Assembly: GCA_964622545.1 (NCBI GenBank) | Contig: CAZUQM010000012.1 | Location: forward strand, 92,054-156,053 | DNA: 64,000 nt | Origin: an uncultured Planctomycetales bacterium | GTDB taxonomy: Bacteria; Planctomycetota; Phycisphaerae; UBA1845; JAFGLZ01 | Direction: 5' to 3' | In this document: one piece after another, positions 1 through 64,000 of the stretch | Layout: each line of letters opens with the position of its first letter | How positions within the stretch are numbered: position 1 is the first letter of the stretch | The notes under the pieces: model-generated | Database searches by the model: none | What the model saw: the letters and a program-made list of their open reading frames with translations, nothing else | What the model was told of the DNA's origin: nothing | Program-made: the position numbers and the translations under genes

Positions 1-433
1 GCACGATCCAGCTATCGCGGCGGTGACCCTGGCCCTCGGCGACGAAGACATCCTCGGCGTCGAGCCGGCGGAATACCTCGGCCGCGGCCACGACCACCGC
101 GGGATGCGTGTTGATGTGCTGCTTGCCCAGGGCGGTCTCCACAAGGTTCGGCTTGAGCAGGACCCGCTTGCCGCGGATGGCGTCGCGGGTGATACCGAGC
201 TCGGTCAGACCCTCCGCGATGGTCTGAGCGAGGCCGGCGGTGTAACGGTCGGCCCTGGCGATGAAGACATCCGCTCGCCGGCCGCGTTCGTCTTGCTTCC
301 TGCGGGTCAGCCCCGCCATGAGGCTCCCGCCGACCAGGGCCACGCCGCCCACGCCCAGCATCTCGCGACGGGTCGGTCGCCAACCCTCTTGGGAGCACTC
401 GCGATCGTCGGGGGCGTCCAGGGAGTCAGGCAT
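1..433 (-). CDS. DUF362-like protein with twin-arginine-type signal, N-terminal part (gene continues past window start)
   Basis: Own reading of the minus strand from ATG at 433 gives MPDSLDAPDDRECSQEGWRPTRREMLGVGGVALVGGSLMAG...GKRVLLKPNLVETALGKQHINTHPAVVVAAAEVF. The RR-hydrophobic signal and the KPNLV/HP motifs resemble DUF362. It is absent from the ORF track because there is no stop inside the window. Its start overlaps the stop of the upstream gene by 8 nt. Confidence 0.5.
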   Translation of the reverse strand, partial: MPDSLDAPDDRECSQEGWRPTRREMLGVGGVALVGGSLMAGLTRRKQDERGRRADVFIARADRYTAGLAQTIAEGLTELGITRDAIRGKRVLLKPNLVETALGKQHINTHPAVVVAAAEVFRRLDAEDVFVAEGQGHRRDSWIV

Positions 434-1322
434 GGGCGGACTCCATCCGGGCCCTCAGGAGCGAACAGGGCTCCGAGGCCGCGGTTAACAGCAGGGCGTC
501 GTAGAGCACGTGAGGCTGACCTTGCGACAACCGCTCGGCTGCAGCGGCCAGCCACACGTCGGATTCCACCGGGGCGGCGGACCACGCCCGCAAGCCCAGA
601 ACGCCCCAAGCGACGGTCATGGGCGATCGGACGTTCGGCAGCGCGGAGCGGAGATACCGTATCGCGCGGTCGACACGGTCACATCGGGGCTCACCGCTCA
701 GGGCGGCCAGGACGATGCCCGTCGTCGCGGGAAAGGGCCTCAGCGTGTGCCCGAGGACGGATCTATTGCCGTAGTTGCACCCACCCGTCGGGATCATGCG
801 GTCGAGCAGGAGGCGGATACCCTCGCGGAATCGTTCGTTGCCGCCGTCGCCGGCGGCTCGCAGGCCAAGGATCGCATAAGCGGTGGGTTCGTTCCAGGAA
901 TGCGTCCCGTCGACCCAGGGCCAGCCCTGCAGCGTGACGTCGTGGCTGTAGATGTCGGGAGCGGGTTCGAGGGCCTGACCGTACTGGGCGAGCAGCCAGT
1001 GCCGGGCCAGACGGATGCTGCCCTCGGTGTCCGGTCCGATAGCATCGGCGTCGGCAGTCCAGGCAAGGACCGCCAGGCCGGTGGGCCAGCCGGGCGCGTC
1101 TCGGACGGTGGCCGAGGGGACGGAGCCGTCCTTGCGCTGAATGCGGCGGAGCCATCGGAGCCCGGCCACGCGAACGTCGTCATATAAACTCTGTGCGGAC
1201 AGGGCGATGCAGGTCATGGCCGTCGGCTCGGCGCAGGGTGAGCCGTCGGGACGGTATCCCCAGGCGCCGCAGTCATGCCGTGCGGAGATCAGACGATCGG
1301 TAAGGGTTCGCTGCCAGTCCAT
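426..1322 (-). CDS. prenyltransferase / squalene-cyclase-like repeat protein
   Basis: 298-aa ORF with repeated aromatic/Gly-rich blocks (GAWGYRPDGSP, RKDGSVP, QGWPWVDGTHSWNEPTAYA, PTGGCNYGN). These are typical of terpene-cyclase/prenyltransferase alpha-alpha toroid repeats. Confidence 0.65.
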   Translation of the reverse strand: MDWQRTLTDRLISARHDCGAWGYRPDGSPCAEPTAMTCIALSAQSLYDDVRVAGLRWLRRIQRKDGSVPSATVRDAPGWPTGLAVLAWTADADAIGPDTEGSIRLARHWLLAQYGQALEPAPDIYSHDVTLQGWPWVDGTHSWNEPTAYAILGLRAAGDGGNERFREGIRLLLDRMIPTGGCNYGNRSVLGHTLRPFPATTGIVLAALSGEPRCDRVDRAIRYLRSALPNVRSPMTVAWGVLGLRAWSAAPVESDVWLAAAAERLSQGQPHVLYDALLLTAASEPCSLLRARMESAHA

Positions 1323-1473
1323 ACGCGCAGCGCATATCGACGCGTGTGGGTCAGGCCTTTAGGTGCGAAACCGCAGGGGGCTTCGCCCTGGCAATCGGGC
1401 CAAGGGCGGGCTACACTGTGCGGTCTCGTTGGGCGCGGAACATCGGAGAAGCCAGATTCCAGGGAGCTGTAGG

Positions 1474-2496
1474 ATGGCTGATTTCGGAGCGATGATTATC
1501 GGTCCCGGTTGGGTCGCCGGGGAGCACGTCAAGGGGTACTGCCAGGATCCGCGGACGGAGATCCGCGCGATCGTGGGTTGCGTGCCCGAGGACAAGGCCC
1601 GGGCGGAAACCTACATGGCCCAGCACGGGTTCCAGGCCGACTACTACGAGAGCCTTGACGAGGCCCTCAAGCGCGACGACATCCAGATCGCCAGTGTCTG
1701 CACGATCAACAACATGCACTATGAGCAGACGTTGGCGTGCATCCAGGCGGGCAAGAACGTCTTGTGCGAGAAGCCGCTGTGCTTCAGCCTCGACGAGCTG
1801 CGTGAGCTGCTGGCCGCCGAGAAGCAGCACGGCGTCAAGACGCAAGTGGGCCACGTGGTGCGGTGGTACCCGGCCGTCGTGGGGCTGAAAAACGTCGTGG
1901 ACGCCGGGGCCATCGGCGACGTGTACTACGTCGAGGCCGACTACTGGCACGACATCCACGGGGCGTGGAAGGTGGCCCAGAAGACCGGCGGCAGCGCGTT
2001 GACGATGGGCGGGATTCACGCGGTCGATTTGATCCGGTGGATGATCGGCGAAGACAACGAGGTGGTCGAGGTCGCGGCGTTCAGCCAGAAGGCGAGCTGG
2101 AGGCCTGAGTTTGAATACGACCCGACGGTGGCGTTCATCTGCAAATTCGCGAGCGGAGCGATCGGTCGGGTGAGCACCTCGCTCGAATGCAACATGCCGT
2201 ATGTCTTCCACCTCCAGGTGAACGGGTCGAAGGGGTGCATCCGCAACAACGGCATCTACTCGACCAGTATGTTCCCGGGGGCGGACGGGTTCATGAGCAT
2301 CCCCGCCACGTACCCGGACGACTGGAACGTCAGCCACCACCCCTTCCCGGAGGAGGTGGGCTACTTCATCGGCTGCGTGGCCGACGACACCGAATCGCAC
2401 GTGAGCATCCGCCGGGCGAGCAAGACGTACGAGCTGACGTTCGCGGCGGAGAAGGCGGCGGCCGAGGGCCAGGTCGTCAAGCTGCCCCTGTTGTAG
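1474..2496 (+). CDS. Gfo/Idh/MocA family oxidoreductase
   Basis: ORF 1363..2496. The likely start is ATG 1474 (MADFGAMIIGPGWVAGEHV, a Rossmann N-terminus). The LCEKPLC motif is typical of the family. The upstream 37 codons are Arg-rich and look non-coding. Confidence 0.85.
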   Translation: MADFGAMIIGPGWVAGEHVKGYCQDPRTEIRAIVGCVPEDKARAETYMAQHGFQADYYESLDEALKRDDIQIASVCTINNMHYEQTLACIQAGKNVLCEKPLCFSLDELRELLAAEKQHGVKTQVGHVVRWYPAVVGLKNVVDAGAIGDVYYVEADYWHDIHGAWKVAQKTGGSALTMGGIHAVDLIRWMIGEDNEVVEVAAFSQKASWRPEFEYDPTVAFICKFASGAIGRVSTSLECNMPYVFHLQVNGSKGCIRNNGIYSTSMFPGADGFMSIPATYPDDWNVSHHPFPEEVGYFIGCVADDTESHVSIRRASKTYELTFAAEKAAAEGQVVKLPLL

Positions 2497-2584
2497 AGCG
2501 CGCTCGGCGCAAAACGGAGACCGTATCCTGCGGGCCGCAAGGCGGGCCCGCGCTGACCAGCAACCCGAAGACGAGGATGAACCG

Positions 2585-3415
2585 ATGGTAACGTTCAGTG
2601 CATTCGCCGATGAGATCGACCCCGACCCGAAGGTCCAGATGGACACGCTGGAGGCCAACGGCGTCAAGCAGATTGAGCTGCGCGGGGCCTGGGACATCAA
2701 CGTGATGAAGCTCAACGACGATCAGTGCAGGGAGCTCAAGCAGATGCTGGACGAGCGGGGCTTCCAGGTGGCCTGCATCGGATCGCCGATCGGAAAGGTG
2801 ACCGTCGACAGTGACCTGAGCGCGCACTTCGAGGACTTCAAGCACGCGTGTCACCTGGCCGAGTTCTTCGAGTCGGGTCGGGTGCGACTGTTCAGCTACT
2901 ATCCGCCGGAAGGCGGCAGCATCTTGGACCATCGCAATACCGTGATCGAGCACTTGCAGCAGATGTGTGACTACGTGGCCGACAAGCCCGTCACGCTCGT
3001 GCTGGAGAACGAATCGAAGCTCTATGGGGAGAAGCCCGCTCAGCTTGCGGACCTGATGGACACGCTCAGAAGCGACAAGCTGACGATGGCGTTCGATCCG
3101 GCAAACTTCGTGCACGGCGACATCGTGCCCGTCTACGAGAACGCATGGCTGCGGCTCAAGCAGTATGTCGGCTATTTCCACATCAAGGACATGGTCCGGG
3201 GCGCCAGCGGCCCGTGTGTGCCGGCCGGTGAGGGCGACGGGGACATCGAGAAGATCCTGGCCGACGCCCAGACCATGGGCTACGACGGCATCCTGGCCCT
3301 GGAGCCGCACCTGGCCGAGGCCGGGCAGTTCAAGGGTTCGACCGGCACGGAGCTGTTCTCGACGGCGGTGACGGCCCTGAAAGGGATCTGCGACCGCGTG
3401 GGGCTGGAGTACTGA
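2585..3415 (+). CDS. sugar phosphate isomerase/epimerase (xylose-isomerase-like TIM barrel)
   Basis: 276-aa ORF. FSAFADEI...IELRG, LVLENES and ALEPH blocks match the AP-endonuclease-2/IolE-like TIM barrel family. Confidence 0.8.
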   Translation: MVTFSAFADEIDPDPKVQMDTLEANGVKQIELRGAWDINVMKLNDDQCRELKQMLDERGFQVACIGSPIGKVTVDSDLSAHFEDFKHACHLAEFFESGRVRLFSYYPPEGGSILDHRNTVIEHLQQMCDYVADKPVTLVLENESKLYGEKPAQLADLMDTLRSDKLTMAFDPANFVHGDIVPVYENAWLRLKQYVGYFHIKDMVRGASGPCVPAGEGDGDIEKILADAQTMGYDGILALEPHLAEAGQFKGSTGTELFSTAVTALKGICDRVGLEY

Positions 3416-3656
3416 TCGCCGGGGCCTGAGGAAAGGGGGAAGCCGCATCCGTCACTCGCAGACGTAAGCTACGCGAGCGCAGTAGGTACGGGCCGACGAC
3501 CGGGCAGCAAAGGGGGGCACGCCCGCGTAAGAATTGCCCGGCTTAATAAACCCTTAACATTTCGCTCATATAGCGGTTGCAGCCGCTTCGTAGGCTGGGC
3601 GGTTATCGGCGGCGCCTAGGCAACGCCCGGTCGGTCGCTGTCAACGGAATCCACCC

Positions 3657-4766
3657 ATGAAGGACGTGTACGCTCTGCCGGCGATGGATTCCGTCCAGAC
3701 GCCGTGCCTGGTGGTGTTTCCGTCGGTTATTCATCGCAATGTCGATCGCATGGCCGAGTTGCTGGGGGGGCTCCGTCGGCTGCGTCCACACATCAAGACG
3801 CACAAGTGCCGTGAGGTCATCGCGTTATTGATGGCCAGGGGCATCGACAAATTCAAGTGTGCGTCCATCGCTGAGGTGCGGATGCTGATCGAATGCGGTG
3901 TGCGTGACATTCAATTGGCCTATCCTCTGATCGGTCCGGGGGTGGATCGGCTCGCTGCACTCTTGGACGAGCATCGGGATGCGACCGTCTCGGTGACGGT
4001 GGACGATGGCGTCGCGGCCGGCATGCTGAACGAGGCCTGTCGCCGACGTGACAGGCCTGTGGATGTGCTGATCGACCTCGACGTGGGGATGCACCGCACG
4101 GGGATCGAGCCCGGACCCGCGGCGGATGCGCTGGCGATGGCGGTGGCCAAGATGTCACATTTGCGGCTACGGGGCCTGCACGCCTATGACGGCCACATCC
4201 GCGAACGGGCCGTGGAGGACCGACGCCCGCTGGTGGAGGCCGCGATGACCGGTCCGCTTGAGATGAAGCGGCGGCTGCGCGATTCGGGCCTCGTCGAGGG
4301 CCAGCCGACGTTGAGCACCTCGGGCACGCTGACGTTCATCGTGGCTAAGGATTTCGAGGGGATCGACGAGGTGACGCCCGGCACGTGGGTGTTCTGGGAT
4401 GTGACCTACAACGAGATCGACGGTCCTCGCTTTGAGTATGCAGCCCTGGTGGCGTCGCGCGTGGTGAGCCGGCCTTGTCGAGAAGGCGTTACGTTAGACG
4501 CCGGATCGAAGGGCGTGAGTCGCGACATCCCGGGTGATCCTGTGGTCATCGGGACGCAAGGCCTGAGGCTGGGGCACGCGAACGAAGAGCATCAGCCCTG
4601 CCAATGGGACGGGGACGGACCCAGGCCCGCGATCGGCGACGTCGTGCTGTTGGCCCCACGACACGTGTGTACGACCTTTTACCTCTACAGTCATGGTCTG
4701 GCGGTAGAGGAGGGGCGCGTCGTGGGTCGATGGACCGTCGGCTGTCGTCATGGCGACGACGAGTGA
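3657..4766 (+). CDS. D-TA family PLP-dependent enzyme (D-threonine aldolase / D-serine deaminase-like)
   Basis: 369-aa ORF. It has the PHIKTHKC PLP-lysine motif, an alanine-racemase N-terminal fold pattern, and a C-terminal HANEEH...PRHVCTTF block. Confidence 0.75.
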   Translation: MKDVYALPAMDSVQTPCLVVFPSVIHRNVDRMAELLGGLRRLRPHIKTHKCREVIALLMARGIDKFKCASIAEVRMLIECGVRDIQLAYPLIGPGVDRLAALLDEHRDATVSVTVDDGVAAGMLNEACRRRDRPVDVLIDLDVGMHRTGIEPGPAADALAMAVAKMSHLRLRGLHAYDGHIRERAVEDRRPLVEAAMTGPLEMKRRLRDSGLVEGQPTLSTSGTLTFIVAKDFEGIDEVTPGTWVFWDVTYNEIDGPRFEYAALVASRVVSRPCREGVTLDAGSKGVSRDIPGDPVVIGTQGLRLGHANEEHQPCQWDGDGPRPAIGDVVLLAPRHVCTTFYLYSHGLAVEEGRVVGRWTVGCRHGDDE

Positions 4767-4859
4767 CGTGGCAGAGCAGTCGAGCTCGGGCGTTGGGGCT
4801 TTTGAGCTCCGAGGGCGAGCCGACGGCAAGGGACGAGGAATGACCGGCTGACGCACGCT

Positions 4860-6080
4860 GTGGAGCGTGGCTGGGAGGATAGCGAGATGGCCTTGGTCGA
4901 GCCGGAGCTTGCTAGGGAACCTGTGGCCCAGCAGGAGGTGGACTACGCTTCGAGGCCGAGCGGCTCGGGGGGACCGAGCGGCTCGCCGGAGCCGACGTGG
5001 GCCCAGACGATCTTTCGGATCATCCTGCTGATGGCCGCCTTGTACCTGTTCTTCTTCAGCATCAAGCTGATGGGGCACTCGTTCAAGCTGGCGGGCAAGG
5101 ACTTCGCCAAGACGCTGATCGAGACCACGAACAACCCGTATCTGGGTCTGATGCTGGGCATCGTGGCGACAAGCCTCATCCAGAGCTCGTCGACGACGAC
5201 GTCGATCGTCATCGCGATGGTGGCGGCCGGAACGCTGACCGTCTCGAACGCGATCCCCATCATCATGGGCGCGAACATCGGCACGACGATCACGAATACG
5301 ATCGTGTCGCTGGCCCACGTCACGCGAAAGGAGGAATTCGAACGGGCCTTCGCCGGCTCGATCGTCCACGACTGCTTCAACGTGCTGGCGGTGCTGGTGC
5401 TGTTCCCGATCGAGATCAACTTTCACATCATCGAGCGGATCGTGGAGCGCGCCGAGAAGGTCTTCGCGGGGGTTGGGGCGACGGAGCTCCTGAATCCGCT
5501 GGACTACATCATCAAACCGCTCATCAAGGTGGCCGACAGCGGCTTCGAAATGCTTCCCGTTCCGCACGTCTTCATGATGATCGTGTCGCTGGGCTTGTTG
5601 TTCGCGGCGCTCACGGGCATGGTGCGGATGCTGCGGCTGTTGATGATCCGACGGATGGAGTCGGTGCTGAGCGGGTTCCTGTTCGGCAATCCCTTCGCGA
5701 GTATGGCCATGGGCGTCGCCTTGACGGTCTGCGTCCAGAGCAGCTCCATCACGACGTCGCTGGTGATACCCCTGGTCGGCGCGGGCCTGTTGACGATTAC
5801 GCAGATCTTTCCGTACGTGCTGGGCGCCAACATCGGGACCACGATGACGGCGATCCTGGCGGCGCTGGCGACCAAGAACGACGTGGCGATCACGGCGGCG
5901 TTCGCGCACCTCCTGTTCAACATCATGGGGATCGCGATCTGGTGGCCGCTGAAGGCCGTCCCAATCTACATGAGCTTGGCGATCGGCCGTTTCGTGGTCA
6001 AGTCGAAGGTCCACATGGCGGTGTCGGTGACGTTCTACGTCGCGCTGCATTTCATCCCGATTCTGCTAGCATGGTTGTAG
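4860..6080 (+). CDS. Na+/phosphate cotransporter family protein
   Basis: 406-aa polytopic ORF. Duplicated SLIQSSSTTTSIVIAM / CVQSSSITTSLVIPLV motifs are characteristic of NptA-type Na/Pi cotransporters. ATG 4887 is an alternative start. Confidence 0.85.
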   Translation: MERGWEDSEMALVEPELAREPVAQQEVDYASRPSGSGGPSGSPEPTWAQTIFRIILLMAALYLFFFSIKLMGHSFKLAGKDFAKTLIETTNNPYLGLMLGIVATSLIQSSSTTTSIVIAMVAAGTLTVSNAIPIIMGANIGTTITNTIVSLAHVTRKEEFERAFAGSIVHDCFNVLAVLVLFPIEINFHIIERIVERAEKVFAGVGATELLNPLDYIIKPLIKVADSGFEMLPVPHVFMMIVSLGLLFAALTGMVRMLRLLMIRRMESVLSGFLFGNPFASMAMGVALTVCVQSSSITTSLVIPLVGAGLLTITQIFPYVLGANIGTTMTAILAALATKNDVAITAAFAHLLFNIMGIAIWWPLKAVPIYMSLAIGRFVVKSKVHMAVSVTFYVALHFIPILLAWL

Positions 6081-6195
6081 GGAAAAGCGGTTCCCGGCCG
6101 ATAAGGCATCTAATGGCAGGGAGTCCCGCACCCCCACTCCATCCCGGCGCTGACCTGGCACTCCCCCGCCGGATGCAGTGGGAGGAGTCTGTGCA

Positions 6196-6888
6196 ATGCT
6201 CGGCCGAATCATGCAACTGTGGCGAGGCAGGAACTTGATCAGCCAGATGCTCGATGAGTTTATGGAGATGCTCGAGCTGGGCGGGTCGATGTTCGATGCC
6301 GCGATCACGGCCGGCCTGAGCGGGGCGAGGCTGGACGACATCCGCGAGGATTTCTACGCCAAGGATCAACAGATCAACCGCCTCGAACAGTCGATCCGGC
6401 GGAAGATCGTCGTGCATCTGAGCGTGCAGCCCGGTCAGGACGTGCCGATGTGCCTGGTGTTGATGGCGGTCTCGCGCGATGCCGAGCGCCTTGGGGACTT
6501 CGCCAAGAACATCTTCCAGGTCTTTGAGCGCGTCCCGCCGCTGCAGCCGGGTCTGTATTACGACCAGCTCATCAAGGTGTCGTACGAGATCTCCGACGCG
6601 TTCAAGCGGGTGGCCGACGTCTTCAAGCTGTCCGACGCCCAGGCCGCCCGTGGGTTGTGGGAGCAGAACTACCGGCTGGAAAAGCAATGCGACGCCGTCA
6701 TCGACGAGCTGATGGGCGGCGCGGAGGTCGACTCGCCCGTGGCCTACGCCTTGCTTTATCGCTTCTTCAAGCGCATCCTGACCCATCAGAGCAACATCGT
6801 GAGCAGTGTGGTCATGCCGGTGGACAAGCTGCAGTACTACGAAAAGGGCGGTCCTGTCCCCCGGGAGCCGTCGGCCCAACCGGTGTAA
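6196..6888 (+). CDS. PhoU-domain protein
   Basis: ORF 6178..6888. ATG 6196 is preceded by GGAGGAG at 6181-6187. The helical repeats with DxxxD-like blocks (DAERLGDFAKNI) are PhoU-like, and the gene is adjacent to the Na/Pi transporter. Confidence 0.7.
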   Translation: MLGRIMQLWRGRNLISQMLDEFMEMLELGGSMFDAAITAGLSGARLDDIREDFYAKDQQINRLEQSIRRKIVVHLSVQPGQDVPMCLVLMAVSRDAERLGDFAKNIFQVFERVPPLQPGLYYDQLIKVSYEISDAFKRVADVFKLSDAQAARGLWEQNYRLEKQCDAVIDELMGGAEVDSPVAYALLYRFFKRILTHQSNIVSSVVMPVDKLQYYEKGGPVPREPSAQPV

Positions 6889-6938
6889 CCCGTTTCGGTC
6901 CCGTTGCTCGGCCGAGACCCACGAATAGGTCCAAACCC

Positions 6939-8492
6939 ATGACAACCTCACGTCGTCGTTTCGGTAGGCCGCTGGCCTGTGTGCTGACGGTAGCTCTCTT
7001 GGGCGGCGCCCAGGCGCGGGGTGAACGCCCCAAGTCGGTGGACCTGAACGATCCGCCGCAGGGCGTGTTCGAGGACCAGTGGTACGCCGTGCTGGTCAAC
7101 GGTCAGCGCGCGGGCTTCAGTCGGATCGCGCACCGCCGCAAGGGCAACGAGATCGAATCACTGAACTTCATCGAGCTGAAGATCCAGCGCGGACCGGTGC
7201 CCATCGAGATGACGATGAAGAGCGTCCAACGGGAGACGCTCAAGGGCGAGCCCATCAGCTTCGAGGCCGAGCAGAGCATGTCGCTGATGGCGATCAAGAA
7301 GAAGGGCCGCATCCACGACGGCAAGGTGACGATCACCACGACGCAGGGCGGCAAGACGACGACATCGCAGTACGAGTGGAACCCCAAGGCCAAGATGGCC
7401 TGGGCGGTGACGCTCGAGCTGAAGGACGAAACCATGAAGCCGGGCAAGACCTTCGACCTCTGGGTTTACGACGCGATGGCCAAGGCCTCGGGCCCGGTCC
7501 GCACGGTGATCAAGGTCAAGGGCAAGGAGAAGGTCAAGCTGCTCGACCGCACCGTCGAGGCCTTCCGCTGCGAGACGACGACCTACGTGGGCATGCCGAT
7601 CACGAGCGTGTCGTACGTGGACGACAGCGGCACGGACGTGAAGATGGTGATGGACCTCGGGATCATCAAGGCCGAGCTGGTCGCCTGCAGCGAGGCCCTG
7701 GCCCGACAGAAGGGCGGGCGGGCGCCGGAGCTGTTCGTGCAGACCTTCATCGAGCTGACCGAGCCGTTCAACGCCAGATCGGCCCGACGGATCAAGTACC
7801 GACTGGACGTGGACAGCCCGCAAGTCAACGAAGAGATGTTCCCCGAGACGGGCATGCAGCGGGTGATCAGCCGCAAACAAGGCCGAATCGTCCTCGAGGT
7901 CGAGCGGGTCGACTGGGAGAAGCTCCAGCGCACCGAGCCCGGCCCGATTCCGGATGAGGTCAAGCCGTGCCTGGCCGCCAGCACGTACGTCAACGCGAAG
8001 GACCCCGCCATCGTCTCGCTGGCCAAGCAGGCGGTCGGAGACGAGAAACAACCGGCGAAGATGGCCGACAAGCTCCGGCGGTTCGCCACGGACTACATCC
8101 AGATCAAGGACTTCAGCGTCGGCCTCGGCACGGCCAGCGAGGTCGCCGAGAGCAAGCAGGGTGATTGCACGGAGCATGCGGTGTTCCTGGCGGCGCTGGC
8201 GCGAGCGGTGGGCATCCCGGCTCGGTGCGTGGGCGGCATCGTGCACGTGTCGGAGCTCGTGGGTCGCAAGAACCTGTTCGGTTTTCACATGTGGACCCAG
8301 GTGTGGATCGGAGGACGGTGGGTGGACATCGACGCGGCGCTGCGGCAGACCGACTGCGATCCGTCGCACATCGTCATGACCGTCAACGAGATGAACGAGG
8401 ACGGTGTGACGGACCTGGCCGTCGGGATCCTGCCGTTCCTCGGGAAGACGAAGATCAAGGTGCTGGAGCGCGAGCCGCTGAAGGCGAAGTAG
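6939..8492 (+). CDS. secreted transglutaminase-like domain protein
   Basis: ORF 6657..8492. The likely start is ATG 6939, giving the signal peptide MTTSRRRFGRPLACVLTVALLGGAQA. The C-terminal core is QGDCTEHAVFLAALARAVGIPAR ... FHMWTQVWIGGRWVDIDA, a Cys-His-Asp transglutaminase core. Confidence 0.8.
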   Translation: MTTSRRRFGRPLACVLTVALLGGAQARGERPKSVDLNDPPQGVFEDQWYAVLVNGQRAGFSRIAHRRKGNEIESLNFIELKIQRGPVPIEMTMKSVQRETLKGEPISFEAEQSMSLMAIKKKGRIHDGKVTITTTQGGKTTTSQYEWNPKAKMAWAVTLELKDETMKPGKTFDLWVYDAMAKASGPVRTVIKVKGKEKVKLLDRTVEAFRCETTTYVGMPITSVSYVDDSGTDVKMVMDLGIIKAELVACSEALARQKGGRAPELFVQTFIELTEPFNARSARRIKYRLDVDSPQVNEEMFPETGMQRVISRKQGRIVLEVERVDWEKLQRTEPGPIPDEVKPCLAASTYVNAKDPAIVSLAKQAVGDEKQPAKMADKLRRFATDYIQIKDFSVGLGTASEVAESKQGDCTEHAVFLAALARAVGIPARCVGGIVHVSELVGRKNLFGFHMWTQVWIGGRWVDIDAALRQTDCDPSHIVMTVNEMNEDGVTDLAVGILPFLGKTKIKVLEREPLKAK

Positions 8493-8571
8493 CGACGCCA
8501 GCGTAGGAGTTCTCTCTGAGGGGTGCCTCGCTCTCAGGGACCCCGGCGGGTCCGGCGACCAGGACGGACGA

Positions 8572-9693
8572 ATGGCACAAGGTTTTCCAGGTAAGACAAC
8601 CCGGCAGGTCCGCGTGGGATCGGTGCGGATCGGCGGCGGCGCGCCGGTCTCGATCCAGTCGATGACGAACACGCCGACGCATGACGTGGAGGCCACCGCA
8701 GCCCAGGTCCGGCGATTGGCCGAGGCGGGGGCCGAGCTGGTCCGCGTCTCGGTGCCTCGCCGCCGCGACACCGAGGCCCTGCCCGAGATCATCGCCGCCT
8801 CGCCCGTGCCGATCATCGCGGACGTCCACTTCCAGCATCAACGCGCGCTCGAGGCGATTGAGGCGGGCGTGGCGAAGATCCGGCTGAACCCCGGCAACAT
8901 CAACGAGCCGGACGAGGTGCTGCGGGTCATCGACGCCTCGCGGGAGCGCGGCGTGGCGATCCGTATCGGCGTCAACGAGGGCAGTGTCGTCGAGCGGCGT
9001 AATGCCCAGCGGCGAGACGCCGAGCGGTCGCTGCTCGAGGACGACTACCGCAAGCATCTGGTCGAGCTCATGACCGGCAAGCTGGCCGAGTACATCCGCC
9101 TGTTCGAGGAACGCGGCTTCGAGGACCTCGTGCTGGCCGCCAAGAGCAACGACGCGCGGCTCACCATCGACGCGGTCGAGGCCCTGAGCGAGGGGTTCGA
9201 CTATCCCCTGCACCTGGGGGTGACCCATGCCGGGCCTCCCGAGACGGGGCGCATCCGCTCGATCGCGGCGCTGGCGTCGCTGTTGAGCCGCGGCATCGGC
9301 GACACCCTCCGCATCAGCTATGCGTGCGACCCGGTGGTGGAGGTGCTGGACGCCAAGGAACTGCTGTGGTCGCTGCACCTGCGGGAGCGGACCGAGCCGG
9401 AGCTGATCGCGTGCCCGACGTGTGCCCGTCTGGAGGTCGACCTCCTGCCGCTTGTGCAGCAGGTCCGCGAGCGGTTGTCGCGGATCCGGGCACCCATCAA
9501 GGTGGCCGTCATGGGCTGCATCGTGAACGGCCCCGGCGAGGCCGACGATGCCGACGTGGCCCTGTGCGCGGGCAAGGGACGGGCCGACATCTACGTCCGC
9601 GGCCAGAAACGGCGGACCGTGAGCGAGGTCGAGATGCTCGACGCCCTGTTGGGCGAATGCGAGGCGCTGGTCGAGGCCCAGCGGTCCGCGTAA
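8572..9693 (+). CDS. ispG: 4-hydroxy-3-methylbut-2-en-1-yl diphosphate synthase
   Basis: 373-aa ORF. It shows VRIGGGAPVSIQSMTNT, IRINPGN-like KIRLNPGNI, and C-terminal CPTCAR...GCIVNGPGE Fe-S cysteines. Confidence 0.95.
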   Translation: MAQGFPGKTTRQVRVGSVRIGGGAPVSIQSMTNTPTHDVEATAAQVRRLAEAGAELVRVSVPRRRDTEALPEIIAASPVPIIADVHFQHQRALEAIEAGVAKIRLNPGNINEPDEVLRVIDASRERGVAIRIGVNEGSVVERRNAQRRDAERSLLEDDYRKHLVELMTGKLAEYIRLFEERGFEDLVLAAKSNDARLTIDAVEALSEGFDYPLHLGVTHAGPPETGRIRSIAALASLLSRGIGDTLRISYACDPVVEVLDAKELLWSLHLRERTEPELIACPTCARLEVDLLPLVQQVRERLSRIRAPIKVAVMGCIVNGPGEADDADVALCAGKGRADIYVRGQKRRTVSEVEMLDALLGECEALVEAQRSA

Positions 9694-9712
9694 GGTCGAT
9701 CTCGCTCGAGAG

Positions 9713-10729
9713 CTAGCCCTGCCCGACCACGCCCAAGCCCGGCCGATCGGTGAGCGTCAACCGGCCGCCCTCACCCCCGATGCCCGAGAACGGGTCGTTC
9801 GCGATCAACAGGTGCCCATCGAGGTCGATCCAGTCGACGAGTGGGGCGAGGTGAGCCGCCTGGGCGATGCCGAGGCTGGATTCGATCATACAACCGAGCA
9901 TGATCTTCAGATCACACGCACGTGCTAGGTGGATCATGCGAAGCGCCTGGCGAATGCCGCCGCACTTGCAGAGCTTGATGTTGATGCCGTCGACGCAACC
10001 GGCCAGGCCTACCACATCGGCGGGGCGGACGCTGCTCTCATCGGCCACGATGGGCAGCGGGCTGTCCTGGCGGACGGCGCGGAGGGTGTCGTTGTCGCCT
10101 GGGGCGATGGGCTGCTCGACGAACTCCACATCGAAGGGCTCCAGCCCGCGGATGCGAGCGACGGCGTCGTCGACCGACCAGCCGCAGTTGGCGTCGACAC
10201 GAAGCGTCTTGCCCGGGGCCGCGCGGCGGACCGCCGAGAGGATCTGCTCGTCGGCGTCCGTACCGACCTTCACCTTCAGGATGGGGTACTCGGCGGCCTC
10301 GGCGGTCTTGGCCTCGATGGTCGCGGGGTCGTCGATGCCGATGGTGAACGAGGATGTCGGGGCCGTGGCGGCGTCGAGCCCGAGGAGCCTCCACACGGGG
10401 ACGCCGAGCTTCTTGCCGACCCAATCGTGGAGGGCCCCGTCGAGAGCGGCTACGGCCGAGCGCTGGTCGTCGAAGCGGTCGAGGCAGCGTGCGAGGATCG
10501 GCTCGATCTGGAAGGGGTCGTCGCCGAGCAGGTCGGTCATGCCGGCGAAGGCGGCCTCGGCCGACTGGAGGGTCTGCCCGTAGTAGCTGGTCGGGACCGC
10601 CTCGCCGAGGCCGACGAGTCCGTCGTGCTCGAGTTCGACCACCAGGGTCTGCTTGGCCGAGATGCTCGACCTTGCGATCGTAAAGGTGTGTCGGAGAATG
10701 AGTTCTTGTCTGCGGCACGTGAGTCGCAT
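9713..10729 (-). CDS. dipeptide epimerase (enolase superfamily)
   Basis: 338-aa ORF. It shows ILKVKVG, LRVDANCGW, FVEQP and ADES metal/catalytic blocks of the L-Ala-D/L-Glu epimerase / muconate cycloisomerase family. Confidence 0.85.
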   Translation of the reverse strand: MRLTCRRQELILRHTFTIARSSISAKQTLVVELEHDGLVGLGEAVPTSYYGQTLQSAEAAFAGMTDLLGDDPFQIEPILARCLDRFDDQRSAVAALDGALHDWVGKKLGVPVWRLLGLDAATAPTSSFTIGIDDPATIEAKTAEAAEYPILKVKVGTDADEQILSAVRRAAPGKTLRVDANCGWSVDDAVARIRGLEPFDVEFVEQPIAPGDNDTLRAVRQDSPLPIVADESSVRPADVVGLAGCVDGINIKLCKCGGIRQALRMIHLARACDLKIMLGCMIESSLGIAQAAHLAPLVDWIDLDGHLLIANDPFSGIGGEGGRLTLTDRPGLGVVGQG

Positions 10730-10780
10730 GGGGTCGGTGATCCTGGAGGAGAGGTTCCGGCGAGAATCCAGCCCAAAGTA

Positions 10781-10808
10781 TTGACATCGAAGCGGTTATG
10801 GTTACAAT
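10781..10808 (+). promoter_or_regulatory. putative sigma-70-type promoter (TTGACA-N16-TACAAT)
   Basis: Near-consensus hexamers read directly at 10781-10786 and 10803-10808. They lie in a less GC-rich divergent intergenic region about 145 nt upstream of ORF 10954. The spacer is 16 nt and function is untested. Confidence 0.3.
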
Positions 10809-10953
10809 AAACCGTTCGCCCGTCTCGCTCGATCGGGCGTGCACCGCCCTAAGCGAGGGTGAAGCGCTGTGGCATCTTATACGGTGCCGCAATACCTTGC
10901 CGCAAGGCCCGAAGAATCGGACACGGATCGGCCGATCATAACGATGGACCAGC

Positions 10954-11661
10954 ATGGAGGCTAGCGAAGGCATGATCCTACGAACGACGGCCAGAGCACT
11001 CGTGTTGATGCTTGCGACGGCGACGGCGGCTGACGCGGCGGCGTATATCCCCGGTCAGGGCGCGCGGTCGTGGCAGCTTGACTTCGACTTCGTCGATCCG
11101 CAGACGATCACGGTCAAGCTGCCGGGCGCCGACAAGCCCCAGACGTTCTGGTACATGCTGTACACGGTTACGAACAACACCGGCCGCGAGGTGCCGTTTC
11201 TGCCGCGGTTCGAGCTGATGACGAACACGATGCGCGTGCTGCCGGGTGATCCTGGCGTGCATCCGTTGGTCTTCGCGGCGATCCAGAAGCGGCATCGCCC
11301 GACGCACCCGCTGTTGGTCGAGCCGGTCAAGATGATGGGGCGGCTGTTGCAGGGTGCGGACAACGCACGGAGCAGCGTGGTCATCTGGCCGCAGTTCGAC
11401 ATCAAGGCGAACCAGTTCACGGTATACGTGGCCGGGCTGAGCGGCGAGGCGAAGCTGCTGCCGAATCCGGACTACAAGCCCGGTCAGCCGGAGTACAAGA
11501 CCAAGACGTTGCCGAGCGGCGCGACGGTCCGGGTGCCGGTGAACCTACGGTATTTCACGCTCCGCAAGACGCTGGCGCTGCGGTATCTGCTGCCGGGCGA
11601 CCTGAAGACACGGGACACGGCGCATGCGGGGCGTCTCGGGATGGAATGGATCATGAGGTAG
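10954..11661 (+). CDS. hypothetical secreted protein
   Basis: 235-aa ORF with N-terminal signal-like [16 protein letters not shown]. No family recognised. The composition looks coding. Confidence 0.55.
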
Positions 11662-11698
11662 CCGGGTCACAACAGGCCCGCGATGTGGAGTTGCAGCG

Positions 11699-11947
11699 AT
11701 GGCACATAAGAAGGGACAAGGCTCGAGTCGCAACGGCCGCGACAGCAATGCGCAATATCGCGGCGTGAAGGCGTTCGGCGGACAGACGGTCAAGTCGGGC
11801 TCGATCATCGTGCGGCAGTGCGGCACGCCGTTCAAGCCGGGGATGAATGTCCGGCGTGGCCGCGACGACACGCTGTTCTCGGTGGTCGAGGGGCGCGTCG
11901 AGTTTCAGGGGCGCAAGGTGTCCGTCGTCCCGCTGGCGCAGAACTGA
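11699..11947 (+). CDS. rpmA: 50S ribosomal protein L27
   Basis: [29 protein letters not shown]...[19 protein letters not shown] is a canonical L27 sequence. Confidence 0.97.
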
Positions 11948-11975
11948 CAGGCGCAATCATCCAGGTGGGCTGTTC

Positions 11976-12005
11976 GGGGGTGGCCCGTGAGGCCACCCCC
12001 TTTTT
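11976..12005 (+). terminator. intrinsic terminator-like hairpin between rpmA and obg
   Basis: GGGGGTGGCC-cgtga-GGCCACCCCC (10-bp stem) is followed directly by TTTTT at 12001-12005. It lies 29 nt after the rpmA stop. Confidence 0.6.
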
Positions 12006-12021
12006 CGTCGGGTGACAGAGC

Positions 12022-13035
12022 ATGTTCGTTGACGAGGCGGACATCCACGTCAAGGGCGGTGACGGCGGGCCGGGTTGCGTCAGCTTCCGCCGCGAGAAGT
12101 TCGTGCCGCATGGCGGGCCGGACGGCGGCGACGGCGGAGACGGTGGCGGCGTGTACCTGGTCGCTCGCGAGGGCGTGGACACCTTGATGGACCTGAAGGG
12201 CCGCCGCCACTGGGAGGCCGAGCGCGGGCGTCACGGGCAAGGCAAAAACATGCACGGCCGGCGCGGCAAGGACGTCGTCATCGAGGTGCCGCGCGGGACG
12301 CTGGTGTACGATCTGGAGACGGGCATCCTCCTGAAGGACCTGGTCGAGGCCGACCGACCGGTGTGTATCGCCGCCGGCGGCAAGGGCGGCAAGGGCAACA
12401 AGCACTTCGCCTCCTCGACGCATCAGACCCCGCGTGAGCACGAACCCGGCCGGCCCGGCGAGGAGCGCTGGCTGCGGCTCGAGCTCAAGCTGATTGCCGA
12501 CGTGGGGCTGGTGGGTCTTCCCAACGCCGGCAAGAGCACACTGCTGTCGCGCCTCAGCCGCGCCCGGCCGAAGGTGGCCGACTATCCGTTCACGACGCTC
12601 GATCCTCAACTGGGCATCGTGGAGCTACCCGGATGGCGGCGGATGGTGATGGCCGATTTGCCCGGTCTGATCGAGGGTGCTCACGAGGGCAAGGGGCTGG
12701 GTGATACGTTCCTCAAGCATATCGAGCGCACCCGCGTCCTGGTGCACCTGGTGGACGTGATGGGTACCCCGGGCGACCCGGTCGAGCACTATCGCAGTAT
12801 TCGCCATGAGCTGACGAAGTACTCTCGGGTCTTGGCCGAGAAGCCCGAACTGGTCGTGGCCAGCAAGATGGACTTGACCGATGCCGAGGACGCCGCCGAT
12901 CTGCTCGAGGAGGAACTGGGGCGGGAGGTCTTGCGAATCAGCTCGGCGACGGGTCAAGGGCTGGAAGCGGTGCTGGACCGCCTCTGGGAGATGGTCGAGG
13001 CGGCCAAACGACCGGAGGGCAGCACGGCATCGTGA
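12022..13035 (+). CDS. obg: GTPase Obg/CgtA
   Basis: [42 protein letters not shown] is the Obg fold. GLPNAGKST (G1), DLPGLIEGA (G3) and SKMD (G4) follow. Confidence 0.97.
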
Positions 13036-13109
13036 CGGCCCGCTCGGAATGACGCGGCGGGGTCACCGGCCCTAACAGGAGCTTCATCCACCTATCATGG
13101 GAGGCGACG

Positions 13110-14765
13110 ATGGTCGTGATGGTGGCGGCGTTTCAGGCGGCACTTGCTGCGGCGGGTGCCCAAGGGCCTAGTCAGGAGGTCACCGCGCCTGCCGACCTGG
13201 CACTGACGTACCGGTCGGAGGTGGACAACACCGAGCAGCCCTATCGCCTGTACCTGCCATCGGCATATGACGGCAGGCGCCGACTGCCGCTGTTCATCGC
13301 CATGCACGGCACGGGCGGCGATCAGAACAAGTACTTCGACCACGCCGCCTACGGCCAAGGCATCTACAAGCGCGAGGCCGAGAAGCGCGGCATCATCGTG
13401 GTCTGCCCGCACGGACGCGGCACCACCGAGTACCGCGGCATCGGCGAGAACGACGTGCTGACCGTGATCGAGGAGGTGTGCCGGCGGTTCAAGGTCGACG
13501 AGGATCGCATCGTGTGCAGCGGTCAGTCGATGGGCGGCACGGGCACCACGTACCTCTGCTGCCGCTATCCGGATCGCTTCGCCGGCGGCGCGCCGCTGGC
13601 CTCGACGTACGGACACATCGCGCTGGTGGTGAACCTGCGGCACGTACCGATGCTGTACGTCCAGGGCGCCAAGGACTGGCGGATCTACGCCAAGGATGGG
13701 CCGATCCCCATCACGAAGCGGATGCAGGAGCTGGGTTACGAGGGACGGTTGTGGACGATCCCCGATCAGCCGCACAACACGATGACCGTCAGCACCGGCC
13801 CGGTGCTGGATTGGGCTCTGGAGCAGCGGTTGGTGCGGCATCCGAAGCGGGTGACCTTTCGGGCGTATCTGCCCATTCACGGCCGGGCATACTGGATCGA
13901 GATCCAGGCGATCGACGAGATCGGCCCGTGCGCGGAGATCGATGCGACGATCGAGCCCGGAAACACCATCGCGGTGAGGCTTCGCAACGCCCGACAGGTG
14001 GCCCTACGACCGGAGCCGGCTTTGCTCGAGCTGTCCGAGCCGATTCGGGTGGTCGCTAGCGGCAAGCGGGTCTTCGAGGGGCGATGTGGGGCTCAGCAAG
14101 AGATTCGCCTCCGCCGGTCCGGCGGCTCGTGGCGGGCGTCGGTGGTGCCCCGCAATCCGAGGCCGCCAACGGCCTATCGAACGCACAAGATCGGCAAGGT
14201 GATCGTCCCGCCGACCCAGAGGGGCCGCGCCGAGACGTCCAGGGGCACCTGGATGGCCGAGATGATGCGCGATGCGACGAAGGCGGACGTGGCGATCTAC
14301 AACCGGCGCTACGACCGCGGTGTGCCCTTTCGAAAGGGCCAGGACGTCTACCTTGTCGACCTGCTGAACTGGATCCGTCCGTGCAACCGCTGCCTGAGCA
14401 TGTTCGATATCAGCGGGGCCGGCCTGCTGAAGATCCTCGAGGACAACATTCGCAACGAGAAGAAGGACGCCGAGTTCCTGTTGCAGGTCGCGGGCTGCCG
14501 CTATGCCTTCGATCGCAGGCGGCCCAAGGGCAAGCGAATCGTGGAGACCGACATCGATCCGGACAAGACCTACACCGTCGTGTGCGAAGGCCAGGTGATG
14601 AGCCGCGGCGATACGTGCTTCCTGGCCGGTCGGTTCGAAAAGATGCCCTACGAGAACCTCGAGATCACGAACATCACGGCCGCGTGGCGGTACATCGCCA
14701 AGCATAACGGCCGAGTCAAGGGCTGGACCGACGGGCGCGTCAAGGACGTCACGTCGACGAAGTGA
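13110..14765 (+). CDS. secreted alpha/beta hydrolase (esterase-like) with extra C-terminal domain
   Basis: 551-aa ORF with GGGAGG upstream. YRLYLPSAYDG...LPLFIAMHGTGGD and the nucleophile elbow GQSMGG indicate an esterase/PHB-depolymerase-like fold. The C-terminal half resembles a 5-prime-nucleotidase C-terminal domain, but weakly. Confidence 0.65.
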   Translation: MVVMVAAFQAALAAAGAQGPSQEVTAPADLALTYRSEVDNTEQPYRLYLPSAYDGRRRLPLFIAMHGTGGDQNKYFDHAAYGQGIYKREAEKRGIIVVCPHGRGTTEYRGIGENDVLTVIEEVCRRFKVDEDRIVCSGQSMGGTGTTYLCCRYPDRFAGGAPLASTYGHIALVVNLRHVPMLYVQGAKDWRIYAKDGPIPITKRMQELGYEGRLWTIPDQPHNTMTVSTGPVLDWALEQRLVRHPKRVTFRAYLPIHGRAYWIEIQAIDEIGPCAEIDATIEPGNTIAVRLRNARQVALRPEPALLELSEPIRVVASGKRVFEGRCGAQQEIRLRRSGGSWRASVVPRNPRPPTAYRTHKIGKVIVPPTQRGRAETSRGTWMAEMMRDATKADVAIYNRRYDRGVPFRKGQDVYLVDLLNWIRPCNRCLSMFDISGAGLLKILEDNIRNEKKDAEFLLQVAGCRYAFDRRRPKGKRIVETDIDPDKTYTVVCEGQVMSRGDTCFLAGRFEKMPYENLEITNITAAWRYIAKHNGRVKGWTDGRVKDVTSTK

Positions 14766-14972
14766 GCCGGCTGGGCCGGTCCTTCCCATCACACGCCAGC
14801 GCTCTCCCCGAGCAGGGGCACCGTCTGAGACGCGACCGTAAGGGTTCAGTGTTGTTCGCTGCCGAATCCACGTATTGCGTTGTCGATTGGTCGACGTGTT
14901 GACCTGGCGCGCCGCGGTATCACGCCACTGCATCGAAAGTCGCGGCTCGGCGGGAGCCTCGCCCTCTGCGGC

Positions 14973-16772
14973 TTACTTCGGTCGATACCGCCGCGTCACC
15001 TCGTTCTCGGCCGGGATGATGCCGTAGAGCTCCGGTCGGCGGCGGCCGAAGATCATTCGCCGCCACCCCGGGCGCTGCTCGGGCACGTCGCCGGTGTAGT
15101 AGCTGGGGATGCCGGTCTTGCCGGGCTTCGGTTGGTGGGCCCGCTTGCCCGCGTAGTAGACCTTCTTGTCGTCGAAGTCGATGTCGACGTACACCGCGCC
15201 GTTCCGCTGAAAATGCGACGCGGCCATCACGTACCCGTACGGGTCGATGATGAGCGACCGCAGGCCCGGGTCGGACGTGTTCCAGTGGGCACAGGCGACC
15301 CAACAGCCGTTGTCGATCGCTCGGGCCCGGAGCATCCGTTCGTTGTTGTCGCCGTCGGCGCCCCAGTGCTGGCTCGGATCGAGAATCAGCTCGGCGCCCT
15401 TCAGCGCGAGGACGCGGTCGATCTCTCCGGTGTACAGGTCGCCGCAGATGTGGATCCCGATGCGGGCGAAGTCGGTATCGAACACCTTGATCTCGTCGAA
15501 GCCCTTGGTCCAGTAGATCGGCTCAACGAAGACCTGCTTGCCGGCGCGGTCCCAGACGATCGCACGGCTGAGGCGGTCCTGCTTGCGCAGTCCTCCGATG
15601 ACGATGTAGCAGTTCATCCGCTTGGCCCGCTCGGCCACCATGGCCATGGCCTTGCGGCCCGTCTCGTTCTCGACCACGGCCGACATCTCGCTCAGCAGCA
15701 GCAGGTCGGGCTTGAAGGCCGCGGCCTGATCGATCACGTCGAGCATGACCTTGGGGATCTGGTTGTCGCGCCAGATGTGCGCCGGATCGAAGTAGCCCAC
15801 GGCGATGCGGGCGGTCCGCTTCTTGAACGCGGGAAGCTCAGGCGGCGACCACGGCTCGGCGATGGGGCGGAACGCGGTGCGATCGCCCAGGCAATTGCAG
15901 AAGAAGATGTTTTCCTCCTGCATGTAGGGTAGATGGACGTTACGCTTGCGCTCGTCGAGATCGACGGTCGCTCGAGCGATGCCGTCGTCGTAGCCGGTGT
16001 CGGCGATGGGCGTGCCGACGCGATTGAGGATCATGCTGCGTCCCCAGGCCGCGCCCTGCATCCCGCGGGCGTAGCGGTTGGCAAGGTACGTTCGCGGATC
16101 GGCGTACATGGCCGTGATCAGGTGGGCGTGGCTGTCGAGGCAACGGGCCTTGAGGATCGGCGGCCATTGCCAGTGCTCACGGAAGCGTTCGGGGTAGTGG
16201 TGCCAGACGAGCACGTCGGCGCCTTGGAGCCGCAGTACGTTGGCGACCTCGGGGAAGGTGATGTCGGTGGTGACCATCATGCCGACGGTGCCGAACGCGG
16301 TCTTGAACACGGGCAGGTCGTCGCCGAGGGCGATGCCGTCGTCGTCGGGCAAGGCGTGGGTCTTGCGGGCCTTGCCGATGAGCTTGCCGTCGGGCCCGAT
16401 GAGCAGGGCGGTGTGGTAGGTCTTGTCGTCCGGTGTCTGCTCGACGAGCGCCACGGCCAGGTGCGTCTTGTGCCCTTGCGCGGCGGCGCGGAGGTCGGCC
16501 AGATCGGAGGCCTCGTGTTCGGATCTGAAGCGCAGGAACGGCGCGAACGGCAGCACGACGAGGTCGTTGTCGCCGAGCTTGGCGGCATGGTGGACGGCAT
16601 CGAGGACGGCCTGACGGGTCTTGTCCTGGTCCGTGTCGTTCAGGCAGACGGCGGCGAACGTGACGACGCGACCGTCGCCGGCGCGGACGGCCGATCCGAA
16701 AGGGAGCGCGCCAAGGAGGGCCGTGCTCAGGACGATCAGACGATGGGTGCTGCTCCGTAGCGAGCGTCGCAT
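14973..16772 (-). CDS. secreted carbon-nitrogen hydrolase family protein (two nitrilase-like domains)
   Basis: ORF 14973..16928. The likely start is ATG 16772, giving the signal MRRSLRSSTHRLIVLSTALLGALPFGSAVRA. Two CN-hydrolase-like halves are present (FGTVGMMVTTDITFPE and FARIGIHICGDLY Cys blocks). Confidence 0.75.
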   Translation of the reverse strand: MRRSLRSSTHRLIVLSTALLGALPFGSAVRAGDGRVVTFAAVCLNDTDQDKTRQAVLDAVHHAAKLGDNDLVVLPFAPFLRFRSEHEASDLADLRAAAQGHKTHLAVALVEQTPDDKTYHTALLIGPDGKLIGKARKTHALPDDDGIALGDDLPVFKTAFGTVGMMVTTDITFPEVANVLRLQGADVLVWHHYPERFREHWQWPPILKARCLDSHAHLITAMYADPRTYLANRYARGMQGAAWGRSMILNRVGTPIADTGYDDGIARATVDLDERKRNVHLPYMQEENIFFCNCLGDRTAFRPIAEPWSPPELPAFKKRTARIAVGYFDPAHIWRDNQIPKVMLDVIDQAAAFKPDLLLLSEMSAVVENETGRKAMAMVAERAKRMNCYIVIGGLRKQDRLSRAIVWDRAGKQVFVEPIYWTKGFDEIKVFDTDFARIGIHICGDLYTGEIDRVLALKGAELILDPSQHWGADGDNNERMLRARAIDNGCWVACAHWNTSDPGLRSLIIDPYGYVMAASHFQRNGAVYVDIDFDDKKVYYAGKRAHQPKPGKTGIPSYYTGDVPEQRPGWRRMIFGRRRPELYGIIPAENEVTRRYRPK

Positions 16773-16836
16773 GGGTTGGGTCCTTTCTCGGCTCGCGAGC
16801 GATTCGGCCCGTGGCCGGTGGCATCGTGGGCCGCCG

Positions 16837-18858
16837 TTATGCCTTGACCAGCAGCACACCGTGAACGTGGAGGCTGGGGATCGTGGTGTGCAGGACGCCG
16901 TTCTGCCACCTCCACGGCAAGGGCGCACCAGCGGGGATCCAGACGACGTCCTGCGGCTTGGCCTTGACCTTCAGCCGGACGGTGATCGGACCGACCGACG
17001 GGATGTGATCGATAATGCCGTAGCGGCTGGAGGTCGGTCGATTCGCCAGATTCAGCAGGTGAACGCAGAGTCGGCCGGCCTTGGTGCGTCGCAGCGCGAC
17101 GTCGAGCCGCGGCGGGCCGTCCACCTCGACGGCGGGGTTCGGGAAGAGCTTGGCCACGATGTCACCGAGGCACCGTCGCAGATAGGGATGGTGGCTGCGG
17201 AAGAACGTCTGGCCGACCGGTCCCCAGACCGCCGCGACCTTGCCCTTGCCGTGACCCACGAGGGTGGCGGCGACCGAGGGATCCCGAGACGTGTTGCGGT
17301 CTGGGTGGCGGGTGAGGATCGACGTCGCGCCGTCGAGCTCAGCAGCTTGCCAGTTTCCATTGGCGTTGACGGGGCCGAGGGCGGTGGCCAGCTCGGCGCG
17401 GACGTGCGCCGGTTTGCCCTGAAGCGTGACGCCCAGATGGGGCTCGAAGAGCCGGGCACACTTCTCACCCAGCAGAAGCAAGCTCCCGCCGTCGGCGACG
17501 TACCGGAGCAGGGCCTTCTTGAACGGCTCGTCGAGGCGGTACGCGTCGGGGATGACCACGAGCGGAAACGCGTCCAGCCGGGGCTGCAACTGGTGCTCGG
17601 CCAGGATGTCGACCGAGTGGTGCAGCTCGAGCAGGGCGTGAAGGGTGCCCTCCATCGGCTCCGTCGTACCGGCGTAGTGGAAGAGGCGGTCGGACTGGTG
17701 GAACTGCGTCGCCGAGCTGAGCAGCAGGGCCACCTGAGGGACGGTGGTGCTCTTGTGGCTGACGGCCTGACGGGCGCGGCAGAAGTCGGCCACCTGCCCC
17801 AGGGTCTCGACGATCGTGTCGTGGATGAAGCCGGCTCGCGTGGGCGTGTTGTAGATCTGGAAGCCGCCTCCCTGCATGAGGACCACCGAGGCCTCCTGCT
17901 GGAGGTGCACGGGCGTCTTGAGGCTCCATCGCAGGTTGGGTCCCTTGTCGAACCCCCAGGCCATGAGATCCCACGGCATACCGGTGCTGGCCAGATAACG
18001 CGCCTCGACGCGGGCGCGGTCGACCGACAGGCCCGGCGAGTAGTCGCCGGAGAGGAAGTCGAGCTTGGCCACGGGCTCTTTGGGCGCGAGCGTCGTGTAC
18101 ATCCAGTTGCTGGTGATCTGCAGCTTGGGGTTGTGGTCGTGCAGGGCGTCGACCCAGTGGCAGAGGTAGCGCTCGAACGCGCGGCGGTGGAAGTCCTTCC
18201 ACTCTTGCCAATGCGGGTCGGAACGCTTCGTGGGCGCGGTCTTGTGCCCGGTCTCGGCCTGCCAGGCCTTCAGGGCGGCGGGGCCGTAGTCGGGCTTCGT
18301 GGCCCAGCACTCGCCGTCGGCCCAGATGCCGTCGAGCTGGTAGGTGTCGGTGACCTCCTTGAGCTGGGGGATGAGGAGCTCATCGACATAGGGGCCGAAG
18401 ACGCTGGTGGCGTTCTTGTCGGGCTTGCCGTCGGCGTTGATGACGGCCCACTCGGGGTTCTTCTCGATGGCGACGCTGTCCCAGACGCCGGAATAGTGGA
18501 TGTAGAGGCCCACGCCGTGGCGTCGGGTCACGGCCCGCCAGACCTTGAGGGCGTCCTTGACGATGCCGGGCGAGGGTGTGCCGACCTCGGTCGGGTAGCC
18601 GGTGTAGCCGCGATGGCCCTTGCAGTCGTATTGGACGTAGTCGGGCCTGATACGTTGGATCAGGGCCTCGAGGCGCTGCTCGGTCACATCGCGGCCCAGC
18701 ACGGTGTCCTGGGCGTTGGGATGGAGGTCGAAGTGCAGGCCGAAGAAGGACTCGCTACGAGGAAGGGGCTTTCGGGCCTCTTCCTGCTGAGCGGCGCCGA
18801 CGGCCGCGGGCACCAGGGCGGCCAGGACGAGGAACCGGCGATGCGGATCGGCGATCAT
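16837..18858 (-). CDS. secreted putative glycoside hydrolase (GHL6 / alpha-L-fucosidase-like TIM barrel)
   Basis: ORF 16837..18912. The likely start is ATG 18858, preceded by AGGAAGG. There is a signal peptide, then FGLHFDLHP, YDCKGHRGYTGYPT and DGIWADGECWA blocks. Family assignment is tentative. Confidence 0.6.
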   Translation of the reverse strand: MIADPHRRFLVLAALVPAAVGAAQQEEARKPLPRSESFFGLHFDLHPNAQDTVLGRDVTEQRLEALIQRIRPDYVQYDCKGHRGYTGYPTEVGTPSPGIVKDALKVWRAVTRRHGVGLYIHYSGVWDSVAIEKNPEWAVINADGKPDKNATSVFGPYVDELLIPQLKEVTDTYQLDGIWADGECWATKPDYGPAALKAWQAETGHKTAPTKRSDPHWQEWKDFHRRAFERYLCHWVDALHDHNPKLQITSNWMYTTLAPKEPVAKLDFLSGDYSPGLSVDRARVEARYLASTGMPWDLMAWGFDKGPNLRWSLKTPVHLQQEASVVLMQGGGFQIYNTPTRAGFIHDTIVETLGQVADFCRARQAVSHKSTTVPQVALLLSSATQFHQSDRLFHYAGTTEPMEGTLHALLELHHSVDILAEHQLQPRLDAFPLVVIPDAYRLDEPFKKALLRYVADGGSLLLLGEKCARLFEPHLGVTLQGKPAHVRAELATALGPVNANGNWQAAELDGATSILTRHPDRNTSRDPSVAATLVGHGKGKVAAVWGPVGQTFFRSHHPYLRRCLGDIVAKLFPNPAVEVDGPPRLDVALRRTKAGRLCVHLLNLANRPTSSRYGIIDHIPSVGPITVRLKVKAKPQDVVWIPAGAPLPWRWQNGVLHTTIPSLHVHGVLLVKA

Positions 18859-19090
18859 GAAAGCCTTCCTTTCTGCGAGGATAGTGCACTGCAGTGGGCC
18901 TGACGCCGCCATGGTAGCTGTGAGTGGATCGGCGTGTCAAAGCCGACTTCCGGCCGAGGTTCGGCGCCACGTCGTCCCACTCGGTGATGCCGCAACCGCG
19001 TCCAATCACACGGCCTTCGGGTTGACACGATCGTTGCGCGATGGTTACATTCCTCACAGCTTTCGAGGCCTCGGTGACCGGGAGTCGACT

Positions 19091-19447
19091 ATGGCGGAGC
19101 AGAACGCACACGTGGAGATCAGTCGCGAGGGTGGCGTGACGGTGGTGCGGTTCGCCGATCGCAAGATCCTCGAGGAGATCCCTATTGCCGAGATCGGCGA
19201 GCAATTGACGACCCTGATTGATTCGGAAGACAACATCAAGCTCCTGCTTGATTTCGAGAACGTTGAGCACCTGTCCAGCGCTGTCCTGTCGATGCTGATC
19301 AACCTGAACAAGCGCGTGGCTGAACAGAAGGGCCAGCTCAAGCTGGCCAACATCAAGCCGCAGATCTACGAGGTGTTCAAGATCACGCGTCTGAACGAGT
19401 TGTTCGACATTCGCGACTCGGTCGCCGACGCGAAGAAGAGTTTCTAG
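19091..19447 (+). CDS. STAS-domain anti-sigma-factor antagonist
   Basis: The in-frame ATG 19091 within ORF 18857..19447 gives a 118-aa protein. VVRFADRKILEE...LLLDFENVEHLSSAVLSMLINL...VFKITRLNELFDI shows the SpoIIAA/RsbV-like pattern. Confidence 0.85.
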   Translation: MAEQNAHVEISREGGVTVVRFADRKILEEIPIAEIGEQLTTLIDSEDNIKLLLDFENVEHLSSAVLSMLINLNKRVAEQKGQLKLANIKPQIYEVFKITRLNELFDIRDSVADAKKSF

Positions 19448-19565
19448 CTCCTCCGACGGTGACGCCACGCGACGTGAGGAGTCGACGGCTGCCGGATCCG
19501 GGCCCGCCGGCCTGAACGGCCCGACGTGGTGGAGTGCGAGCGGTTATCCTGCTGGTGAGGACCCG

Positions 19566-19994
19566 ATGGCCAGGCTTCCCCTGGATCAGGACCCCAATGC
19601 CGCTGAACTGGTCGTTGCCAGCGAGTTTCGCGCCGCCAAGGAGGCCGAACTTCAGATCATCGAGCAGATCGAGGCCCATGACTTCCCCGAGACCTGCTCC
19701 TTCGCCATCAAGCTCGCCCTCGAAGAGGCCATCACCAACGCCATCAAGCACGGGAACCGAGACGATCCGTCTAAGACGGTCCGATTACGCTTTCGCGTGA
19801 CACCGCGCGAGGCCGTGATCTGGGTCCGCGACGACGGGGCCGGGTTCGATCCGACCATGGTGCCTGACCCCACGCTGGACGAGAACCTCAACAAGCCCAG
19901 TGGCCGGGGGCTCATGCTCATGAGGGCCTACATGGACGAGGTGTCGTTCAACGACTCGGGCACCGAGGTCCGCATGGTCAAGCTCAATCGCTAG
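19566..19994 (+). CDS. RsbW/SpoIIAB-like anti-sigma factor Ser kinase (HATPase_c)
   Basis: 142 aa. It carries EEAITNAIKHGN (N box), VRDDGAGFDP (G1) and GRGLMLMRAYMD (G2). It sits directly downstream of the STAS gene. Confidence 0.85.
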   Translation: MARLPLDQDPNAAELVVASEFRAAKEAELQIIEQIEAHDFPETCSFAIKLALEEAITNAIKHGNRDDPSKTVRLRFRVTPREAVIWVRDDGAGFDPTMVPDPTLDENLNKPSGRGLMLMRAYMDEVSFNDSGTEVRMVKLNR

Positions 19995-20274
19995 CCCAGC
20001 GCGAAGCATGGACGCACTCGCGCGTCCAAGGCGAGACGACACACCGAGAACCACGCTCCGGGTCCGTCCCACAGGGGATGTCGGGCCGAGAGACGGCCGG
20101 CGTCCTGGCGGCGCATTCTGACGACGCGCCCCGTCCCAATCATCTAAGAAACAGTGCCTCGTTGCCGCCACGAACGGTCCGATCCGTGCGTCGACCGGCG
20201 CTTGCCGCTAAAATGCGGCGAAACCCGGCTTGCGGCAGCACACAAAGATACTCGCAGACTTGAGGTTAGCTATC

Positions 20275-22368
20275 ATGGGACAGAACCTGGTCCAGAAGAT
20301 CCTGAGCGAGCACCTCCTCGAGGGTGAGCTCCGCCCCGGCGCCGAGATCGGCATCCGCATCGACCAGTGCCTCACCCAGGACGCCACGGGAACCACGGCC
20401 TTTCTGCTGTTCGAGTCGATGGGCCTCAAGCGCATCCGTTGCGACCTGGCCGTCAGCTACGTCGACCACAACATGGCCCAGTTCGGCCCGGAGAACCACG
20501 CCGACCACATCTACCTGCAGTCGATCGCGCCCAAGGTCGGCGCGTACCACTCGCGGCCCGGCAACGGCATCTGCCATCAGGTGCACCTCGAGCGGTTTGG
20601 CAGGCCGGGCGCCACGCTCCTCGGCAGCGACAGCCACACACCAACATGCGGCGGGCTGGGGATGATCGCCATCGGCGCCGGCGGCCTCGATGTCGCCGTG
20701 GCCATGGGCGGCGGGCCGTTCTACCTGACGTGTCCTCAGGTCGTGGCCGTCGAACTGAAGGGCAGCCTCCAGCCGTGGGTCGCCAGCAAGGACGTGATCC
20801 TCAAGGTGCTGAGCATCCTGTCGACCAAGGGCAACGTGGGCTGCATCGTGGAGTACACGGGCGAAGGCGTGGAGACGCTCAACGTGCCCGCTCGGTCGAC
20901 CTGCACGAACATGGGCGCCGAGCTGGGCGTCACGACGAGCATCTTTCCTGCCGACGAGGTCACGCGGCAGTACCTGGCCGCCCAGCAGCGCGAGGACGCC
21001 TACCGCCCGATGGCGGCCGATGACGACGCCGAGTACGACCACATCACCAAGAAGGTCCACGTCGAGCGGGACGCGCGGACGCTCGAGAACATGCGCCGGC
21101 ACTGCATCGGCTTCGACGAGACACCCCCCGACGACGACGGCATGGTCACCGTGGGTTTCGACCGCATCGTCATCGACCTGGACGAGCTCGAGCCGATGGT
21201 GGCCGGGCCCGGCAGTCCCGACAACATTACGACCGTCCGAGAGATCGAGGGCATCGACGCGGGTCAGGTGCTGATCGGCTCGTGCACGAACAGCTCGTAC
21301 CAGGACCTGTCGCTCTGCGCGAACGTGATGAAGGGTCGCCACGTCGCCTCGGGCGTCGAGTTTGGCATCAACCCGGGCTCGCGTCAGGTGCTGCGGATGA
21401 TCTCCGAGGGCGGTGAGCTCACCGACTTCATCGCCAGCGGGGCGCGGATTCTCGAGGTCGGCTGCGGCCCCTGCATCGGACAGGGCCAGTCTCCCGCCGA
21501 GGGCGTCAACAGCGTCCGGACCTTCAACCGGAACTTCCAGGGCCGCAGCGGCACGAAGAACGACCGCGTCTATCTGGTCTCGCCGCAGACGGCGATCGCC
21601 ACGGCCATCGAAGGCAAGCTTCGCGACCCACGGAGCCTGACCGACGACATCGGCATGCAGGCGCCGGAGCTGGCCAACCCGGAGGCGTTTCCCATCGACG
21701 ACGGCATGATTCTTTCGCCCATCCCGGAGGACAAGGCCGACGAGGCCGAGGTCGTCCGCGGCGAAACCATCGTGACCCCGCCGTCGGCCGAGCCGCCGCC
21801 GACCGACCTGCACGGCACGGTGCTGATCAAGGTGGGCGACAAGATCACGACCGATCACATCAGTCCGGCCGGCTCGTTCCTGAAGTACCGATCGAACGTG
21901 CCGGAGTATGCCAAGGCGGTCTTCCTGCTGCTGAACGAATCCGGCAAGGCGAAGTTCCACGAGCGGGCGATCGAGGCCAAGAACGCCGGGCTCCACGGCG
22001 TGATCGTGGCCGGCGACAGCTACGGTCAGGGCAGCAGCCGTGAGCACGCGGCGCTCTGCCCGATGTACCTCGGCGTGCGGGCCGTCGTGGCCAAGGCGAT
22101 CGAGCGGATCCACAAGTCCAACCTGATCAACTTCGGCATCGTGCCGCTCGTGTTCGAGAACCACAACGACTACGACAAGCTCGCCCAGGAGGACATCGTG
22201 CGGATCGACGGCCTGGCCGCGTCGGTCGAAAACGGCGACGAGCTGGTGACGATGACGGTCGAGGGCAAGGACGCGGTCATCGCCCTGCAACTCGACCTGA
22301 GCGACCGGCAGCGGATGATGCTGACGGCCGGCGGCCTGCTGGCCGCGACGCGCGAGGGCAAGCTGTAG
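20275..22368 (+). CDS. aconitate hydratase (aconitase family)
   Basis: ORF 20230..22368 with likely start ATG 20275. MGQNLVQKILSEHL, IDQCLTQDATGT, GSDSHTPTCGG, SCTNSSY and a C-terminal swivel domain (GDSYGQGSSREHAA) are present. Confidence 0.9.
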   Translation: MGQNLVQKILSEHLLEGELRPGAEIGIRIDQCLTQDATGTTAFLLFESMGLKRIRCDLAVSYVDHNMAQFGPENHADHIYLQSIAPKVGAYHSRPGNGICHQVHLERFGRPGATLLGSDSHTPTCGGLGMIAIGAGGLDVAVAMGGGPFYLTCPQVVAVELKGSLQPWVASKDVILKVLSILSTKGNVGCIVEYTGEGVETLNVPARSTCTNMGAELGVTTSIFPADEVTRQYLAAQQREDAYRPMAADDDAEYDHITKKVHVERDARTLENMRRHCIGFDETPPDDDGMVTVGFDRIVIDLDELEPMVAGPGSPDNITTVREIEGIDAGQVLIGSCTNSSYQDLSLCANVMKGRHVASGVEFGINPGSRQVLRMISEGGELTDFIASGARILEVGCGPCIGQGQSPAEGVNSVRTFNRNFQGRSGTKNDRVYLVSPQTAIATAIEGKLRDPRSLTDDIGMQAPELANPEAFPIDDGMILSPIPEDKADEAEVVRGETIVTPPSAEPPPTDLHGTVLIKVGDKITTDHISPAGSFLKYRSNVPEYAKAVFLLLNESGKAKFHERAIEAKNAGLHGVIVAGDSYGQGSSREHAALCPMYLGVRAVVAKAIERIHKSNLINFGIVPLVFENHNDYDKLAQEDIVRIDGLAASVENGDELVTMTVEGKDAVIALQLDLSDRQRMMLTAGGLLAATREGKL

Positions 22369-22431
22369 GGCGTGCTGACCACACTTGTTTCGGTGGGTTC
22401 CGATCACGAGGGCGAGACGCCCCTCAGAGCC

Positions 22432-22491
22432 GCGACCGTGAGGGAGCTGTGTTGTTGGAGCGCTGGAACAGCAACGCTCCCTCACGGTCGC
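22432..22491. repeat. perfect 16-bp inverted repeat with 28-nt spacer (possible bidirectional terminator or protein-binding site)
   Basis: GCGACCGTGAGGGAGC (22432-22447) and its exact reverse complement GCTCCCTCACGGTCGC (22476-22491). They lie in the 360-nt gap between convergent genes. There is no flanking T-tract. Confidence 0.7.
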
Positions 22492-22728
22492 ATCTCCGTC
22501 GCGGCATCGACCCGAAGTGGGAGCGTCTCCGACATTGACCCCGAAGCGGGGGAACCGACAAATTCAAATGAGTCGGACTACCAGTGCTGCATTTCAGACG
22601 TATCGCGACGACCTGTCCGAGCCGCCGGATTCATCCGGCGCGGCCGCGCGGCATGAATCTCGCGGCTCGAGCAGCAGCCGTGGCGTGTGCCGCGCTGTCC
22701 ATCGTCGCACGATTTGTGAAACGCGGCA

Positions 22729-23625
22729 CTAGCCGTCGCCGCCCACCAGCGCGGCCTGCGCCTGAACCCATCCCTCGGGGATGCCGGCGTCGTAGGCGCG
22801 TCCGTCGATGACGTAGGCCAGGTAGCGGTCGCAGGCGGTGCGGAGCCGTTCCTGCGCGGCCGTCATCTGGATCTCGCCGCGGTCGCGCTCGTTGCGCCGC
22901 ACCATCTCGTCGAGCACAGCTAGGATCTCCGCCTCAAAGATGTGAATGCCGAAATGCGCCAGCCAGCGGTCGTCGGGCAGGCCCGGGCTGACGAGCCCGG
23001 TGCGGGCGTGCTCGACCGTCGGCTTCTCGACGATGCTCTCCACGAGGTAAAGCCCCTCGGCCGAGGGCAGGGGCGTGCCGCGCATCACGCCCACGCGCGG
23101 CAGCGTTGTGGCCTCGCACAGGAACATGCCGCTGACGGCCGCCGGCGCGTGTCGTTCGAAGACCTCGACGAGCTGCTGGGTGCAGGTCTGGCCGCGGCGG
23201 CTGGTGAAGAGGTAGTCGCCCAGCATGAGCACGAACGGCTCGTCGCCGACCCAATCTTTAGCGCACCAGACGGCGTGGCCGAAGCCCTCGGGCGTGGGCT
23301 GCTCGATGCACGTGATCCGCCGGCCCCAGATGTCGAGCTCCTTGCTGATGGCCAGGAGGTTCGTCCGGTCGCCCAGGGCGGCCAGCAGGTCGGGCTCGAA
23401 CGGGCGGAAGTAGCGCCGAACACTCTCGTCCTGTCCGGGCGAGACGACCAGGGCGATCTGCTCGATGCCGGCCGAGAAGGCCTCGGCCGCCAGCAGGTGG
23501 ATGAGCGGCTTGGCCAGGCCGTCGCGGTCGACGAGGGGCATCATGGCCTTGGGGATGGCCCAGGTGGCCGGGAGCTGACGCGTCCCGCGTCCTGCGATGG
23601 GGATGACGGCCTTGCGTAGGGTCAT
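22729..23625 (-). CDS. UTP--glucose-1-phosphate uridylyltransferase-like sugar nucleotidyltransferase
   Basis: 298 aa. The N-terminal KAVIPIAGRGTRQLPATWAIPKAMMPL is a GalU-type GxGTRxLPxTKxxPKxM motif. Confidence 0.75.
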   Translation of the reverse strand: MTLRKAVIPIAGRGTRQLPATWAIPKAMMPLVDRDGLAKPLIHLLAAEAFSAGIEQIALVVSPGQDESVRRYFRPFEPDLLAALGDRTNLLAISKELDIWGRRITCIEQPTPEGFGHAVWCAKDWVGDEPFVLMLGDYLFTSRRGQTCTQQLVEVFERHAPAAVSGMFLCEATTLPRVGVMRGTPLPSAEGLYLVESIVEKPTVEHARTGLVSPGLPDDRWLAHFGIHIFEAEILAVLDEMVRRNERDRGEIQMTAAQERLRTACDRYLAYVIDGRAYDAGIPEGWVQAQAALVGGDG

Positions 23626-23809
23626 GGCTGGCGTTGCCTGCTGGGCGTCGTCGAGCGTCGGGCCGGTTGCCGCTCGCGCCGCACCGCCCGGACGGTGGTC
23701 TGGTCTCCCGCCGGCCTATGATAGCGGCGGACAGGGACTTCGGCCAACCGCCGGAGCGTCTTGACACGACCGGCGGCGGTGGATAAAAGGAAGTGTTCAG
23801 TCTATCGGC

Positions 23810-23883
<74 letters not shown>

Positions 23884-23973
23884 GTCCTGCCCGATGGCCG
23901 GCATCTGTCGTCTCTTCCGCATCTCCGCTGGCACCTCGGTCATAGCGAGCCAGGCTTGCACTGCGCCCCATAC

Positions 23974-24125
23974 TTAGCCCAATCACCCTCGACTGGGGGA
24001 AGTGTAGCCCGGTCGCCCTCGACTGGGGGAAGTGTAGCCCGGTCGCCCTCGACTGGGACGGATGGGGATGAAGCTACACAGCCGGGGGCGGCTGTACCAC
24101 ATCAGCCGGGGGCGGCTGTGCTCCA
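23974..24125 (+). repeat. REP-like composite palindromic repeat cluster 0 (upstream of the RM gene)
   Basis: One degenerate plus two exact copies of GTAGCCCGGTCGCCCTCGACTGGG, with spacer GGAAGT or tail ACGGATGGGGATGAAGCTAC. Two copies of the hairpin unit (A/T)CAGCCGGGGGCGGCTGT follow. Same orientation as the intragenic clusters. Confidence 0.85.
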
Positions 24126-24235
24126 TGACGCACCGCACCCTAGGGTCCTTACGCGTTCAACCGCTTTGTCCGATTCTCGGGACGACGTTCCCGTCACGCT
24201 CGACATCCCACCGCAAATACGTAAGACTCTCCGGC

Positions 24236-27200
24236 ATGTCAGCCCAGCTATCCCCAGCATCCTTCGTCGCTAAATGGTCGGGCACGGCGCTGTCCGAACG
24301 CGCCGCCAGCCAAGAGCACTTCATCGACCTGTGCCACCTACTCGGCCAACCCACGCCGGCCGACCACGACGCCACCGGCGCCGAATACACCTTCGAGAAG
24401 TCCGTCGCCGTCACCGACGCCGCCAGCGCCGGCTCCAAGGGCGACCACGGCTTCGCCGACGTCTGGTGGAAGGGCAAGTTCGCCTGGGAGTACAAGCGCA
24501 AGGGCAAGCACAAGGACCTCACCGCCGCCTACCGCCAGCTCTGCCAATACCGCGAGGCGCTCGAGAACCCGCCGCTGCTCATCGTCAGCGACATCGCCCG
24601 AACCGAGATCCACACCAACTTCACCGGCCGGGCGAAACAGGTCCACACCATCCTGCTCGAAGACCTCGCCGAGCCCGCCTCGCTCGACCTGCTCCGCCGC
24701 GTCTTCACCGACCCGCTCTCGTTCGAGCCCGAGGTCACCGCCGAGCACGTCACCGAGGCCGTCGCCAAGGAGATCGGCCAGCTCGCCCTTCAGCTCCGCG
24801 CCCGCGGCCACGACCCGCACGACACCGCGCACTTCCTCATGAAGTCCATGTTCTGCCTCTTCGCCGAGGACATCCGGCTCCTACCGGCCGACCTGTTCCA
24901 GAAGCTCGTCGGCCAGTGGAAGTCCGACCCCCCCGAGCTGACCAAGGTGCTCACCGAGCTGTTCAGCAAGATGCAGACCGGCGGCGCGTTCGGCGTCGAC
25001 AAGATCGCCTTCTTCAACGGCGGGCTGTTCGATGACGCCCCCGCGCTCGAGCTCACCGACGACGAGGCCAACGTCCTGCTCACGGCCGCCCGGCAAGACT
25101 GGGGCAGTGTCGAGCCGGCCATCTTCGGCACGCTGTTCGAGCGATCGCTCGATCCGAACACCCGCGCCCAGATCGGCGCCCACTACACCAGCAAGGACGA
25201 CATCCTGCTCGTGGTCGAGCCCGTCGTGATGACGCCGCTCCGGCGCGAGTGGGCCGACGTCCAGGCCAAGGTCGCCGAACAACTCGAGCGCCGGGCCGCG
25301 GCCAAGACCAAACCCACGCGGACCAAGGCCGACCGCGCTATCGCTGACCTGCTCGACGGTTTCATCCATCGGCTGGCGACGGTCCGCATCCTCGACCCGG
25401 CCTGCGGCTCGGGCAACTTCCTGTACGTGGCCATTCAGCAGTTGCTCGGTCTGGAGAAAGAGGTCATCACGTACGCCGCCCGGCCCGACATAGGCCTCGG
25501 CCTGTTCCCCCAGGTCCGCCCGACGCAGTTGCACGGCATCGAGGTCAACCCCTATGCGGCCGAGCTGGCGCAGGTGGTCATCTGGATCGGATATTTGCAG
25601 TGGATGCGCGACAACGGCTTCACCGCCCCCAGCAACCCGGTGCTCGAACCGCTCCAGACCATCGAGAACCGCGATGCGATCCTCGATGTAGCCCGGTCGC
25701 CCTCGACTGGGGGAAGTGTAGCCCAGTCGCCCTCGACTGGGACGGATGGGGATGAAGCTACACAGCCGGGGGCGGCTGTACCACAACAGCCGGGGGCGGC
25801 TGTACCACAAGAAGATGTAGCCCGGTCGCCCTCGACTGGGGGAAGTGTAGCCCAGTCGCCCTCGACTGGGACGGATGGGGATGAAGCTACGCCACATCAG
25901 CCGGGGGCGGCTGTACCACATCAGCCGGGGGCGGCTGTGCCACATGAGATCCCCGATGCCAAGGGTGGCCCGGCAAGCTACCGCCGCAATCTCCCTCACA
26001 TTCAACCCGGTCAGCGTCCCGTCTTCGTCACTTTCTGCACACACAAGGGATGGGAGCTGCCTGAGTCGGTACGAGACCTGGTCATCACACACTGTCTCCA
26101 TGACGATAACTCGAAGCTGCAGATGCACGCGCTCGTCGTCATGCCAGACCACGTCCACCTACTCTTCACCCCGGGTCACGACAGCTACGGAAACCCGTAT
26201 GGACTCGCTGAGATCATGAGTGGGATCAAAGGCGCGTCAGCGCACAGTATCAACAAAGCACTGAAGCGTAAGGGACGGGTGTGGCAGGATGAGTCCTTTG
26301 ATCACATTCTCCGCCGGAACGAGAACCTCTTCGAGAAGGGGGAGTACATCTGCCAGAATCCCGTGCGAAAGGGACTCGTCCAGGATGAGAACGACTATCC
26401 CTGGTTGTGGCGCGAAAGCCATGTAGCCCAGTCGCCCTCGACTGGGACGGATGGGGATGAAGCTACACAGCCGGGGGCGGCTGTACCACAACAGCCGGGG
26501 GCGGCTGTGCCACATCAGCCGGGGGCGGCTGTGCCACATAGGCCCACTATCCCACCCTGGCCCGACGCCGACTTCATCATCGGCAACCCGCCGTTTCTCG
26601 GCTCGAAGCTGTTCCGACAGCAGGGTCTCGATGACGAGTACATCCAGGCCATGTTCGACACGTATGAGATTCCCAACACGTCCGACCTGTGCTGCTACTG
26701 GTTCGAGCGGGCGCGACAGGAACTGGAGAAGAACCCACTGCTCCGCGCCGGCCTGCTTGCCACGCAAGGCATCCGCGGCGGAGCGAACCGAAAGGTCCTC
26801 GAACGCATCGAGGACACCGGCGACATCTTCCTGGCCTGGTCGGATCGCAACTGGGTTCTGGATGGGGCTCACGTCCACGTGTCGATCGTCGGTTTCGATA
26901 ATGGCACCGAAAACGAGCGTATGCTTGACGGCAAGCCCGTTTCCGACATCAACGCCTCACTCACCGGCGACATCGACACGGGCAAGGCGAGCGCCTTGGC
27001 AGAGAACACGGGTATCGCCTTCATGGGCGATACGAAGGGCGGCAAGTTCGACATCACGTGGGACGAGGCGCGGGCGATGCTGCCGCAACCCAACCCCACC
27101 GGCAGCTTCAACTCCGAAGTCGTTCGTCCGTGGGTAAATGGGCTAGACATCACGCGACGCGCTCGCAGTATGTGGATCATCGACTTCGGCTGCGACATGC

Positions 27201-28327
27201 CCAAGGACGAAGCTGCCGGTTACGATGTGCCCTTCGGCTATGTCGAGACGCATGTCTGGCCGACACGCAAGGACAACCGACGCGCTGCTTATGCGAAGCG
27301 GTGGTGGTTGCATGTTGAACCACGACCAGAGCTGCGGCAACGAATCGCGCCATTGTCGCGCTTCCTCATTACCCCGCGGCTTACGAAATACCGACTGATT
27401 GCTTGGCACGACCAGCGAACCCTTCCCGATTGCCAAGTGATTGCCTTCGCCCGGTCCGACGACTACTTCTTCGGCGTGCTACACAGCGCGGTGCACGAGT
27501 TGTGGGCGCTTCGGATGGGCACGCAACTTGAGGACCGTCCGCGCTACACGCCGACGACGTGCTTCGAGACGTTCCCGCTGCCCTGGCCGCCGGGCGCCGA
27601 GCCCAATGTAGCCCAGTCGCCCTCGACTGGGACGGATGGGGATGAAGCTACACAGCCGGGGGCGGCTGTGCCACATCAGCCGGGGGCGGCTGTACCACAA
27701 GAAGATGTAGCCCAGTCGCCCTCGACTGGGGAAAGTGTAGCCCGGTCGCCCTCGACTGGGACGGATGGGGATGAAGATACACAGCCGGGGGCGGCTGTAC
27801 CACATCAGCCGGGGGCGGCTGTGCTACATGAGGCAGCTACCTCGCAAACCGCCGCCGCGATCCACCAGCGGATCTCCGACGCCGCGTGCGAGTTGAACGA
27901 GCAGCGCGAGCGGTGGCTCAACCCGCCGGAGTGGATCGACCCCATCGCCGAACAGGTCGACGCCGAGGACGACTTCGCCGACGTGCCGGCCGACGCCCGA
28001 CCGCTGATCCGCCATTCGGCCATCATGGCCCGGGCGGCCAAGGACGCCCGGCTCAAGAAGCGAACGCTGACGAACCTCTACAACGAGCGGCCGACGTGGC
28101 TGCGGATCGCCCACGAGAAGCTCGACCGCGCCGTCCTGGCCGCGTATGCCCACGTCGACCCCGACGGCGACTGGAGCGAAGACTGGGCCGAGGTGTGGAC
28201 CGAGACCGGCGCGGGCCAACGGCTACCCGACGACCACCCCCTCGCCGCCCGCCGCGCCGAGATCGATCAGCGGGTGCTGGCCAACCTGCTGCGAATCAAT
28301 CTCGCGAGGGCCGCAGCCCGGAGCTGA
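24236..28327 (+). CDS. MmeI-family (Type IIL) single-chain restriction-modification enzyme / N6-adenine DNA methyltransferase, carrying in-frame REP and RAYT insertions
   Basis: ORF 24062..28327. The first 58 codons are translated repeat, so the probable start is ATG 24236 (MSAQLSPASFVAKWSGTALSERAASQEHFIDLCHLLG). Family blocks: nuclease-like GFADVWWKGKFAWEYKRKG, motif I ILDPACGSGNFLY, motif IV IIGNPPFLG, RPWVNG, WIIDF, CFETFPLPWP, TLTNLYNERPTWL. Two blocks are foreign to the family, at 25688-26539 and 27608-27829. Confidence 0.75.
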   Translation: MSAQLSPASFVAKWSGTALSERAASQEHFIDLCHLLGQPTPADHDATGAEYTFEKSVAVTDAASAGSKGDHGFADVWWKGKFAWEYKRKGKHKDLTAAYRQLCQYREALENPPLLIVSDIARTEIHTNFTGRAKQVHTILLEDLAEPASLDLLRRVFTDPLSFEPEVTAEHVTEAVAKEIGQLALQLRARGHDPHDTAHFLMKSMFCLFAEDIRLLPADLFQKLVGQWKSDPPELTKVLTELFSKMQTGGAFGVDKIAFFNGGLFDDAPALELTDDEANVLLTAARQDWGSVEPAIFGTLFERSLDPNTRAQIGAHYTSKDDILLVVEPVVMTPLRREWADVQAKVAEQLERRAAAKTKPTRTKADRAIADLLDGFIHRLATVRILDPACGSGNFLYVAIQQLLGLEKEVITYAARPDIGLGLFPQVRPTQLHGIEVNPYAAELAQVVIWIGYLQWMRDNGFTAPSNPVLEPLQTIENRDAILDVARSPSTGGSVAQSPSTGTDGDEATQPGAAVPQQPGAAVPQEDVARSPSTGGSVAQSPSTGTDGDEATPHQPGAAVPHQPGAAVPHEIPDAKGGPASYRRNLPHIQPGQRPVFVTFCTHKGWELPESVRDLVITHCLHDDNSKLQMHALVVMPDHVHLLFTPGHDSYGNPYGLAEIMSGIKGASAHSINKALKRKGRVWQDESFDHILRRNENLFEKGEYICQNPVRKGLVQDENDYPWLWRESHVAQSPSTGTDGDEATQPGAAVPQQPGAAVPHQPGAAVPHRPTIPPWPDADFIIGNPPFLGSKLFRQQGLDDEYIQAMFDTYEIPNTSDLCCYWFERARQELEKNPLLRAGLLATQGIRGGANRKVLERIEDTGDIFLAWSDRNWVLDGAHVHVSIVGFDNGTENERMLDGKPVSDINASLTGDIDTGKASALAENTGIAFMGDTKGGKFDITWDEARAMLPQPNPTGSFNSEVVRPWVNGLDITRRARSMWIIDFGCDMPKDEAAGYDVPFGYVETHVWPTRKDNRRAAYAKRWWLHVEPRPELRQRIAPLSRFLITPRLTKYRLIAWHDQRTLPDCQVIAFARSDDYFFGVLHSAVHELWALRMGTQLEDRPRYTPTTCFETFPLPWPPGAEPNVAQSPSTGTDGDEATQPGAAVPHQPGAAVPQEDVAQSPSTGESVARSPSTGTDGDEDTQPGAAVPHQPGAAVLHEAATSQTAAAIHQRISDAACELNEQRERWLNPPEWIDPIAEQVDAEDDFADVPADARPLIRHSAIMARAAKDARLKKRTLTNLYNERPTWLRIAHEKLDRAVLAAYAHVDPDGDWSEDWAEVWTETGAGQRLPDDHPLAARRAEIDQRVLANLLRINLARAAARS
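25688..25945 (+). repeat. REP-like repeat cluster 1 (intragenic, 258 nt)
   Basis: Two tandem composite units. Each is a 30-nt unit, a 44-nt unit GTAGCCCAGTCGCCCTCGACTGGGACGGATGGGGATGAAGCTAC, then two 24-nt ACAGCCGGGGGCGGCTGTACCACA-type units, joined by AGAAGAT. It translates as VARSPSTGGSVAQSPSTGTDGDEATQPGAAVPQQPGAAVPQED... Confidence 0.9.
25946..26422 (+). other. REP-associated tyrosine transposase (RAYT, HUH/Y1, IS200-like) coding segment without own start or stop
   Basis: 159 codons: EIPDAKGGPASYRRNLPHIQPGQRPVFVTFCTH...ALVVMPDHVHLLFTP (the HUH motif is HVH)...GRVWQDESFDHILR...GEYICQNPVRKGLV (catalytic Tyr helix)...DYPWLWRESH. It is flanked on both sides by GTAG-hairpin repeats. Confidence 0.8.
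26423..26539 (+). repeat. REP-like repeat cluster 2 (intragenic, 117 nt)
   Basis: One 44-nt GTAG unit followed by three ACAGCCGGGGGCGGCTGT hairpin units. It translates as VAQSPSTGTDGDEATQPGAAVPQQPGAAVPHQPGAAVPH. Confidence 0.9.
27608..27829 (+). repeat. REP-like repeat cluster 3 (intragenic, 222 nt = 74 codons)
   Basis: Same composite units in the same orientation and frame. It lies between host blocks CFETFPLPWPPGAEPN and AATSQTAAAIHQRISDAACELNEQRERWLNPPEW. Confidence 0.9.
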
Positions 28328-28660
28328 CGTCACGGATAATCTCACGTCGCGCGCGGTTTCGATGGAAATCCCACCGCGGTAGCCGGATCCGTCTGCGGAC
28401 CCACCGCGACGAAGTCTGACACCGCCGAGGACGCTCCACCCTATCATCGATTACCCCGAGATCTGGCAGAGACGTCCGCGTCCAGTTGCTCGGTGCAAGG
28501 CTAGGCACAAGCGTCTCATCCCCTTTCCCCGTTTTCGCGCGAACCGGCCCGGAACCAAGCGTGTACAAACCGAAGGCTTTCCTGACATTGGCGGGATCCC
28601 TTGCGCCTGATAGAATTCCCGTGCTGGGGGTGATAGTCGCACGCGTCAAAGGACTGCGCG

Positions 28661-30988
28661 ATGGGGCGGTCGGGCCAACGGAAATCCAGCGGCGAAGTCA
28701 CGCCGCGCAGGGCCTGGATCGTGGCACTGCTGGCGATCGCCGTCGCCGGCGCCGCCGCCCGGGCCGAGGTCAAGATCGTCGGCGAGGTCGTCCACACCGG
28801 GTTCCCGTGCGGCAGCCAAGACCTCTTCCGCCCCGGGGCATGGTGCCCGGCCCTGGTCGAGCTCCAGAACCTCGGCGACGAACACCTCAGCGGCAAGCTG
28901 GTCCTGCAACAGCGCGACAAAGACGGCGACGTGATGATCACCGAAAGCGTGGTCGGCCTGGTCGCCGGCGGCCCGGCGCGTCCCTTCCGCATCGACTTCA
29001 TCGCCGAGGAGCCTGGCAGCACCGGCTCGTTCCTCCTGACGCTCTATGACGAGAACGGCCGGCACGTGCCCGTGCAGGACAAAAAGGGCAACGTCCACCA
29101 GGCCCTGCCGGCCCCGCCGGTTCGAAGCCTACCCTCGGATTTCATGCTCGTGCTCGACCTGTCGTCTCGGCCGCTCACGTGGCTGGATGTCCTGGCCGAC
29201 CAGCACGACGCCATGCGGTATCCGATCGCGGTGACCCGGCTCAAGCCCGAGCGGCTCCCCGACCGCTGGTACTGCCTGCGATCGGTGCAGGCCATCGTGT
29301 GGGACCGTCCGGACCCAGACCGCCTGAGTCCCGACCAGATCGAGGCGCTGCTGGGCTTCGTCAAGGCCGGAGGCGTGTTGGCCCTGTCGGCGGGGCGAAC
29401 GGCCCAGACGCTGGCCGACTCGGCGCTGGGCGAGATCCTGCCCGTGGCAGTCAGCGGCACGGACGAGACCGACGTCCTGCAGAAGGTCTGGGACGACCTG
29501 CTCGGCAGCAGGCAGACGGGCGAGCTGGTGCCGCTCTACGAACGCGCGGCGACCGTGGCGCGCGCCACCGCCCGGCCCGACGCCCAGGTCCTGTGTCGCG
29601 AGGATCGGCTGCAAACCGACGTCGTCGTGCGGCGGCGCTACGGCACGGGCGTGGTGACGTTCCTCGGGGTGGAGCTGCACGACCTGCTGCGCCCGGCCGA
29701 GGACCACTTGGACGTCGCGCTGCGACTCTTCCCCGAGCTGCTGGGGCTGGGCATCAGCGCCCGCACCCAGGACGCTCGGCCGCCGAGTATGAAGCTGGAC
29801 CTGGTCGACGAGGTGCACGCGGCGATCGGGTTCCTCGGCCTGGGCGGGGCGTTTCTGATCTTCGTGATGTTCTTCGTGGGGGGCTACATCCTGATCGCGT
29901 CGTTCGCGACGTGGGGCTGGCTGCGGCACCAGAACTCGGTGCAGCACGCGTGGACGGTTTTCGCGGTGGTGGCGGCCGTCTTCAGCGTGTTGAGCGTCGG
30001 CGCGGTGCAGGCGGTGCGAGGCGTGGGGACCGATTTGCGGCAGTTGAGCATCGTCGATGCGTCGCTGCCGACGCAGCCCGGGGCGCCCATCGACGCCCAT
30101 GCCGACGTCTTCTTCGGCGTCAAGACGAGCACGCACACCTACCTGGACATGCGGATCGCCGACGCCGAGGAGGCCCAGCTTGCCGGGCATCGCTGCTCGC
30201 TCAAGCCGCTGCCGGCGGTCCGCGCCGAGGTCAGCCAGACGTATGTGGCGCCCGAGAGCTACACGGTGCGGGCCAGCCAGGCGACGCTGGAGGGCGTACC
30301 GATACGGGCCACGCTGAAGCGTCTCCAGGGGCACTGGTTCGGACGCTTGGAGGGCGCGTTTTCTGCGCTGCTCGAGGCCGACCGGTGGGGGCGGTTCTCG
30401 AAGCGGTGCTTCGTGCGGAACGATCTGGGCTTCGCGCTCAAGGACTGCTACCTGCTGCTGCCCAAGACGCCGCGGATGGGCGGGGTGATCCGAGGCACCC
30501 AGATCAACCTCTTCGAGGTGGCCGCCACGATGCGTGACGGCGAGCAGATCAACCTGCTCGAGCCGGGGATGGCGATCCAGACGTCGTCCACGGTCAACTG
30601 GCCGAAGCTGTCGGACGAGCAGAGCCGGTGGGTCCGGTACTTCGCCAGCATCGGCGGTGCGAAGCGGCGCGAGGCGAACCCCCCGTTTAGCTTCAGCCGA
30701 TTCGCCGCGGCGATCGCGCTGCTGACGACGCTCGACGAGTACGATGTCTACGACAACGCGAGCTGGAGCAAGCCGATCATCCTGCGGACGCACCTGATGC
30801 ACCTGGACCTGTCGCACCTCCTGACGCAGGGGACGGCGCTGTTCGTGGCCGAGGCCGACGTGCCCGGCCCGGCCAGGCTCGCGCTCCGATCGGCCGGCGG
30901 GCCGACGTGGCGCACCGTCGACGAGCCGGATAGGGCCAAGACGGTCTTCCGATTCGCGATTCCCGTCGGCCTGGTGGCCGAACCGTAG
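28661..30988 (+). CDS. large hypothetical membrane protein (signal peptide, central TM helices)
   Basis: 775-aa ORF. It has an N-terminal signal-like WIVALLAIAVAGAAARA and TM segments AAIGFLGLGGAFLIFVMFFVGGYILIASFATWGWL and AWTVFAVVAAVFSVLSVGAV. No family recognised. It sits directly upstream of the ABC transporter genes. Confidence 0.6.
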   Translation: MGRSGQRKSSGEVTPRRAWIVALLAIAVAGAAARAEVKIVGEVVHTGFPCGSQDLFRPGAWCPALVELQNLGDEHLSGKLVLQQRDKDGDVMITESVVGLVAGGPARPFRIDFIAEEPGSTGSFLLTLYDENGRHVPVQDKKGNVHQALPAPPVRSLPSDFMLVLDLSSRPLTWLDVLADQHDAMRYPIAVTRLKPERLPDRWYCLRSVQAIVWDRPDPDRLSPDQIEALLGFVKAGGVLALSAGRTAQTLADSALGEILPVAVSGTDETDVLQKVWDDLLGSRQTGELVPLYERAATVARATARPDAQVLCREDRLQTDVVVRRRYGTGVVTFLGVELHDLLRPAEDHLDVALRLFPELLGLGISARTQDARPPSMKLDLVDEVHAAIGFLGLGGAFLIFVMFFVGGYILIASFATWGWLRHQNSVQHAWTVFAVVAAVFSVLSVGAVQAVRGVGTDLRQLSIVDASLPTQPGAPIDAHADVFFGVKTSTHTYLDMRIADAEEAQLAGHRCSLKPLPAVRAEVSQTYVAPESYTVRASQATLEGVPIRATLKRLQGHWFGRLEGAFSALLEADRWGRFSKRCFVRNDLGFALKDCYLLLPKTPRMGGVIRGTQINLFEVAATMRDGEQINLLEPGMAIQTSSTVNWPKLSDEQSRWVRYFASIGGAKRREANPPFSFSRFAAAIALLTTLDEYDVYDNASWSKPIILRTHLMHLDLSHLLTQGTALFVAEADVPGPARLALRSAGGPTWRTVDEPDRAKTVFRFAIPVGLVAEP

Positions 30989-30998
30989 GAGACGCCCC

Positions 30999-31928
30999 GT
31001 GATCGTCGAAACGATCAACCTGACGAAGCGCTACGGGAAGCTGATCGCGCTGAACAATCTGTGCCTGCAGATTGAAGAGGGCGAATGCCTCGGTTACATC
31101 GGTCCGAACGGCGCGGGCAAGACCACGACGATCAAGATCCTGGCCACGCTGTTGCAGCCGACGTGGGGCGAGGCCCGGGTGTGCGGTCGGGTGATCGGCT
31201 ACGAATCGCGGAAGATCCGCCCCCTGATCGGCTACGTGCCCGACTTCTTCGGCGCGTACGAGGACATGGTCGTGCAGGAGTACCTCGAGTTTTTCGCCTC
31301 GGCCTACAGCATCACGGGCGGCAAGCGGACGCGGGTGGTGGGCGACGTCCTGGAGCTGACCGATCTGACCAGCCGATCCGACGCGTTGGTGGACTCGCTG
31401 AGCCGCGGCATGCAGCAGCGGCTGAGCATCGCACGGGTGCTGCTGCACGATCCGAAGGTGCTGCTGTTGGACGAGCCGGCCAGCGGGCTGGATCCTCGCG
31501 CCCGCATCGAGATCCGCGAGCTGCTCAAGGAGCTCAAGCGGATGGGCAAGACGATCATCATCAGCTCGCACATCCTGCACGAGCTGGCCGAGCTGTGCAG
31601 CACGGTCGGCATCGTCGAGCGCGGCGAGCTGCTGTTCCACGGGACGATCGCGGAGGCGGTCCGGCGGGCCCGGTCGGGCACGCGGATCCACGTGGGCGTG
31701 GTGAGCCACAAGGACAAGGCCCTGAAGGTCCTCTCGGCGATCCCCGGCGTGCGCGAGATCGCCGACGAGAACGGCGCGCTGGTCGTCGAGCTCGACGACG
31801 AGGTGAAGGACTACAACGTGCTGGCCGAGGCGCTGCTCCGGAACGGGCTGCGGATCCGCGAGCTCCGCGAGGAGCAGATCAACCTCGAGACGGCCTTCAT
31901 GCGGCTGACGAAGGGCATCGTGCAATAG
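30999..31928 (+). CDS. ABC transporter ATP-binding protein
   Basis: Walker A GPNGAGKTTTIK, signature LSRGMQQRL, Walker B VLLLDEPASGLD, and the H-loop SSHIL. Confidence 0.92.
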   Translation: MIVETINLTKRYGKLIALNNLCLQIEEGECLGYIGPNGAGKTTTIKILATLLQPTWGEARVCGRVIGYESRKIRPLIGYVPDFFGAYEDMVVQEYLEFFASAYSITGGKRTRVVGDVLELTDLTSRSDALVDSLSRGMQQRLSIARVLLHDPKVLLLDEPASGLDPRARIEIRELLKELKRMGKTIIISSHILHELAELCSTVGIVERGELLFHGTIAEAVRRARSGTRIHVGVVSHKDKALKVLSAIPGVREIADENGALVVELDDEVKDYNVLAEALLRNGLRIRELREEQINLETAFMRLTKGIVQ

Positions 31929-31930
31929 CG

Positions 31931-33988
31931 ATGGCGATCCGATCGCAGGACATCTCGCTCTGGTTGTGGCGGCTGCTGCCGGGCAACCCGATCTTCCTGC
32001 GCGTGCTGTACGGGGGCAGCCGGAGGGTGCGGCACCTGTACATCCGGGCGGGGTTCCTGGTCATCCTGTTCTTCGTCATGTTCCTGTCGCTCATGAGCGC
32101 GATGTCCGGCGGCAGCAACAGCCTGGACGACCTGGCCAAGTCGAGCTCACAGGTCTTTCGCTTCGTCAGCATCACGCAGTTGGGGATGGTGTGCTTCCTG
32201 GCGCCGATCTTCATGGGCGCGGCCATCACGCAGGAGAAGGACTCTCAGACCTACAACATCCTGCTGAGCACGCCGCTGAGCAACGCGCAGATCGTGCTGG
32301 GCTCGCTCCTGAGCCGGCTGTTCTTCGTGCTGGTGCTGCTGCTGGCGAGCGTGCCGATCTACGCGGCCACCACGCTCTACGGCGGCGTGACGATGCGCCA
32401 GGTGATGCTCAGCACCGGTATCTCCGCCACGACGGCCATCCTGACCGGCTCGGTGGCGATCGCCCTGGGCGTGATGCGGGTCGGCACGCGAAAGACGATC
32501 TTCTCGTTCTACCTGGTCATCGCGCTGTATCTGCTCGTCGTGGGGACGCTGGGCTATCCGCAGTCGTTCCGTCGAGACGTGGCGGCGTTGCGCTACTTCG
32601 AGCGGAAGGCCGTGATCGACGAATGGATCGCCGAGGGTAAGCAGCTCCCCCGGGCGGGTCGGATTCTGACGGCCGCGCCCGAGGACCTCGGCGAGGTCCT
32701 GCTGCGGTCGGTGAAGGATAAGGAGGAGTACTCGAAGCTGGTGAACCGGCTCCGTCAGGCCGACGGGGTCAGCAGCCTCCGTCACGAGCAGGAGGCGACG
32801 TTCTTCGGTTGCCGGCTCTCGCCGGCCAACACGTCGGGCGACCGCATGAGCTGGCTGGCGCCGTTCCATCCGCTGCTGGCGCTCCAGGTCGCCTTGGGCA
32901 TCGTCGAGGCCCCGCCGGCGTCCGCCGGGTATCGTTGGCCGCTGAGCGCGCTCCTGACGAACCCCTACTTCGGCTACATGTGGGTCACGATGCTCGCGTC
33001 GGTGGCCGTGATCGTGCTGAGCATGCTCTGGGTGCGGCGCGGCAGCCGCGAGGGCGAAAGCTCGGTATGGATGTGGGTCCGTGAGCGTCTGGTCCTGCCC
33101 AGCCATACCGGGCTGAGACGACGCAAGCCACGACGCGTCTGGCGGAACCCGGTCGCGTGGCGCGAGGCGGTCACCCGGGCGTCCTTCGCCGGGCGCGGGG
33201 CGATGCGGTACGTCATCTTGCTGGCCGGGTTCGCGTGTGTCGGCGTCTTCTTCTACTCGCACGCGATGGGCAAGGGCTGGTTCAGCCCGGAGGAGCTGCG
33301 CTTCTGGCTGACGGCGCTGTTTATCATCGAGGTGGCGCTCATCCTGCTGATGGCCGCGAGCAGCGCCTCAACCGCCATCACCCGCGAGCGCGAGGCGAAC
33401 ACGATGGACCTGCTGCTAAGCACGCCGCTGACGAGCGCCTACATCGTGCTGGGCAAGCTGCGGGGCCTGGTGAGCTTCTTGCTGCCGCTGCTGGCGATTC
33501 CGGTCATCAGCCTGCTGGTTTTCGGCCTGTACGACCTGGCCACGGGCGCGATCGTCCCGGTGGTCTGGCCCGAGTCGGCGATCGAGCTGGGCCTGCTGCT
33601 GGTGGTCTACGCGTCGTTCGCGTGCGTGCTGGGGTTGCAGATGTCGCTGCAATTCCGCCGGACCGTGCCGGCCGTGCTGAGCAGCGTCGGCATCATCATC
33701 GGGGTGTCGTTCGCGCTGGGGGCGTGCGGGTGGGGCCTGTTGGAGGTCAGCAAGGCCTACGGCGCACTGATCGCGCCGTTCACGCCGTTTACGGCCGTCT
33801 CGCTCATCGTCAACCCGGCCTGGACGCTGGACATGACGCGGGGGCATCCGTCCGAGCTGGCCCAGGCACGAGCCCTGCTGCCGATCGGCTCGGTCTTCGC
33901 GGTGGGCTTCTACGCGATGATCGTCGTGGCGATCTACCGGGCGATGGTCCGCAACTTCGATATGACCGTCCGCAAGCAGTCCGCCTGA
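31931..33988 (+). CDS. ABC-2-type permease with internally duplicated membrane domain
   Basis: ATG 31931 is in frame within ORF 31085..33988. The upstream part overlaps the ATPase gene in another frame and is Arg-rich. There are two homologous halves: QEKDSQTYNILLSTPLSNAQIVLGSLLSRL and REREANTMDLLLSTPLTSAYIVLGKLRGLV. Confidence 0.75.
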   Translation: MAIRSQDISLWLWRLLPGNPIFLRVLYGGSRRVRHLYIRAGFLVILFFVMFLSLMSAMSGGSNSLDDLAKSSSQVFRFVSITQLGMVCFLAPIFMGAAITQEKDSQTYNILLSTPLSNAQIVLGSLLSRLFFVLVLLLASVPIYAATTLYGGVTMRQVMLSTGISATTAILTGSVAIALGVMRVGTRKTIFSFYLVIALYLLVVGTLGYPQSFRRDVAALRYFERKAVIDEWIAEGKQLPRAGRILTAAPEDLGEVLLRSVKDKEEYSKLVNRLRQADGVSSLRHEQEATFFGCRLSPANTSGDRMSWLAPFHPLLALQVALGIVEAPPASAGYRWPLSALLTNPYFGYMWVTMLASVAVIVLSMLWVRRGSREGESSVWMWVRERLVLPSHTGLRRRKPRRVWRNPVAWREAVTRASFAGRGAMRYVILLAGFACVGVFFYSHAMGKGWFSPEELRFWLTALFIIEVALILLMAASSASTAITREREANTMDLLLSTPLTSAYIVLGKLRGLVSFLLPLLAIPVISLLVFGLYDLATGAIVPVVWPESAIELGLLLVVYASFACVLGLQMSLQFRRTVPAVLSSVGIIIGVSFALGACGWGLLEVSKAYGALIAPFTPFTAVSLIVNPAWTLDMTRGHPSELAQARALLPIGSVFAVGFYAMIVVAIYRAMVRNFDMTVRKQSA

Positions 33989-34089
33989 CCCGGGTAAGGA
34001 TCCACCCGGGCGCATCGCCACCGCGTCGTGCGTCTGCTACACTCCCTGCCTGATCACGATTCCATGACCCCCTGTGGAGGACACGACCG

Positions 34090-35592
<1,503 letters not shown>

Positions 35593-36265
35593 TCGGACAT
35601 CGAGGTGACGATCCCTGACAGGGCGAAGCTCCGTCGATCAGCCGCCACCGCCACGGTGCCCGCCGAGGTCTGGACGGTCTCATTCAGAAGCCACACCAGC
35701 CCAAGAGCCTGATTCCGAAGCTGCGAGACATCTTGACCGACCGACATCGCTAAGCTCGGACCGGCCCGAAGCGCCGTAAGCTGCGCGGTCGGCCTGTCTG
35801 TGTGGGTCCTGTCGTGATCGTGGGGACCGCGTGTCGCGGCGGTCGGAGTGTGGCTCCGCTATCGGACGCTGGTTCCTGTGGGCGAGGGCTATCCGCAGTC
35901 GGACTATGGGTGTCGCGTATCGCTGCAATGGATTTCCCCGCCTCTAAGCTTCGAGGCTGTCGACAACAGGCTAGGGCACGTCACAGCGTGCGGACGTTAT
36001 CGGTCGAGCCGCGAGGTTCACCTCCTCGTGCCAAAGCGTTCATGGTCGGCACATCTCAGCGGATCTTTGGCAGAGACGCCCACGAAGGCCGGCCGACATT
36101 GTGCCGACATAGCGATAGGCCTCCGGCACGGAATCCGTGGCCGGAAGTGTTTGGCCTTCTCGGAGCGGAAGCATGCGGCAGGCGTGCTGATGCATCCGAT
36201 TGGCCACACGACGGGGCGTGCAGGGCCGCCAGGCTGGGCACGGGGTCGGCACGTGGGCAGGGATC

Positions 36266-39200
36266 ATGTCGGACCACCTGAGCGACAAAGAGATTCGGTC
36301 GGACTACCTCGCGCGGCTGCGTGGGCCCAGGTGCTCGCGCTTGTGCGTGCCGGGCGCGGTCTACCGGTGTGATTGGGACGCCCACCTGACGATGCGGTTC
36401 GTCACGGATGCGATCGAGGACATCACCGGCTACCCGGCCGGCGAGCTGATCAACAACAAGGTCAGGAGCTTTGCGAGCCTCGTCCATCCGGGCGATGCGA
36501 TGGCCCTCGAGGAGAACCTTGCTGCTGCGATAGAGGCCGACGAGCCCTTCCGTGTGGAGTTCCGCATCCTCGATCCGGAAGGTCAAGAGCGCTGGGTCTG
36601 CAACCGTGGGCAGGCGATTCGCGACCGAAGCGGGGCGCTGCTCTACCTCGACGGCATCATCCTCGATCTCACGGACTCGAAGCAGCACGAGCATGAGATC
36701 CTGCGTGCCCAATACGCGGTTGACGATGCGATCGACGCGGTGCTGGTGGTCGAGCGGGACGGCGGCATCAGCTACGTCAACATGGCCTTCGGTGACCTGT
36801 TTCGATGCACGAGGGACGCCGTGGGCGAGGTGAGGTTTGGCTCGCTGTTCGCCAATCCAGACGCGGCCGTCGAGGACCTCGCGTGCGTGTTCGACGGTGA
36901 GGTCTGGATCGGCGAGATGGAGATGGTCACGCGGGAGGGACGACGGTTCCCCGCTGAGGTCCGGGCCACGCCGGTCAGGGACAGCGGCGACTCGTGTACC
37001 GGCATGCTGCTGATGATCCAGGACATCAGCGGCCGTAAGGAGGCCGAGGAAGAGGCCCGTCGGATGAATCACATCCTCGAGCATCGCGTGGCCGAACGGA
37101 CTGCGGAGCTGGATCGCGCCAACCGTGAGCTCCAGCGCGAGATCATCAAGCACATGTACACGGAGGAGGCTTTGGAGCGAACCACCGGGATGCTCAACAG
37201 CATCCTGACGTCGTCCACCGAGTTCGCCATCATGGCCACGGACCTCCAGTTCCGCATCCTACACTTCAATCCCGCGGCCGAGCGCGTCTTCGGTTTCGAG
37301 GCCCAGGAGGTCATCGGGCGGACGGTTCACGAGATGCACACCAGGGCCGGCGTGGGGCTGGATAGGTTCCGCGAGGCTGTGGCCGCCGTGAACGAGGAAG
37401 GCAAGTACGAGTTCGAGTATGACGTGGATGCCGCGCCTGGGAACCGACGCTGCATCCATGTTGTCCTCATGGCGATGCGCGACGAGCGAGGTACGTGCAA
37501 AGGCTACATCCTGTTCGCAACCGACGTCACGGAGCGCCGGCACTCGGAGGCCGAGTTGGCCGGCTACCGTGATCGACTCGAAGACCTGGTGCGCGGGCGG
37601 ACGATCGAACTGGCCAAGGCCAACGAGGAGCTCCAAAACGAAATCGCCGAGCGGCGGCAGGCCGAAGAGGCCACGCGAGAGAGCAAGCGGCTGCTCCAGC
37701 ACGTCTTCGATGCCATCAACGACGGGATCTGCGTGTTGGATCGGGACATGAGGATCGTCCGGATCAACTCGTGGATGCGGTCGCGCTGGGCCGATCGCGA
37801 GTACGGCTCCGGCGACATCTGTCATGAGGTCTACTGGGATCGCGACACGCCCTGCGACGAGTGCGTCTGCGTCAAAGCGATGGAGACAGGCGCGTCCAAG
37901 CGAAGCGTGCGGCGCGTGGTATACCCCAGCGGCCAGGCGGCCTGGATCGACGTGTCGGCCTTCCCGCTGCGGGACGGCGACGGCCGGATCATGGGCGTCA
38001 TCCAGCACGTCAAGGACATCACCGAAAGTCGTCAGGCGCAGGATGAGCTGAACGAGCAGACCGAGCTGCTCAGCAACGTCCTGTCGAACATCCCGCATCT
38101 GGTCTTCTGGAAGGACCAGGATCTGCGCTATCTGGGCTGCAACCATGCGCTGGCTCGGGTGGCGGGGCTGAGCTCCCCTGAGGAGATCGTGGGCAAGAGC
38201 GATGCGGACCTGCCGTGGGGGCCCACCGAGGGCGAGGCGTACCGCGACGTGGACAAGATGGTCCTGCGTTCGGGCGAGGCCATCCTCGACTTGGAGGAGA
38301 GCCAGCATCAGGTCGACGGCCGGGAGGCGATCCTGCTGACCAGCCGCGTGCCCCTGCGCGACAGCAGCGGTCAATTGACCGGCATCCTCGGCATGAGCAC
38401 GGACGTCACCGAGCGCAAGCACATCGAGCAGGAGCTGCTGCGGACCCAGACGGCGTTGGATGACGCCGGCGACGCGATCCTGGTGATGCGGCCGGATCGG
38501 ACGATCACCTACATCAACATGTCGTTCACGGACCTGTTTCGATGCACGCTGGAGATGATCAATGAGAACGGGTTCGGGTCGATCTGGGTCGACACGTCGG
38601 TCGGTGAGGAGATCCTCGCGGCGATCGAGGCCGGCGATAGCTGGAGCGGGGAGGCGGAGATGGTCTCCCGCGAGGGGCACCGGTTCCCCGCGGATGTGCG
38701 GGCCACGCCGATCATCGACGAGCGGGTCCTGATCGCCGGCATGCTGCTGATGGTCAACGACATCACCGAGCGCAAGCTGCTCGAGAGCCGTGTATTGCAG
38801 ACGAGGAAGCTCGAGTCGATCGGGCAGCTCGCCGCGGGCATCGCCCACGAGATCAACACGCCGACGCAGTACATCGGCGACAACACGCATTTCCTCAAGG
38901 ACGGCTTCACGGACCTGGCCGAGCTGCTCGGCAAGTACAACGAGCTGGTCGAGACGGTCAAGAGCGGGGCGGACGGGGCCGCCAAGGTGGCCGAGATCGA
39001 GCGTGCGATCCAGGAGATCGAGCTGGACTACCTCCGCGAGGAGATCCCCTCGGCCATCTCGCAGGCGATCGACGGGATCGAGCGGGTGTCGGAGATCGTT
39101 CGGGCGATGAAGGAGTTCTCCCACCCCGGCGTGGAGGGCATGACGAACGTCGACATCAACAACGCGATCCAGAGCACCATCACGGTCGCCCGGAACGAAT

Positions 39201-39646
39201 GGAAATACGTGGCCGACATGGTGACCGAGTACGACGGGTCGCTACCGTCGGTTCCGTGCCTGGCCGGTGAGTTCAACCAGGTGATCTTGAACCTGATCGT
39301 GAACGCGGCGCACGCGATCGAGGACGTCGTCGGGGACGGCGTCGAGGGCAAGGGCACCATCACAGTGAGGACGAAGCGTGTCGACGAGTGGGCCGAGGTG
39401 CAGGTCCAGGACACCGGGGCGGGCATCCCGGCGCCTATCCGTCAGAGGATCTTCGATCCGTTCTTCACGACGAAGGAGGTGGGCAGGGGGACGGGGCAGG
39501 GGTTGTCCATGGCACACGACGTGGTCGTCGGCAAGCACGGCGGGACGATCGACGTCGAGACCGAGATCGGGCAGGGCACGACCTTCACGCTGCGGCTTCC
39601 CTTGAAGGGGAAGCTCACCGAGGGCGTGGAGGCCAACGAGGTCTGA
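36266..39646 (+). CDS. multi-PAS sensor histidine kinase
   Basis: ORF 36200..39646 with likely start ATG 36266. Several PAS/PAC repeats each end in a DITERK/DVTERK-like motif. H box GIAHEINTPTQYI, N box LIVNAAHAIED, G1 VQDTGAGIP, G2 GTGQGLSMAH. Confidence 0.85.
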   Translation: MSDHLSDKEIRSDYLARLRGPRCSRLCVPGAVYRCDWDAHLTMRFVTDAIEDITGYPAGELINNKVRSFASLVHPGDAMALEENLAAAIEADEPFRVEFRILDPEGQERWVCNRGQAIRDRSGALLYLDGIILDLTDSKQHEHEILRAQYAVDDAIDAVLVVERDGGISYVNMAFGDLFRCTRDAVGEVRFGSLFANPDAAVEDLACVFDGEVWIGEMEMVTREGRRFPAEVRATPVRDSGDSCTGMLLMIQDISGRKEAEEEARRMNHILEHRVAERTAELDRANRELQREIIKHMYTEEALERTTGMLNSILTSSTEFAIMATDLQFRILHFNPAAERVFGFEAQEVIGRTVHEMHTRAGVGLDRFREAVAAVNEEGKYEFEYDVDAAPGNRRCIHVVLMAMRDERGTCKGYILFATDVTERRHSEAELAGYRDRLEDLVRGRTIELAKANEELQNEIAERRQAEEATRESKRLLQHVFDAINDGICVLDRDMRIVRINSWMRSRWADREYGSGDICHEVYWDRDTPCDECVCVKAMETGASKRSVRRVVYPSGQAAWIDVSAFPLRDGDGRIMGVIQHVKDITESRQAQDELNEQTELLSNVLSNIPHLVFWKDQDLRYLGCNHALARVAGLSSPEEIVGKSDADLPWGPTEGEAYRDVDKMVLRSGEAILDLEESQHQVDGREAILLTSRVPLRDSSGQLTGILGMSTDVTERKHIEQELLRTQTALDDAGDAILVMRPDRTITYINMSFTDLFRCTLEMINENGFGSIWVDTSVGEEILAAIEAGDSWSGEAEMVSREGHRFPADVRATPIIDERVLIAGMLLMVNDITERKLLESRVLQTRKLESIGQLAAGIAHEINTPTQYIGDNTHFLKDGFTDLAELLGKYNELVETVKSGADGAAKVAEIERAIQEIELDYLREEIPSAISQAIDGIERVSEIVRAMKEFSHPGVEGMTNVDINNAIQSTITVARNEWKYVADMVTEYDGSLPSVPCLAGEFNQVILNLIVNAAHAIEDVVGDGVEGKGTITVRTKRVDEWAEVQVQDTGAGIPAPIRQRIFDPFFTTKEVGRGTGQGLSMAHDVVVGKHGGTIDVETEIGQGTTFTLRLPLKGKLTEGVEANEV

Positions 39647-39647
39647 G

Positions 39648-40868
39648 ATGGCAGACAAGAAACGGATTTTGTTCGTCGACGACGAGCCGAACATCCTGGC
39701 GGGGCTGCGACGCATCATGCGCCCCCTGCGCAAGGAATGGGAGATGGCCTTCGCCAACAACGGGCACGAGGCCCTGGCGATCCTCTCGGTGCGTCCCTTC
39801 GACGTGGTTGTGTCCGACATGCGGATGCCGGGCATGAACGGTGTGGAGCTGTTGAAGGAGGTCCGCAAGCACCATCCCGAAACGGTATGCATCGCCCTGT
39901 CGGGTGAGAGCGCAAAGGAAAGCGTCCTGAACTACGTCGGACCGATCCATCAGTATCTGCCCAAGCCTTGCGATCCGGAACTGCTGCGCTTCAGCCTCTC
40001 CAGAATCGCTGCGCTGCGAAACATCTTGTCGGTCGATAAGCTGCGAGCGGTCCTGGCGCTGCTGGAAGGCCTGCCCAGCCTGCCGTCGCTCTATCGCGAT
40101 CTGATGCGGCAGTTCGAGTCGCCGGACGGGTCGTTGCGGGAAGTGGGTCAGATCGTCTCGCGGGACATGGCCATGAGCGCCAAGGTCCTTCAGCTCGCCA
40201 ACTCCGCGTTCTTCGGAGCCAGGAACCACATCCCCAATCCCCATGCCGCGGTGGCCGCGCTCGGCATGGACACGGTCAAGGCCCTGGCCCTGAGCGTCTG
40301 CGTCTTCTCGGTGTTCGAGGACCGGGCGCTGAAGGAATTCAAGCTCCATCCCCTGTGGGAGCACAGCACCGCCGCGGCGGTGCTGGCCAAGCGGATCACC
40401 CTGGCCGAACAGAGCCCGCGTGAGGTGGTGGGTCGGGCGTTCACGGCCGGTCTCCTTCACGACGTGGGCAAGCTGGTGTTTGCCGCGATGCTGCCGATGG
40501 ATCTCCGCAAGGTCCTCACAGCAGTGCGCAGCGAAGGCAGGCCGATGCACGAGGTCGAGCGCGACATCGTGGGCGCCAGTCACAGCGAGGTCGGGGCGTA
40601 TCTGCTGGGGCTGTGGGGGTTCTCCGAGGAGATCATCGAGGCACTGGCCTACCATCATCGCCCGCGCGAGGCGGGCCGCACGGAGTTCGGTGTGCTGACG
40701 GCGGTCCACGTGGCCAACGTCCTGGCTCACCAACTCCATCCGTCGGACCTGCCCCTGGGGCAGATGCAGGTCGACCCGGTGTACCTGTCGGAAGTACGGA
40801 AGGCGTCACGACTCTCGGAGTGGCGGGATATCTGCTTGGCGGTAGCGCCCGAGGAAGTAGCCCTATGA
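39648..40868 (+). CDS. response regulator, receiver plus HDOD domain
   Basis: The REC domain shows ILFVDDEPNIL...DVVVSDMRMPGMNG. The C-terminal part is HDOD-like (GLLHDVGKLVF, HSEVGAYLLGLWGF). It starts 1 nt after the kinase stop. Confidence 0.9.
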   Translation: MADKKRILFVDDEPNILAGLRRIMRPLRKEWEMAFANNGHEALAILSVRPFDVVVSDMRMPGMNGVELLKEVRKHHPETVCIALSGESAKESVLNYVGPIHQYLPKPCDPELLRFSLSRIAALRNILSVDKLRAVLALLEGLPSLPSLYRDLMRQFESPDGSLREVGQIVSRDMAMSAKVLQLANSAFFGARNHIPNPHAAVAALGMDTVKALALSVCVFSVFEDRALKEFKLHPLWEHSTAAAVLAKRITLAEQSPREVVGRAFTAGLLHDVGKLVFAAMLPMDLRKVLTAVRSEGRPMHEVERDIVGASHSEVGAYLLGLWGFSEEIIEALAYHHRPREAGRTEFGVLTAVHVANVLAHQLHPSDLPLGQMQVDPVYLSEVRKASRLSEWRDICLAVAPEEVAL

Positions 40869-42088
40869 GAGAGAAGATCCTCTGCGTCGATGACGACGCG
40901 AACATCCTGGCCGGCTACAAGCGTCAGTTGCGTAAACGGTTCCATCTTGAAACGGCCGGCGGGGGTGAGGAGGCCCTGGAGGTGATGGCCAAGGAAGGCC
41001 CCTTCGCGGTCGTCGTCTCGGATATGCGGATGCCGGGTATGGACGGCATTCAGTTCCTCACCGAGACCCGCGAGCGAAGCCCTGACACGGTCCGGCTGAT
41101 GCTGACCGGCAACGCCGACCTGCAGACCGCCATCGACGCCGTCAACGAGGGCAGCATCTTCCGCTTCCTCACCAAGCCGTGCTCCTCGGAAACGCTGGCC
41201 GCCGCCCTGAACGCCGGGCTCGAGCAGTATCGCCTGGTCATGGCCGAGAAGGTCCTCCTGCGGGATACGTTGACCGGTAGCGTCAAGGTGCTGATGGACA
41301 TCGTGGCCCTGGTGAACCCGGCCGCATTCGGTCGCGCGTCGCGGATCCGCCGCACGGTCAAGCACATCGCCCAGCAGCTCGGACTGGACAACCTCTGGGA
41401 GTTCGAGTTGGCCGGGATGCTCTCGCAGATCGGGTGCGTCGCGCTGCCGCCGAGCGTGCTCCAAAAGCTGTGCGACTTCGGCGTGCTGGCGCCCGAGGAG
41501 CAGGAGCTGTTCGGCACGCATCCCCAGGTCGGTCAGAAGCTCCTCGAGAACATTCCGAGACTCAAGGGCATCTCGGAGATGATCGGCCGGCAGAGGGAGC
41601 CGTACTCGCTGGCGGCCAACGAGGAGCGGGAATCGACCGACGCTCCAGGCTCGGTCGATCTCGGCGCGCAGATCCTCAAGGTGGCCGTGGACCTCGATGA
41701 GCAGATGGCCTCCGGGATGTCGTTCCAGAAGGCCTGGCGGAAAATGATGACTCGCTCGGGGATGTACAACCCAGATGTGCTGGATGCCCTGATGACGCTC
41801 CAGACCGACAAGTCGGAGGAGGAGCGTGTCATGAGCACGACGGTCGAGGCCCTCGGAGCGGGTATGGTGGCCGCTCAGGACATCTGCAGTCACGACGGGC
41901 TCGTCCTCGTACCGAAGGGACAGGAGATCACCTACCCCGTGCTCGCACTCCTCCGGAATGCGGGCGCGCGAAAGGGCGTGGTGGAGCCGTTCATGGTGCA
42001 GGTCGGCGGCTGGATCGCCGGTCAGGTCACCGAGGACGCAGGGGAGGAATCCAGCGACGAACCCGTCACGGCGACGACGGAGGGTTAG
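40865..42088 (+). CDS. response regulator, receiver plus degenerate HD-related output domain
   Basis: ATG 40865 overlaps the previous stop (ATGA). The REC domain shows ILCVDDDANIL...AVVVSDMRMPGMDG. The output domain is HD-GYP/HDOD-like, but the position of the HD dyad reads LSQIG. Confidence 0.8.
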   Translation: MREKILCVDDDANILAGYKRQLRKRFHLETAGGGEEALEVMAKEGPFAVVVSDMRMPGMDGIQFLTETRERSPDTVRLMLTGNADLQTAIDAVNEGSIFRFLTKPCSSETLAAALNAGLEQYRLVMAEKVLLRDTLTGSVKVLMDIVALVNPAAFGRASRIRRTVKHIAQQLGLDNLWEFELAGMLSQIGCVALPPSVLQKLCDFGVLAPEEQELFGTHPQVGQKLLENIPRLKGISEMIGRQREPYSLAANEERESTDAPGSVDLGAQILKVAVDLDEQMASGMSFQKAWRKMMTRSGMYNPDVLDALMTLQTDKSEEERVMSTTVEALGAGMVAAQDICSHDGLVLVPKGQEITYPVLALLRNAGARKGVVEPFMVQVGGWIAGQVTEDAGEESSDEPVTATTEG

Positions 42089-43895
42089 CCTCGGACGGGA
42101 AGCCCTCCGGGGCGGGCAGCGCACGGTACCAGGTCGCATAGAGCACACCGGCGGCGACGATCGCGACGACTCCGCTGATCAGCGCCGCATTCCACGAGCG
42201 CAGCAGGACGTACACCGGCATCAGATAGAGCGCCACAAACCCGACGGTGGCGACGGCCGTGTTGACCAGTTCCCGTGCGAAGGGCTCGACCTGGAAGTCC
42301 GGGTGGGCGTGCCTGACGTGATCGGCCACGGGCCTCCACCATCCGCCGGGATGGACAGACATGTAGAACCGCACGAGAGTGTCGCGATCCGTGGGCGGCG
42401 TCAGGAGCGTGGCGACCACCGAGCCCACGACGCCAACGGTTGTCAGGGCGGGAAAGACAACCCACAAGGGCGCGTCGGGAAAGGCGGCTCCTTGTAGCAG
42501 CGCGCCCAGGGTCCCGGCGACGAGACCCGCCGTGAAGCCCCAGCCGTTGAACCGCCACCAATACCACCGCAGCACGCAGGGCACCATCACCCCGGCCCCA
42601 AGAGCGAGCATGATCCACTGAAAGACCGCCGCGATCGAGCGGGCCCGGAAGCCGATCACGATGCCCACGCCGACGAGCAGGGCCGAGGCGGCATAGCCGG
42701 CCCACACGAGCTCTCGGCTCCGGGCCGACGGCCTCAGATAACGCTGGTAGACGTCGCGCACGACGTAGGCCGCCCCGGCATTGACCGTCGAGTCGAACGT
42801 GGACATGAACGCCGCCAGCAGGGCCGCCAACAGGAAGCCCCGAAGGCCGATCGGCACCATGTCGCGCAAGACCGTCGGCAGGACCTTCTCGTGGTCGTCG
42901 GTCCCGGCCACTCCGGCCAGGGCGAGCAGGACGATGGACATGACCATCGGCCAGCGAAGGGTGTGGATGACGCCCCACAGGGCGCCCACCTTGCACGCGT
43001 CACGGCTGTCGCGGGCCGCCAGAAAGCGCTGAAAGTCGTACATCTGGGGCGGCCCGCCGAACTCCTGGATGAGCCCTTTGACCACCCACATGCACAGCAG
43101 CAACCCGAAGAGCTCATAGCCCTGCACGTCGGGCATCGACCAGACGGGCGTGATGTCGCCCCACGGCCCGTCGGCCAGCCGCTGGACCTCGGGCAAAGCG
43201 CTGGCTTTGACGAACGCGAAGAGGCTGAGGGCGATCACGCCGGTGCCGAGCACGATCGTCTGGATGAAATCGGTCAGCACGACACTGACGAACCCGCCGA
43301 GGATCACGTAGACGGCGGTCACACCGAGGATCAGGAGCGCACAGAGGTTGCGGGAGGACGGGATAGAGGCCGCCAGGTCGGCGCCGATTATCGGCTGGAG
43401 CGTCGCCACAGCCGCATCGCGCAGGCCGGGCAGGTACGTCTCGCCGAACTTGCCGATGCCCACGCAACCGTAGGCAAGAAAGGCGATGACGGTCACGACC
43501 GCCAATGCGGCGTACGAGAGCCTGGCGATCTCGGCGGCCGCACCGTTGCCGAAGCGGGTCTGCATCCACTCGGCCCCGGTCAGCACGTTCGAGCGGCGGA
43601 TCCACTTGCCCATGAACGTCATGAAGAACGCCGCGTACGTGAAGCCCCAGATCCACTGCTCCCACATGCCCTTGAGGCCGTAGGCCATGAACAGCGAGAC
43701 GATCCACATCGTGCCGGTGATGTCGAAGTAGCTGGAGCTCCCGGACGCCCCGAGCACCCACCAGGGCGTGCGGCGATCGCCGAGGAAGTAGGCATCGAGG
43801 TTCTTGCCGGCCGCCTTACGGACCAGGAAACCCAGCGCGATGACACCGAGCAGATAGCCAACGATGATGACTTGGTCTACGATCGGCAGCTTCAC
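42066..43895 (-). CDS. sodium:solute symporter family transporter
   Basis: ORF 42066..44291. The likely start is GTG 43895, preceded by AAGGAG 7 nt upstream. VKLPIVDQVIIVGYLLGVIALGF...AYFLGDRRTPWWVLGASGSSSYFDITGTMW and 12 or more TM segments fit the SSS family. Confidence 0.85.
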   Translation of the reverse strand: MKLPIVDQVIIVGYLLGVIALGFLVRKAAGKNLDAYFLGDRRTPWWVLGASGSSSYFDITGTMWIVSLFMAYGLKGMWEQWIWGFTYAAFFMTFMGKWIRRSNVLTGAEWMQTRFGNGAAAEIARLSYAALAVVTVIAFLAYGCVGIGKFGETYLPGLRDAAVATLQPIIGADLAASIPSSRNLCALLILGVTAVYVILGGFVSVVLTDFIQTIVLGTGVIALSLFAFVKASALPEVQRLADGPWGDITPVWSMPDVQGYELFGLLLCMWVVKGLIQEFGGPPQMYDFQRFLAARDSRDACKVGALWGVIHTLRWPMVMSIVLLALAGVAGTDDHEKVLPTVLRDMVPIGLRGFLLAALLAAFMSTFDSTVNAGAAYVVRDVYQRYLRPSARSRELVWAGYAASALLVGVGIVIGFRARSIAAVFQWIMLALGAGVMVPCVLRWYWWRFNGWGFTAGLVAGTLGALLQGAAFPDAPLWVVFPALTTVGVVGSVVATLLTPPTDRDTLVRFYMSVHPGGWWRPVADHVRHAHPDFQVEPFARELVNTAVATVGFVALYLMPVYVLLRSWNAALISGVVAIVAAGVLYATWYRALPAPEGFPSEANPPSSP

Positions 43896-44038
43896 GGGGC
43901 GGCTCCTTGGGTCGAGGCAGCAAGGTAGGTCCAGCAGGGGATGATGTAAAGCCGGCGAGCCCCGATAGCATGTGATCGGAGCCGGCCCGACCGATAACTG
44001 GCTTGGCCGAAGTGATGGCGCGCACGAACGCTCCGGTG

Positions 44039-45217
44039 CTAAAGGATGGTCCGCACAAAGGGCAGCCGCCGAAGGATCATCGAGACCAAGAACGTCAGCG
44101 GTATGCCGGCGGCAGTCACGATCAGGAACTTGACGATGGCCGGCAAGCCGATCGGACCGAGGGCGTACTGGATGGGGACGATCACTGGCACGTGAAAGAG
44201 ATAGACGGCGTACGTGCAGGCGGCCAGCTCCTTGGATAGCCAACCGGCGCGGTTGAGCCGCTTGCGGAAGAGGTACACCAGGCCGATGCACAGGCCGCTA
44301 CACAGCAGGTTCTCCCAAATCGGCCCGAGGATCGCTCCGATGCCGATGCCCCCTCCCGCGAAGGGAAAGATGCCCAGCGGGGCCGTGATGAAGCAGAACA
44401 GCGCGGCCCCGAGGCCGATGCGGAGCCAGGCGCGCCCGATGGTATCGGGCAGCCGGGTGAGCCAGTTCCGTCGATAGGCGATCACGCCGATGCAAAACCA
44501 GGTCAGGTCGCGGGGCACGTCGGCGAACATGACCTGGATGATGACCAGGAAGCCCATCCAGTAGTCGATCGGGAAGACCAGGCGAACCAGGAAGGTCGTC
44601 AGGGCGACCAAGGCCGAGACCTTCCAGATGAGTCCGTGGCTCGGGGGCGCGGCTTCCGGCTCCTGGTTCAGGATGGGGCCTTTCAGCCACCATCGCCATG
44701 CCGCGTAGACCAGAGCGGCGATCAGCAAATGCTCGACGAACCAGAGATGGCCGAATTGCAGGTCAGGCCAGCTAGGCCCGCTCCAGTCCGGCGGTTTCGG
44801 CGCCATGCCGAAGTAGACGTCCTTATAGTACCGGGCGAACGAGATCGGTCCGTACGGGCGGAAGTGGTGGTAGTACACCCAGAGCATGAACGGGATGATC
44901 CCCAAGAAGAACGCAAGCAGGGGGATACCAAGCCGCCAGGCGCGGTCCTTGACGAACCGCCACGGACCTTTGCGGTCCAGCGAGGCCGGCATGAAGTATC
45001 CCGACACCATGAAGAAGAGGCTCATGAAGAACGAGCGATTGACCACGAAGAACATCCCGAGCACGCGGGCTCGATCCTCCCGTGGCTCGGTGAAGTACCA
45101 CCACCCGCCGGGCCCGTAAGCCTGCCCGGCGTGATGGGCGATCACCAGAACACATAACAGGATGCGCAGGTTGTCGATGAAGTGGAGCCGGTCGGACTTG
45201 GGCTTCAGCAGAGCCAC
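44039..45217 (-). CDS. acyltransferase family 3 membrane protein
   Basis: ORF 44039..45325. RLHFIDNLRILLCVLVIAHHAGQAY is the acyltransferase-3 N-terminal motif, and the protein has about 10 TM segments. GTG 45217 with AAGGA upstream is preferred over ATG 45325, because the first 36 codons are Arg-rich. Confidence 0.75.
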   Translation of the reverse strand: MALLKPKSDRLHFIDNLRILLCVLVIAHHAGQAYGPGGWWYFTEPREDRARVLGMFFVVNRSFFMSLFFMVSGYFMPASLDRKGPWRFVKDRAWRLGIPLLAFFLGIIPFMLWVYYHHFRPYGPISFARYYKDVYFGMAPKPPDWSGPSWPDLQFGHLWFVEHLLIAALVYAAWRWWLKGPILNQEPEAAPPSHGLIWKVSALVALTTFLVRLVFPIDYWMGFLVIIQVMFADVPRDLTWFCIGVIAYRRNWLTRLPDTIGRAWLRIGLGAALFCFITAPLGIFPFAGGGIGIGAILGPIWENLLCSGLCIGLVYLFRKRLNRAGWLSKELAACTYAVYLFHVPVIVPIQYALGPIGLPAIVKFLIVTAAGIPLTFLVSMILRRLPFVRTIL

Positions 45218-45586
45218 CTGGTGGTCCTTCGCACGCGTGCGGTCCGACACGGTTGACGGCCTGCCTCCACGGCGACGGCAGGGCCGCTCCAGGCCGGGCG
45301 ATCGCCGAACCGAGCGGCTTATCATCCTACAAGCTGGGCTGACGACCTGCCAGCCGATGCTGTCCGATTTCCAACCGTCAACCCCTGAAGGCCGGGCACG
45401 GTAAAGGTGCTGTCGAGACCTTAGTCCGATAACAAGATGTTGACCCCGTCGAGGTTCCGTCCTACACTATGGAGTAGCCAGGGTCTATATGCCGATAGAA
45501 GGCGTCCTCGCAGCTAAGGCTGAAGGATGTGGCGTTGGCAAGCTGGGCGCTCGCGGAGCTTGAACGTTCATGGCGGCCATCTTCGC

Positions 45587-45865
45587 TTAGAGACCCACGA
45601 GAATTTTCCGGGCGGTGTGGCAACCGGTGGTGTTGAGGTCCGCTTTGTTGAAGCCATTGGCCGACATGCCGCTGGAGGCGACTTCACCGAGCCAGGAAGC
45701 CTGGTTGGGGTCGTCAATCGAGCAGAATGAAGGGCCTGTAAGTGGACTCCGCATAGGGCGCAAAGTATCATACAGAGAAGTAAAGTCACAGGCGAACTGC
45801 CATCGGTTGGGGAGCCAGTCCCAAAGCTCTTCCCGAACCCAATCTGGATTCTTCTGATGGAGCAC
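45587..45865 (-). CDS. orphan hypothetical ORF in low-GC patch (possibly a gene remnant)
   Basis: 92 aa: MLHQKNPDWVREELWDWLPNRWQFACDFTS... The composition is Trp-rich and unlike the Arg-rich artefact ORFs, but no family or translation signals were recognised. Confidence 0.2.
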   Translation of the reverse strand: MLHQKNPDWVREELWDWLPNRWQFACDFTSLYDTLRPMRSPLTGPSFCSIDDPNQASWLGEVASSGMSANGFNKADLNTTGCHTARKILVGL

Positions 45866-45957
45866 GCCTACTACTAGCTATAGGGCGAGCCACCGTTTTC
45901 TAAGGTGGCACAAGAGCAAGCATCGCATTCGTTGTCACCTGTGGGGGGAGAGAGCGT

Positions 45958-47190
45958 ATGGCGCTGGATTACATCCGCTGCGTTCGAGGCGTTGTCCTCG
46001 CCGGCGCGCACCCATGGGATGAGCCCTCGGGCAGCGATCCGCTGCTCCGTCCGATGGTACCCGTCGCGCACCAACCCCTGATCGGATATGTGGTCAACTG
46101 GCTCAAGGCAGGCGGCGTGCACAAGGGCACCATCTGTGCCAATGGGGCGTCCCGCTTCGTGCGCGGTTACCTTGGGGATGGCTCCCACCACGGCATGGAG
46201 CTGGATTACTACGAGGACCTGATCCCGAGAGGACCGGCCGGCTGCGCCCTGGATTCCGCGCAGCGCTGCGATGCCGAGCACTTCGTTGTCGCCGACGGCA
46301 CGATCATCCCCCAAGTGGATCTCGAGCGGCTGCTGACGGCCCATCGAGATTCGGACGCGGCCGTCACCGTCGTGGTGAATCGAGAGAACGCGGTCGATTC
46401 CCATGGTGAGCGATGGGTACCGACAGGCATCTATGTCTTCCACAGGCGCGTCTTTGCCTACGTCCAAGGCGCGGGTTATCAGGACGTGAAAGAGGTCCTG
46501 ATCCCGAAGCTTCACGCAAGCGGCGAGCGCGTTCTCACCTATTGCAGCGAGGGCGTATGCCCTCGCGTCACGGACGCCTCGACGTACCTCGCCGTCAATG
46601 GCTGGTGGATCGAGAGGCTGGTCCGTGAGAAGGCGGCGTCGAGCGAATATGTGGAACTCGGTGAATCCCTTGTGCATCGGACAGCATGTGTGTCGCCTTC
46701 GGCGCGTCTGATCGGGCCCGTTCTCATCGGGGCTGACACGGTCGTCGAAGACCGTGTGACGGTGGTCGGACCCACCTCTTTAGGGGCCGGCTGTTGTCTT
46801 GCCGAGGGATCGGTGGTCTGCCGGTCGGTGATGTGGGATTCGTGTCATGTCGGTCGAGCCAGCATGGTCGACCGCTGCATCTTACGCAACGAGGCCGTTG
46901 TGGCCGACGAGAGCGGCGTGCACAGCACGATGATCTGTTCTCGTAAGGACCGAACTCACAGCAGGATGTCGACGATAAGGAAGGTATGGGGATCCCTGCG
47001 GAGGCGTCACCAAAGCGAGCGTTCGTCGGTCGGGGTCGATGAGACACTTACCGACGGATGGAATCGGCAGAACGCTCGAAAGCTAGCCCAGGAGTCGGCT
47101 CAGCAGCGAATCCGACGTGAGGAGCGACCTGGATGCCCAACCCGTCTGATCAATCACGTACATCCAGTTCCAGGGGATCTGGCGCCCTAG
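45958..47190 (+). CDS. sugar-nucleotidyltransferase-like protein with left-handed beta-helix (atypical nucleotide-binding loop)
   Basis: 410 aa with GGGGGGAGAGAG upstream. It has an NTP_transferase-like N-terminus (VVLAGAHPW instead of LAGGxGxRL). Hexapeptide repeats follow: ARLIGPVLIGADTVVEDRVTVVGPTSLGAGCCLAEGSVV. The C-terminal tail is low complexity. Confidence 0.7.
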   Translation: MALDYIRCVRGVVLAGAHPWDEPSGSDPLLRPMVPVAHQPLIGYVVNWLKAGGVHKGTICANGASRFVRGYLGDGSHHGMELDYYEDLIPRGPAGCALDSAQRCDAEHFVVADGTIIPQVDLERLLTAHRDSDAAVTVVVNRENAVDSHGERWVPTGIYVFHRRVFAYVQGAGYQDVKEVLIPKLHASGERVLTYCSEGVCPRVTDASTYLAVNGWWIERLVREKAASSEYVELGESLVHRTACVSPSARLIGPVLIGADTVVEDRVTVVGPTSLGAGCCLAEGSVVCRSVMWDSCHVGRASMVDRCILRNEAVVADESGVHSTMICSRKDRTHSRMSTIRKVWGSLRRRHQSERSSVGVDETLTDGWNRQNARKLAQESAQQRIRREERPGCPTRLINHVHPVPGDLAP

Positions 47191-49430
47191 TCCCCAGCGA
47201 TCAGTCCGCTTTTCCTTTTGTCCTCGACCAGCCTGAGCAGAAACCCGCCGGACTGAGCGTTACCGCGCCGGCACCAGCCAACAGGGGGATGTCGGTCTGG
47301 GACGTCCTCCGCTATAAGTGGACGATGACGATGGTGGCCCTGCCCGTGATGGTCGCCCTCATCGCCGCTATCTGGACCTTGATTGAGCCCAAATACCTGG
47401 CCCGGGCCGAAATCCGTGTCAAGCCGATCATTCCTCACCTGGTGTTCCGCACCGAGGATAGCGGGCTCATCCCCATGTACCAGTCGTATCTGAATACGCA
47501 GGTGAGCGTCATCAGGAATCCGACGGTGCTTCAGCGCGTCCTGGATCAACCTGCCGTGCAGAAGACCGAATGGTATACCGATCCCAGCCCGCCGCTTGGG
47601 CCGGGCAAACTGAACTTGGAGGTGCTCCGTGACGAGCTGGAGGTCACGCCCAGAGGGCGGACCGAGCTGATCGACGTGAGTGTCCTGTCCCGGAACGCCC
47701 GCGACGCCGTCGTCATCGTCAACGCGGTGATCGACGAATATGTGCGGTACGTCCACGAGCAGGCCGAGCAAAGCGACGATCGGCTCTTCACGCAACTGAC
47801 CAACGAGTACAACACCTACAAGACCAAGATCGCCGGCGGCGAACGCGTCATCGAGGACTACCGCAAGCAGCTCGGTACCGGCGATCCGGAAGAGCTCATC
47901 ACGCAGAAGCGGGTGCGGCTCGACGCGGCCGAGGCGGAGCTACGAGAGCATCGGCGCAAGATCGTCTCGATGCAGTGGCAGCTCCAACAGCTCGAGGAGA
48001 TGCTCGAAGTCCGGCGTCGTCCGGCCACCCAACCTGCCGAGAAACGGCCGGAGGTGGCCCTGAGCTACCAGGATGACCCGGAATGGCGCAGGCTGTCGAA
48101 TGCGGTCAAGGCCGCCGAGCACGAGGTCGAGGTGTACGGACTTCGCCTCGGCTCGCGACACCCCAAGATGGAGGAAGCGCGTCGCGCGGTGGAGCTGGCC
48201 AAGCGGAACCTCCGTGAGCGCGAGGAACAACTTGAGACCGCCCTGACGGCGCCCGAGGAAGCGATCGGTCCATCCGCTCCCGGTCGCAGCGTGTCGCTGG
48301 CCGCACGCGTGGAGGACGCCCGTCAGCGACTGGGTCTGCTCAAGCAGGAAGAGCAACTGCTCGAGGCGAACCTCAACACCGAACGCGAAGAGTTCAATCG
48401 GATCTTCAGCATGGCGGGTGATCTGGCCAAGGAGCAGGAGAAAGTCGCCCACGACCGCGAGATGTACGAGGCCGTTCGGACCAGGTTGTCGCAGAAGGCC
48501 ATGGAGCGCAACGTCCCTGGCTCAATCAGCGTGTTGAGCCGGGCCATGTCGCCGAGCGAACCCTACAAGGACCGTCGGCTCCTCCTCAGCGTTTTCGCCA
48601 TCATGGCCGGCCTGGGCTCGGGCGTTGGCGTGGCCTTTCTGCGGGCCGCGGCAAGCCAGTCCATTCAGACGGCCATGGATGTCCCCCGGGCGGTCTCAGC
48701 CCCGTTCCTGGGCCAGCTACCCCTTCTGGGCGAGGGCGATCGTCACGGCGTCGACGAGGTCGCGCTACAGGCCGAGTTTCTCCGTATGGCCCGCACGGCC
48801 CTGCTCGAGCGACTGGGCGGGGCGAGCGGTCGAGCGATCCTCATCACGAGCGCCGGGGCCGGGTCGGGCAAGACGACGGTTGCGACGTTGCTCAGCAAGA
48901 GCCTCGCCCAGTGTGGACGGCGTGTCCTCCTGGTGGACGCAGACCTGCGCCGTCCTGCTGTCGGGTACCGGCTCGGCATCCAGGGCGGTCCGGGGCTCGT
49001 TGGGGCGCTTCGCGGGACGTCGACCGATGAGGAATGCATCATCGCGACCGATAACCAGCGGCTGAACGTGCTGCCTGGTGGTGGGCATCGCGGAGGGAGC
49101 GAGCCCGAGCTGCTGGCCAATGGCACCTTCGCGCAATGTATGGAACGGTGGCGATCGTGCTATGATATCATCGTTCTGGACAGCCCGCCGGTGTTGCCGG
49201 TCGCCGATGCCAGAATCCTGGCCAGGAACGTGGATGGGGCTGTCATGGTGGTCAGGGAGGGGCACTGCCGTCGGGCCGACGTGGTGGATGCCCTGGCGCA
49301 TCTCGCTACGGCGGGCACGACCCTCCTGGGGACGATCTTCATCGGATCCCTCCCGCGGTCGCGCTATCCCGCCGACTACTATGGCTACTACGCCACGGAG
49401 ACGTCGAGCCAAGCAAGCCAGGTGAGGTGA
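47133..49430 (+). CDS. polysaccharide co-polymerase / tyrosine autokinase (Wzc/GumC-like)
   Basis: 765 aa. It has an N-terminal chain-length-determinant region with a TM segment, long coiled coils, Walker A ITSAGAGSGKTTVA, LLVDADLRRP, and a C-terminal Tyr cluster YPADYYGYYATE. ATG 47289 is an alternative start. Confidence 0.85.
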   Translation: MPNPSDQSRTSSSRGSGALVPSDQSAFPFVLDQPEQKPAGLSVTAPAPANRGMSVWDVLRYKWTMTMVALPVMVALIAAIWTLIEPKYLARAEIRVKPIIPHLVFRTEDSGLIPMYQSYLNTQVSVIRNPTVLQRVLDQPAVQKTEWYTDPSPPLGPGKLNLEVLRDELEVTPRGRTELIDVSVLSRNARDAVVIVNAVIDEYVRYVHEQAEQSDDRLFTQLTNEYNTYKTKIAGGERVIEDYRKQLGTGDPEELITQKRVRLDAAEAELREHRRKIVSMQWQLQQLEEMLEVRRRPATQPAEKRPEVALSYQDDPEWRRLSNAVKAAEHEVEVYGLRLGSRHPKMEEARRAVELAKRNLREREEQLETALTAPEEAIGPSAPGRSVSLAARVEDARQRLGLLKQEEQLLEANLNTEREEFNRIFSMAGDLAKEQEKVAHDREMYEAVRTRLSQKAMERNVPGSISVLSRAMSPSEPYKDRRLLLSVFAIMAGLGSGVGVAFLRAAASQSIQTAMDVPRAVSAPFLGQLPLLGEGDRHGVDEVALQAEFLRMARTALLERLGGASGRAILITSAGAGSGKTTVATLLSKSLAQCGRRVLLVDADLRRPAVGYRLGIQGGPGLVGALRGTSTDEECIIATDNQRLNVLPGGGHRGGSEPELLANGTFAQCMERWRSCYDIIVLDSPPVLPVADARILARNVDGAVMVVREGHCRRADVVDALAHLATAGTTLLGTIFIGSLPRSRYPADYYGYYATETSSQASQVR

Positions 49431-49448
49431 ACCGCAAGCAGCGGGGGT

Positions 49449-51290
49449 ATGAGGCTCGTCATGGGCGTCTTTCCGATCGTGATCGACACGCAGCCGTCAT
49501 TCCTCGCGGGGACGGGGTGCGGCCTGTCCCTGCTGCAAATGCCGATCGGACCGGGAACGCTGTACGACGAAATCGAGGCCGAGCTGCGCAAGAGCGGTCT
49601 TGGACGCCCGCGCGTCTTGCCCCTGTTTCCAGCACGCTTGACCTACGAACGGCATCTCAGCCAGCGCGACGACCTGCCGATGGACGTGATCGCGCCGGTG
49701 CTGTTTGGCGACCTCATCGAGACCCTGGAGCCCTCCGATTGGCTGCTGATCATCGACGTCCAGCGCATGCCGGCCGACCTTCGAGAATCGCGCGGAATGC
49801 TGCGCTTCACGTCCGAGCAGGCAGGCGCGGTCCACTTGGTCAGTCGCGCTTCACCGTATGAGGTGACGCGCGAGTACGTTCAACTGGACGGATTGAGGCA
49901 GGTGTGTCGGATCGGACGCCTTTACGACGGCATCACGTGGAACCAGATCCGGGGGGTGAGCTGCTCGCTGGTTTCGGTCGCGGCCGCCCTGCATGCGGAA
50001 ACCGGAGCCTTCGCCTCACTGGCCGAGCTCCGACAGATCCTGACCCGTCGAGGTGTGGCGAGTCTGGACCTCTTTGCGACCGGAGGGACCTACGACTTGA
50101 GCACCCATCAGGGGGTGCTGACCTTCGTCGAGAGCCGCCTGCTTGCTCAAGGCGGCGATGGCAACGGCCGTGGGTCCACGTCGACGGTCACGCGAGCGGC
50201 GTCCTGCGCCGTCAGCGCGACCGCGCGCCTGTCGGGCCCCGTCGTCCTCCAGGAAGGGGTGGTGATCGAGGATGATGCCGTGGTCATCGGCCCGTCCGTG
50301 ATCGGTTCGGGCAGCCGCGTCGGGCGCGGATCGGTCGTGGCCCAGTGCGTCGTCATGCGTGACTCTGACATCGAGGCCGGTGCGACGATCCGGCACTGTC
50401 TCTGGACGCGCGGGAGGCAACCCACTCCCTCTCGAGGGAGCCGTCCAGAACCCCCACGGTGGTGCGCGGGGTTCACGCCTTCCCCCTCCGGTCCGATGGT
50501 GGTCACGCCAAGGCAACGCTCCCTGCCCGGGCTCGTGCTCAAGCGCGTCGTGGATGGCGTCGTCTCGGCAGCGGGTCTGGCGCTTCTGAGTCCGCTGCTG
50601 CTGATTGTGGCCGGGCTCATTAAGCTGACCTCTCGCGGTCCCGTGCTGTACGGCGATCAGCGGGAAGGGCGGGATGGCGAGCCGATCCGTTGCCTGAAGT
50701 TCCGCACGATGGTCCAGGACGCCGACCACAAGCAGCGGGAGCTCCAGCAGCAGAATCAGGTGGATGGGCCGCAGTTCAAGATCGACCGTGACCCTCGGGT
50801 AACCCGCCTGGGGACCATCCTGCGGGAAACGAACGTCGACGAGCTGCCGCAGTTGATCAACGTCCTGCGGGGCGAGATGAGCCTGATCGGACCCCGTCCG
50901 TCGCCGTTCCGCGAGAATCAGATCTGTGTGCCGTGGCGGAAGTCGCGTTTGAGTGTCCGGCCCGGGATCACCGGCTTGTGGCAGATCTGCCGCCACGAGC
51001 GATCGGCCGGCGACTTCCACCAGTGGATCTACTACGACATGCTGTACGTGAAGCACCAGTCGACCCTGCTGGATCTGAAAATCCTGGCAGGCACGTTCCT
51101 GTCGCTGGCGACGCGACGGAGCCTGCCCGTGCACTGGTTGGTCCCTCGCCGGAAGCTGGCGGACTCGCCCGATTTCGCGTCGATCCTGACCTGGTCACCG
51201 ACCAAGCTCAATGAGGAGGATGTCATGCCCGGGTCACCGCGAGCCAAGCGGACGTCCGACAGCCTTCAGGGAGTTTCTGTTGATGGCTGA
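49449..51290 (+). CDS. polyprenyl-phosphate sugar-phosphate transferase (bacterial sugar transferase) fused to an N-terminal nucleotidyltransferase/LbH-like domain
   Basis: The C-terminal 250 aa shows [38 protein letters not shown]...KFRTM...[21 protein letters not shown], a WbaP/EpsL-type pattern. The N-terminal ~330 aa is paralogous to ORF 45958: [39 protein letters not shown]. Confidence 0.85.
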
Positions 51291-52086
51291 TGCTGCTCAA
51301 GTACCTTCTTGCGCCGGTGCGGTACGCCATGTCCTGGGCGTTCCGATCCATGCCCTGACCATGTCAGGCACGTTGGACGTGATCCACGAGGCGATCGTGT
51401 CCCGGCGGCGGCTCCTGATCGGCGTGGTGAACGCGGCCAAGATCGTGAACATGAAGCGTGACGCGATGCTACGCGACTCGGTCCTGGCCTCCGACGTGGT
51501 CGTAGCCGACGGGCAATCCGTCGTGTGGGCCTCGCGGGTCTTGGGCCAGCCGCTGCCCGAGCGCGTGGCGGGGATCGACCTGATGATGGAGCTCTTTCGC
51601 GCCGGAAACAACCGGGGATACCGGGTGTTCTGCCTCGGCGCGACGAAGGAGGTGATCCGGGCCGTAGGCGAAAGGCTCCAGCATGACTACCCCCGCCTGA
51701 AGCTCGTGGGCGTCCGCGACGGGTATTTCAGCGAAGAGCAAGAGCAGGAGGTGGCCGAGGAGATTGGCAGGGCTCGCCCGGACATCCTGTTGGTCGGCAT
51801 GACGTCGCCCAAGAAAGAGCGCTTCCTGGCCCGGTGGGCAGATGTGATGGATGTGCCTGTGTGCCATGGGGTAGGGGGGTCGTTCGACGTCTACGCGGGT
51901 CGCGTGAAGCGGGCTCCGAAGGCCTGGCAGCGTTTGGGCATCGAATGGCTGTATCGCATCGTGCAGGAGCCACGGCGGATGTGGCGGCGCTATTTGGTCA
52001 CCAATACCCTTTTCGGGGTCCTGTTAGCGCGAGAGCTCGTCGAGGTCAGACTCTTAGGCCAGCGTCCTCCGGCGGCTGAAGCCTAG
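51283..52086 (+). CDS. WecB/TagA/CpsF family glycosyltransferase
   Basis: ATG 51283 within ORF 51211..52086, with an 8-nt overlap on the upstream stop. LGVPIHALTM...VVNAAKIV...VADGQSVVWASRVLG...FCLGA...GMTSPKKERF...GVGGSFDVYAG are family blocks. Confidence 0.85.
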   Translation: MADAAQVPSCAGAVRHVLGVPIHALTMSGTLDVIHEAIVSRRRLLIGVVNAAKIVNMKRDAMLRDSVLASDVVVADGQSVVWASRVLGQPLPERVAGIDLMMELFRAGNNRGYRVFCLGATKEVIRAVGERLQHDYPRLKLVGVRDGYFSEEQEQEVAEEIGRARPDILLVGMTSPKKERFLARWADVMDVPVCHGVGGSFDVYAGRVKRAPKAWQRLGIEWLYRIVQEPRRMWRRYLVTNTLFGVLLARELVEVRLLGQRPPAAEA

Positions 52087-52141
52087 GGCGAAAAATGTAG
52101 AAAAGGCTTGAAGAAAATTGGGCCGCGGGATATCCTAATAG

Positions 52142-52771
52142 GTGAGTAGAGTTCGGTCTTTTCTGGGGTTGCTGCAAGGACATCGCTTCATGCGATTGCC
52201 GCTTGGCCATTCTGTATGCGTGGTGGCGCTCCTGACCGGAGCGCTCCAGGCCGGTATGTCCCCGGAGCCGCTGCGGGCAACGGGTGACCGCTCGGGCGAA
52301 GCACGCCATGCGGAAAGCGTCTTTCCGGAAAGCCCTTCCCGTTTGACCGACCACCAGCTCCTGATTCCAACGGGGTCTTTGGCCCACGTGGAATCCACTC
52401 CCGTGCCTGTGACCCGTGATCAAGATGTCGCGGTGGACGAGCTCGGACGCGTGCCGGCCCTTCCCGGCAGCGCGTCGCTGTACCTCTGCGCGATCGGCAC
52501 GTTCGGTCTATGGCATGTGTCACGATCGATGCGCCGCGTGGACCTCGGCAGCGTGCCAGAGTGGTTCCACGCCGGTGCTCCTCTGCGTGTCGGTCATGCG
52601 GTCTCATATGATATCCATGCGACCGATCTGCCTGTCTGTCCGACAGAGCAGGTGGTCGAGCTTGGTTCGCCGGTCCTTCGCCTCCATCCCAACTGGGAGC
52701 CGTCGTGGCTCCTGCCGGAGGATCGGTCCCTTCCTGTCACGGCACCTCGCGGTCCTCCGACTGTGTCCTGA
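52142..52771 (+). CDS. hypothetical protein with internal PEP-CTERM-like segment
   Basis: 209-aa ORF, possibly starting at ATG 52190 with the signal MRLPLGHSVCVVALLTGALQA. The internal VPALPGSASLYLCAIGTFGLWHVSRSMRR resembles a sorting signal. No family recognised. Confidence 0.4.
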   Translation: MSRVRSFLGLLQGHRFMRLPLGHSVCVVALLTGALQAGMSPEPLRATGDRSGEARHAESVFPESPSRLTDHQLLIPTGSLAHVESTPVPVTRDQDVAVDELGRVPALPGSASLYLCAIGTFGLWHVSRSMRRVDLGSVPEWFHAGAPLRVGHAVSYDIHATDLPVCPTEQVVELGSPVLRLHPNWEPSWLLPEDRSLPVTAPRGPPTVS

Positions 52772-52931
52772 GCGATTTCGCGGTCCCGCGCCTAGGTTGA
52801 GGCAAGGCTGAGCTGTATGGCCGCGCCGCGCGGGGGGGAGGCGATCGCATCGGTTGACTTTCACGTTGGAAGTGTGCGAAACACGGGACCAACCACCCGG
52901 AGAGGGGTGGGGGTAGAAGCGAGGTGTAACG

Positions 52932-53573
52932 ATGACGTACCGAAGCATTCTGACAACCAGTGTTATCCTCATCATGTCAGCGGGCGTTGCCCATGCTGAT
53001 GTGGTATTCGACTACAACGGTATTCCAGACGGTACGGGAAGCACGGGTCTGAGCTCGTACATGACGGCCCTGTATGGGTCGGACGTGAGCGTGACGGATG
53101 GCCGTGCTGAGAGCAACCCGAACATCCTGTATCCGGACTGGATCGGCAACCCGACGACTTACGTCTGGACGGCTTACACGTTCGACGGAACGGTCGAAGG
53201 GGACCTGGAGATCTCGTTCGACGACACACCGATCACGGCCGTGAAGTTCGATGGTTATGTCTTCGACGCCACGCGCGGCGCCGACTTCGTCCTTCGAGCG
53301 TACACGTCCGACTACACCGACAGCGGTGGGACTCGGGGCGACCCCGATCCGGCGGCTGAGGTGTTCGAAGGAACGTACAACGGTGGCGTCGGCGGGTTCA
53401 GCACGCCCTGGATCACGTTCACGGAACCGGTCACGTTGCTGGTCTTCAGCGATCACGGCCTCTGGGATATCGGCATTGACAATCTGCAGGTCAAGGCCGT
53501 TCCCGCTCCGGGTGCTGCGGTCCTGGCGCTGATGGGGATGACGTTCATCGGATGGCTCAGGCGATCGGCGTAA
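52932..53573 (+). CDS. PEP-CTERM sorting-domain protein
   Basis: Signal peptide ILIMSAGVAHA. The C-terminus AVPAPGAAVLALMGMTFIGWLRRSA has the PEP-CTERM layout: a Pro motif, a TM helix and a basic tail. Confidence 0.8.
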   Translation: MTYRSILTTSVILIMSAGVAHADVVFDYNGIPDGTGSTGLSSYMTALYGSDVSVTDGRAESNPNILYPDWIGNPTTYVWTAYTFDGTVEGDLEISFDDTPITAVKFDGYVFDATRGADFVLRAYTSDYTDSGGTRGDPDPAAEVFEGTYNGGVGGFSTPWITFTEPVTLLVFSDHGLWDIGIDNLQVKAVPAPGAAVLALMGMTFIGWLRRSA

Positions 53574-53642
53574 CCATGCGTCCGAACGTTTGAAGGCATC
53601 TGGTCGACGAGAACGATCAGGAAGGAAGACGAAAGGAGTCTT

Positions 53643-54449
53643 GTGATGAAGAAGACAACCCTCACGAAGCTAGTAGCCGTTTTGGGCCTCGCGGTGATCG
53701 CATCGCCTGCGATGGCCGGCACGGGCTTCCACTTTGACTACCTGCACCTGGACTTCAGCTACACCGCCCACGCGGTCCCCATCGGGGACGTGGTCGGTGA
53801 GATCACGGTCTCGAGCCCGGACATCCTCCAGGTGGATAAGCGGGATCTCGGGGCGGACGGCGTCTTCAGCAGTGACGACGTCATCGTCGATACGTCGAGG
53901 ATCATCGGGCCGCAGGACATGGGCCTTGAGTTCTCGGCCGACGTGAAGAAGTTGGGTGCCAACAACTACCAGATCGTCGGTACGGTCAAGGGTACCGATG
54001 TGAACCAGGCGTCGAATTCGCATGAAGGCGAGTTCTCCTCGACGAACGTGAACTACTCGTCGCAGGGTGGCCCGTCCGGGGCGTTGTTCTCGTTCTCGGG
54101 TCTGCTGAACACGCTGCTCCCGAACGACGCGATCCTGATCAACCGCCAGGTCGGTCCGGACGAGTGGGTCTTCGTGGGCGAGGAAGCGTTTGACACGCCC
54201 GACGAGGACGGCACGGCCGGCGAGATCACGCTGGCATCGGGTCGTGAGCTGTTCGACGTTGGCGGTATCGCCTTGTTCGAGCTGGGTATCGATTCCGTGG
54301 CCGATCTGGACGAGTTCTTTTCGGAGAACCGTCAGCACGCCGGCGGTGACCTGAAGCTGAATGTCACGGTTCCGGTTCCGGCAGCCATGGTGATGGGTGT
54401 GGTCGGCCTCGGGTTGATCGCGACGCTTCGGCGTCGTCTGTTCGCCTAG
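53643..54449 (+). CDS. PEP-CTERM-like sorting-domain protein
   Basis: Signal peptide LVAVLGLAVIASPAMA. The C-terminus VPVPAAMVMGVVGLGLIATLRRRLFA has the PEP-CTERM-like layout. Confidence 0.75.
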   Translation: MMKKTTLTKLVAVLGLAVIASPAMAGTGFHFDYLHLDFSYTAHAVPIGDVVGEITVSSPDILQVDKRDLGADGVFSSDDVIVDTSRIIGPQDMGLEFSADVKKLGANNYQIVGTVKGTDVNQASNSHEGEFSSTNVNYSSQGGPSGALFSFSGLLNTLLPNDAILINRQVGPDEWVFVGEEAFDTPDEDGTAGEITLASGRELFDVGGIALFELGIDSVADLDEFFSENRQHAGGDLKLNVTVPVPAAMVMGVVGLGLIATLRRRLFA

Positions 54450-54513
54450 GCCCGCTGAGCACATCCAAACGCTGTGATCCAAAGCCGCGGTGGGGCGACC
54501 CGCCGCGGCTTGT

Positions 54514-57057
54514 CTATGCGCGGGGATGCTGTCCTGCCCGTCGCAAGATGGAGCGGCTCGCGATGGGAACCGGCTGAGCGACGGCGCGGTCCATCGAGTC
54601 GACCTCCTGTCGGGGCACCCATCCGAGAACGGCCTCCGCAAACACGGCCCAGGTGTACGCGGCCAGCGCGATGACATAGGCGGCCACGCCCGTCCAATAG
54701 GCCGCTGCGATGCCAGCGTACAGGGCGATGGTGATGGCCAAGACCGACGCGCAGACCGACGTCGCTCCGTTGATGCCCCATAGCCAGGGCGTCAAGGCAG
54801 CGTTCCAGGAACTTGCCAGCCGCATGCCGATCGGGAACGCCATGCCCATGAAGAAGCCCAGCGGGGCGAGGACGCCGATCGCCACAAGGATTCGCACGGG
54901 CGTGATCGCCGCGGCAAAGTTGGCTAAGAGCTGAGGTGTCGCGGCGCCGAATCCGATCAGGAGGCCGACAAGCAGCACCATGTGCACGCAGGCGGAGGCC
55001 GAAACGTTCGACCGTACCAGGTGCTGCGTCCAGAGGCTGCCGAGTCCGCTGGCCAGCAGCACGGTCAGCAGGACGACGGTCAGGCTGTAGGTGGGGTGGC
55101 CGAGAAAGACGACCAGACGCTGCATCTGTGAGATCTCGATGAGCAGGAACCCCAGCCCGATGCCGCCGAAGAAGACCGCCAGCGGCAAGGCTCGCGGGAC
55201 ATCGACCCGGAGCCGGGCGTACCGCAGGGGCAGCACGATACAGAGCAAGGTCATGACGGTCACGACGATCAGGCATCCGCCCAGGACGTAGGCGGCCGTG
55301 AGGTTATAGTCCCAGGTGCTCTGCGTCAGGGCCAGCTTGCTCAGGAGGCTCTTGGGCTTGAGCATGTGGAAGAAGAAGGGGCAGTCGTCGGTGGGTGCCT
55401 CGATGTCCAGCGGATACGCGGCCACGAAGCGATCGGCCTGCTGAAAGGACGTGACCGTGGCCAGATCGGGCTCGGCGGCGGATTGGGGCGTCAGAGTCAC
55501 CGGCCAGTCCATGCGCGCCGCGACGTCGCCGATCGTCGCGATGTCTTGCCGCGAGAAGGGCTGACGCGAGACCAGCAGCGTGGCCAGTCCGACGGGCAGG
55601 CCCCACTTCATGTCGGGTCGCTGCTGGACCAGGATGAGATGGTCCCGGGGGCGGTCGACGCCCAGCTCCCCGAGCGAGACGGTCGCTAGGCGCAGCAGAC
55701 GATAGACCTCGGCGGGACTGTCGCGGAAGTACCATCGCGACACGGTCATGACGCCCGAATCGGCGAGGTGCTCGAGGAACGTCCTCCAGGCCTCGACCGT
55801 GTAGAGGGTGCTCTCGGTCAGGACATAGGCGCCGGCGGCGGTCGCCGCGGCCGTGTCGATGAGCGATACCTGAAGGATGTCGTAGCGGTCTTTCTGCCGC
55901 GTGATGAAGCTGCGTGCCTCGTCGTTGACGATGGTGACCTTGGGATGCTCGCCGAGGTGTCCCGTGAAGTCGCCGAAGGTCTCGGTGACGACGTCCACGA
56001 TGTTCTGATTGATCTCCACGCCGGTGACGGAGGCTTGATCGAAGAGCAGGGCGGAGAGGACGTCTCGCCCGCCGCCGGCCCCGACGACCAGGACGCGGGC
56101 ATCCTGCCGGATGTAGTGCGCAAGGTTCGTCAGGTCATAACGGAGGTGCTGGAGGTTGTCGAAGCTGCCGTCGAAGGCGGTGAGCACCGTGCCGGCGCCG
56201 GCATCGATGTTCAGGTTGAGCTGCCGGACCTTGTGATGCTCGGGCAGCTTGTCGCTCAGGCCCCAGCCGAAGGGCTTGCGTGGCTCGTCGGGGTTGCCTC
56301 GGACCGCCACGCGCGAGAACGAGTTCCACGACTCGTGTCGCGGAGGATACTCCATCTTGCCCTTGACCCACGTCAGCCGGATCAGCCCCGACTGGTGATG
56401 CACGAGGATCGTGTTGCCGACGCAGAAGGCCGCGAGCAAGGCCGTAAGGACCTTGGCGGCTCGTAGGAGGCGGGTCTGGCCGGCCTCGTAAGCGAAGGCG
56501 ACACCGGCGGCACAGGCCAAGAGCGCCACGACGAACACCGCGGTGGGCCCGTCGGTCCACCGGAGGGTGGCCACGAGGACCAGGCATCCGACGGCAGCCC
56601 CGGCCAGATCGGCCGCGTAGAGCCTGCCGATCGGCGCCGCCAGCTTCGTCAGCGCCAGACAGACGCCGATGCCGCTGCACACGAAAGGCACGGCGATGAC
56701 GGCGTAGGTCACGAAGAGCGCCCAGATGCCGACGGCAGACGTGATCATGCTGTCTGCGGGGACGGGCACGGAGAGGTGCGTCATGAAGCTGACGACGACG
56801 GAAGCCCCGAAAAGCAGCGACGTCAGGGCGAGCAGCTTGGGTGTTCGTTCCGGGGTGAAGGTCGCCGGCCTCAGATAGACGATCAACGCCCCGACCGTCA
56901 TGCCGAACATGGCGAGGGAGATGGCCATGAAGGCGAAGTGGTACCACATGGTGACGCTGAAGATCCTAGTCAGCAGGATCTCGTACATCAACGTGGCCAA
57001 CGTGAGCAGGAACAGGCCTAGGTACGACCGGCCGGTCGGCTCGGGTGTGACGGGCAT
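54514..57057 (-). CDS. fused polytopic membrane / spermidine-synthase-like (SAM-dependent) protein
   Basis: ORF 54514..57180 with likely start ATG 57057. N-terminal TM bundle YEILLTRIFSVTMWYHFAFMAISLAMFG, central VLVVGAGGGRDVLSAL...GVEIN Rossmann/aminopropyltransferase-like domain, and a C-terminal TM bundle. Confidence 0.75.
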   Translation of the reverse strand: MPVTPEPTGRSYLGLFLLTLATLMYEILLTRIFSVTMWYHFAFMAISLAMFGMTVGALIVYLRPATFTPERTPKLLALTSLLFGASVVVSFMTHLSVPVPADSMITSAVGIWALFVTYAVIAVPFVCSGIGVCLALTKLAAPIGRLYAADLAGAAVGCLVLVATLRWTDGPTAVFVVALLACAAGVAFAYEAGQTRLLRAAKVLTALLAAFCVGNTILVHHQSGLIRLTWVKGKMEYPPRHESWNSFSRVAVRGNPDEPRKPFGWGLSDKLPEHHKVRQLNLNIDAGAGTVLTAFDGSFDNLQHLRYDLTNLAHYIRQDARVLVVGAGGGRDVLSALLFDQASVTGVEINQNIVDVVTETFGDFTGHLGEHPKVTIVNDEARSFITRQKDRYDILQVSLIDTAAATAAGAYVLTESTLYTVEAWRTFLEHLADSGVMTVSRWYFRDSPAEVYRLLRLATVSLGELGVDRPRDHLILVQQRPDMKWGLPVGLATLLVSRQPFSRQDIATIGDVAARMDWPVTLTPQSAAEPDLATVTSFQQADRFVAAYPLDIEAPTDDCPFFFHMLKPKSLLSKLALTQSTWDYNLTAAYVLGGCLIVVTVMTLLCIVLPLRYARLRVDVPRALPLAVFFGGIGLGFLLIEISQMQRLVVFLGHPTYSLTVVLLTVLLASGLGSLWTQHLVRSNVSASACVHMVLLVGLLIGFGAATPQLLANFAAAITPVRILVAIGVLAPLGFFMGMAFPIGMRLASSWNAALTPWLWGINGATSVCASVLAITIALYAGIAAAYWTGVAAYVIALAAYTWAVFAEAVLGWVPRQEVDSMDRAVAQPVPIASRSILRRAGQHPRA

Positions 57058-57499
57058 GTTGGCACTCGCTTCAACTGGATGATACAGGTCCCTGCTAATC
57101 GCCCGGCCGAGCGCCTCTTCCGTGAGTGGCGTGAGCGAACGTGGTGTGGCGTCCCCCGGGTTGCCCCGACCGGAGCCCACCCGCGGTAGGACACCGGCCT
57201 AGTGTCTTATCGACGGGCAAAGCTGGCCGGTGCAGTTCCGTGGCGAGGTGCCCGACGCCGGGTGTGTGTACCTCACCGAGAACACCAGTGAAGAGGGCCT
57301 TGCGTTTATCGGTCCGCGAGATGGATGTGAGTGGGTCCGCTAACGGAGGGCCTCATACGGAGACGAGGCGGCACTCGGTTACAAGTTCTGACGTCCCCCA
57401 CACCAGGAGAGCAATCGCAAGCGTGTATACTTGTCGGATGGGCCGGGGCGGACGCGTACCACGGCGCAGGGGATAACGGACCGTACCTTCCAAGGGCGT

Positions 57500-59404
57500 A
57501 TGGAGTCGTTCATGAATCGCGTTGTTGTCGTTGTCGTATTGGGTATGAGCCACGGTGTGGCTGGGACCGAATCGACCGGTGGCCGATCGGCCTACCCGCA
57601 GGGGCCGGCACGCGAGCGCCTCATCTCCGGGTTGAACGCAACCGCCGAACGGTTCAGCCCCGAGATGAGCCTGCTTCGCGTGGGTCGCGTGGGGACCAGC
57701 GACTACACCAAGCTGGACGGGCAAAGCGCCCACAGCGTCCGTGCGTCGATCGGCTATGCCCGCCTTCTGCTGGAGGCCAACGCCGAGCCGTACCGCAGCC
57801 GCGCCGTGGAGGTCATCCGCAAGGTGCTGAGCCTGCAGGATGACGACAAGTGGTCCCTGACCTACGGCGTGTGGCCGTACTATGCCGAAGAGCCGCTGGG
57901 CAAGATGTTCATGGCCGACTTCAACTGGGCGGGCTTTATCGGCAAGGAATTGCTGTTCATCCTCATCCACCAGAAGGAGCAGTTGCCGCCGGATGTGCTG
58001 GACCAGCTGAAGCGGGCCATCCGCCGCGCGTGCGAGAGCATGAAACGGCGCCCCCTGCACATGGGCTACACCAACATCGCCTCGATGAACAGCTACACAT
58101 TGGTCACGGCCGGCGAGCGGCTCGAAGACGAGAAGCTCCTGGCGCACGGACGACACCTGTTCAACAAGTGGTACGACTACACGATGCGGCAGGGGTCTTT
58201 CACCGAGTTCAACAGCCCGACGTACACGCGGGTCGCCCAGGGCATGACCTCGCGGATGCTCGCACACTTCCAGGACGACGGTCTTCGCGCCAAGGCTGAA
58301 GAGCTCAACGACCTGCTGTGGCTGCACATGGCCAGGCGGTTCCACGAACCGACCCGCCAGTGGGCCGGACCGCACAGCCGCGCGTATCGCGATCTCCGCC
58401 GCGGTGGGTTCACGCACCGGATCCGCCATGCCCTGGACGACACCGTGACGTTCGGCGCGACCGACCCCATCGAAGACGACGTGTCCGACTGGCGTTGTCC
58501 CGACCGGGCTCCGGCGTGGCTGGCCGGGTACTTCCACCCGCTGACCGCGCCCCGGCAGGAGGTGGAGGTCTTCCTGCGACAGGGCGAGATGATGCCCAAC
58601 GGGCTCGGCAATCGGAGTTCCCGGTTCACGCGGCTGCCGATCGTCGGCACGACGTATCTGCATCCCGACTTCGCCCTTGGGACGGTGAACCTCTGCGACT
58701 CCTGGGAGCAACACCGCAATCTGATGGCCCATTGGGGCACGTCCCAAGACCCTACATACATGACGCTGCGCTGCGTCAACGGTGGGCACGGGTTCTGCTC
58801 GGCGATGTTCGCCAGTGTGCAGGACAAGGGCCGGGCGTTGGTGGGGGTCACGTTGATAACCGACCATGGCAACCGCTACATCGATCTCGATCGTCTCCGA
58901 GGCGGCCGGTTCAAGACCCGCCGTCTTGCGGTGGAGTTCGAGGTGGGCGGGGCGCTGAAGGACGTCGAAGCGCCTCGGCGGTTCTCGCTCGGCGTGCCGC
59001 TGGTGTTGACGGATCGCGGGCGTCGTATCGAGGTGCGGTGGCTCGGCGGGGGCCTGGCCGGGATCGAGCCGCAAGGCTTTCTCCACAAGAATCGACGCCG
59101 CATGGTCTTCGGTGTCGAGCTGTACCGCGGTGCGGAAAGGACGTTCAACGTGCGGGTGATGGACGAGGCGTTCGCGATGGTTGCGGTGTCCGTCACCGGC
59201 CAGGGCGACGCCGGCGCGAGCATCCCGATCGCCACACCGGCGCCCGACCGTCGCAAGGCGACATGGGGCCCCCTCGCTCTCGAGATCCCCACGACACCGC
59301 TGACGCTCAACGAGCTGCAGGAGGCGCTGGTCGCGACCGTAGACGGGCAGCCGGCCTGGGAGCGTGCGAGGAGCCTCCTGGCGCTGCGCGAGGCGAATCG
59401 CTAG
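57500..59404 (+). CDS. hypothetical secreted protein (possibly alpha/alpha-toroid, heparinase/alginate-lyase-like)
   Basis: ORF 57431..59404. ATG 57500 or 57512 gives the signal-like NRVVVVVVLGMSHGVAG. No firm family assignment; the helical N-terminal half carries W/Y-rich repeats. Confidence 0.55.
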   Translation: MESFMNRVVVVVVLGMSHGVAGTESTGGRSAYPQGPARERLISGLNATAERFSPEMSLLRVGRVGTSDYTKLDGQSAHSVRASIGYARLLLEANAEPYRSRAVEVIRKVLSLQDDDKWSLTYGVWPYYAEEPLGKMFMADFNWAGFIGKELLFILIHQKEQLPPDVLDQLKRAIRRACESMKRRPLHMGYTNIASMNSYTLVTAGERLEDEKLLAHGRHLFNKWYDYTMRQGSFTEFNSPTYTRVAQGMTSRMLAHFQDDGLRAKAEELNDLLWLHMARRFHEPTRQWAGPHSRAYRDLRRGGFTHRIRHALDDTVTFGATDPIEDDVSDWRCPDRAPAWLAGYFHPLTAPRQEVEVFLRQGEMMPNGLGNRSSRFTRLPIVGTTYLHPDFALGTVNLCDSWEQHRNLMAHWGTSQDPTYMTLRCVNGGHGFCSAMFASVQDKGRALVGVTLITDHGNRYIDLDRLRGGRFKTRRLAVEFEVGGALKDVEAPRRFSLGVPLVLTDRGRRIEVRWLGGGLAGIEPQGFLHKNRRRMVFGVELYRGAERTFNVRVMDEAFAMVAVSVTGQGDAGASIPIATPAPDRRKATWGPLALEIPTTPLTLNELQEALVATVDGQPAWERARSLLALREANR

Positions 59405-59439
59405 CTGGTGACGAATGGGGGCGAGCGGGCGGCGGTCTT

Positions 59440-61407
59440 CTAGACGGGGTCCTCGTGTCGCATCAGCTTGCACTCGGGCAGCGACTCGAGGAACGCCCGT
59501 CCATACGGCTTCGTGACGACGCGGCGGTCGAGGACGACGACGATGCCGCGGTCCTCCTGCGTGCGGATGAGCCGGCCGAACCCCTGTTTGAACTTGAGAA
59601 TCGCCTGCGGCACCTGGTAGTCCATGAACGGATTGCCGCCTTCCTGTCGTATCTTCTCGAGCCTGGCCTGGATGACGGGTCGGTCGGGCACGGCGAAGGG
59701 GAGCTTGACGATGATGACGTTGCTGAGGGCCTCGCCCGGGACGTCCACGCCCTGCCAGAAGCTGTCGGTGCCGAAGATGACGCTGCCGACGTGCTTGCGG
59801 AAACGCTCGAGCATGAGGTTGCGCGGCATCGCATGCCCCTGGATCATCAGCTCGATGCCCAGGCGCTGAAGCACCGGTTCGAGCTCGGCGCCCACGCGAT
59901 CCATCATCTGATAGCTGGTAAAGAGCACGAACGCGCGTCCCTCGGTCTTGCGGATGTACCTCTCGATGGCCCGGCACGCAGCGGACTCGAAGGCGGCGGT
60001 CTGACTCGGCTCGGGCATGCCCGCCTCCACGTGGATGGTGACCTGTTCGGGGTAGTTGAACGGTGAGCCGAGCTTGAGCGTGCGGACGTCGTCGTCGGTC
60101 AGGCCGAGGCGCTGACGCGTGAAGTCGAAGCTGTCCTCCGTGCCGATGCAGAGGGTCGCGCTGGTCAACACGGTGCTGTCCACGCGATCGAACAGCGTGT
60201 CGCGAATGTGCGGCCCGACATGCACCGGACACGCACGGAGCGTGCGCGAGGCGCGGCGGCCCTTGGACGTCTCGAGCCAGTACACGTGGTCCGACCAGGT
60301 CTGCTCAACGAGATGCCCGAGCGCCTCGGCCAGAGCGCCAACCCTCTGCATGTAGCTGTGCAGCTCGAACCGGTCGTCCTCGTCGTGGGCCTTGGCGCAC
60401 GCGTTGCGCAGGGCCTTCTGCAGGTTGACCAGCCCCGGCGTCAGCGTGTTGGGGACCGGCTCGGCACGGAGCAGTCGGCCGTTCGGCGAGCCTTGGTCCT
60501 CCTGCCAGGCGGCAAGCTGCTCGAAGAAGCCCTCAGCGAGCCGACGGGTGTCGTTGGCGGCCTTGATGGAGGCCTTGGTGCCGACGGCCTGGAGCAGGCC
60601 CTTGCCGGTCCGCTCGTTGAACAGGCCGTTGAGCAGGAAACGCACCTGGGTGTCGCTCAGCGAGAGCCCGAAGTGCGTGCTCGCGGCCTCCTCGAAGGTG
60701 TGCGCCTCGTCGATGATCACGAGGCGGCAATCGGGCAGCATCGAGGCGCTGCCGCCGTCGCGCCGCAGGGCCAAGTCGCTGAGCAGGAGGGCGTGGTTCA
60801 CGACGAGCAGGTCGGCATGGAGCATGCGTCGCCGGGCCCGCTGGTAGAAGCAGCGTTCGTGATAGGCGCAGCGGTGGCCTTTGCAGTTGCCGTGCTCGCT
60901 TCGGATGCGGTCCCAGATGGCGGGCTTGGGCTGCTGGGGCAGGTCGCTGAGTGAGCCGTCGGTCGTGCGGTAGGCCCAGTCCTCGATCCGCCAGAGCTCG
61001 TCGAGGTCGGCCTGCTCGCTGAAGATGTCGTCCTGCCGCTTGCTGACGCGCTCCAGCCGCCGCAGGCAGAGGTAGTTGTTGCGGCCCTTGACGAGCACCG
61101 AGGTGAACTCGTCGGGCAGCACGGCATTAAGGAAGGGGATGTCCTTGTCGATGAGCTGCTCTTGCAGGGCGATCGTGAAGGTGCTGATGAGGACCTTGCG
61201 GTGCTGGTCGATGACCTGCCCGATCGCGGGCAGCAGGTACGCGAAGCTCTTGCCCACGCCGGTGCCGGCCTCGACGAGGAGATGATGCCCGGTCTGGAAG
61301 GCGTCGGCGGTCGCCGAGGCCATCTCGAGCTGCTGCGGACGGATCTCATAGCCGGCCAGACGGCGGGCGACGGCACCTTCCGGGCTGAGCAGTGCGGCGA
61401 TTTCCAT
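59440..61407 (-). CDS. dinG: ATP-dependent DNA helicase, DinG/XPD (Rad3) family with Fe-S cluster
   Basis: Walker A EAGTGVGKSFAYLLPA and DEAH-like IIDEAH are present. Four Cys residues (NNYLC...HGNCKGHRCAYHERC) form an Fe-S domain. C-terminal helicase motifs are FGTDSFWQGVDVPG and GRLIRTQEDRG. Confidence 0.88.
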   Translation of the reverse strand: MEIAALLSPEGAVARRLAGYEIRPQQLEMASATADAFQTGHHLLVEAGTGVGKSFAYLLPAIGQVIDQHRKVLISTFTIALQEQLIDKDIPFLNAVLPDEFTSVLVKGRNNYLCLRRLERVSKRQDDIFSEQADLDELWRIEDWAYRTTDGSLSDLPQQPKPAIWDRIRSEHGNCKGHRCAYHERCFYQRARRRMLHADLLVVNHALLLSDLALRRDGGSASMLPDCRLVIIDEAHTFEEAASTHFGLSLSDTQVRFLLNGLFNERTGKGLLQAVGTKASIKAANDTRRLAEGFFEQLAAWQEDQGSPNGRLLRAEPVPNTLTPGLVNLQKALRNACAKAHDEDDRFELHSYMQRVGALAEALGHLVEQTWSDHVYWLETSKGRRASRTLRACPVHVGPHIRDTLFDRVDSTVLTSATLCIGTEDSFDFTRQRLGLTDDDVRTLKLGSPFNYPEQVTIHVEAGMPEPSQTAAFESAACRAIERYIRKTEGRAFVLFTSYQMMDRVGAELEPVLQRLGIELMIQGHAMPRNLMLERFRKHVGSVIFGTDSFWQGVDVPGEALSNVIIVKLPFAVPDRPVIQARLEKIRQEGGNPFMDYQVPQAILKFKQGFGRLIRTQEDRGIVVVLDRRVVTKPYGRAFLESLPECKLMRHEDPV

Positions 61408-61449
61408 CTGAGTGCACCGTGGGCGTCACGCGTCGCAGGCGGACCGGGC

Positions 61450-61869
61450 CTACTGGCGCAACGCCCGGATGAAGTCCAACGTAAACGAGAGCGTCCCCAC
61501 GAACGTCAGAAACGTGATCAGGGTAATGAGCACGGTCACGAAGGTGTGGCCGCTGATGAGGCCCTCCTTCATGGTGGCGATGATGTAGGGTCGCGCGAGG
61601 ATCATGTTGCAGACGAGCACGGCCGCGATCGACGGCCAGATCGAGATCGAATGAATGTAGCTGTAGATCCACAGCGCGCGGCTGACGGGCCGCTCCAGGC
61701 CGGTCGTGCCGTGGAGGAAGTGCCCGCGCACGTAGTAGACCCCGTCGCGGATCTCGCCGTTGTGGGCGTCACCCCCGATGAGATGGTACGCCACGGCGTA
61801 GGCGATGAAGTTCGCCACGCCGAGGGCGATGATCCAGATCAGGACTCGATTGCGCGTGCGATGCGTCAT
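61450..61869 (-). CDS. small hypothetical membrane protein
   Basis: ATG 61869 within ORF 61450..62010 gives 139 aa with 3-4 TM helices (RVLIWIIALGVANFIAYAVAY, SIWPSIAAVLVCNMILA, TFVTVLITLITFLTFVGTL). Confidence 0.5.
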   Translation of the reverse strand: MTHRTRNRVLIWIIALGVANFIAYAVAYHLIGGDAHNGEIRDGVYYVRGHFLHGTTGLERPVSRALWIYSYIHSISIWPSIAAVLVCNMILARPYIIATMKEGLISGHTFVTVLITLITFLTFVGTLSFTLDFIRALRQ

Positions 61870-62063
61870 GGGCGATGCGGTGGCCCCGTGGGGTACGGTC
61901 CGGGTTGCGGCGTTCGGGACGTTCTCGAAAAGACCCACCTTGTCATCAAGTCGATCGGCTGCGTCCGGCACATGCTGGGGCGAGGCACTCGGCACACCCC
62001 ATGGCTGCAATTCTATGGAACGGATACGCGGCGGTTCAAGCCGACCGCGCGACCAACGGTCTA

Positions 62064-63177
62064 CTAGCCGACACGGGCCGCGGCCCGGCGGCGGAGCTCG
62101 GCCTCGATGAACGGTTGGAGGTCACCGTCGAGCACCTGGTCGGCGTTGGTCATCTCCACGCCGGTGCGGTTGTCCTTGACGCGCTGCGTCGGATGCAGCC
62201 AGTAGGTGCGGATCTGACCCCCGAAGGCGATCTCGCCCTTCTCATCGTAGAGGGCCGCCAGGGCGGCGTCGCGCTGCTGCTCCTCACGCCGGATGAGCCG
62301 CGAGACGAGCATCTTGCGGGCCAGGGCGCGGTTCTTGTGCTGCGAGCGCTCGTTCTGGCACTGCACGACGATGCCGCTCGGCTCGTGCGTGAGCCGGATG
62401 GCCGAGCTCGTCTTGTTCACGTGTTGCCCGCCCGCCCCGCTGGCGCGATACGTGTCCTCGCGGACGTCGGCGTCCCAGTCGATGTCGATCTGGATGTCGG
62501 CTTGCTCCGGCAGGACGTCGACGGCGGCGAAGCTCGTGTGGCGGCGATGGCTCGAGTCGAAGGGGCTCAGCCGAATGAGCCGATGGACCCCGATCTCGCA
62601 CGAGAGGTAGCCGTAGGCGTAGGGCCCCTTGACGAGGAACTCGACGGATTGAATGCCGGCCTCCTCGCCGTCCTTGAGGGTCAACTCCTCGGGCGTGTAG
62701 CCGGTTCGCTCAAAGTAGCGGAGGTACATACGCATGAGCATCTCGGCCCAGTCCTGGCTTTCGGTGCCTCCGGCGCCGGCCTGGATCTTGAAGTAGCAGT
62801 TCCCGGCGTCCTGCGGTCGCGACAGCAGGGCCATCAGCTCGATGCGGTCGAGCTGCTTGGCCAGATCCGGCAGAGCCGCAGCCACCTCCTCGACGGCCGA
62901 GGCGTCCTCCTCCTCACCGGCGAGGTCCATGAGGACCTGCATGTCCTCGATACGGTCGGAGAGCTCCTGGATCGGATCCACCGTGGCCTTGAGGGCCTTG
63001 AGCTCCATCACGACCGATTCGGCGGCGGCGCGGTCGTCCCAGAAGTCGGGCGCTGCCATCTTTCGGTTCAGTTCGTCGAGTCGCTTGGACTTGGTCGGCA
63101 GGTCAAAGGGAGTCCCGGATGGCTACGATCCGGGCCGACAGGTCTTGCAGGACGTCCCCAGGGTTGACATCGGACAT
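62064..63177 (-). CDS. prfB: peptide chain release factor 2, requires programmed +1 frameshift
   Basis: Frame 0 runs from ATG 63177 for 24 codons (MSDVNPGDVLQDLSARIVAIRDSL) to CTT TGA C at 63108-63102. The +1 frame continues DLPTKSKRLDELNRKMAAPDFWDD..., with the RF2-specific SPF (RLSPFDS) and GGQ (SGAGGQHVNK) motifs, down to the stop at 62064. Confidence 0.92.
63102..63108 (-). promoter_or_regulatory. RF2 autoregulatory +1 frameshift site CUU UGA C
   Basis: Read directly on the minus strand: ATC CGG GAC TCC CTT TGA CC. A GGGAC Shine-Dalgarno-like element lies 3 nt upstream of CTT. Confidence 0.85.
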
Positions 63178-63300
63178 AGGGCGGTTCCTTAAACCAGAGG
63201 GTGACACCCAGACTATATCCCATGCCGCGGCCGCGGGCAAGGCGACGAGACCGCCCGCGATACGTTGACAACCTGCGGGCCCAGCAGCTAGGTGTATGGT

Positions 63301-64000
63301 ATGAGGAAACGCATCGCGATCTATCTCGTGGTCGGCCTGACCCTGGTGGCGGTGGCCTGGGTCGTCCGGGACCGCATGGTGACGCAGCGGACGGCCGGTC
63401 CCATGCTCCAGGCCGTCACCGAGGACGGCTTCACCGTGGTCTGGCAGGTGAACAAGTCCGGCAGCGGCGAGCTGCACCTGCTGGAGGGCGAGACGGTCGT
63501 CCGGAAGGTGCCTGCCCGGTTCGAGCACGGGCGGTTCGTCGCTCGGGTCGACGACCTGAAGCCCGGCCAGACGTGCCGATACCGCGTCGCCCTGAAGCAG
63601 GTGGGATCGACCTTCGTCTTCGACGAGGCGTGGACCGCTCGGACCAGGCCGGGCCGCGAGAGCGACATCCGTTTCATCGCGTTCGGGGATTCCGGCACGG
63701 GTGGAGGCGGGCAGTATCGCCTGGGCGAGGAGATCGCCAAGGAGAAGCCCGAGTTGATGATCCACACCGGAGACCTCGTCTACCCGGACGGCGAGCGGGA
63801 TGACTACGTGGGCCACTTCTTCCGGCCCTACGCGGACCTCTTGCCGTCGGCGATGTTCATGCCGAGCGTAGGTAACCACGACGACAACACCGAGGAGGCC
63901 GCTCCGCTGCTCCGCGTCTTTGAGCTACCCGAGAACGGCCCCGAGGGCACCGACCCGGAACGGCATTACTGGTTCGACTGGGGCCGGGCCAGGTTCGTCG
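63301..64000 (+). CDS. metallophosphoesterase (calcineurin-like / purple-acid-phosphatase-like), 5-prime part, runs off window end
   Basis: Own translation from ATG 63301: MRKRIAIYLVVGLTLVAVAWV (TM/signal)...IRFIAFGDSGTGG...LMIHTGDLVYPDG...MPSVGNHD. These are the metallophosphatase motifs GDxG, GDxxY and GNHD. It is not in the ORF track because there is no stop in the window. Confidence 0.75.
   Translation, partial: MRKRIAIYLVVGLTLVAVAWVVRDRMVTQRTAGPMLQAVTEDGFTVVWQVNKSGSGELHLLEGETVVRKVPARFEHGRFVARVDDLKPGQTCRYRVALKQVGSTFVFDEAWTARTRPGRESDIRFIAFGDSGTGGGGQYRLGEEIAKEKPELMIHTGDLVYPDGERDDYVGHFFRPYADLLPSAMFMPSVGNHDDNTEEAAPLLRVFELPENGPEGTDPERHYWFDWGRARFV

Follow-up and report, generated by a model that had tools for sequence, protein, structure and literature searches.

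A REP-associated tyrosine transposase and its palindromic repeats, probably resident in the reading frame of an MmeI-family restriction-modification gene

A stretch of 64,000 nucleotides of Planctomycetales DNA, referred to here as the window, harbours a long restriction-modification (RM) gene of the MmeI family whose single reading frame runs uninterrupted through three arrays of REP hairpins and the domain of a REP-associated tyrosine transposase (RAYT). The locus is probably a REPtron, a RAYT with its cognate GT[AG]G REP arrays, that resides in two loops of the enzyme's reading frame, with one further array just upstream of the gene (Table 1). By definition REPs lie outside genes, and RAYTs are viewed as transposases that are domesticated, immobile and present in single copy. 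The G+C content of the DNA is approximately 65%.

Table 1. Features of the locus, with positions counted from the first nucleotide of the window.
Feature	Positions	Strand	Length	Description
tRNA-Arg(ACG)	23810..23883	+		Found with ARAGORN; immediately upstream of the locus, context only
Array 0	23974..24125	+	152 nt	Extragenic REP array; 30/40/24-nt modules; first copy degenerate
Host ORF	24236..28327	+	1363 aa	MmeI-family (type IIL-like) RM/DNA methyltransferase; all inserts read through
Array 1	25688..25945	+	258 nt, 86 codons	After RDAILD, in the loop preceding methylase motif IV
RAYT domain	25946..26422	+	159 codons	In frame with the host
Array 2	26423..26539	+	117 nt, 39 codons	One REP(+) and three REP(-); ends directly before RPTIPPWPDADFIIGNPPF
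Array 3	27608..27829	+	222 nt, 74 codons	Two composite units

The host enzyme

The host ORF contains the motifs D-x9-EYK, DPACGSGNFL and NPPF, together with a motif of the FxGxG type. In Pfam searches of the host protein MmeI_hel, MmeI_Mtase and MmeI_TRD score above their cut-offs and MmeI_C reaches 17.8 bits, under its cut-off of 27; MmeI_N is found in the precomputed domain list of protein P0001. The layout that defines a type IIL RM enzyme of the MmeI family is present in the host: one polypeptide comprises an N-terminal nuclease, a helical spacer, a gamma-class N6-adenine methylase, a target-recognition domain and a C-terminal domain. Domains and motifs are shared with the type IIL enzymes of this family (PMC2582602, PMC2731913; structure 5HR4 in PMC4833311), and in both MmeI enzymes and the host-gene family the target-recognition domain is mosaic between strains. 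Unlike MmeI, the host ORF bears 358 extra residues, distributed over two loops and made up of the three arrays and the RAYT.

An insert-free homologue (P0005) aligns with the MmeI structure 5HR4 at E=1.7e-48, and insertion sites 1 and 2 both map to MmeI loops in the alignment to this structure. The insert at site 1 is joined to the host at ...AILD|VARS... and ...AVPH|RPTI..., whereas the third array follows FETFPLPWPPGAEPN in the loop between the target-recognition and C-terminal domains. Both are probably permissive surface loops of the enzyme. The first insert, 284 residues long and located right before motif IV, may well impair methylation by the host enzyme.

REP hairpins and arrays

The repeats are concentrated in one small part of the window. 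GTAGCCCRGTCGCCCTCGACTGGG occurs 11 times and ACAGCCGGGGGCGGCTGT 13 times, against shuffle expectations of about 0 and about 0.2 copies respectively, and every copy lies on the + strand between 23974 and 27829: all 24 are accommodated within 3.9 kb, and three of the four arrays are intragenic. No further hairpin family was found in the 64-kb window, the other repeated 14-mers being chance matches in G+C-rich coding DNA, and scans for promoters and terminators inside the arrays returned none.

Two hairpins, A and B, are distinguished, with stems of 8 and 7 bp and 4-nt loops; folded as single-stranded DNA they give z values of about -3.6 to -8.9. All copies of hairpin A open with GTAG. Hairpin B, reverse-complemented, reads GTGG[TC]ACAGCCG... 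and matches hairpin A column for column; judged by this correspondence, it is a 24-nt GT[AG]G REP of the same type, lying on the other strand. Array 1 consists of two composite units, in each of which copies of REP(+), GTAG-CCCRGTCG-CCCT-CGACTGGG, are followed by copies of REP(-), ACAGCCG-GGGG-CGGCTGT plus RCCACA. The original prediction had divided the repeat into a unit of 44+7 nt; this split is arbitrary, and the real modules are a 24-nt GT[AG]G-tagged REP with its spacer and a like REP on the opposite strand. Among 11 unit types from different lineages 100% of the cells pair, and compensatory changes are observed at four of the eight pairs.

The short imperfect palindrome (20–40 nt, stem-loop) and the GTAG/GTGG tetranucleotide at the 5' foot of the hairpin, both characteristic of GT[AG]G-tagged REPs, are present, and genome-wide, mostly extragenic dispersal is not seen within the 64-kb window. 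In another Planctomycetales MAG the same REP is spread over 13 contigs, mainly in intergenic positions and with variable spacers. A metagenome scan yielded four loci only, with one REP copy each and nearby stop codons in several frames. Single matches to hairpin A in Brevundimonas, Streptomyces and others are devoid of a GT[AG]G tag or partner hairpin and were taken as chance. At locus L017 the residues 'DNRDAIE...' before the REP resembled methylase site 1; the repeat turned out to be an intergenic REP beside clpX. Locus L020 harbours an in-frame intragenic REP in a DnaE2-like host.

Six-frame translation agrees with the original prediction that a single forward frame, with the G of GTAG at codon position 1, is open in every array, the second frame meeting TAG in each GTAG and the third TGA in GGATGAAG. 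One reverse frame is nearly stop-free as well, so that two of the six frames are open. The open forward frame reads VA[RQ]SPSTG...QPGAAVP[HQ], and the REP-coded arms are predicted to be disordered (pLDDT 43–58, AF2). As had also been claimed, the three intragenic arrays all follow the open frame of the host ORF, with the sizes listed in Table 1 and periods of 30 and 24 nt (TRF), and array 0 falls in the TAG-containing frame when counted from the host ATG. The 152 nt of array 0 are not divisible by three. An estimate that chance would produce this coincidence about once in 81 cases or fewer is reasonable for unconstrained sequence and rejects the absence of constraint only.

A transposase between the arrays

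The original prediction overlooked the segment between arrays 1 and 2, which directly abut it and which, to judge from its profile scores and motifs, encodes an intact RAYT. The Y1 HUH core and the RAYT signature both exceed their curated thresholds: the segment scores 90.6 bits with NCBIfam NF047646 REP_Tyr_transpos (cut-off 80) and 26.6 bits with Pfam Y1_Tnp (cut-off 23). The HUH motif is HVH, the catalytic tyrosine lies in EYICQNPVRKGL, and a Y-x3-NP motif is present. In the fold model the core reaches a pLDDT of 90–97 (AF2), and the best PDB match is 4ER8, the E. coli TnpA-REP. Cognate REPs are found on both flanks. The segment contains neither an in-frame ATG nor a stop codon and its frame runs on into host sequence on both sides; an independent gene with a start and stop of its own is found neither here nor in 13 homologues. 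The RAYT is in the same frame as the arrays that enclose it, and the locus is therefore read as a REPtron nested in an MmeI-family enzyme.

A RAYT that lacks a stop codon and is fused to 640 aa of host protein represents an unusual route to a transposase.

Recurrence and selection

The window is not the sole intragenic case. A RAYT of one of two types, A or B, occupies site 1 or site 2 in 14 of the 120 best MTase homologues, a count that rests on the MTase homologue list, as RAYT-only homology searches omitted long fusion proteins, and to which frame-disrupting insertions are invisible, as protein databases hold only ORFs called intact. Most of the 120 have bare loops of 12 and 26 aa, and array lengths vary widely among homologues. 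The nested architecture is present in at least 14 independent assemblies (NCBI, ENA, JGI). In neighbour-joining trees without support values, the four type A RAYTs embedded in hosts group together to the exclusion of all others in a set of 72 sequences; in a set of 128, the ten embedded type B RAYTs fall within a 13-leaf clade that also includes a true free-standing RAYT, P0245. Host and RAYT distances are correlated (Mantel r=0.74, p=0.001). Relatives of the window RAYT are furthermore located in frame inside AlaRS, ValRS, PurH and RecG.

Both parts of the fusion are under purifying selection, as measured by their substitution ratios: the host segments of six insert-bearing genes give dN/dS values of 0.2–0.38, and the RAYT shows pN of 0.14–0.24 against pS of 0.65–0.83. 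The catalytic motifs of the host enzyme are invariant across homologue alignment A1, and the same two loops harbour in-frame inserts in approximately one quarter of the 120 nearest homologues; the suggestion that selection keeps the RM ORF intact is thus upheld. At strain level most of the divergence falls in the target-recognition domain, the pattern expected of an active RM gene. The very low RAYT divergence among P0041, P0050 and P0064 might have denoted transfer of a cassette between alleles; this was rejected, as the flanking methylase core is equally similar. Divergence among these three lies in the target-recognition and helical domains, and mosaic recombination of the host gene therefore explains the pattern. 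Two syntenic loci that are 95–98% identical, L029 and L030, from samples ERZ27248180 and IMG 3300035701, differ in the presence of the RAYT and one array: the difference amounts to 612 nt, exactly 204 codons, with direct REP arrays on its flanks.

These patterns can be set against the idea of a domesticated domain fusion, in which the HUH nuclease of the RAYT and the low-complexity linkers would be working parts of a new MmeI-like enzyme, adding for example single-strand DNA cleavage or hairpin recognition, and not a selfish resident. The embedded RAYTs lack a stop of their own, have retained the HUH and Tyr motifs under strong purifying selection, and group in clades that co-diverge with the host core, all of which such a fusion would display. 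It is nevertheless unlikely: most homologues are without a RAYT, near-identical strains differ in its presence, the same RAYT type occupies either of two loops, and related RAYTs are lodged in unrelated housekeeping proteins. In addition, the near-identity of the repeats as DNA and the covariation in their hairpins, both seen in the flanking arrays, point to constraint at the level of DNA and not of protein.

Maintenance of the open frame

In free-standing relatives of the RAYT the flanking REPs lie within the annotated ORF and keep the same phase, with the G of GTGG at codon position 1. At L041, a free-standing REPtron, the annotation places the start codon on the GTG of a GTGG-tagged REP, and the reading frame carries on through the REPs downstream. 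An upstream REP-coded peptide, V[AE]QPP[PS]AV, is present in 29 of 68 free-standing RAYT ORFs, and a similar downstream peptide, NV[AE]..P.PA, in 17 of the 68. The proposal of an element adapted for translation, in the manner of Rickettsia palindromic elements (RPEs), accordingly finds support once modified: the REPs are phase-locked to the transposase frame, and the element is a REPtron, not a passive MITE or RPE-like repeat. Unit lengths divisible by three are not a trait of the family: an extragenic array of the same hairpin at L041 has a period of 32 nt, and the dispersed intergenic family has variable spacers. Because of this period, and because array 0 measures 152 nt in a stop-containing frame, the three-fold periodicity appears to be imposed, not intrinsic.

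Two causes would account for the stop-free frame and the lengths divisible by three. The flanking REPs of this RAYT lineage would already be phased with the transposase ORF, REP-RAYT-REP forming one continuous open frame, and purifying selection on the host enzyme and the RAYT would purge frame-breaking insertions, array expansions and contractions. Growth and shrinkage of the arrays, as well as loss of the RAYT, may proceed via recombination or slippage between near-identical direct units. Translation of the element would yield disordered linkers and a folded RAYT domain as part of the host polypeptide, or might start at an internal GTG; as part of that polypeptide the transposase could do without its own stop codon, and the host enzyme would remain full length. 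Read-through would produce peptides such as VAQSPSTGTDGDEATQPGAAVPQQPGAAVPH and host-REP junction peptides.

Translation through the insert would be irrelevant if the element were lost on the way to the mature protein, whether because the RAYT excises it precisely from single-stranded DNA in some of the cells, because the RNA is processed at the REP hairpins, or because the protein is spliced in the manner of an intein. RAYT and enzymes of the IS200/IS605 family excise hairpin-bounded single-strand DNA, and IStrons, which combine an IS605-type (Y1) transposase with a group I intron and are neutralised by splicing, provide a precedent; the occurrence of related RAYTs in essential genes (AlaRS, ValRS) resembles the host spectrum of inteins. 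Removal is very unlikely, as all arrays and the RAYT are always stop-free and a multiple of three in length, for which excision offers no reason. Moreover, the Pfam scan of the host protein revealed no Hint or intein domain, and the junction residues (D|V...H|R) are not the Cys/Ser/Thr and His-Asn of inteins.

It is highly improbable that the 24- and 30-nt arrays are themselves the object of selection, as tunable linkers whose copy number would set loop length and, in turn, how active or specific the RM enzyme is. Repeats are known to generate variation in RM genes, slippage of units divisible by three is frame-neutral, and array lengths differ widely between homologues. The same REPs are, however, also present outside the gene, as array 0, and between genes of another genome; moreover, the arrays accompany a transposase, strain-level variation sits in the target-recognition domain and not in the loops, and the loops are predicted to be disordered and away from that domain. 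That the gene was inactivated recently and its frame persists by chance, or that the ORF is an artefact of assembly or annotation, is largely refuted and scarcely credible: although long spurious open frames are common at approximately 65% G+C and the window protein is known from a single contig, every motif is conserved in a 4.1-kb ORF that traverses three arrays and a transposase, the right frame and length would arise by chance in about 1/81 to 1/729 of cases, and the independent assemblies and the purifying selection on host and RAYT described above argue against either.

Beyond the probable REPtron in this RM gene, it is quite possible, if short of probable, that the RAYT/REP lineage has adopted the lifestyle of an 'in-frame lodger', an uninterrupted REP-RAYT-REP frame that inserts where conserved genes encode surface loops, in this case RM genes of the MmeI type and elsewhere the genes for AlaRS, ValRS, PurH and RecG. 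Expression of the lodger would depend on transcription and translation of the host gene, with which it would persist over the long term and co-diverge.

Relation to known systems

GTAG-tagged REPs and BIMEs are 24-nt palindromes with a 5' GT[AG]G tag that occur in both orientations and in composite arrays and are associated with RAYTs; intragenic in-frame REPs in known genes encode 20–82 aa, and genes of replication or repair are frequent hosts (Di Nocera, De Gregorio & Rocco 2013, PMC3733652). The window repeats share the tag, palindrome, orientations and RAYT association, and the DnaE2-like case at L020 conforms to this picture. Unlike the REPs of that survey, the window arrays are confined within 64 kb to one gene and its upstream region, are tandemly amplified with periods divisible by three, and have the transposase gene in the same host ORF. 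The survey (PMC3733652) contains no mention of methyltransferase or restriction hosts, nor of a RAYT inside an ORF, and literature searches brought up no RAYT located within an ORF or joined to a methylase. In-frame intragenic REPs, RPE-4/6 among them, were already described in 2013; for a whole REPtron nested in frame no earlier description was found.

Classical REPtrons (Nunvar 2010, PMC2817692; 4ER8) and the window locus have in common the HUH and Tyr motifs and cognate REPs on both sides. Classical REPtrons are separate genes between other genes, whereas the window RAYT is an internal segment of a 1363-aa host protein. RPEs are palindromes inserted in frame in functional genes and translated as extra, probably surface-exposed segments; RPE-4/6 have been placed among CGTC-tagged REPs, whose tag differs from that of the window REPs (PMC3733652). 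RPE-1 is longer, specific to Rickettsia and without a known cognate transposase, whereas the window repeats travel with one, and the likeness to RPEs would be functional only. Like the proposed resident element, inteins and IStrons are selfish elements that persist in conserved, even essential genes and leave the host product intact. The window element has no splicing domain or junction residues, and its neutrality apparently stems from in-frame read-through in a tolerant loop.

Implications

If this reading is correct, a RAYT in the frame of another gene would be a novel means by which transposase and repeats can last without harm to the host; the arrangement recurs in one enzyme family and is also seen in essential genes. 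It would explain the open frame of the window REPs and would supply natural fusion proteins for tests of RAYT activity. It also draws attention to a class of 'too long' proteins that were thrown out as annotation errors in previous surveys. The two MmeI-type loops appear to tolerate inserts of up to approximately 330 residues, which may be of use for enzyme engineering. An in-frame lodger, if the wider proposal holds, would correspond in function to an intein or IStron, without splicing.

Reading frame and architecture of the repeat arrays

The sequences GTAGCCCRGTCGCCCTCGACTGGG and ACAGCCGGGGGCGGCTGT are present in 11 and 13 copies, respectively, in the 64-kb window, all on the forward strand and all inside 23974-27829, whereas shuffled-sequence controls contain essentially none. 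Three of the four REP arrays are traversed by a single ORF. The original prediction held that only one forward frame of the repeat is free of stops, and six-frame translation of each array bears this out: in the open frame a codon starts at the G of GTAG and the peptide reads VA[RQ]SPSTG...QPGAAVP[HQ], the second frame is stopped by the TAG inside each GTAG, and the third by a TGA inside GGATGAAG. The open frame is used in all three intragenic arrays and the TAG frame in the upstream one, and the predicted 30- and 24-nt periods are also reported by TRF. One frame of the reverse strand is nearly open too, bringing the usable frames to two out of six.

Features of the repeat-bearing locus, in window coordinates
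Feature	Position	Strand	Length	Remarks
Array 0	23974-24125	+	152 nt	5' of host ATG; TAG frame
Host ORF	24236-28327	+	1363 aa	MmeI family
Array 1	25688-25945	+	258 nt	Intragenic; open frame
RAYT segment	25946-26422	+	477 nt	Host residues 571-729; NCBIfam REP_Tyr_transpos, 90.6 bits (cut-off 80); Pfam Y1_Tnp match
Array 2	26423-26539	+	117 nt	Intragenic; open frame
Array 3	27608-27829	+	222 nt	Intragenic; open frame

The composite repeat contains two palindromes. Both close on a 4-nt loop: in hairpin A the stem is 8 bp and preceded by GTAG, in hairpin B it is 7 bp. As the reverse complement of hairpin B, GTGG[TC]ACAGCCG-CCCC-CGGCTGTG, matches hairpin A column for column, the composite unit is a set of oppositely oriented GT[AG]G-tagged REPs with their tags outward, the layout of a BIME or REPIN. 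The stem pairs of hairpin A are GTCG/CGAC in the window and GACG/CGTC and GCCG/CGGC at two related loci (L029 and L034), with corresponding shifts in hairpin B: in this small sample of hand-picked units every cell pairs, with compensatory changes in four of the eight pairs.

A transposase segment within an MmeI-family gene

The frame and length observations are confirmed, and the interpretation placed on them is partly supported; what had been missed is that the stretch between arrays 1 and 2 encodes a REP-associated tyrosine transposase (RAYT). Its HUH motif is HVH, the catalytic tyrosine lies in EYICQNPVRKGL, and the segment has neither an in-frame ATG nor a stop codon. Modelled with AlphaFold together with arrays 1 and 2, the RAYT has a confident core (pLDDT 90-97) and the repeat-coded arms are unstructured (pLDDT 43-58); the closest PDB structure is 4ER8, Escherichia coli TnpA-REP with a bound REP hairpin. 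Every copy of hairpin B (as at 25897-25945 in the window, and likewise in L029 and L034) carries a purine-rich loop, GGGG or AGGG, with a GTG 5 nt downstream that shares the RAYT frame (GGGGCGGCT-GTG-CCA). This arrangement resembles the stem-sequestered Shine-Dalgarno and start codon of IS200 tnpA, and by analogy the RAYT might be initiated internally at this GTG.

The host ORF belongs to the MmeI family, with Pfam MmeI_hel, MmeI_Mtase and MmeI_TRD above their cut-offs and an MmeI_C match below, and an insert-free homologue (P0005) aligns with the MmeI structure 5HR4 (E=1.7e-48). Inserts occupy two loops: site 1 follows RDAILD, immediately N-terminal to motif IV (NPPF), and site 2 follows FETFPLPWPPGxEP, where the target-recognition domain is linked to a C-terminal helix. 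The flanking genes are housekeeping: aconitase, nucleotidyl transferase, tRNA-Arg and an ABC-2 transporter. At the six loci examined as DNA the repeats are restricted to the methylase gene (within 10 kb on either side, and within 64 kb for the window).

Recurrence in the enzyme family and in other proteins

The host family is abundant in MAGs of Phycisphaerae and other Planctomycetota, its members being typically ~1000 aa long with loops of 12 and 26 aa. A RAYT lies within the methylase in 14 of the 120 closest homologues. The window's kind, type A, accounts for four of these: P0001 has it at site 1, and P0002, P0003 and P0004 have it at site 2. The other ten carry an unrelated type B, nine of them at site 1 and one, P0112, at site 2. 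Type B loci have other 18-nt hairpins, CCCCGCATTCATGCGGGG and CCCGACATGAATGTCGGG, which are read in several frames, every one open. About 20 more of the 120 carry repeat-like low-complexity inserts in the same loops or at a third site. Four methylases (P0031, P0071, P0074, P0104) have quite different low-complexity inserts (GEGxGEG-, HGQD- and PEGPKD-type) in the same two loops, so that several unrelated repeat families apparently use these loops.

In an exhaustive HMMER search with the window RAYT, about a dozen of the 150 best representatives exceed 400 aa, and ten of these (P0361, P0364, P0388, P0392, P0473, P0487, P0490, P0499, P0507, P0509) were scanned with Pfam. Judged from protein sequences and Pfam matches, the RAYT relatives lie in frame in alanyl-tRNA synthetase (three), valyl-tRNA synthetase, PurH, RecG, hydantoinase, ThiE and another methylase; in P0364 Y1_Tnp is the only match. 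The RAYT is internal in seven of the ten and terminal in two as listed, P0388 (ThiE) and P0473 (one alanyl-tRNA synthetase). Clear REP-coded arrays stand on both sides of it in RecG, where VEHPPSVA occurs four times, and in the methylase, which has three to four copies of VAQPPPAG...QPGAAGPQ.

Phase of REPs in free-standing relatives

In the free-standing REPtron (a RAYT with flanking cognate REPs) of a Phycisphaerales locus, L041, the RAYT lies between arrays built of hairpin B itself, with copies in both orientations; its annotated start is the GTG of a GTGG-tagged REP, and the ORF extends through the downstream REPs as NNNVAQPPSAV.... The peptide (N)V[AE]QPP[PS]AV occurs ~15-25 residues N-terminal to the conserved AKPAK-YRRNLPH in 29 of 68 free-standing type A RAYT ORFs; directly C-terminal to EWVEGE, 17 of the 68 have a similar REP-coded peptide. 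The RAYT-adjacent REP is therefore as a rule in phase with the transposase ORF, a codon starting at the G of GT[AG]G, which is exactly the window's open frame. In L041 (10001-10780) and in proteins P0121-P0240 the annotated RAYT ORF often starts in or before a GTGG-tagged REP and crosses the downstream one; in those cases the 'extragenic' palindromes belong to the annotated transposase ORF.

A period divisible by three, which the original prediction attached to the repeat units, is not intrinsic to them: the extragenic array of L041 has a 32-nt period, and the spacers vary in a Planctomycetales MAG with the same bipartite REP. In that MAG the REP is spread over 13 contigs and is mostly intergenic. 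One of its loci (L020, ~480-800 of CAZKCX010000173.1) is a DnaE2-like DNA polymerase III alpha gene whose PHP domain holds an in-frame low-complexity insert of ~100 aa; the insert begins with the window's REP in the window's frame (VPQSPSTD-VAQSPSTG...SRPRAAVPH), followed by (A/T)QP(G/E)AQ repeats.

Residence, turnover and selection

Free-standing relatives of 160-210 aa are numerous for both RAYT types. In neighbour-joining trees without support values, the four embedded type A RAYTs form an exclusive clade among 72 sequences, and the ten embedded type B RAYTs fall inside a 13-leaf clade among 128. Host and RAYT distances are correlated (Mantel r=0.74, p=0.001); in pairs whose RAYTs are far more alike than their hosts, it is the target-recognition and helical domains that diverge, rather than the insert-flanking core. 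Two syntenic loci, L029 (encoding P0003) and L030 (P0016), are 95-98% identical and differ by a segment of 612 nt (204 codons) that holds the RAYT and one array and has direct REP arrays at its borders, consistent with RAYT loss through recombination between these arrays. Apart from the RAYT (L029 245-4246 against L030 7440-10829), the target-recognition domain differs by 10-42% of amino acids and the remainder by about 0%, a pattern expected of a specificity-switching RM gene and suggesting that recognition specificity was recently exchanged. An unrelated ~275-nt insertion, absent from L030, follows the methylase stop in L029 (4400-4940); it contains a perfect tandem array of ~8 copies of the 14-nt GACCTTGGACTTTG and an inverted repeat of CGCAAAG motifs.

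Host-segment dN/dS is 0.2-0.38 for all pairs among six insert-bearing genes, and embedded RAYTs show pN of 0.14-0.24 against pS of 0.65-0.83; both have therefore evolved as coding sequence in the window's frame. Less likely readings of this locus are that the RAYT has been domesticated as a functional domain of the enzyme, that the insert is removed at some step before mature protein forms, that the arrays serve as tunable linkers, and that the open frame is due to chance or artefact.

GTAG-tagged REPs were defined by Di Nocera et al. 2013 (PMC3733652), who reported in-frame intragenic REPs coding for 20-82 aa, notably in genes for replication and repair and in Opitutus terrae, a PVC bacterium, and equated RPE-4/6 with intragenic REPs; that paper makes no mention of methyltransferase hosts or of a RAYT inside an ORF. 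A literature search of incomplete coverage turned up no account of a RAYT nested in frame. In-frame REPs as such are already known; what appears to be undescribed so far is that a whole REPtron is nested in this way, that this recurs within one enzyme family and that it occurs in essential genes. The account best supported by the sequences is that a REPtron would occupy two permissive loops of an RM enzyme. The phase lock between REP and RAYT would be a pre-adaptation to in-frame lodging, the open frame would be maintained by selection on host and transposase, and the arrays would turn over by recombination or slippage, whole units at a time.

Follow-up and report, generated by a model that had tools for sequence, protein, structure and literature searches.

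The hairpin repeats clustered in and around a restriction-modification gene, in the 64-kb stretch of DNA analysed here (the window), probably belong to a single family of GT[AG]G REPs that is present in both orientations and that, together with a RAYT (a TnpAREP-type Y1 HUH transposase), makes up a REPtron in frame within a gene of the MmeI family. This REPtron lies inside the gene and is not intergenic. Its outermost REPs face outwards, with TGTAG... at the left end and ...C[CT]ACAT at the right end. The features referred to below are as follows.

23810..23883, + strand: tRNA-Arg(ACG) (ARAGORN; Rfam tRNA 70 bits), directly 5' of the first REP array
23974-24126, + strand: C1, an intergenic REP array of 153 nt in the 5' leader, upstream of the host start codon, with a degenerate forward REP, two forward REPs (the second being the long 44-nt form) and two inverted REPs
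24236..28327, + strand: the host, an MmeI-family type IIL restriction-modification gene (ORF 24062-28327, probable start ATG 24236)
25688-25816, + strand: C2a, a 129-nt composite REP module with a forward REP, a long forward REP and two inverted REPs
25817-25945, + strand: C2b, a 129-nt composite REP module with the same content, forming with C2a the left arm of the REPtron
25946-26422, + strand: the RAYT segment, 159 codons (NCBIfam REP_Tyr_transpos; Pfam Y1_Tnp)
26423-26539, + strand: C3, the right arm of the REPtron, with a long forward REP and three inverted REPs
27608-27706, + strand: C4a, a REP-only array
27707-27829, + strand: C4b, a REP-only array

The first-pass annotation had counted about 11 copies of one repeat (unit 1) and about 13 of another (unit 2), all on one strand, and pattern searches bear this out. 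The 24-nt pattern of unit 1, GTAGCCCRGTCGCCCTCGACTGGG, has 11 matches, 10 of them exact and one, at 23974, degenerate; the 17-nt core of unit 2, CAGCCGGGGGCGGCTGT, has 13 exact matches. Every match is on the + strand, between 23974 and 27822, and dinucleotide-preserving shuffles give chance expectations of 0.00 matches for unit 1 and 0.08 for unit 2. All 24 copies are found within 3.9 kb (23974-27829), 19 of them inside the coding sequence, and zero further copies of either unit occur in the other ~60 kb of the window; beyond the arrays, a covariance model run over the window with filters off returned just one weak and unrelated palindrome, at 40362. Composite modules consist of a short forward unit with a period of 30 nt, a long 44-nt unit and two to three 24-nt units, and across loci the spacing of adjacent REPs is a multiple of three in 46 of 47 cases, with nine distinct values. 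The dispersed, mainly extragenic high copy number that serves as a criterion for REPs is not seen within the window, and scans of other genomes and of metagenomes with the exact unit 1 pattern add three loci only: two intergenic loci in the genome collection, both in one Planctomycetales MAG, and one intergenic locus in the metagenome collection. No family in Rfam matches the repeats.

The design of the units is that expected of REPs, as had been proposed, in that a 5' GT[AG]G abuts an 8-bp stem with a 4-nt loop. Unit 1 is TGTAG followed by such a stem with a CCCT loop. Unit 2, when read on the - strand, is TGTGG followed by an 8-bp stem with a CCCC loop, TGTGG-[TC]ACAGCCG-CCCC-CGGCTGT, i.e. 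TGTGG[TC]ACAGCCGCCCCCGGCTGT, and the reverse complement of unit 2 is identical to unit 1 at 16 of 24 positions. Hairpins were gathered from the window and nine other loci by a search allowing at most one mismatch, which gave three false positives in about 180 kb, and each hairpin was oriented by its CCCY loop; all 55 of the 55 distinct sequences then have a 5' head of TGT[AG]G or TGGAG. An oriented covariance model, built partly from the same window copies that it scores, gives 36-44 bits for unit 1 on the + strand and 20-44 bits for unit 2 on the - strand, against 8-13 bits on the opposite strands. Furthermore, the forward and inverted REP copies at two of the loci, L010 and L013, are nearly identical, consistent with one family in two orientations. 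The earlier reading of the arrangement as direct, not inverted, is thus overturned: unit 2 is the same REP inverted, with its TGTGG head on the - strand where the oriented model matches it, and the arrays are therefore mosaics like BIMEs and REPINs rather than direct repeats. A forward head TGTAG... opens every array as well as the complete REPtron, and an inverted-REP head ...CTGTGC[CT]ACAT closes it; C3, for instance, ends in ...CTGTGCCACAT, the head of its last inverted REP.

The stems of these hairpins covary. In a set preselected for hairpins with no more than one mismatch, changes on both sides are seen at five of the eight pairs (60 cells), and a score as high as the observed one was reached in 0 of 500 shuffles; the structure pairs in 98.6% of cells, whereas sliding the partner by 1-3 columns leaves only 32-40% of cells paired. 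The compensatory variants between loci are GTCG/CGAC, GACG/CGTC, GATG/CATC, GCCG/CGGC, GGTG/CACC and GGCG/CGCC. REPs of the same family are found within a few hundred nucleotides of a RAYT of the same clade (clade 1) at seven of seven independent loci (the window, L004, L006, L008, L010, L011 and L013), and the family is absent from both of two control loci, one with an uninterrupted host (L007) and one with a Y1 domain of a different class (L012). The proposal that the repeats are cognate to the embedded RAYT is supported by this association together with the covariation of the stems, and the REPs are accordingly assigned, on comparative sequence grounds, as the putative cognates of the clade-1 RAYT. 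At L008 and L010 the same REPs lie beside stand-alone RAYTs in intergenic DNA, in both orientations.

The RAYT segment scores 90.6 bits against the NCBIfam model REP_Tyr_transpos (NF047646), above the cutoff of 80. An identity as an IS200-type TnpA was rejected, the score against NF033573 being 23.6 bits, under the cutoff of 55. Alignment to the E. coli TnpAREP (PDB 4ER8) shows that the HUH motif HVH (PDHVHLL) and the catalytic tyrosine (EYICQNPVRKG) are kept, and 1524 homologues were found, typically of 170-200 aa. Neither a stop codon of its own nor an in-frame ATG is present in the RAYT segment, the host frame being continuous on both sides, and a GTG within the REP nearest upstream is the sole in-frame candidate for a RAYT start. 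The G+C content of the RAYT is 57%, against 66% for the window; since the RAYT alone is compositionally distinct, a genomic island was rejected as a description of the region.

The host gene is predicted to encode an MmeI-family type IIL enzyme, in which nuclease, helical spacer, gamma-class N6-adenine methyltransferase, target-recognition domain (TRD) and C-terminal domain lie in one chain. The protein is 1363 aa with its inserts and 1005 aa without them, contains the Pfam domains MmeI_Mtase, MmeI_hel, MmeI_TRD and MmeI_C, and aligns with MmeI (PDB 5HR4) over residues 52-851 with E = 4.5e-48. Its motifs are intact (nuclease D-x-EYK, motif I DPACGSGNFL and motif IV NPPF). The protein is identical to database entry P0121, and its 1005 insert-free residues are 71-72% identical over their full length to many uninterrupted homologues.

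The ORF at 24062-28327 reads through C2, the RAYT, C3 and C4. The insert at the first position, site A, comprises the RAYT and its arrays (852 nt, 284 codons) and is in a coil just before methyltransferase motif IV; the insert at site B, in a linker between the target-recognition and C-terminal helical domains, is REP-only (222 nt, 74 codons). The latter corresponds to C4a and C4b, which are in frame and are bounded by TGTAG... and ...CTACAT, while the translation of C2a and C2b reads VARSPSTGGSVAQSPSTGTDGDEATQPGAAVPQQPGAAVPQED... Of the six frames of the 852-nt element, that of the host has 0 stops and each of the rest has 2-12. Both inserts are multiples of three that are free of stops and placed in predicted coil, and they leave the host motifs intact. 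In an AF2 model computed for the protein without its inserts (pLDDT 85.6), sites A and B fall in coil, as do all four positions at which the family has insertions, and these four align with loops of MmeI 5HR4. The insert junctions show no target-site duplication. Every forward head follows a T or a C (a T for those of the window and of L004); this base may, however, be part of the REP, and it was for this reason not accepted as a target-site motif.

Embedding of this kind extends to other host genes. About a dozen of the RAYT's 150 best representative relatives turn out to be long proteins in which the RAYT is enclosed, a figure that is biased towards intact ORFs since in-frame cases were found through protein databases. 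The hosts among those 150 are ValRS, AlaRS (twice), PurH (twice), RecG, a hydantoinase, ThiE and another MmeI-type methyltransferase; further hosts of the RAYT clade are GcvPB and a DUF7008 methyltransferase. In the embedded relatives the host Pfam profiles are split around the insert and REP-derived peptides flank the RAYT. A counter-example is L013, where a type ISP gene is apparently split by a RAYT of the same clade.

The arrangement has features in common with several known systems. With the REPtrons of E. coli and S. maltophilia (REPSm; Nunvar 2010, Ton-Hoang 2012, Corneloup 2021, PMC8266576) it shares the HUH and tyrosine motifs, arrays in which forward and inverted REPs are mixed, and outermost REPs that are inverted around the transposase. 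The window REP, a 5' GT[AG]G on a perfect 8-bp stem with a short loop, is also like the REPSm hairpin (8 bp with a 3-nt loop). Unlike those REPtrons, the unit in the window is in frame within a coding sequence, with a RAYT that has no stop and no evident start, and its 24 REPs are held within 3.9 kb where the known systems have hundreds of dispersed extragenic copies. A standard RAYT is a stand-alone gene of ~150-200 codons with its own start and stop, and in this too the window RAYT differs. In common with IS200/IS605 elements there is a Y1 HUH transposase, ends formed by hairpins (here putatively recognised as ssDNA), clean presence/absence alleles and no duplication seen; the differences are that inverted REPs form the ends here, in place of left-end and right-end hairpins on the same strand, and that there is no TnpB.

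REPs inside genes have precedents. Opitutus terrae and Thauera have GTAG REPs in frame in genes for DNA repair and for tRNA synthetases (Di Nocera 2013, PMC3733652), REPs occur inside tnpAREP genes of subclass 2.4 (Quentin 2018, PMC6006769), and the RPEs of Rickettsia are palindromic elements in frame within genes (Ogata 2000). The window arrays resemble these (PMC3733652, PMC6006769, Ogata 2000) in being palindromes in frame in the loops of intact proteins, in having clusters that encode tens of residues, in the enrichment of DNA and RNA enzymes as hosts and in the frequency of G·T pairs; the published "double-foot" GT[AG]G...C[TC]AC REPs (PMC6006769) also resemble the 44-nt unit of the window. 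The difference is that here the transposase itself belongs to the in-frame insert. No description of a complete REPtron or RAYT nested in frame in a host ORF was found in the full-text literature, of which coverage was partial; in-frame intragenic REPs are already published. Over-long proteins were discarded by Quentin et al. as fusions or annotation errors (PMC6006769).

The repeats had also been proposed to be strand-asymmetric and to function on the coding-sense strand, either as ssDNA or in mRNA. The R position of unit 1 is G in five copies and A in five. When the units were folded, asymmetry was seen in the G form of unit 1, which as DNA gives -7.3 kcal/mol on the + strand and -4.6 on the - strand (-12.2 and -9.2 as RNA), a difference that comes down to a single position of the stem in five copies probably derived from one ancestor; it was not seen in the A form, which is near equal on the two strands (-9.3 and -8.9 kcal/mol as DNA), nor in unit 2 (-8.2 and -7.9). 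The GTAGC...GCTAC closure ascribed to the 44-nt form is present as sequence in five of the six long units, that at 27776 having GATAC instead, but the DNA structures of minimum energy are predicted to form without it. In the first unit 2 of four arrays the closing pair is not Watson-Crick, being C·A on the + strand and hence T·G on the - strand. Taken over all loci in the orientation intrinsic to the REP, the wobbles comprise eight G·U sequence types versus one A·C type, a count that represents few independent events. The G·T asymmetry thus appears to track the strand that bears the head of each REP, + for unit 1 and - for unit 2, and not the coding strand, which favours recognition of ssDNA by the RAYT over a role in mRNA. 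The claim for function on the coding-sense strand is not supported by this comparison, unit 2 being wobble-compatible on the - strand. The asymmetry agrees with the biochemistry of TnpAREP, which binds and cleaves the single-stranded REP and not the complementary iREP and for which the GTAG is required (PMC8266576), and this argues against a role purely at the level of mRNA.

It could nevertheless be supposed that the hairpins work in the sense strand of the host mRNA, in transcript stability, ribosome pausing or the tuning of expression, with the G·U variation reflecting selection at the RNA level. All of the arrays do lie within one transcription unit, the G variant of unit 1 has its G·T pair on the sense strand, where it folds 2.7-3.0 kcal/mol better than on the antisense strand, and frequent G·T pairs were taken by Di Nocera et al. 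2013 (PMC3733652) as a sign of RNA function. Such a role would sit poorly with the wobble-compatible pair of unit 2, which is on the antisense strand, and with the wobbles at other loci, which follow the orientation of the REP head and not the direction of transcription; the same REPs stand beside the intergenic RAYTs of L008 and L010 in both orientations, and the hairpins are not followed by the T-runs of terminators. It is considered unlikely on this evidence. As for the pairing of two inverted REPs into one long hairpin, which defines a REPIN, in the 129-nt module the minimum-energy RNA fold pairs units 1 and 2 with one another (z = -2.3) and the DNA fold prefers four local hairpins.

Insertion into the host family is recurrent. 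An in-frame Y1 domain is present in 13 of the best 120 host homologues, the window protein included. In four of these 13 carriers it belongs to the clade of the window RAYT, at site A in the window and at site B in P0159, P0176 and P0194; the other nine have a different Y1 type (NHVH and Y----Q motifs; class 3 of Quentin et al.), in every case at site A, and have their own hairpin repeats at both site A and site B. In other homologues the four coil positions are occupied, in frame, by REP-only arrays that belong to several families, and the hot spots of length variation in the host family include both of the window insertion sites. The carrier genes are annotated as "transposase" or "hypothetical". 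Between the syntenic orthologues L004 and L005 there is a difference of 618 nt, accounted for by the RAYT and a second copy of a 142-nt REP array, which places the RAYT between direct repeats; a single solo array remains in the allele that has no RAYT. Divergence of the class-3 inserts parallels that of the N-terminal half of the host (r = 0.79), which suggests that the embedded state is long-lived. In a tree of the N-terminal half alone the class-3 carriers cluster, with the insert-free P0148 nested among them. A neighbour-joining tree scatters the carriers and is confounded by module swapping, and monophyly of the carriers was not adopted. Identities in the N-terminal and middle segments of the host are uncorrelated (r = 0.13), and the breakpoints of exchange cluster at about 503-506, about 599-604 and about 787-859.

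These observations raise the alternative that the RAYT has been exapted as a domain of the restriction-modification enzyme, for example to nick REP arrays for the exchange of target-recognition modules, the linkers then being selected and not selfish. Y1 domains of two classes in the same loop, the co-divergence of the class-3 inserts with their host and a swappable cassette between the insertion sites would all be accommodated. Most members of the family, however, including the closest relatives of the window protein, have no insert, and P0148, which lacks one, falls among the carriers; moreover, the same RAYT clade is found inside unrelated housekeeping enzymes, and cassette exchange also takes place between insert-free pairs and away from the arrays, as at the breakpoint between P0159 and P0161. 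Exaptation of the RAYT by its host is thus judged improbable.

Two further alternatives can be given very little credence. Long spurious ORFs are common in a window of 66% G+C, so that the host gene might be a dead pseudogene and its open frame over 1.07 kb of insert a coincidence, but this would not account for the 2-12 stops in five of the six element frames, the length of both intragenic inserts in multiples of three, the intact catalytic motifs or the recurrence of the arrangement in many diverged homologues and essential genes. Equally, the units keep to the codon phase and code for peptides of low complexity (Pro/Gly/Ser/Ala), as would be expected if they were protein-level tandem repeats selected as linkers with incidental DNA hairpins, but the same units are found in the untranslated leader (C1) and in the intergenic DNA of other genomes, the peptide variants SPST, TPSS and PPSA match compensatory stem changes exactly (GTCG/CGAC, GACG/CGTC and GCCG/CGGC), and other reading frames of the same DNA are seen elsewhere.

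For the REPtron in frame within the MmeI-family gene, a mechanism can be outlined. The RAYT would use the hairpins as ssDNA substrates, in each case on the strand with the 5' head; strand-specific use of single-stranded REPs has been shown in vitro for the TnpAREP proteins of E. coli, S. maltophilia and Marinomonas. The arrays would be translated as flexible linkers rich in Pro, Gly, Ser and Ala, and the RAYT would be made as an internal domain of the host protein, so that insertion may be nearly silent for the host and hard to delete. Embedding would in this way shield the element from deletion. REP-only arrays may have been left behind, or seeded locally, by a RAYT-bearing unit, and solo arrays may arise through recombination between the directly repeated arrays that flank it. 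Y1 transposases act as dimers with active sites in trans, and dimer formation might fail for a RAYT that is anchored at its two ends within a 150-kDa protein.

A broader interpretation is offered tentatively. It is possible that this RAYT clade has an intein-like way of life without splicing, having no stop of its own and no evident start, being made only as an internal domain of its hosts (restriction-modification enzymes, ValRS, AlaRS, PurH, RecG and GcvPB) with linkers coded by REPs, acting in cis on its own REPs and being protected from deletion by the usefulness or essentiality of those hosts; in restriction-modification enzymes, the linker arrays may also promote exchange of target-recognition cassettes. 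Like inteins and IStrons, the insert is in frame in conserved and often essential genes, at sites that are reused, with presence/absence polymorphism. Unlike them it presumably stays in the mature protein, which tolerates it; neither a Hint or splicing domain (Pfam) nor a ribozyme (Rfam) was found in the insert.

RAYTs are usually viewed as single-copy, stand-alone, "domesticated" genes, and the arrangement described here bears on how REPs spread and on what RAYTs do for, or to, their hosts. If the proposed interpretation is true, a translated RAYT passenger at reused linker sites would be a new strategy for the persistence of a bacterial transposase. Systems in which the REPs are confined to the host gene of their RAYT would also be compact and self-contained ones in which to study activity in cis, strand specificity and excision. 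There is a consequence for annotation, in that carrier genes bear the labels "transposase" or "hypothetical" and have been dropped from earlier surveys as fusion errors. Finally, the REP arrays coincide with the boundaries of swappable specificity cassettes, so that a link from mobile repeats to diversifying recognition specificity in restriction-modification enzymes can be put to the test.

The RAYT (TnpAREP-type Y1 HUH transposase) segment of the window, at 25946-26422, is compositionally distinct from the MmeI-like restriction-modification gene in which it is embedded: its G+C content is 57.4% against 65.9% in the host, and its GC3 is 0.72 against 0.92 in the N-terminal half of the host. 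The restriction-modification gene taken whole shows no G+C shift that would support a genomic island. Upstream of it, 90 nt separate the 3' end of tRNA-Arg(ACG) from the start of the first REP, and this gene order might mark an integration hot spot.

Features of the upstream flank (window coordinates)
22427-22496 and 22613-22674: two long palindromes, between an aconitase-like gene and a convergent nucleotidyltransferase gene
23810-24126: tRNA-Arg(ACG) and REP array C1, in the order tRNA, degenerate first REP, restriction-modification gene

The palindromes, with arms of 35 nt at 80% complementarity and 34 nt at 82% respectively, have no relation to the REPs.

Relatives of the RAYT are also embedded in the genes for ValRS, AlaRS, PurH, RecG, hydantoinase, ThiE and GcvPB and in two other methyltransferase types; in these proteins REP-derived peptides flank the insert on both sides, and the insert splits the Pfam profiles of the host. 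At locus L013 (3800-8081) a type ISP restriction-modification gene is apparently split, several ORFs being called around an insertion of the window's RAYT clade; this appears to be a case in which the downstream host frame is not preserved. A stand-alone intergenic RAYT occurs at locus L008 (9758-10575), where the intervals between the surrounding REPs (39, 39, 36) remain divisible by three even though most of the phased REPs are cut off from the RAYT ORF by a stop codon.

A second Y1 transposase type, unrelated to the RAYT and corresponding to class 3 of Quentin 2018, is found in frame at site A, the coil just before methyltransferase motif IV and one of four coil positions (A-D) where insertions cluster in the host family. 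It carries the motifs GRGG.YLLTW...MANHVHLVV...NYVRNQ, and its own hairpin repeats, such as CCCCGCG-TTCA-CGCGGGG and CCCGACAT-GA-ATGTCGGG, are present at site A and at site B, the linker between the target-recognition and C-terminal domains. In one such locus, L012, repeated 14-mers occur at 247 positions, 240 of them within the host gene.

Carriers of embedded elements and repeats (P, proteins compared; L, loci)
RAYT relatives: P0387, P0354, P0370, P0368, P0361, P0272, P0381, P0268, P0241, P0033 (L011), P0065
Second Y1 type: P0138, P0164, P0177, P0179, P0182, P0186, P0196, P0203, P0206; L012 10001-14239
Further in-frame repeat families: P0133, P0173, P0187, P0230, P0210, P0155, P0190, P0202, P0204

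These further families also occupy the host loops at sites A, B and D, where their repeats are read in frame. One yields GEGRGEG/PSPLP-type peptides; another yields the peptide HGQDARAT and is the reverse complement of a GTAGCACGGGCATCTTGCCCGTG REP, which itself forms intergenic arrays in L002 (3480-3640).

Two syntenic orthologues, L004 245-4246 and L005 6001-9390, differ by 618 nt, made up of the RAYT and a second copy of a 142-nt REP array. Identity between the two genes is 95% on the upstream side of the insertion site and 99.8% on the downstream side. Both also contain a divergent patch of ~65% amino acid identity, at insert-free residues ~652-787, which suggests recent mosaic recombination.

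The host family as a whole (P0121-P0240) is modular, the segment concerned lying within 25688-27829 of the window. In many protein pairs, identity is 93-99% up to site A and 85-96% beyond site B but only 51-65% across the middle segment, and the identities of the N-terminal and middle segments correlate at r = 0.13. Fitted breakpoints cluster at ~503-506, ~599-604 and ~787-859 (insert-free coordinates), at or adjoining REP hot spots A, C and B. On this pattern, the MmeI-like family looks like one in which the target-recognition cassette is swapped.

Follow-up and report, generated by a model that had tools for sequence, protein, structure and literature searches.

How can the gene for a restriction-modification (RM) enzyme carry a complete transposase cassette in its own reading frame? 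The question is raised by a locus in the 64,000-nt stretch of DNA from an uncultured Planctomycetales bacterium that was analysed here (the window). RAYTs (REP-associated tyrosine transposases) are usually regarded as single-copy, stand-alone, domesticated transposases, and REPs as extragenic repeats that occasionally insert into genes in frame. The unit formed by a RAYT gene and the REPs on either side of it is reportedly called a REPtron. Such units, with TnpAREP/yafM of E. coli (PDB 4ER8) as the example, are reportedly the subject of Nunvar 2010, Bertels & Rainey 2011 and Ton-Hoang 2012. A sequence-only reading of the window had claimed that a REP-RAYT-REP cassette lies in frame in the methyltransferase (MTase) domain of an MmeI-family enzyme. 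Our analysis bears this out: the open reading frame (ORF) is continuous and all host blocks quoted in that reading are present.

The host gene (24236..28327, + strand) encodes an MmeI-family Type IIG RM enzyme of 1363 aa in a single frame without a stop. The open frame around it spans 24062..28327 (+), and the start was placed at the methionine at 24236 by alignment with homologues. Profile searches find MmeI_hel, MmeI_Mtase, MmeI_TRD and MmeI_C in one polypeptide, and MmeI_N (PF20464) is also present on the precomputed record of an identical protein. The domain order is nuclease, helical spacer, gamma-class MTase, TRD and C-terminal domain; the MmeI structure (PDB 5HR4) matches with E=1.7e-43 and PADLOC calls the protein REase_MTase_IIG (E=1e-259). 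Public records name relatives of this gene 'transposase', which is a warning to annotators. Directly 5' of the locus lies a tRNA-Arg(ACG) (23810..23883, +; Rfam tRNA 70.2 bits, also called by ARAGORN).

As far as alignments can tell, the catalytic motifs of the host (nuclease, motif I and motif IV) are intact. The PD-(D/E)xK-type nuclease motif D75...E85-Y-K87 (FADVWWKGKFAWEYK; 24458..24496, +) has D75, E85 and K87 nearly invariant (at least 90%) in homologue alignment A1, and the motif aligns with the FVDLFW...IEMK block of MmeI. The SAM-binding motif I, DPACGSGNF (25394..25420, +), occupies the invariant columns D387-F395 and aligns to DPACGCGNF of MmeI, and the catalytic motif IV NPPF of the methyltransferase (26585..26596, +; invariant N784-F787) aligns to GNPPF. 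The Pfam MmeI_Mtase match falls in two separate stretches, so the MTase domain is not contiguous. Its beta3-beta4 loop measures 291 residues, against 12 in the commonest form among homologues.

The interruption is an 852-nt insert between RDAILD and WPDADFIIGNPPF (25688-26539), which ends 15 codons 5' of NPPF and is made up of a REP array, a RAYT and a second REP array. The part lengths given in the sequence-only reading (258, 477 and 117 nt, each a multiple of three) are exact at 25688-25945, 25946-26422 and 26423-26539, and the cassette is co-oriented and co-framed with both host halves and free of stops, again as claimed. The left array (25688..25945, +) is built from a 129-nt module that is present twice; in either copy a linker joins a pair of GTAG-footed 30-nt hairpin units to a pair of 24-nt CAGCCGGGGGCGGCTG hairpin units. 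The array translates as VA[RQ]SPSTG...QPGAAVP[HQ]. In the right array (26423..26539, +) a linker joins a single GTAG hairpin unit to three 24-nt units. The left and right arrays are direct repeats of each other, with a longest exact common stretch of 87 nt and point changes every 24-87 nt, and all REPs flanking the RAYT share one orientation. Units of the type GTAGCCCRGTCGCCCTCGACTGGG occur on both sides of the RAYT (0 expected by chance), and REP unit matches number 11 and 13 against 0 expected in shuffles. The units are predicted to fold as GTAG-footed hairpins, with z-scores from -2.6 to -4.5.

Two further arrays, both additional to the sequence-only reading, belong to the same locus. A REP-only array of 222 nt (74 codons; 27608..27829, +) forms a second in-frame insertion at the boundary between the TRD and the C-terminal domain, with junctions PLPWPPGAEPN^...^EAATSQ. 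The other is extragenic and lies in the leader of the host gene just after the tRNA-Arg (23974..24126, +); here a linker connects three GTAG hairpin units of 30 nt with two units of 24 nt, and the array does not share the frame of the host start. Within the 64-kb window the REPs are confined to this locus. Repeated 14-mers elsewhere in the window were considered as a second REP family and rejected as chance matches. A scan of a genome collection from which the source genome is absent found two copies of the exact REP unit, in non-coding context, in one other Planctomycetales MAG. A protein search with the 86-aa peptide encoded by the REPs yielded 20 word-sharing candidates but no scored hit; its weight regarding other REP-decorated proteins is small, as the query's own protein was lost too, probably to composition filters.

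The arrays are stop-free in only two of six frames, the frame used by the host being among them. The REPs have a single open forward frame, the one in which all three intragenic elements are read. The unit lengths (24, 30 and 129 nt) and every period in the intragenic arrays are divisible by three, whereas the extragenic arrays include periods of 32, 14, 22 and 19. The REPs have a GC3 of 0.54 against 0.92 for the host, and hence are constrained as DNA and not as codons. In the AlphaFold model the peptide encoded by the left array has a pLDDT of about 50 and no secondary structure; the REP-encoded linkers are thus predicted to be disordered.

The central segment (25946..26422, +; 477 nt, 159 aa, no stop codon) is a RAYT domain of full length relative to its stand-alone relatives. 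Its identity, proposed earlier from motifs, is borne out by profile: with 90.6 bits on NF047646 'REP-associated tyrosine transposase' it exceeds the NCBIfam curated cut-off of 80, and its score on Pfam Y1_Tnp, 31.2 bits, is likewise above the cut-off of 23. An insertion-sequence TnpA of the IS200/IS605 type was rejected, with 23.6 bits on NF033573 against a cut-off of 55. Identity to stand-alone RayT proteins of 160-210 aa reaches 70%. The core of the domain is modelled with a pLDDT of 90-97 (AlphaFold AF2), and the top Foldseek match of this model is 4ER8_A (TnpAREP; rmsd 2.8 A over 136 columns), with IS200/IS605 TnpA structures ranking next. Both histidines of the HUH motif (His-Val-His; 26150..26158, +) are invariant in 78 sequences and align to HMH of TnpAREP. 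The catalytic tyrosine codon (26345..26347, +), the Y in EYICQNPV, specifies a nearly invariant residue that aligns to DYIYINPV of 4ER8, and the N and P that follow it by 4 and 5 residues are invariant among the 78 sequences.

In composition the RAYT (GC 0.57, GC3 0.72) differs from its host (GC 0.67, GC3 0.92). The statement in the sequence-only reading that the segment has no in-frame ATG needs correction: there are three (in QMH, VMP and IMS), all internal, and none lies 5' of YRRNLPH. An in-frame GTG is present at 25937-25939, within the last REP unit before the RAYT, and separate initiation of the RAYT could occur there.

To what extent is this gene an exception? At site 1, the position of the cassette, the path from RDAIL to WPxADF takes 12 residues in homologues with an empty site, which is the kind of empty-site alignment that the sequence-only reading had proposed to look for. 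This 12-residue loop is found in 45 of the 120 best homologues, and in 80 metagenome loci retrieved with only the N-half as query the canonical gap measures 36 nt. Site 2, the TRD/C-domain boundary, is crossed by empty homologues in about 4 codons. A Y1 transposase is present in frame in 14 of the 120 best homologues, this gene included (about 12%). The present RAYT class (RAYT1) occupies site 1 in this gene and site 2 in P0002, P0003 and P0004; a second class occupies site 1 in nine proteins and site 2 in P0112. The site-1 group of this second class has the junction RDAILEFLP in common and is taken to share one insertion by descent. The two classes are unrelated and come with different REPs. 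Nested cases of this kind are visible only in an exhaustive search, as a word-indexed RAYT protein search missed long proteins including the query itself.

The sequence-only reading had regarded an equivalent domain in homologues as evidence against an insertion. Such domains do exist in the literal sense, but the insertion stands, because the site-1 domain of those homologues represents a different RAYT class with different REPs, and because the distribution of Y1 transposases on the host tree is patchy, with empty sites in the nearest homologues of this gene. Judged by these alignments, the cassette is an insertion.

Enlarged gaps at site 1 and site 2 in the unbiased metagenome loci are all in frame and without stops, though this sample holds only three RAYT loci that probably go back to one event. 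Most other RAYT-bearing relatives were found as called proteins, which gives a bias to in-frame cases. Seven metagenome contigs ending after RDAIL were checked as possible REP-induced assembly breaks; this was rejected, since their tails are ordinary empty-site sequence.

Nesting extends beyond RM enzymes. RAYTs of the same clade are nested in ValRS, RecG, AlaRS, PurH, ThiE and other proteins. The RAYT-bearing ValRS scores 876.9 bits (cut-off 704) and its RAYT 94.7 bits (cut-off 80). REP-type peptide repeats lie on both sides of the RAYT in several of the non-RM hosts; in ValRS a 27-nt inverted pair is all that flanks the RAYT. The nested cassette, going by these matches, is not RM-specific. 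The earlier view of a one-off is not supported, given the 13 further homologues among the best 120 with an in-frame Y1 transposase and the nesting in ValRS, RecG, AlaRS and PurH.

These results are best explained by a mobile REPtron that is tolerated in a surface loop of the host and translated through, as a passenger, on disordered REP-encoded linkers. We hold this to be probable, though well short of certain. The ORF-nested REPtron would have lodged between MTase strand beta3/motif III (RDAIL) and beta4/motif IV (NPPF). Ribosomes would read straight through, making the RAYT as an internal domain tethered by about 95 and 39 residues of Pro/Gly/Ser/Ala-rich disordered linker, most of it REP-encoded. 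The host enzyme would still fold and be kept by selection, which would explain why only in-frame, stop-free versions are seen. Gain and loss of the cassette would proceed through recombination or RAYT action within the directly repeated REP arrays, and since the register between these arrays and the RAYT frame is fixed, such events would leave the ORF open automatically. The element would thereby use the transcription and translation of its host gene without being an RM-specific functional module. Of the three interpretations put forward in the sequence-only reading, the tolerated domain insertion fits best; on the best reading of the data, both a decaying pseudogene and an RM-specific invention are disfavoured.

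Estimates of dN/dS are low both for host segments (0.08-0.31) and for RAYT domains (0.10-0.23), even if the low values of the RAYTs could be inherited from a free-living past. Six of the eight distinct RAYT-bearing loci are fully intact. The other two (L004/L005 and L012) have an in-frame stop in the nuclease part, compared with 2 of 32 RAYT-free loci, which hints that some carriers are decaying or have no nuclease by now. In the present gene the enzyme could be impaired, considering that only 15 codons separate the cassette from the catalytic NPPF and that a notional excision would leave the loop about 5 residues short of the canonical 12.

This closeness to NPPF would also suit a DNA-level switch, in which the cassette disables or alters the enzyme and recombination between direct REPs, or excision by the RAYT, reversibly restores an active REP-only allele. 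The flanking arrays are indeed direct repeats with up to 87 exact nucleotides in common, and a filled and an empty allele are found in a relative: L002 and L088 are orthologous loci of sister strains, with flanks 97.5-98.5% identical, that differ by exactly 618 nt. This stretch corresponds to a RAYT together with one REP array and has a direct REP repeat of 142 nt at its borders. The suggestion in the sequence-only reading that the cassette is excisable at the DNA level thus gains indirect support, restricted to that relative. However, the ORF is open in both alleles, which is unneeded for an off state, and the same cassettes occur in ValRS and other essential genes, which a cell could not survive switching off. 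We therefore consider a switch unlikely.

Alternatively, the RM gene may be inactivated, its frame being open by chance at high GC or the insertion being too recent for decay. In sequence of 67% GC, long ORFs often arise by chance (one of 425 aa is seen in antisense), and this single case is not significant alone because one stop-less cassette would be co-framed by chance about once in 18 times. The premature stops in two RAYT-bearing relatives point in the same direction, and the GC3 of the RAYT, not ameliorated to the host value, fits a fairly recent arrival. Nonetheless, each of the three intragenic elements is read in the only forward frame that the REPs leave open, the intragenic repeat periods are all multiples of three, the host motifs are all intact, and the in-frame architecture recurs in many diverged genes with low dN/dS. 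A very recent, not yet decayed insertion, as proposed earlier, is not needed to account for the locus when the same architecture is seen in diverged genes with dN/dS of 0.1-0.2. Taken together, inactivation appears distinctly unlikely.

It might also be argued that the HUH domain has been recruited for a new activity of the RM enzyme, e.g. nicking of ssDNA or hairpins in defence. The conservation of the RAYT catalytic residues in all embedded copies would fit such a role, as would the presence of the architecture in about 12% of the closest homologues. Against it stand the patchy occurrence on the host tree, the use of two sites by two unrelated RAYT classes, the presence and absence of the element between near-identical alleles, and its recurrence in tRNA synthetases, PurH and RecG, so that we regard recruitment as very unlikely. 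Finally, an assembly chimera, in which common repeats led to a free REPtron from elsewhere in the genome being placed within a REP-only array of this gene, would likewise produce host-REP, REP-RAYT and RAYT-REP junctions and could draw on exact repeats of up to 87 nt, beyond common assembler k-mers, but is highly improbable given point changes every 24-87 nt that allow 150-nt reads to phase the arrays, the same nesting in more than 15 assemblies from various projects and assemblers, a 27-nt inverted pair around the ValRS RAYT that is too short to mislead an assembler, and a RAYT at this locus that has no stop of its own.

Beyond the tolerated passenger proposed for this locus, ORF-nested REPtrons might represent a distinct lifestyle of HUH elements, that of start-less and stop-less in-frame passengers in permissive loops, with REPs serving as hairpins, linkers and landing pads. 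We put this forward tentatively, as somewhat less than an even proposition. It would concern one RAYT clade and, separately, Planctomycete 'Class 3' Y1 enzymes; the hosts would be RM enzymes, ValRS, AlaRS, RecG and PurH, and the passenger would be expressed only within the host protein. REPs would double as DNA hairpins and flexible peptide linkers, and their arrays would act as frame-preserving landing pads for transposase hops between sites. This would amount to an intein-like strategy without splicing.

What makes the locus of interest is that a whole REPtron is carried inside a reading frame while the host gene, by its sequence, is apparently kept functional, and that the same pattern is met again throughout a protein family and in genes that are essential. 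Provided that the chimeric proteins are made, a mobile element would have found a new means of securing both expression and stability. The natural large domain insertions would then map permissive sites of Type IIG enzymes (the catalytic loop and the TRD boundary), which is useful for engineering, and would account for the 'unexpectedly long' Y1 transposases discarded in earlier surveys.

Compared with known systems, the host gene resembles MmeI itself (Type IIL/IIG, PDB 5HR4) in domain order and motifs, but both the beta3-beta4 loop and the TRD/C-domain linker are short in MmeI and in most homologues, while this gene has 284 and 74 additional residues at these places. IStrons combine an IS200/IS605-type element with a group I intron (Clostridioides difficile) and are spliced at the RNA level. 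They share with our locus an HUH (Y1) transposase element inside coding genes that are not destroyed by it. A search of 23500-28700 found no Rfam match besides the tRNA at E<=1, and an IStron or other intron-borne transposase was rejected in the absence of an Rfam ribozyme around the transposase. Inteins are recognized by a Hint domain, a Cys or Ser at the intein start, and His-Asn followed by Cys, Ser or Thr at the end. The likeness, which is to inteins that carry homing endonucleases, is that of a selfish nuclease gene placed in frame in a conserved region of a host protein, translated by the host and found in filled and empty alleles. The difference is that nothing suggests removal of the segment from the protein; an intein was rejected, as there is no Hint or intein Pfam match and the junctions D|VARSPS and AVPH|RPT are wrong.

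The closest likeness is found in REPtrons and in-frame REPs. With REPtrons the cassette shares the protein family, the fold, the HUH motif and tyrosine, and the hairpin repeats with a GTAG foot that flank the RAYT on either side; 24-nt ...GGGGGCGGC.GTGCCACAT units of this kind also lie downstream of a stand-alone relative (L090). Known REPtrons, however, lie between genes and stand alone, each with a start and a stop of its own, whereas the unit described here lies inside the frame of another gene, without a stop and with no start before the first conserved motif. REPtrons are also treated in Di Nocera 2013 (PMC3733652), who describe intragenic in-frame GTAG/CGTC REPs in Opitutus and Thauera as well as the Rickettsia RPEs; the proteins with such inserts are often DNA-handling enzymes and tRNA synthetases. 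We found no description in the searchable literature of a transposase cassette nested in frame in another gene, and Quentin 2018 put 'unexpectedly long' TnpAY1 proteins aside as fusions or annotation errors. Like the in-frame REPs and RPEs, both inserts of this gene contain palindromic repeats that would be read through in loops or linkers of an otherwise conserved protein, with the frame kept, no stops and no counterpart in most homologues. The array at 27608-27829 is an ordinary in-frame REP insertion, a repeat alone without a gene. The cassette goes further: the repeats described so far encode 20-82 residues, whereas the insert in the MTase domain encodes 284 and carries a transposase gene.

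The 852 nt between RDAILD (end 25687) and RPTIPPWPDADFIIGNPPF in the MmeI-family restriction-modification (RM) gene consist of three parts: two 129-nt modules of GTAG-footed hairpin repeats (REPs; 25688-25945, + strand, 258 nt), a REP-associated tyrosine transposase (RAYT; 25946-26422, +, 477 nt) and a partial REP module (26423-26539, +, 117 nt). All lie within a single stop-free + strand ORF (24062..28327), for which homologue alignment places the start at ATG 24236, yielding 1363 aa. This bears out the in-frame cassette proposed in the sequence-only reading, which had however seen no in-frame ATG in the RAYT segment: there are three internal ones, and shortly before the segment, at 25937, stands a GTG in the same frame. 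At the RAYT 3' end the stop is absent, and ...W-R-E-S-H is followed by GTA-GCC. Two further arrays had gone unnoticed, one REP-only and in frame inside the host gene (27608-27829, +) and one extragenic (23974-24126).

Two kinds of unit make up the REPs, a hairpin of 30 nt with a GTAG foot (GTAGCCCRGTCGCCCTCGACTGGG...) and one of 24 nt (CAGCCGGGGGCGGCTGTRCCACAW), with 11 and 13 occurrences against 0 expected from shuffles. They are on the + strand in every case, are confined within the 64 kb to this locus, and are predicted to fold as hairpins. In another Planctomycetales MAG, exact copies of the window's 24-nt GTAG hairpin unit occur in apparently non-coding context at loci L006 (919-942) and L007 (3425-3448), one of them joined to the CAGCCGGGGGCGGCTG unit, so the composite REP is found as an ordinary element outside genes too.

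The host ORF matches the Pfam models MmeI_hel, MmeI_Mtase (split in two stretches), MmeI_TRD and MmeI_C, plus Y1_Tnp, and its protein matches the MmeI structure 5HR4 (E=1.7e-43) and the PADLOC Type IIG model (E=1e-259). The family is large and well conserved in Phycisphaerae/Planctomycetota metagenome-assembled genomes, most members having about 1000 aa. The extragenic REP array begins within 90 nt after a tRNA-Arg(ACG), in the leader before the RM gene (23810-24126 in all). Since the neighbours of the RM gene vary among all relatives examined, it may be located on a small tRNA-associated island. GC3 is 0.78 in the motif IV-TRD module (26540-27607) compared to 0.91-0.92 in the host parts on either side, homologous proteins P0003 and P0016 differ only in the TRD (aa ~724-880), and several metagenome contigs (L014, L051, L054, L063) stop at the boundary between conserved N-half and variable middle. 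This suggests a mosaic module, with alleles exchanging specificity modules.

The nested 159-aa segment scores 90.6 against the curated NCBIfam cut-off of 80 for REP-associated tyrosine transposases, upholding the original assignment, and shares up to 70% identity with stand-alone RayT proteins (160-210 aa). The invariant HUH and Tyr-x3-Asn-Pro residues are retained, and the confidently predicted model (core pLDDT 90-97) has E. coli TnpAREP (4ER8) as top PDB match. By composition the RAYT looks foreign to the host gene (GC3 0.72, GC 0.57; host conserved parts GC3 0.92).

Most homologues pass from RDAIL to WPxADF in 12 residues, the empty form of the window's site (site 1, RDAIL^WPxADFIIGNPPF), which is a variable MTase-domain loop lying 15 codons 5' of NPPF. 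A second site at the junction of TRD and C-terminal domain (site 2, PLPWxPGxEP^..RI..AA..LNEQRERW) is spanned by ~4 residues in most members. We retrieved 80 metagenome loci with the N-terminal half alone as bait, so that ORF continuity was no part of the selection. Canonical gaps in these loci are 36 nt (site 1) and 12 nt (site 2); all enlarged gaps keep the frame and lack stops, and in several of them GTAG or hairpin repeats, belonging to different families, can be recognised.

An in-frame Y1 transposase is present in 14 of the 120 best homologous proteins, the window's included. P0002, P0003 and P0004 carry a RAYT of the window's family at site 2; their site 1 holds a REP-only array in P0002 and P0003, the mirror image of the window's arrangement, and is empty in P0004. 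Nine proteins (P0009, P0026, P0028 (L003), P0039, P0041, P0043, P0050, P0057, P0064) have a second Y1 class (NHVH ... WWT ... YVRNQ) in frame at site 1 with different REPs, and P0112 (L004/L005) has it at site 2. This class scores under both NCBIfam cut-offs; it is unrelated to the window's RAYT and matches the TnpAY1 group that Quentin et al. 2018 call 'Class 3'. It also occurs in the same RM family at L008, L009 and L012, and at L003 its REPs are dispersed in nearby intergenic regions as well. Some of these chimeric RM proteins of 1288-1412 aa (P0009, P0043) are labelled just 'transposase' in public records, a misannotation to which the nested domain gave rise. On a tree of conserved host parts, Y1 carriers are scattered among insert-free proteins. 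The two sites, used by two Y1 classes, are thus permissive hot spots with more than one colonisation behind them. The family has a third site for in-frame REPs, in the MTase/TRD region of P0003 and P0016 (VHVSILGF^AKPVAQTPPSG...^LDGRPV, aa ~655-690; L002 2216-2294).

P0003 and P0016, with a RAYT and only REPs at site 2, respectively, show 100% identity over the N-half and C-terminal part. Orthologous sister-strain loci encode them (L002 and L088), sharing their neighbours and 97.5-98.5% identity in the flanks. Of the two, L002 is longer by exactly 618 nt, the RAYT plus one REP array, bordered by a 142-nt direct REP-array repeat present once in L088 (gene coordinates 2781-3540 against 2787-2928). 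The ORF is intact in both alleles. Such a difference is to be expected if the direct REP arrays on either side recombined, or if the segment was captured by the reverse route.

Several features point to selection on the open frame. The window's REP arrays are stop-free in just two of six frames (TAG in +1 from GTAG, TGA in +2 from GGATGAAG), and each of the three intragenic elements is read in the open forward one. At nine loci the periods of intragenic arrays are all divisible by three (18, 21, 24, 27, 30, 39), whereas those of the extragenic arrays include 14, 19, 22 and 32. With GC3 at 0.54 against 0.92 in conserved host parts, REPs are thus constrained as DNA and not as codons. Why the frame survives gain or loss of the cassette can be seen from stand-alone RAYT relatives, whose ORFs start within an upstream hairpin (GTG-GAA-CAG-CCG..., read VEQPPSAVP) and end directly past WLWREWVEG or continue into downstream REPs (VAQPSPAA...). 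RAYT frame and open REP frame are thus in fixed register inside the cassette, and REP arrays could serve as frame-preserving landing pads.

Host segments have pairwise dN/dS of 0.08-0.31 and embedded RAYT domains of 0.10-0.23, rough values because dS is saturated. End-to-end intactness is lower for RAYT-bearing loci (6/8 distinct loci, against 30/32 without RAYT), a suggestive difference but too small to test. RAYT-bearing L004/L005 (L004 9890-9892, same in L005) and L012 (near 1924-1926) have one in-frame stop each. These stops fall in the nuclease part at the N-terminus, so that a methyltransferase without nuclease could be what remains. L019 has a single in-frame stop near 4229.

An exhaustive search with the window's RAYT against 1.84 billion cluster representatives gave 8776 relatives, and about a dozen of the best 150 are long proteins with an internal RAYT. 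Hosts are ValRS (P0387/L092; RAYT aa 407-551; valS 876.9 against cut-off 704, RAYT 94.7 against 80), RecG (P0272; 547-693, where the RAYT separates the two helicase lobes), two AlaRS (P0354, P0370), two PurH (P0368, P0361), ThiE (P0268), a hydantoinase-like protein and another N6-adenine methyltransferase. P0381 and P0244 are among the essential or housekeeping proteins holding an in-frame RAYT of this clade. Tandem REP-type peptide repeats flank the RAYT on both sides in several. The N6-adenine methyltransferase P0241, of a different family (motif IV NVPY), has three 33-aa REP-encoded repeats and a RAYT upstream of motif I (aa 255-590), which adds one more nesting site in an enzyme of the defence type.

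An assembly chimera is an improbable, though conceivable, source of the nesting in the window. The arrays share at most 87 nt exactly and are set apart by point changes, and many independent assemblies have the same architecture. For ValRS, whose gene lies with serS, rpmE and prfA on a 74-kb contig, a repeat-driven assembly error is ruled out, as only a 27-nt inverted hairpin pair surrounds the RAYT (L092 1162-1188 and 1681-1707). Since ValRS is normally essential, these cases argue for tolerance of such insertions by the protein itself. Mainly for this reason we prefer a passenger that is read through, a model we hold to be somewhat favoured, over an RM-specific function or a dead gene; the host and RAYT would then be translated as one polypeptide, presumably with enzyme activities retained. 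An intein is excluded, as no Hint domain is present and the residues at the junctions do not fit, and an IStron-like self-splicing element was rejected, the tRNA being the sole Rfam match in 23500-28700. The sequence-only reading is thus supported in part: the cassette is an insertion, most likely a tolerated domain insertion, one of the three possibilities raised there. It is not RM-specific, nor is it unprecedented in sequence databases, given the nested transposases of homologues and housekeeping proteins.

REPtrons, RAYTs flanked by their REPs, are documented as stand-alone genes, whereas the window's RAYT is nested in a host reading frame. We found no description of such nesting, and no MmeI-RAYT connection, in the searchable literature; a survey of Y1 enzymes dropped 'unexpectedly long proteins', taking them for fusions or errors of annotation (Quentin et al. 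2018). In-frame intragenic REPs have been described in Opitutus, Thauera and Rickettsia (Di Nocera 2013, PMC3733652), where tRNA synthetases and repair genes are frequent hosts, and the array at 27608-27829 is an ordinary case of this kind. The component parts and the in-frame REP phenomenon are thus already known. What is new is that a whole transposase is carried in the reading frame, that this recurs at fixed permissive sites, and that essential genes are among the hosts.

Follow-up and report, generated by a model that had tools for sequence, protein, structure and literature searches.

The window, i.e., the whole 64-kb stretch of DNA that was analysed, encodes a type IIL R-M enzyme of the MmeI family that carries in-frame REP repeats at two linkers, at one of them together with a nested RAYT (Table 1). 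MmeI-family enzymes methylate a single strand and cleave about 20 nt away. The window protein (P0001 is the exact protein) has orthologues of about 1000 aa. It shares the five-domain order of MmeI (PDB 5HR4), namely a PD-ExK nuclease, a helical spacer, a gamma-class N6A MTase, a target recognition domain (TRD) and a C-terminal helical bundle. It also shares the PD-ExK, motif I and motif IV signatures, and D75/E85/K87, DPACGSGNFL (motif I) and NPPF (motif IV) are invariant across the orthologue alignment. A phmmer comparison with 5HR4 gave 1.7e-48, and 5HR4 was the best Foldseek match of an orthologue model (TM 0.76). The two proteins differ in that they are only ~22% identical and the window protein has 284 and 74 additional residues at two inter-element linkers, here called site 1 and site 2. 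The dN/dS is 0.15 for one filled/empty pair of orthologues and 0.20-0.24 for the window gene compared with empty orthologues, which suggests that the host enzyme is under purifying selection. The enzyme could be inactive although its frame is open, because the 284-aa insertion directly precedes motif IV.

The insertion at site 1 is a RAYT cassette whose two REP arms are direct repeats of >100 nt. The RAYT has the signatures of a class-2 TnpA_Y1 transposase (PMC6006769): the HuH motif PDHVHLL, the WQ in VWQDE, and YICQNPVRKG with the catalytic Tyr (YI..NP). It scores 90.6 bits against the NCBIfam model NF047646 (REP_Tyr_transpos; cutoff 80), and AlphaFold models the domain with a pLDDT of 85-92. 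Unlike a free-standing gene, it lacks start and stop codons of its own. There is no in-frame ATG where the domain begins and no stop, and the frame continues into the host gene. Pfam matches are to Y1_Tnp and the MmeI domains, with no splicing (Hint) domain, and the RAYT is bordered on both sides by REP-coded repeats of the family found at site 2 rather than by the conserved N- and C-terminal splice-junction residues of an intein.

A further array of this family, 152 nt long and not divisible by 3, is extragenic. The first-pass annotation had missed it. Its statement that the rest of the window has no such repeats is therefore valid only outside 23975-27829.

Table 1. Features of the MmeI-family locus, in window coordinates.
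Feature	Position	Strand	Details
tRNA-Arg(ACG)	23810-23883	+	directly upstream of the locus; ARAGORN
Extragenic REP array, same family	23975-24126	+	between tRNA and start codon; degenerate A, A, A, linker, B, B
MmeI-family type IIL R-M gene	24236-28327	+	1363 aa, no internal stop; Pfam MmeI_hel, MmeI_Mtase, MmeI_TRD, MmeI_C
Left REP arm of RAYT cassette, site 1	25688-25945	+	two doublets, 258 nt, in frame
Class-2 RAYT	25946-26422	+	477 nt, in frame with host; Pfam Y1_Tnp
Right REP arm of RAYT cassette	26423-26539	+	A, linker, B, B, B; 117 nt, in frame
Doublet 1, site 2	27608-27700	+	A 27608-27631, linker 27632-27652, B 27653-27676, B 27677-27700
GAAGAT spacer between doublets	27701-27706	+	also in site-1 left arm
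Doublet 2, site 2	27707-27829	+	A 27707-27736, A 27737-27760, linker 27761-27781, B 27782-27805, B 27806-27829
Leftover native linker EAATSQTAAAIHQ	27830-27868	+	runs into first C-terminal-bundle helix (RISDAACELNEQRERWLNPPEW)

Structure and REP identity of the site-2 array

The array at 27608-27829 is 222 nt long (74 codons, protein residues 1125-1198) and its first base is a codon boundary of ORF 24236-28327. The first-pass annotation had placed an in-frame repeat block at exactly these positions, between the flanking peptides that we also find. The array consists of seven hairpin units in two doublets; three of the units are A REPs with a GTAG tag, and the other four are B REPs in inverted orientation. 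The A unit is GTAG-CCCRGTCG-CCCT-CGACTGGG and the B unit is CACAGCCG-GGGG-CGGCTGTR-CCACA. The reverse complement of B (GTGG-CACAGCCG-CCCC-CGGCTGTG) is ~75% identical to A. Each doublet has the form A(n)-linker-B(n) with the REPs in inverted orientation, as in BIME and REPIN pairs. Both units have perfect 8-bp stems and 4-nt loops and keep a constant codon phase, and the single-stranded DNA fold z-score is -5.2. Like the cassette arms, it begins with a GTAG-A unit and ends in ..GCTGTGCTACAT. The transposase is absent, as in PATEs and MITEs. In the 74-residue product, A, P, G, S, T, Q, and V are abundant. When this peptide was used as the query of a protein search, no hit passed, the parent protein included, presumably as an effect of composition filtering.

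Pattern searches of the window that allowed up to 3 mismatches gave 11 matches to A and 13 to B vs. 0.03 and 0.00 expected, with every match inside 23978-27828. All 24 units are on the + strand and confined to 3.9 kb (23975-27829), and 20 of them are intragenic. GTAG is present at the 5′ foot of every A unit except the degenerate first one upstream of the gene, and the B units show GTGG when read on the opposite strand. We did not find other hairpin families anywhere in the window, where counts equalled those of shuffled controls. The stem pairs differ by lineage: CCCAGTCG/CGACTGGG here, CCCAGCCG/CGGCTGGG at two orthologous loci (L004, L006) and CCCAGACG/CGTCTGGG at two others (L005, L007). 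Stem position 6 is T:A, C:G or A:T according to lineage with both arms altered, i.e., the changes are compensatory. In scans of genome and metagenome contigs the exact A unit matched three contigs, all from other samples and none from the source genome. The copies on these other planctomycete contigs are extragenic and lie 3′ of stop codons. The GTAG-tagged palindromes, their extragenic copies and the RAYT that they flank bear out the REP identity proposed in the first-pass annotation.

Linker position and occupancy in orthologues

Site 2 is at the boundary of the TRD and the C-terminal bundle. By sequence alignment it corresponds to residues ~825-830 of MmeI 5HR4, in which the TRD spans 621-825 and the C-terminal bundle 826-919 (PMC4833311). 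In the AlphaFold model of an empty orthologue, site 2 falls in a 14-residue coil (833-846, pLDDT 84.9) directly before a helix (847-867). For the window protein, AlphaFold gives the insert a pLDDT of ~30 and no secondary structure, the TRD 80-98 and the C-terminal bundle 87-97. The 74-residue spacer is thus predicted to be a disordered coil between confidently folded domains, so that both neighbouring domains can still fold. For site 2, these models agree with the surface or linker placement that had been supposed from the sequence. In the insert-bearing protein AlphaFold models the MTase poorly over its N-terminal half and therefore gives nothing reliable on site 1.

Site 2 could be scored in 100 orthologues, of which 69 are empty, 19 contain an insert of 36-150 aa and 4 have a complete RAYT cassette; as protein searches detect only in-frame genes, these counts are subject to survivorship bias. 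The usual native linker is 7 residues. The anchor-to-anchor distance is 25 aa in 69/100 orthologues vs. 106 aa in the window protein, which confirms that the two conserved blocks are otherwise separated by only a short linker. The window-type architecture was found in 14 of 120 orthologues (53-75% identity). Both linkers of the gene family are recurrently filled in Phycisphaerae/Planctomycetota MAGs, either with REP arrays or with entire in-frame Y1-transposase cassettes of two Y1 classes, and the filled genes are scattered across the host-gene tree. The RAYT clade of the window itself is found at site 2 in three orthologues (P0002, P0003, P0004). The hairpins are limited to the filled genes, with none in 3-5 kb of flanking sequence, and they are restricted to the gene even in L007, which has no RAYT.

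The first-pass annotation had proposed to look for presence/absence polymorphism among orthologues, and such polymorphism was found. Two loci at 91% nucleotide identity differ in that one is filled (L012) and the other is empty (L013). L005 and L007 are ~99.6% identical outside a TRD swap and differ at site 2 by a 618-nt RAYT+REP block; the RAYT-less allele starts as the left arm does and finishes as the right arm does. At site 1, near-identical alleles have one unit (P0025) or three units (P0003, P0016). The sequence and length of the inserts are unrelated from lineage to lineage, and the array junctions are shifted by 0-2 codons. The nucleotides 5′ of the arrays vary (GAT, AAT, CCT, TTT, CGT, AAC). 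At the junctions we found no consensus target motif except for a T before GTAG, which is possibly the repeat's own, and saw no target-site duplication.

Origin of the site-2 array

The repeat lies in its sole stop-free frame, as the +1 and +2 frames contain TAG and TGA stops, and the intragenic pieces (258, 477, 117 and 222 nt) are all multiples of 3. The site-2 array matches the cassette's left arm, 1.9 kb upstream, at ~96% identity (~8 mismatches in 216 nt, with the GAAGAT spacer common to both). Thus, of the two independent intragenic insertions described in the first-pass annotation, the insertions are real but are not independent in sequence. Its suggestion of local hopping or selection is supported by the 24 units in 3.9 kb, by lengths that are multiples of 3 and by the reliance on the single open frame. 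The evidence falls short of strict targeting to this gene: the junctions vary, and members of the same RAYT clade are nested in genes unrelated to it as well (ValRS, AlaRS, RecG, PurH).

We consider it probable that the array consists of non-autonomous REP doublets of the nested RAYT that lie in the linker between TRD and C-terminal bundle and are translated in frame as a disordered spacer. Each doublet comprises one or two GTAG-type A hairpins and two inverted B hairpins, and is BIME- or REPIN-like. The array would belong to the RAYT that the same gene harbours 1.2-1.9 kb further upstream and would be transcribed and translated together with the host gene. It may have been derived by local copying from the RAYT cassette, either via RAYT-mediated single-strand transposition of REP units or via replication- or recombination-based copying of the full two-doublet block. 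Later homogenisation through gene conversion is a further option, and the similarity of array and cassette arm could stem from gene conversion instead of recent copying. Because the host enzyme stays under purifying selection, only frame-preserving copies located in linkers would survive. The REP arms of this RAYT clade appear, from the coding sequences of its relatives, to be pre-adapted to translation. In stand-alone relatives the REPs are read through in the same frame at both ends of the ORF, and stand-alone RayT homologues start or finish with peptides like NVGQPPSAV and NVAQPPPAEH.

A less probable but still credible origin is that a REP-RAYT-REP cassette at site 2 lost its RAYT by recombination between the direct REP arms, in the manner of a solo LTR. 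The RAYT at site 1 would then be a second copy or a relocated element. The same RAYT clade does occupy site 2 in P0002, P0003 and P0004, the arms of the window cassette are long direct repeats, and the linker in the second doublet at site 2 is the 21-nt one found in the right arm instead of the left arm's 27-nt variant. The array nevertheless retains the left arm's two-doublet architecture, and it ends in two terminal B units vs. three in the right arm. The L005/L007 pair, with its RAYT-less allele made of the left-arm start and the right-arm end, likewise favours loss of a RAYT, but the 618-nt difference can also be taken for an insertion. RAYTs, moreover, are usually single-copy and are believed not to be self-mobile (PMC5581495).

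It is unlikely that the array is maintained by some function of its own, e.g., in the spacing of TRD and bundle, as an mRNA hairpin in attenuation or stabilisation, or as a substrate for recombination that switches the gene on and off or varies the length of the linker, or that it reflects sequence-specific targeting of the gene family. Most orthologues manage without an insert, and inserts that are unrelated in sequence and length, with moving junctions, are hard to reconcile with such a role even though two Y1 classes have recurrently filled the same two linkers. The confinement of the hairpins to the gene in the RAYT-less L007 and the differing copy number in near-identical alleles would fit a function, whereas the nesting of the same RAYT clade in unrelated genes does not. 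A promoter and terminator scan of the locus gave nothing above shuffled controls, and thus no terminator-like signal.

We regard as very improbable a decaying pseudogene that was struck twice by mobile DNA and whose frame is open by chance in a 66% GC genome. Long spurious ORFs do arise in GC-rich DNA, and many overlapping ORFs were listed for the window. A big insertion ahead of motif IV might kill the enzyme, and the fit of one array to both frame and length has a chance of only about 1/9. Here, however, 1363 codons are free of stops and four separate pieces share a single open frame. The RAYT lacks the stop codon that its stand-alone relatives have, the catalytic motifs are intact with a dN/dS of 0.15-0.24, and the same architecture recurs in orthologues. 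Expansion of a native low-complexity linker by slippage, which the low-complexity peptide and the tandem units with periods of 24 and 30 nt might suggest, can be dismissed with near certainty, as most orthologues have a 7-aa linker, the perfect GTAG-footed palindromes are identical to the RAYT arms and to extragenic copies in other genomes, and the stems covary across lineages while the peptide changes.

In-frame REPs and RAYTs as possible translated elements

REPs and RAYTs are textbook "extragenic" elements. The window units resemble GTAG-type REP/BIME/REPIN sequences with their RAYT (TnpA_REP) in that they are short palindromes, rich in GC, with GTAG at the 5′ foot, occur in both orientations in doublets and clusters, have stems that covary with lineage, and form arrays flanking a class-2 Y1 HuH transposase whose score against the NCBIfam RAYT model is above the cutoff. 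Unlike those elements, they are intragenic and putatively translated, the RAYT is flanked by direct instead of inverted arrays and lacks start and stop codons of its own, and all copies in the window lie within 3.9 kb. In-frame intragenic REPs are already known. GTAG/CGTC REPs are described inside genes of Opitutus terrae, Thauera and others, including members of the PVC superphylum (Di Nocera et al., 2013, PMC3733652). They occur in frame as single, dimeric or clustered REPs that encode 20-82 aa, sometimes with two insertions per gene, and their suggested location is in flexible linkers or loops. That survey reported no in-frame nested RAYT, no R-M host gene and no recurrence at homologous sites across orthologues. 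The RPEs of Rickettsia (Ogata et al., 2000, as summarised in PMC3733652) are likewise selfish in-frame palindromic DNA tolerated as a surface peptide. They differ in being longer single units of unrelated sequence, without an associated transposase or tandem doublet arrays.

IS200/IS605 elements and their PATEs/MITEs are organised similarly, with hairpin arms plus a Y1 transposase in the autonomous form and arms alone in the non-autonomous form, and as in IS200/IS605 no target-site duplication is visible at the junctions of the window array. They differ in that no target tetranucleotide emerged here, the window arms are multi-unit arrays and RAYTs are considered domesticated single-copy genes. 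Inteins are alike in lifestyle, not by homology: a selfish or domesticated nuclease gene without expression signals of its own sits in frame inside a host gene, essential ones included. The nested RAYT, however, sits in linkers and not in conserved active-site motifs, and because it has no splicing domain the insert would remain in the mature protein. We did not find, in a literature search, any description of in-frame nested RAYTs without start and stop codons, in the MmeI family, ValRS, AlaRS, RecG or PurH.

It is conceivable, and we propose it tentatively, that REP-RAYT-REP cassettes of Phycisphaerae/Planctomycetota have become "translated" elements that live as in-frame insertions in host proteins. 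The REP arms, stop-free in one frame, would encode harmless disordered linkers. The RAYT would have lost its own start and stop codons, and the cassette and RAYT-less derivatives such as 27608-27829 would therefore exist as in-frame insertions. Their hosts would be MmeI-type R-M enzymes at two preferred linkers, plus ValRS, AlaRS, RecG and PurH. The RecG example (L014) has a host-gene frameshift near its 3′ end and no perfect hairpins, and so argues only weakly for essential hosts staying intact. Nested RAYTs are 70-74% identical to one another and 67% identical to stand-alone ones. In the RAYT phylogeny they are only marginally closer to each other, which would be compatible with single or repeated capture. 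Such elements would occupy an intein-like safe harbour without splicing. There the transposase would depend for its expression and protection on the host gene's promoter, on the ribosome and on purifying selection, and mobile R-M genes might ferry it between genomes.

The locus and its orthologues provide natural filled/empty pairs, two Y1 classes in the same linkers and RAYTs that can be produced only within a host protein, and thus make target choice, excision or recombination, and the action of a RAYT as an internal domain testable. For annotation, "fusion" proteins that were thrown out as errors in prior surveys (PMC6006769) may be real. For the enzymology of R-M systems, two positions of the MmeI scaffold appear to tolerate 50-330 added residues and may be useful for engineering.

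Repeat structure, REP identity and coding frame

The array between the TRD and the C-terminal bundle of the MmeI-family type IIL restriction-modification (R-M) gene is exactly 222 nt long, begins at a codon boundary and codes for residues 1125-1198. It is built of two hairpin types, A and B, each a perfect palindrome with an 8-bp stem and a 4-nt loop. The A unit is GTAG-CCCRGTCG-CCCT-CGACTGGG (tandem period 30 nt), the B unit is CACAGCCG-GGGG-CGGCTGTR-CCACA (period 24 nt), and the units are ordered A-linker-B-B, GAAGAT, A-A-linker-B-B. The reverse complement of B (GTGG-CACAGCCG-CCCC-CGGCTGTG) is a ~75% relative of A, thus each doublet is a REP pair in inverted orientation, as in BIMEs and REPINs. 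Allowing up to three mismatches, the 64 kb contain 11 A and 13 B units (0.03 and 0.00 expected), all on the + strand and within 23978-27828. The array folds as ssDNA 5.2 sd better than shuffles, and no other hairpin family in the window rises above shuffled controls. The composite repeat described by the first-pass annotation is therefore real, with exact coordinates and palindromic stems.

The repeats are REPs. The A units carry a GTAG foot, the defining feature of the main REP super-family (PMC3733652). Between them lies a 159-aa Y1 HuH protein that scores 90.6 bits (cutoff 80) against the NCBI equivalog model for REP-associated tyrosine transposases (RAYTs), with the signatures of class 2 (DHVH, WQ, YI..NP). 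Three contigs of other samples also contain the exact A unit, there outside genes, either following stop codons or upstream of a murC-like gene, and paired with B-like hairpins and other GTAG hairpins. Stem changes between orthologous loci are compensatory: CCCAGTCG/CGACTGGG in the window, CCCAGCCG/CGGCTGGG in L004 and L006, and CCCAGACG/CGTCTGGG in L005 and L007. The encoded peptide shifts along with them (VAQSPSTG, VAQPPSAG, VAQTPSSG). As the stems compensate while the peptide drifts, it is the hairpin that is conserved, not the peptide.

The window holds four REP clusters, this array included (see the table). The earlier reading of two intragenic insertion sites stands, but its statement that repeats are missing elsewhere does not, because the fourth cluster lies outside the gene. 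At that position it would be part of the R-M gene's promoter or 5′ UTR.

Features of the window and Y1 transposases nested in other genes
Feature	Position or protein	Strand	Remarks
Fourth cluster (degenerate A, A, A, linker, B, B)	23975-24126		extragenic, between tRNA-Arg and start codon
MmeI-family R-M gene	24236-28327	+	single long ORF, 1363 aa
RAYT cassette, left arm	25688-25945
RAYT	25946-26422		site 1
RAYT cassette, right arm	26423-26539
Array	27608-27829		site 2
Class-3 Y1 examples	L008 5001-9239; L009 5001-8630; L012 2377-6438		in frame, without stop
ValRS	P0387		Phycisphaeraceae MAGs; full-length cluster member of 1302 aa exists
AlaRS, twice	P0354, P0370		IMG name of one: 'alanyl-tRNA synthetase/REP element-mobilizing transposase RayT'
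RecG	P0272 (L014)		nested RAYT
PurH, twice	P0368, P0361		nested RAYT
Hydantoinase-like protein	P0381		nested RAYT
ThiE	P0268		nested RAYT
MmeI_Mtase-domain protein, other	P0241		flanks repeat VAQPPSAGATGEGAQPGAAGPQ, same A/B REP type as window

On the + strand the composite repeat has a single stop-free frame; TAG (from GTAG) and TGA interrupt the other two. The stop-free frame is used by all three intragenic arrays and by the RAYT, and the intragenic pieces (258, 477, 117, and 222 nt) are all multiples of three, unlike the 152 nt extragenic array. At the start of the RAYT there is no in-frame ATG, only a GTG (25937) within the final B hairpin; a stop codon is likewise missing, so the frame continues into the host gene. 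As read from the DNA, a RAYT product would have to be part of the 1363-aa host protein, or of a fusion truncated at its N-terminus that includes the C-terminal half of the host. Stand-alone homologues (160-260 aa, 60-70% identical) have their own start and stop codons. They often extend, in the same frame, through the REPs on either side (e.g., N-terminal NVGQPPSAV... and C-terminal ...WLWREWVEG-NVAQPPPAEH), thus the arms of this RAYT clade were already translatable.

In-frame GTAG/CGTC REPs that are single, dimeric or clustered and encode 20-82 aa have been described, as have double insertions in one gene, with many cases in the PVC bacterium Opitutus terrae; some intragenic REPs were equated with Rickettsia RPEs (Di Nocera et al., 2013, PMC3733652). 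The array alone is therefore another in-frame intragenic REP of this kind. In the searchable literature we found no RAYT nested in frame that lacks a start as well as a stop codon, no gene family in which two Y1 classes repeatedly use the same two linkers, and no natural filled, empty and solo alleles.

The host gene and the position of the array in the protein

Pfam recognizes the MmeI helical spacer, MTase, TRD and C-terminal domain in the R-M ORF, together with an internal Y1_Tnp, and a tRNA-Arg(ACG) lies 350 nt upstream. Across the orthologue alignment, no variation is seen in the nuclease triad, motif I or NPPF. A filled orthologue and an empty one that share 91% nt identity give a dN/dS of 0.15; comparing the window gene with empty orthologues gives 0.20-0.24, with dS close to saturation. 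On this comparative evidence the host gene looks alive and its enzyme appears to be under purifying selection.

The first-pass annotation described the blocks around the array as normally separated only by a short variable linker and predicted a surface or linker position, and both points agree with what we found. Orthologues of ~1000 aa (65-80% identical) have only a short linker at site 2, e.g., ..PWAPGKEP-ADHPAHK-RISDAATELNEQRERWLNPPEW.., and no native low-complexity linker. In an alignment to MmeI (PDB 5HR4, E 1.7e-48) site 2 falls at MmeI residues ~825-830; the TRD of MmeI spans 621-825 and the C-terminal helical bundle 826-919 (PMC4833311). The AlphaFold model of the empty orthologue P0005 (pLDDT 84.9, pTM 0.74; best PDB match 5HR4, TM 0.76) places the insertion point in a 14-residue coil (833-846), directly before helix 847-867, thus the site is not buried. 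The window protein was modeled over residues 164-1363, a run in which the N-terminal half of the MTase is poorly modeled and which carries little weight for site 1. The 74 inserted residues have a pLDDT of ~30 and no secondary structure, while the TRD (80-98), the C-terminal bundle (87-97) and the nested RAYT domain (85-92) are well above this. We conclude from the models that the translated array is probably a disordered spacer in an inter-domain linker.

Occupancy of the linkers and origin of the array

The best 120 homologues, mostly from Phycisphaerae/Planctomycetota MAGs, were surveyed by protein-based searches, which detect in-frame genes only. Site 2 was scorable in 100: 69 are empty, eight slightly longer, 19 have 36-150 extra residues and four a whole transposase cassette. 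Site 1, the linker between ..RDAILD and WPDADFIIGNPPF just before motif IV, is filled in a similar pattern. A Y1 HuH motif is found in 14/120 homologues and belongs to two unrelated classes, each found at either site. In the window the class-2 RAYT occupies site 1, in P0002, P0003, and P0004 site 2. Nine proteins have a class-3 TnpA_Y1 (NHVH, SWWT, YVRNQ) at site 1, and P0112 has one at site 2; this class, described from Planctomycetes (PMC6006769), comes with hairpins of its own, which have a CCGA foot and occur in both orientations. In a neighbor-joining tree of the host protein, rough, star-like and only indicative, the filled genes are scattered, and P0112, with the other Y1 class at the other site, is the nearest neighbor of the window protein. 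Hairpins are confined to filled genes: the empty L010, L011, and L013 have no hairpins at either linker, and none of the same REP family were found in the 3-5 kb flanks. L007 has 13 hairpins at three sites but no RAYT, and its flanks also lack hairpins of that family.

The gene family has in-frame, repeat-encoded inserts at third sites as well, in P0003 and P0016 (between ..VHVSILGFG and LDGRPV), P0024, and P0057. Among them are AKPVAQTPPSGVVAQTPPSGQAQVRAPVLQGP, in the MTase/TRD region, and, in P0024, 60 extra residues that follow CYWFERAR. Inserts such as SPSPLKGEGRGEG or PSPPPEGGPSPVEGEG, at site 1 in P0014, P0054, and P0104 and at site 2 in P0031 and P0034, look like translations of other palindromic repeat families. 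A separate Y1_Tnp gene lies about 2 kb downstream of the empty P0019 gene (L011 8242-9060), and two phage-integrase genes follow that of the empty P0042 (L013 6020-8234), which hints that these R-M genes are in mobile or variable regions.

Two pairs of loci have the presence/absence polymorphism that the first-pass annotation proposed to look for. L012 has 882 nt more at site 1 and 162 nt more at site 2 than L013 (91% nt identity), both multiples of three. Outside a swapped TRD segment, the syntenic L005 and L007 share ~99.6% identity; at site 2 they are set apart by 618 nt, the RAYT together with one arm. TRD swaps of DNA specificity are known in the MmeI family. Between L005 245-4246 and L007 5001-8390, 134/145 mismatches fall within nt ~2100-2700 of the gene, i.e., the TRD, which looks like such a recombinational swap.

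The two insertions, proposed to be independent, are not so in sequence: the array differs from the left RAYT arm by ~8 mismatches/216 nt and shares its GAAGAT spacer. As to the proposed target preference, the junctions do not point to strict sequence targeting: they vary by 0-2 codons between lineages, and a search for a target motif at them found none. The best explanation of the array is that it derives from the RAYT cassette of this gene as a non-autonomous REP element. Its position in an inter-domain linker would make it tolerable, and purifying selection on the enzyme would let it persist only where the frame is preserved. Local copying of the block, either RAYT-mediated or by replication/recombination, has about an even chance of being its source. 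A solo remnant, left by recombination between the arms of a cassette that used to be at site 2, is a somewhat less probable source; it is supported by the L005/L007 pair, whose RAYT-less allele consists of the left-arm start and the right-arm end, and by the same RAYT clade at site 2 in relatives. Old arrays homogenized by gene conversion are unlikely.

Nested RAYTs beyond the R-M gene

An exhaustive HMMER search with the window RAYT returned ten long proteins with an internal RAYT among the best 150, their hosts named by Pfam and protein sequences (see the table). In the RecG gene (L014 4400-4800) the frame changes near the 3′ end, leaving RecG_dom3_C as a separate ORF, either by assembly error or as a pseudogene, and we found no perfect hairpins in L014. 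The nested RAYTs in unrelated hosts are flanked by repeat-encoded peptides. Because relatives are nested in unrelated genes, nesting in frame seems to be usual for this RAYT clade rather than special to the R-M gene.
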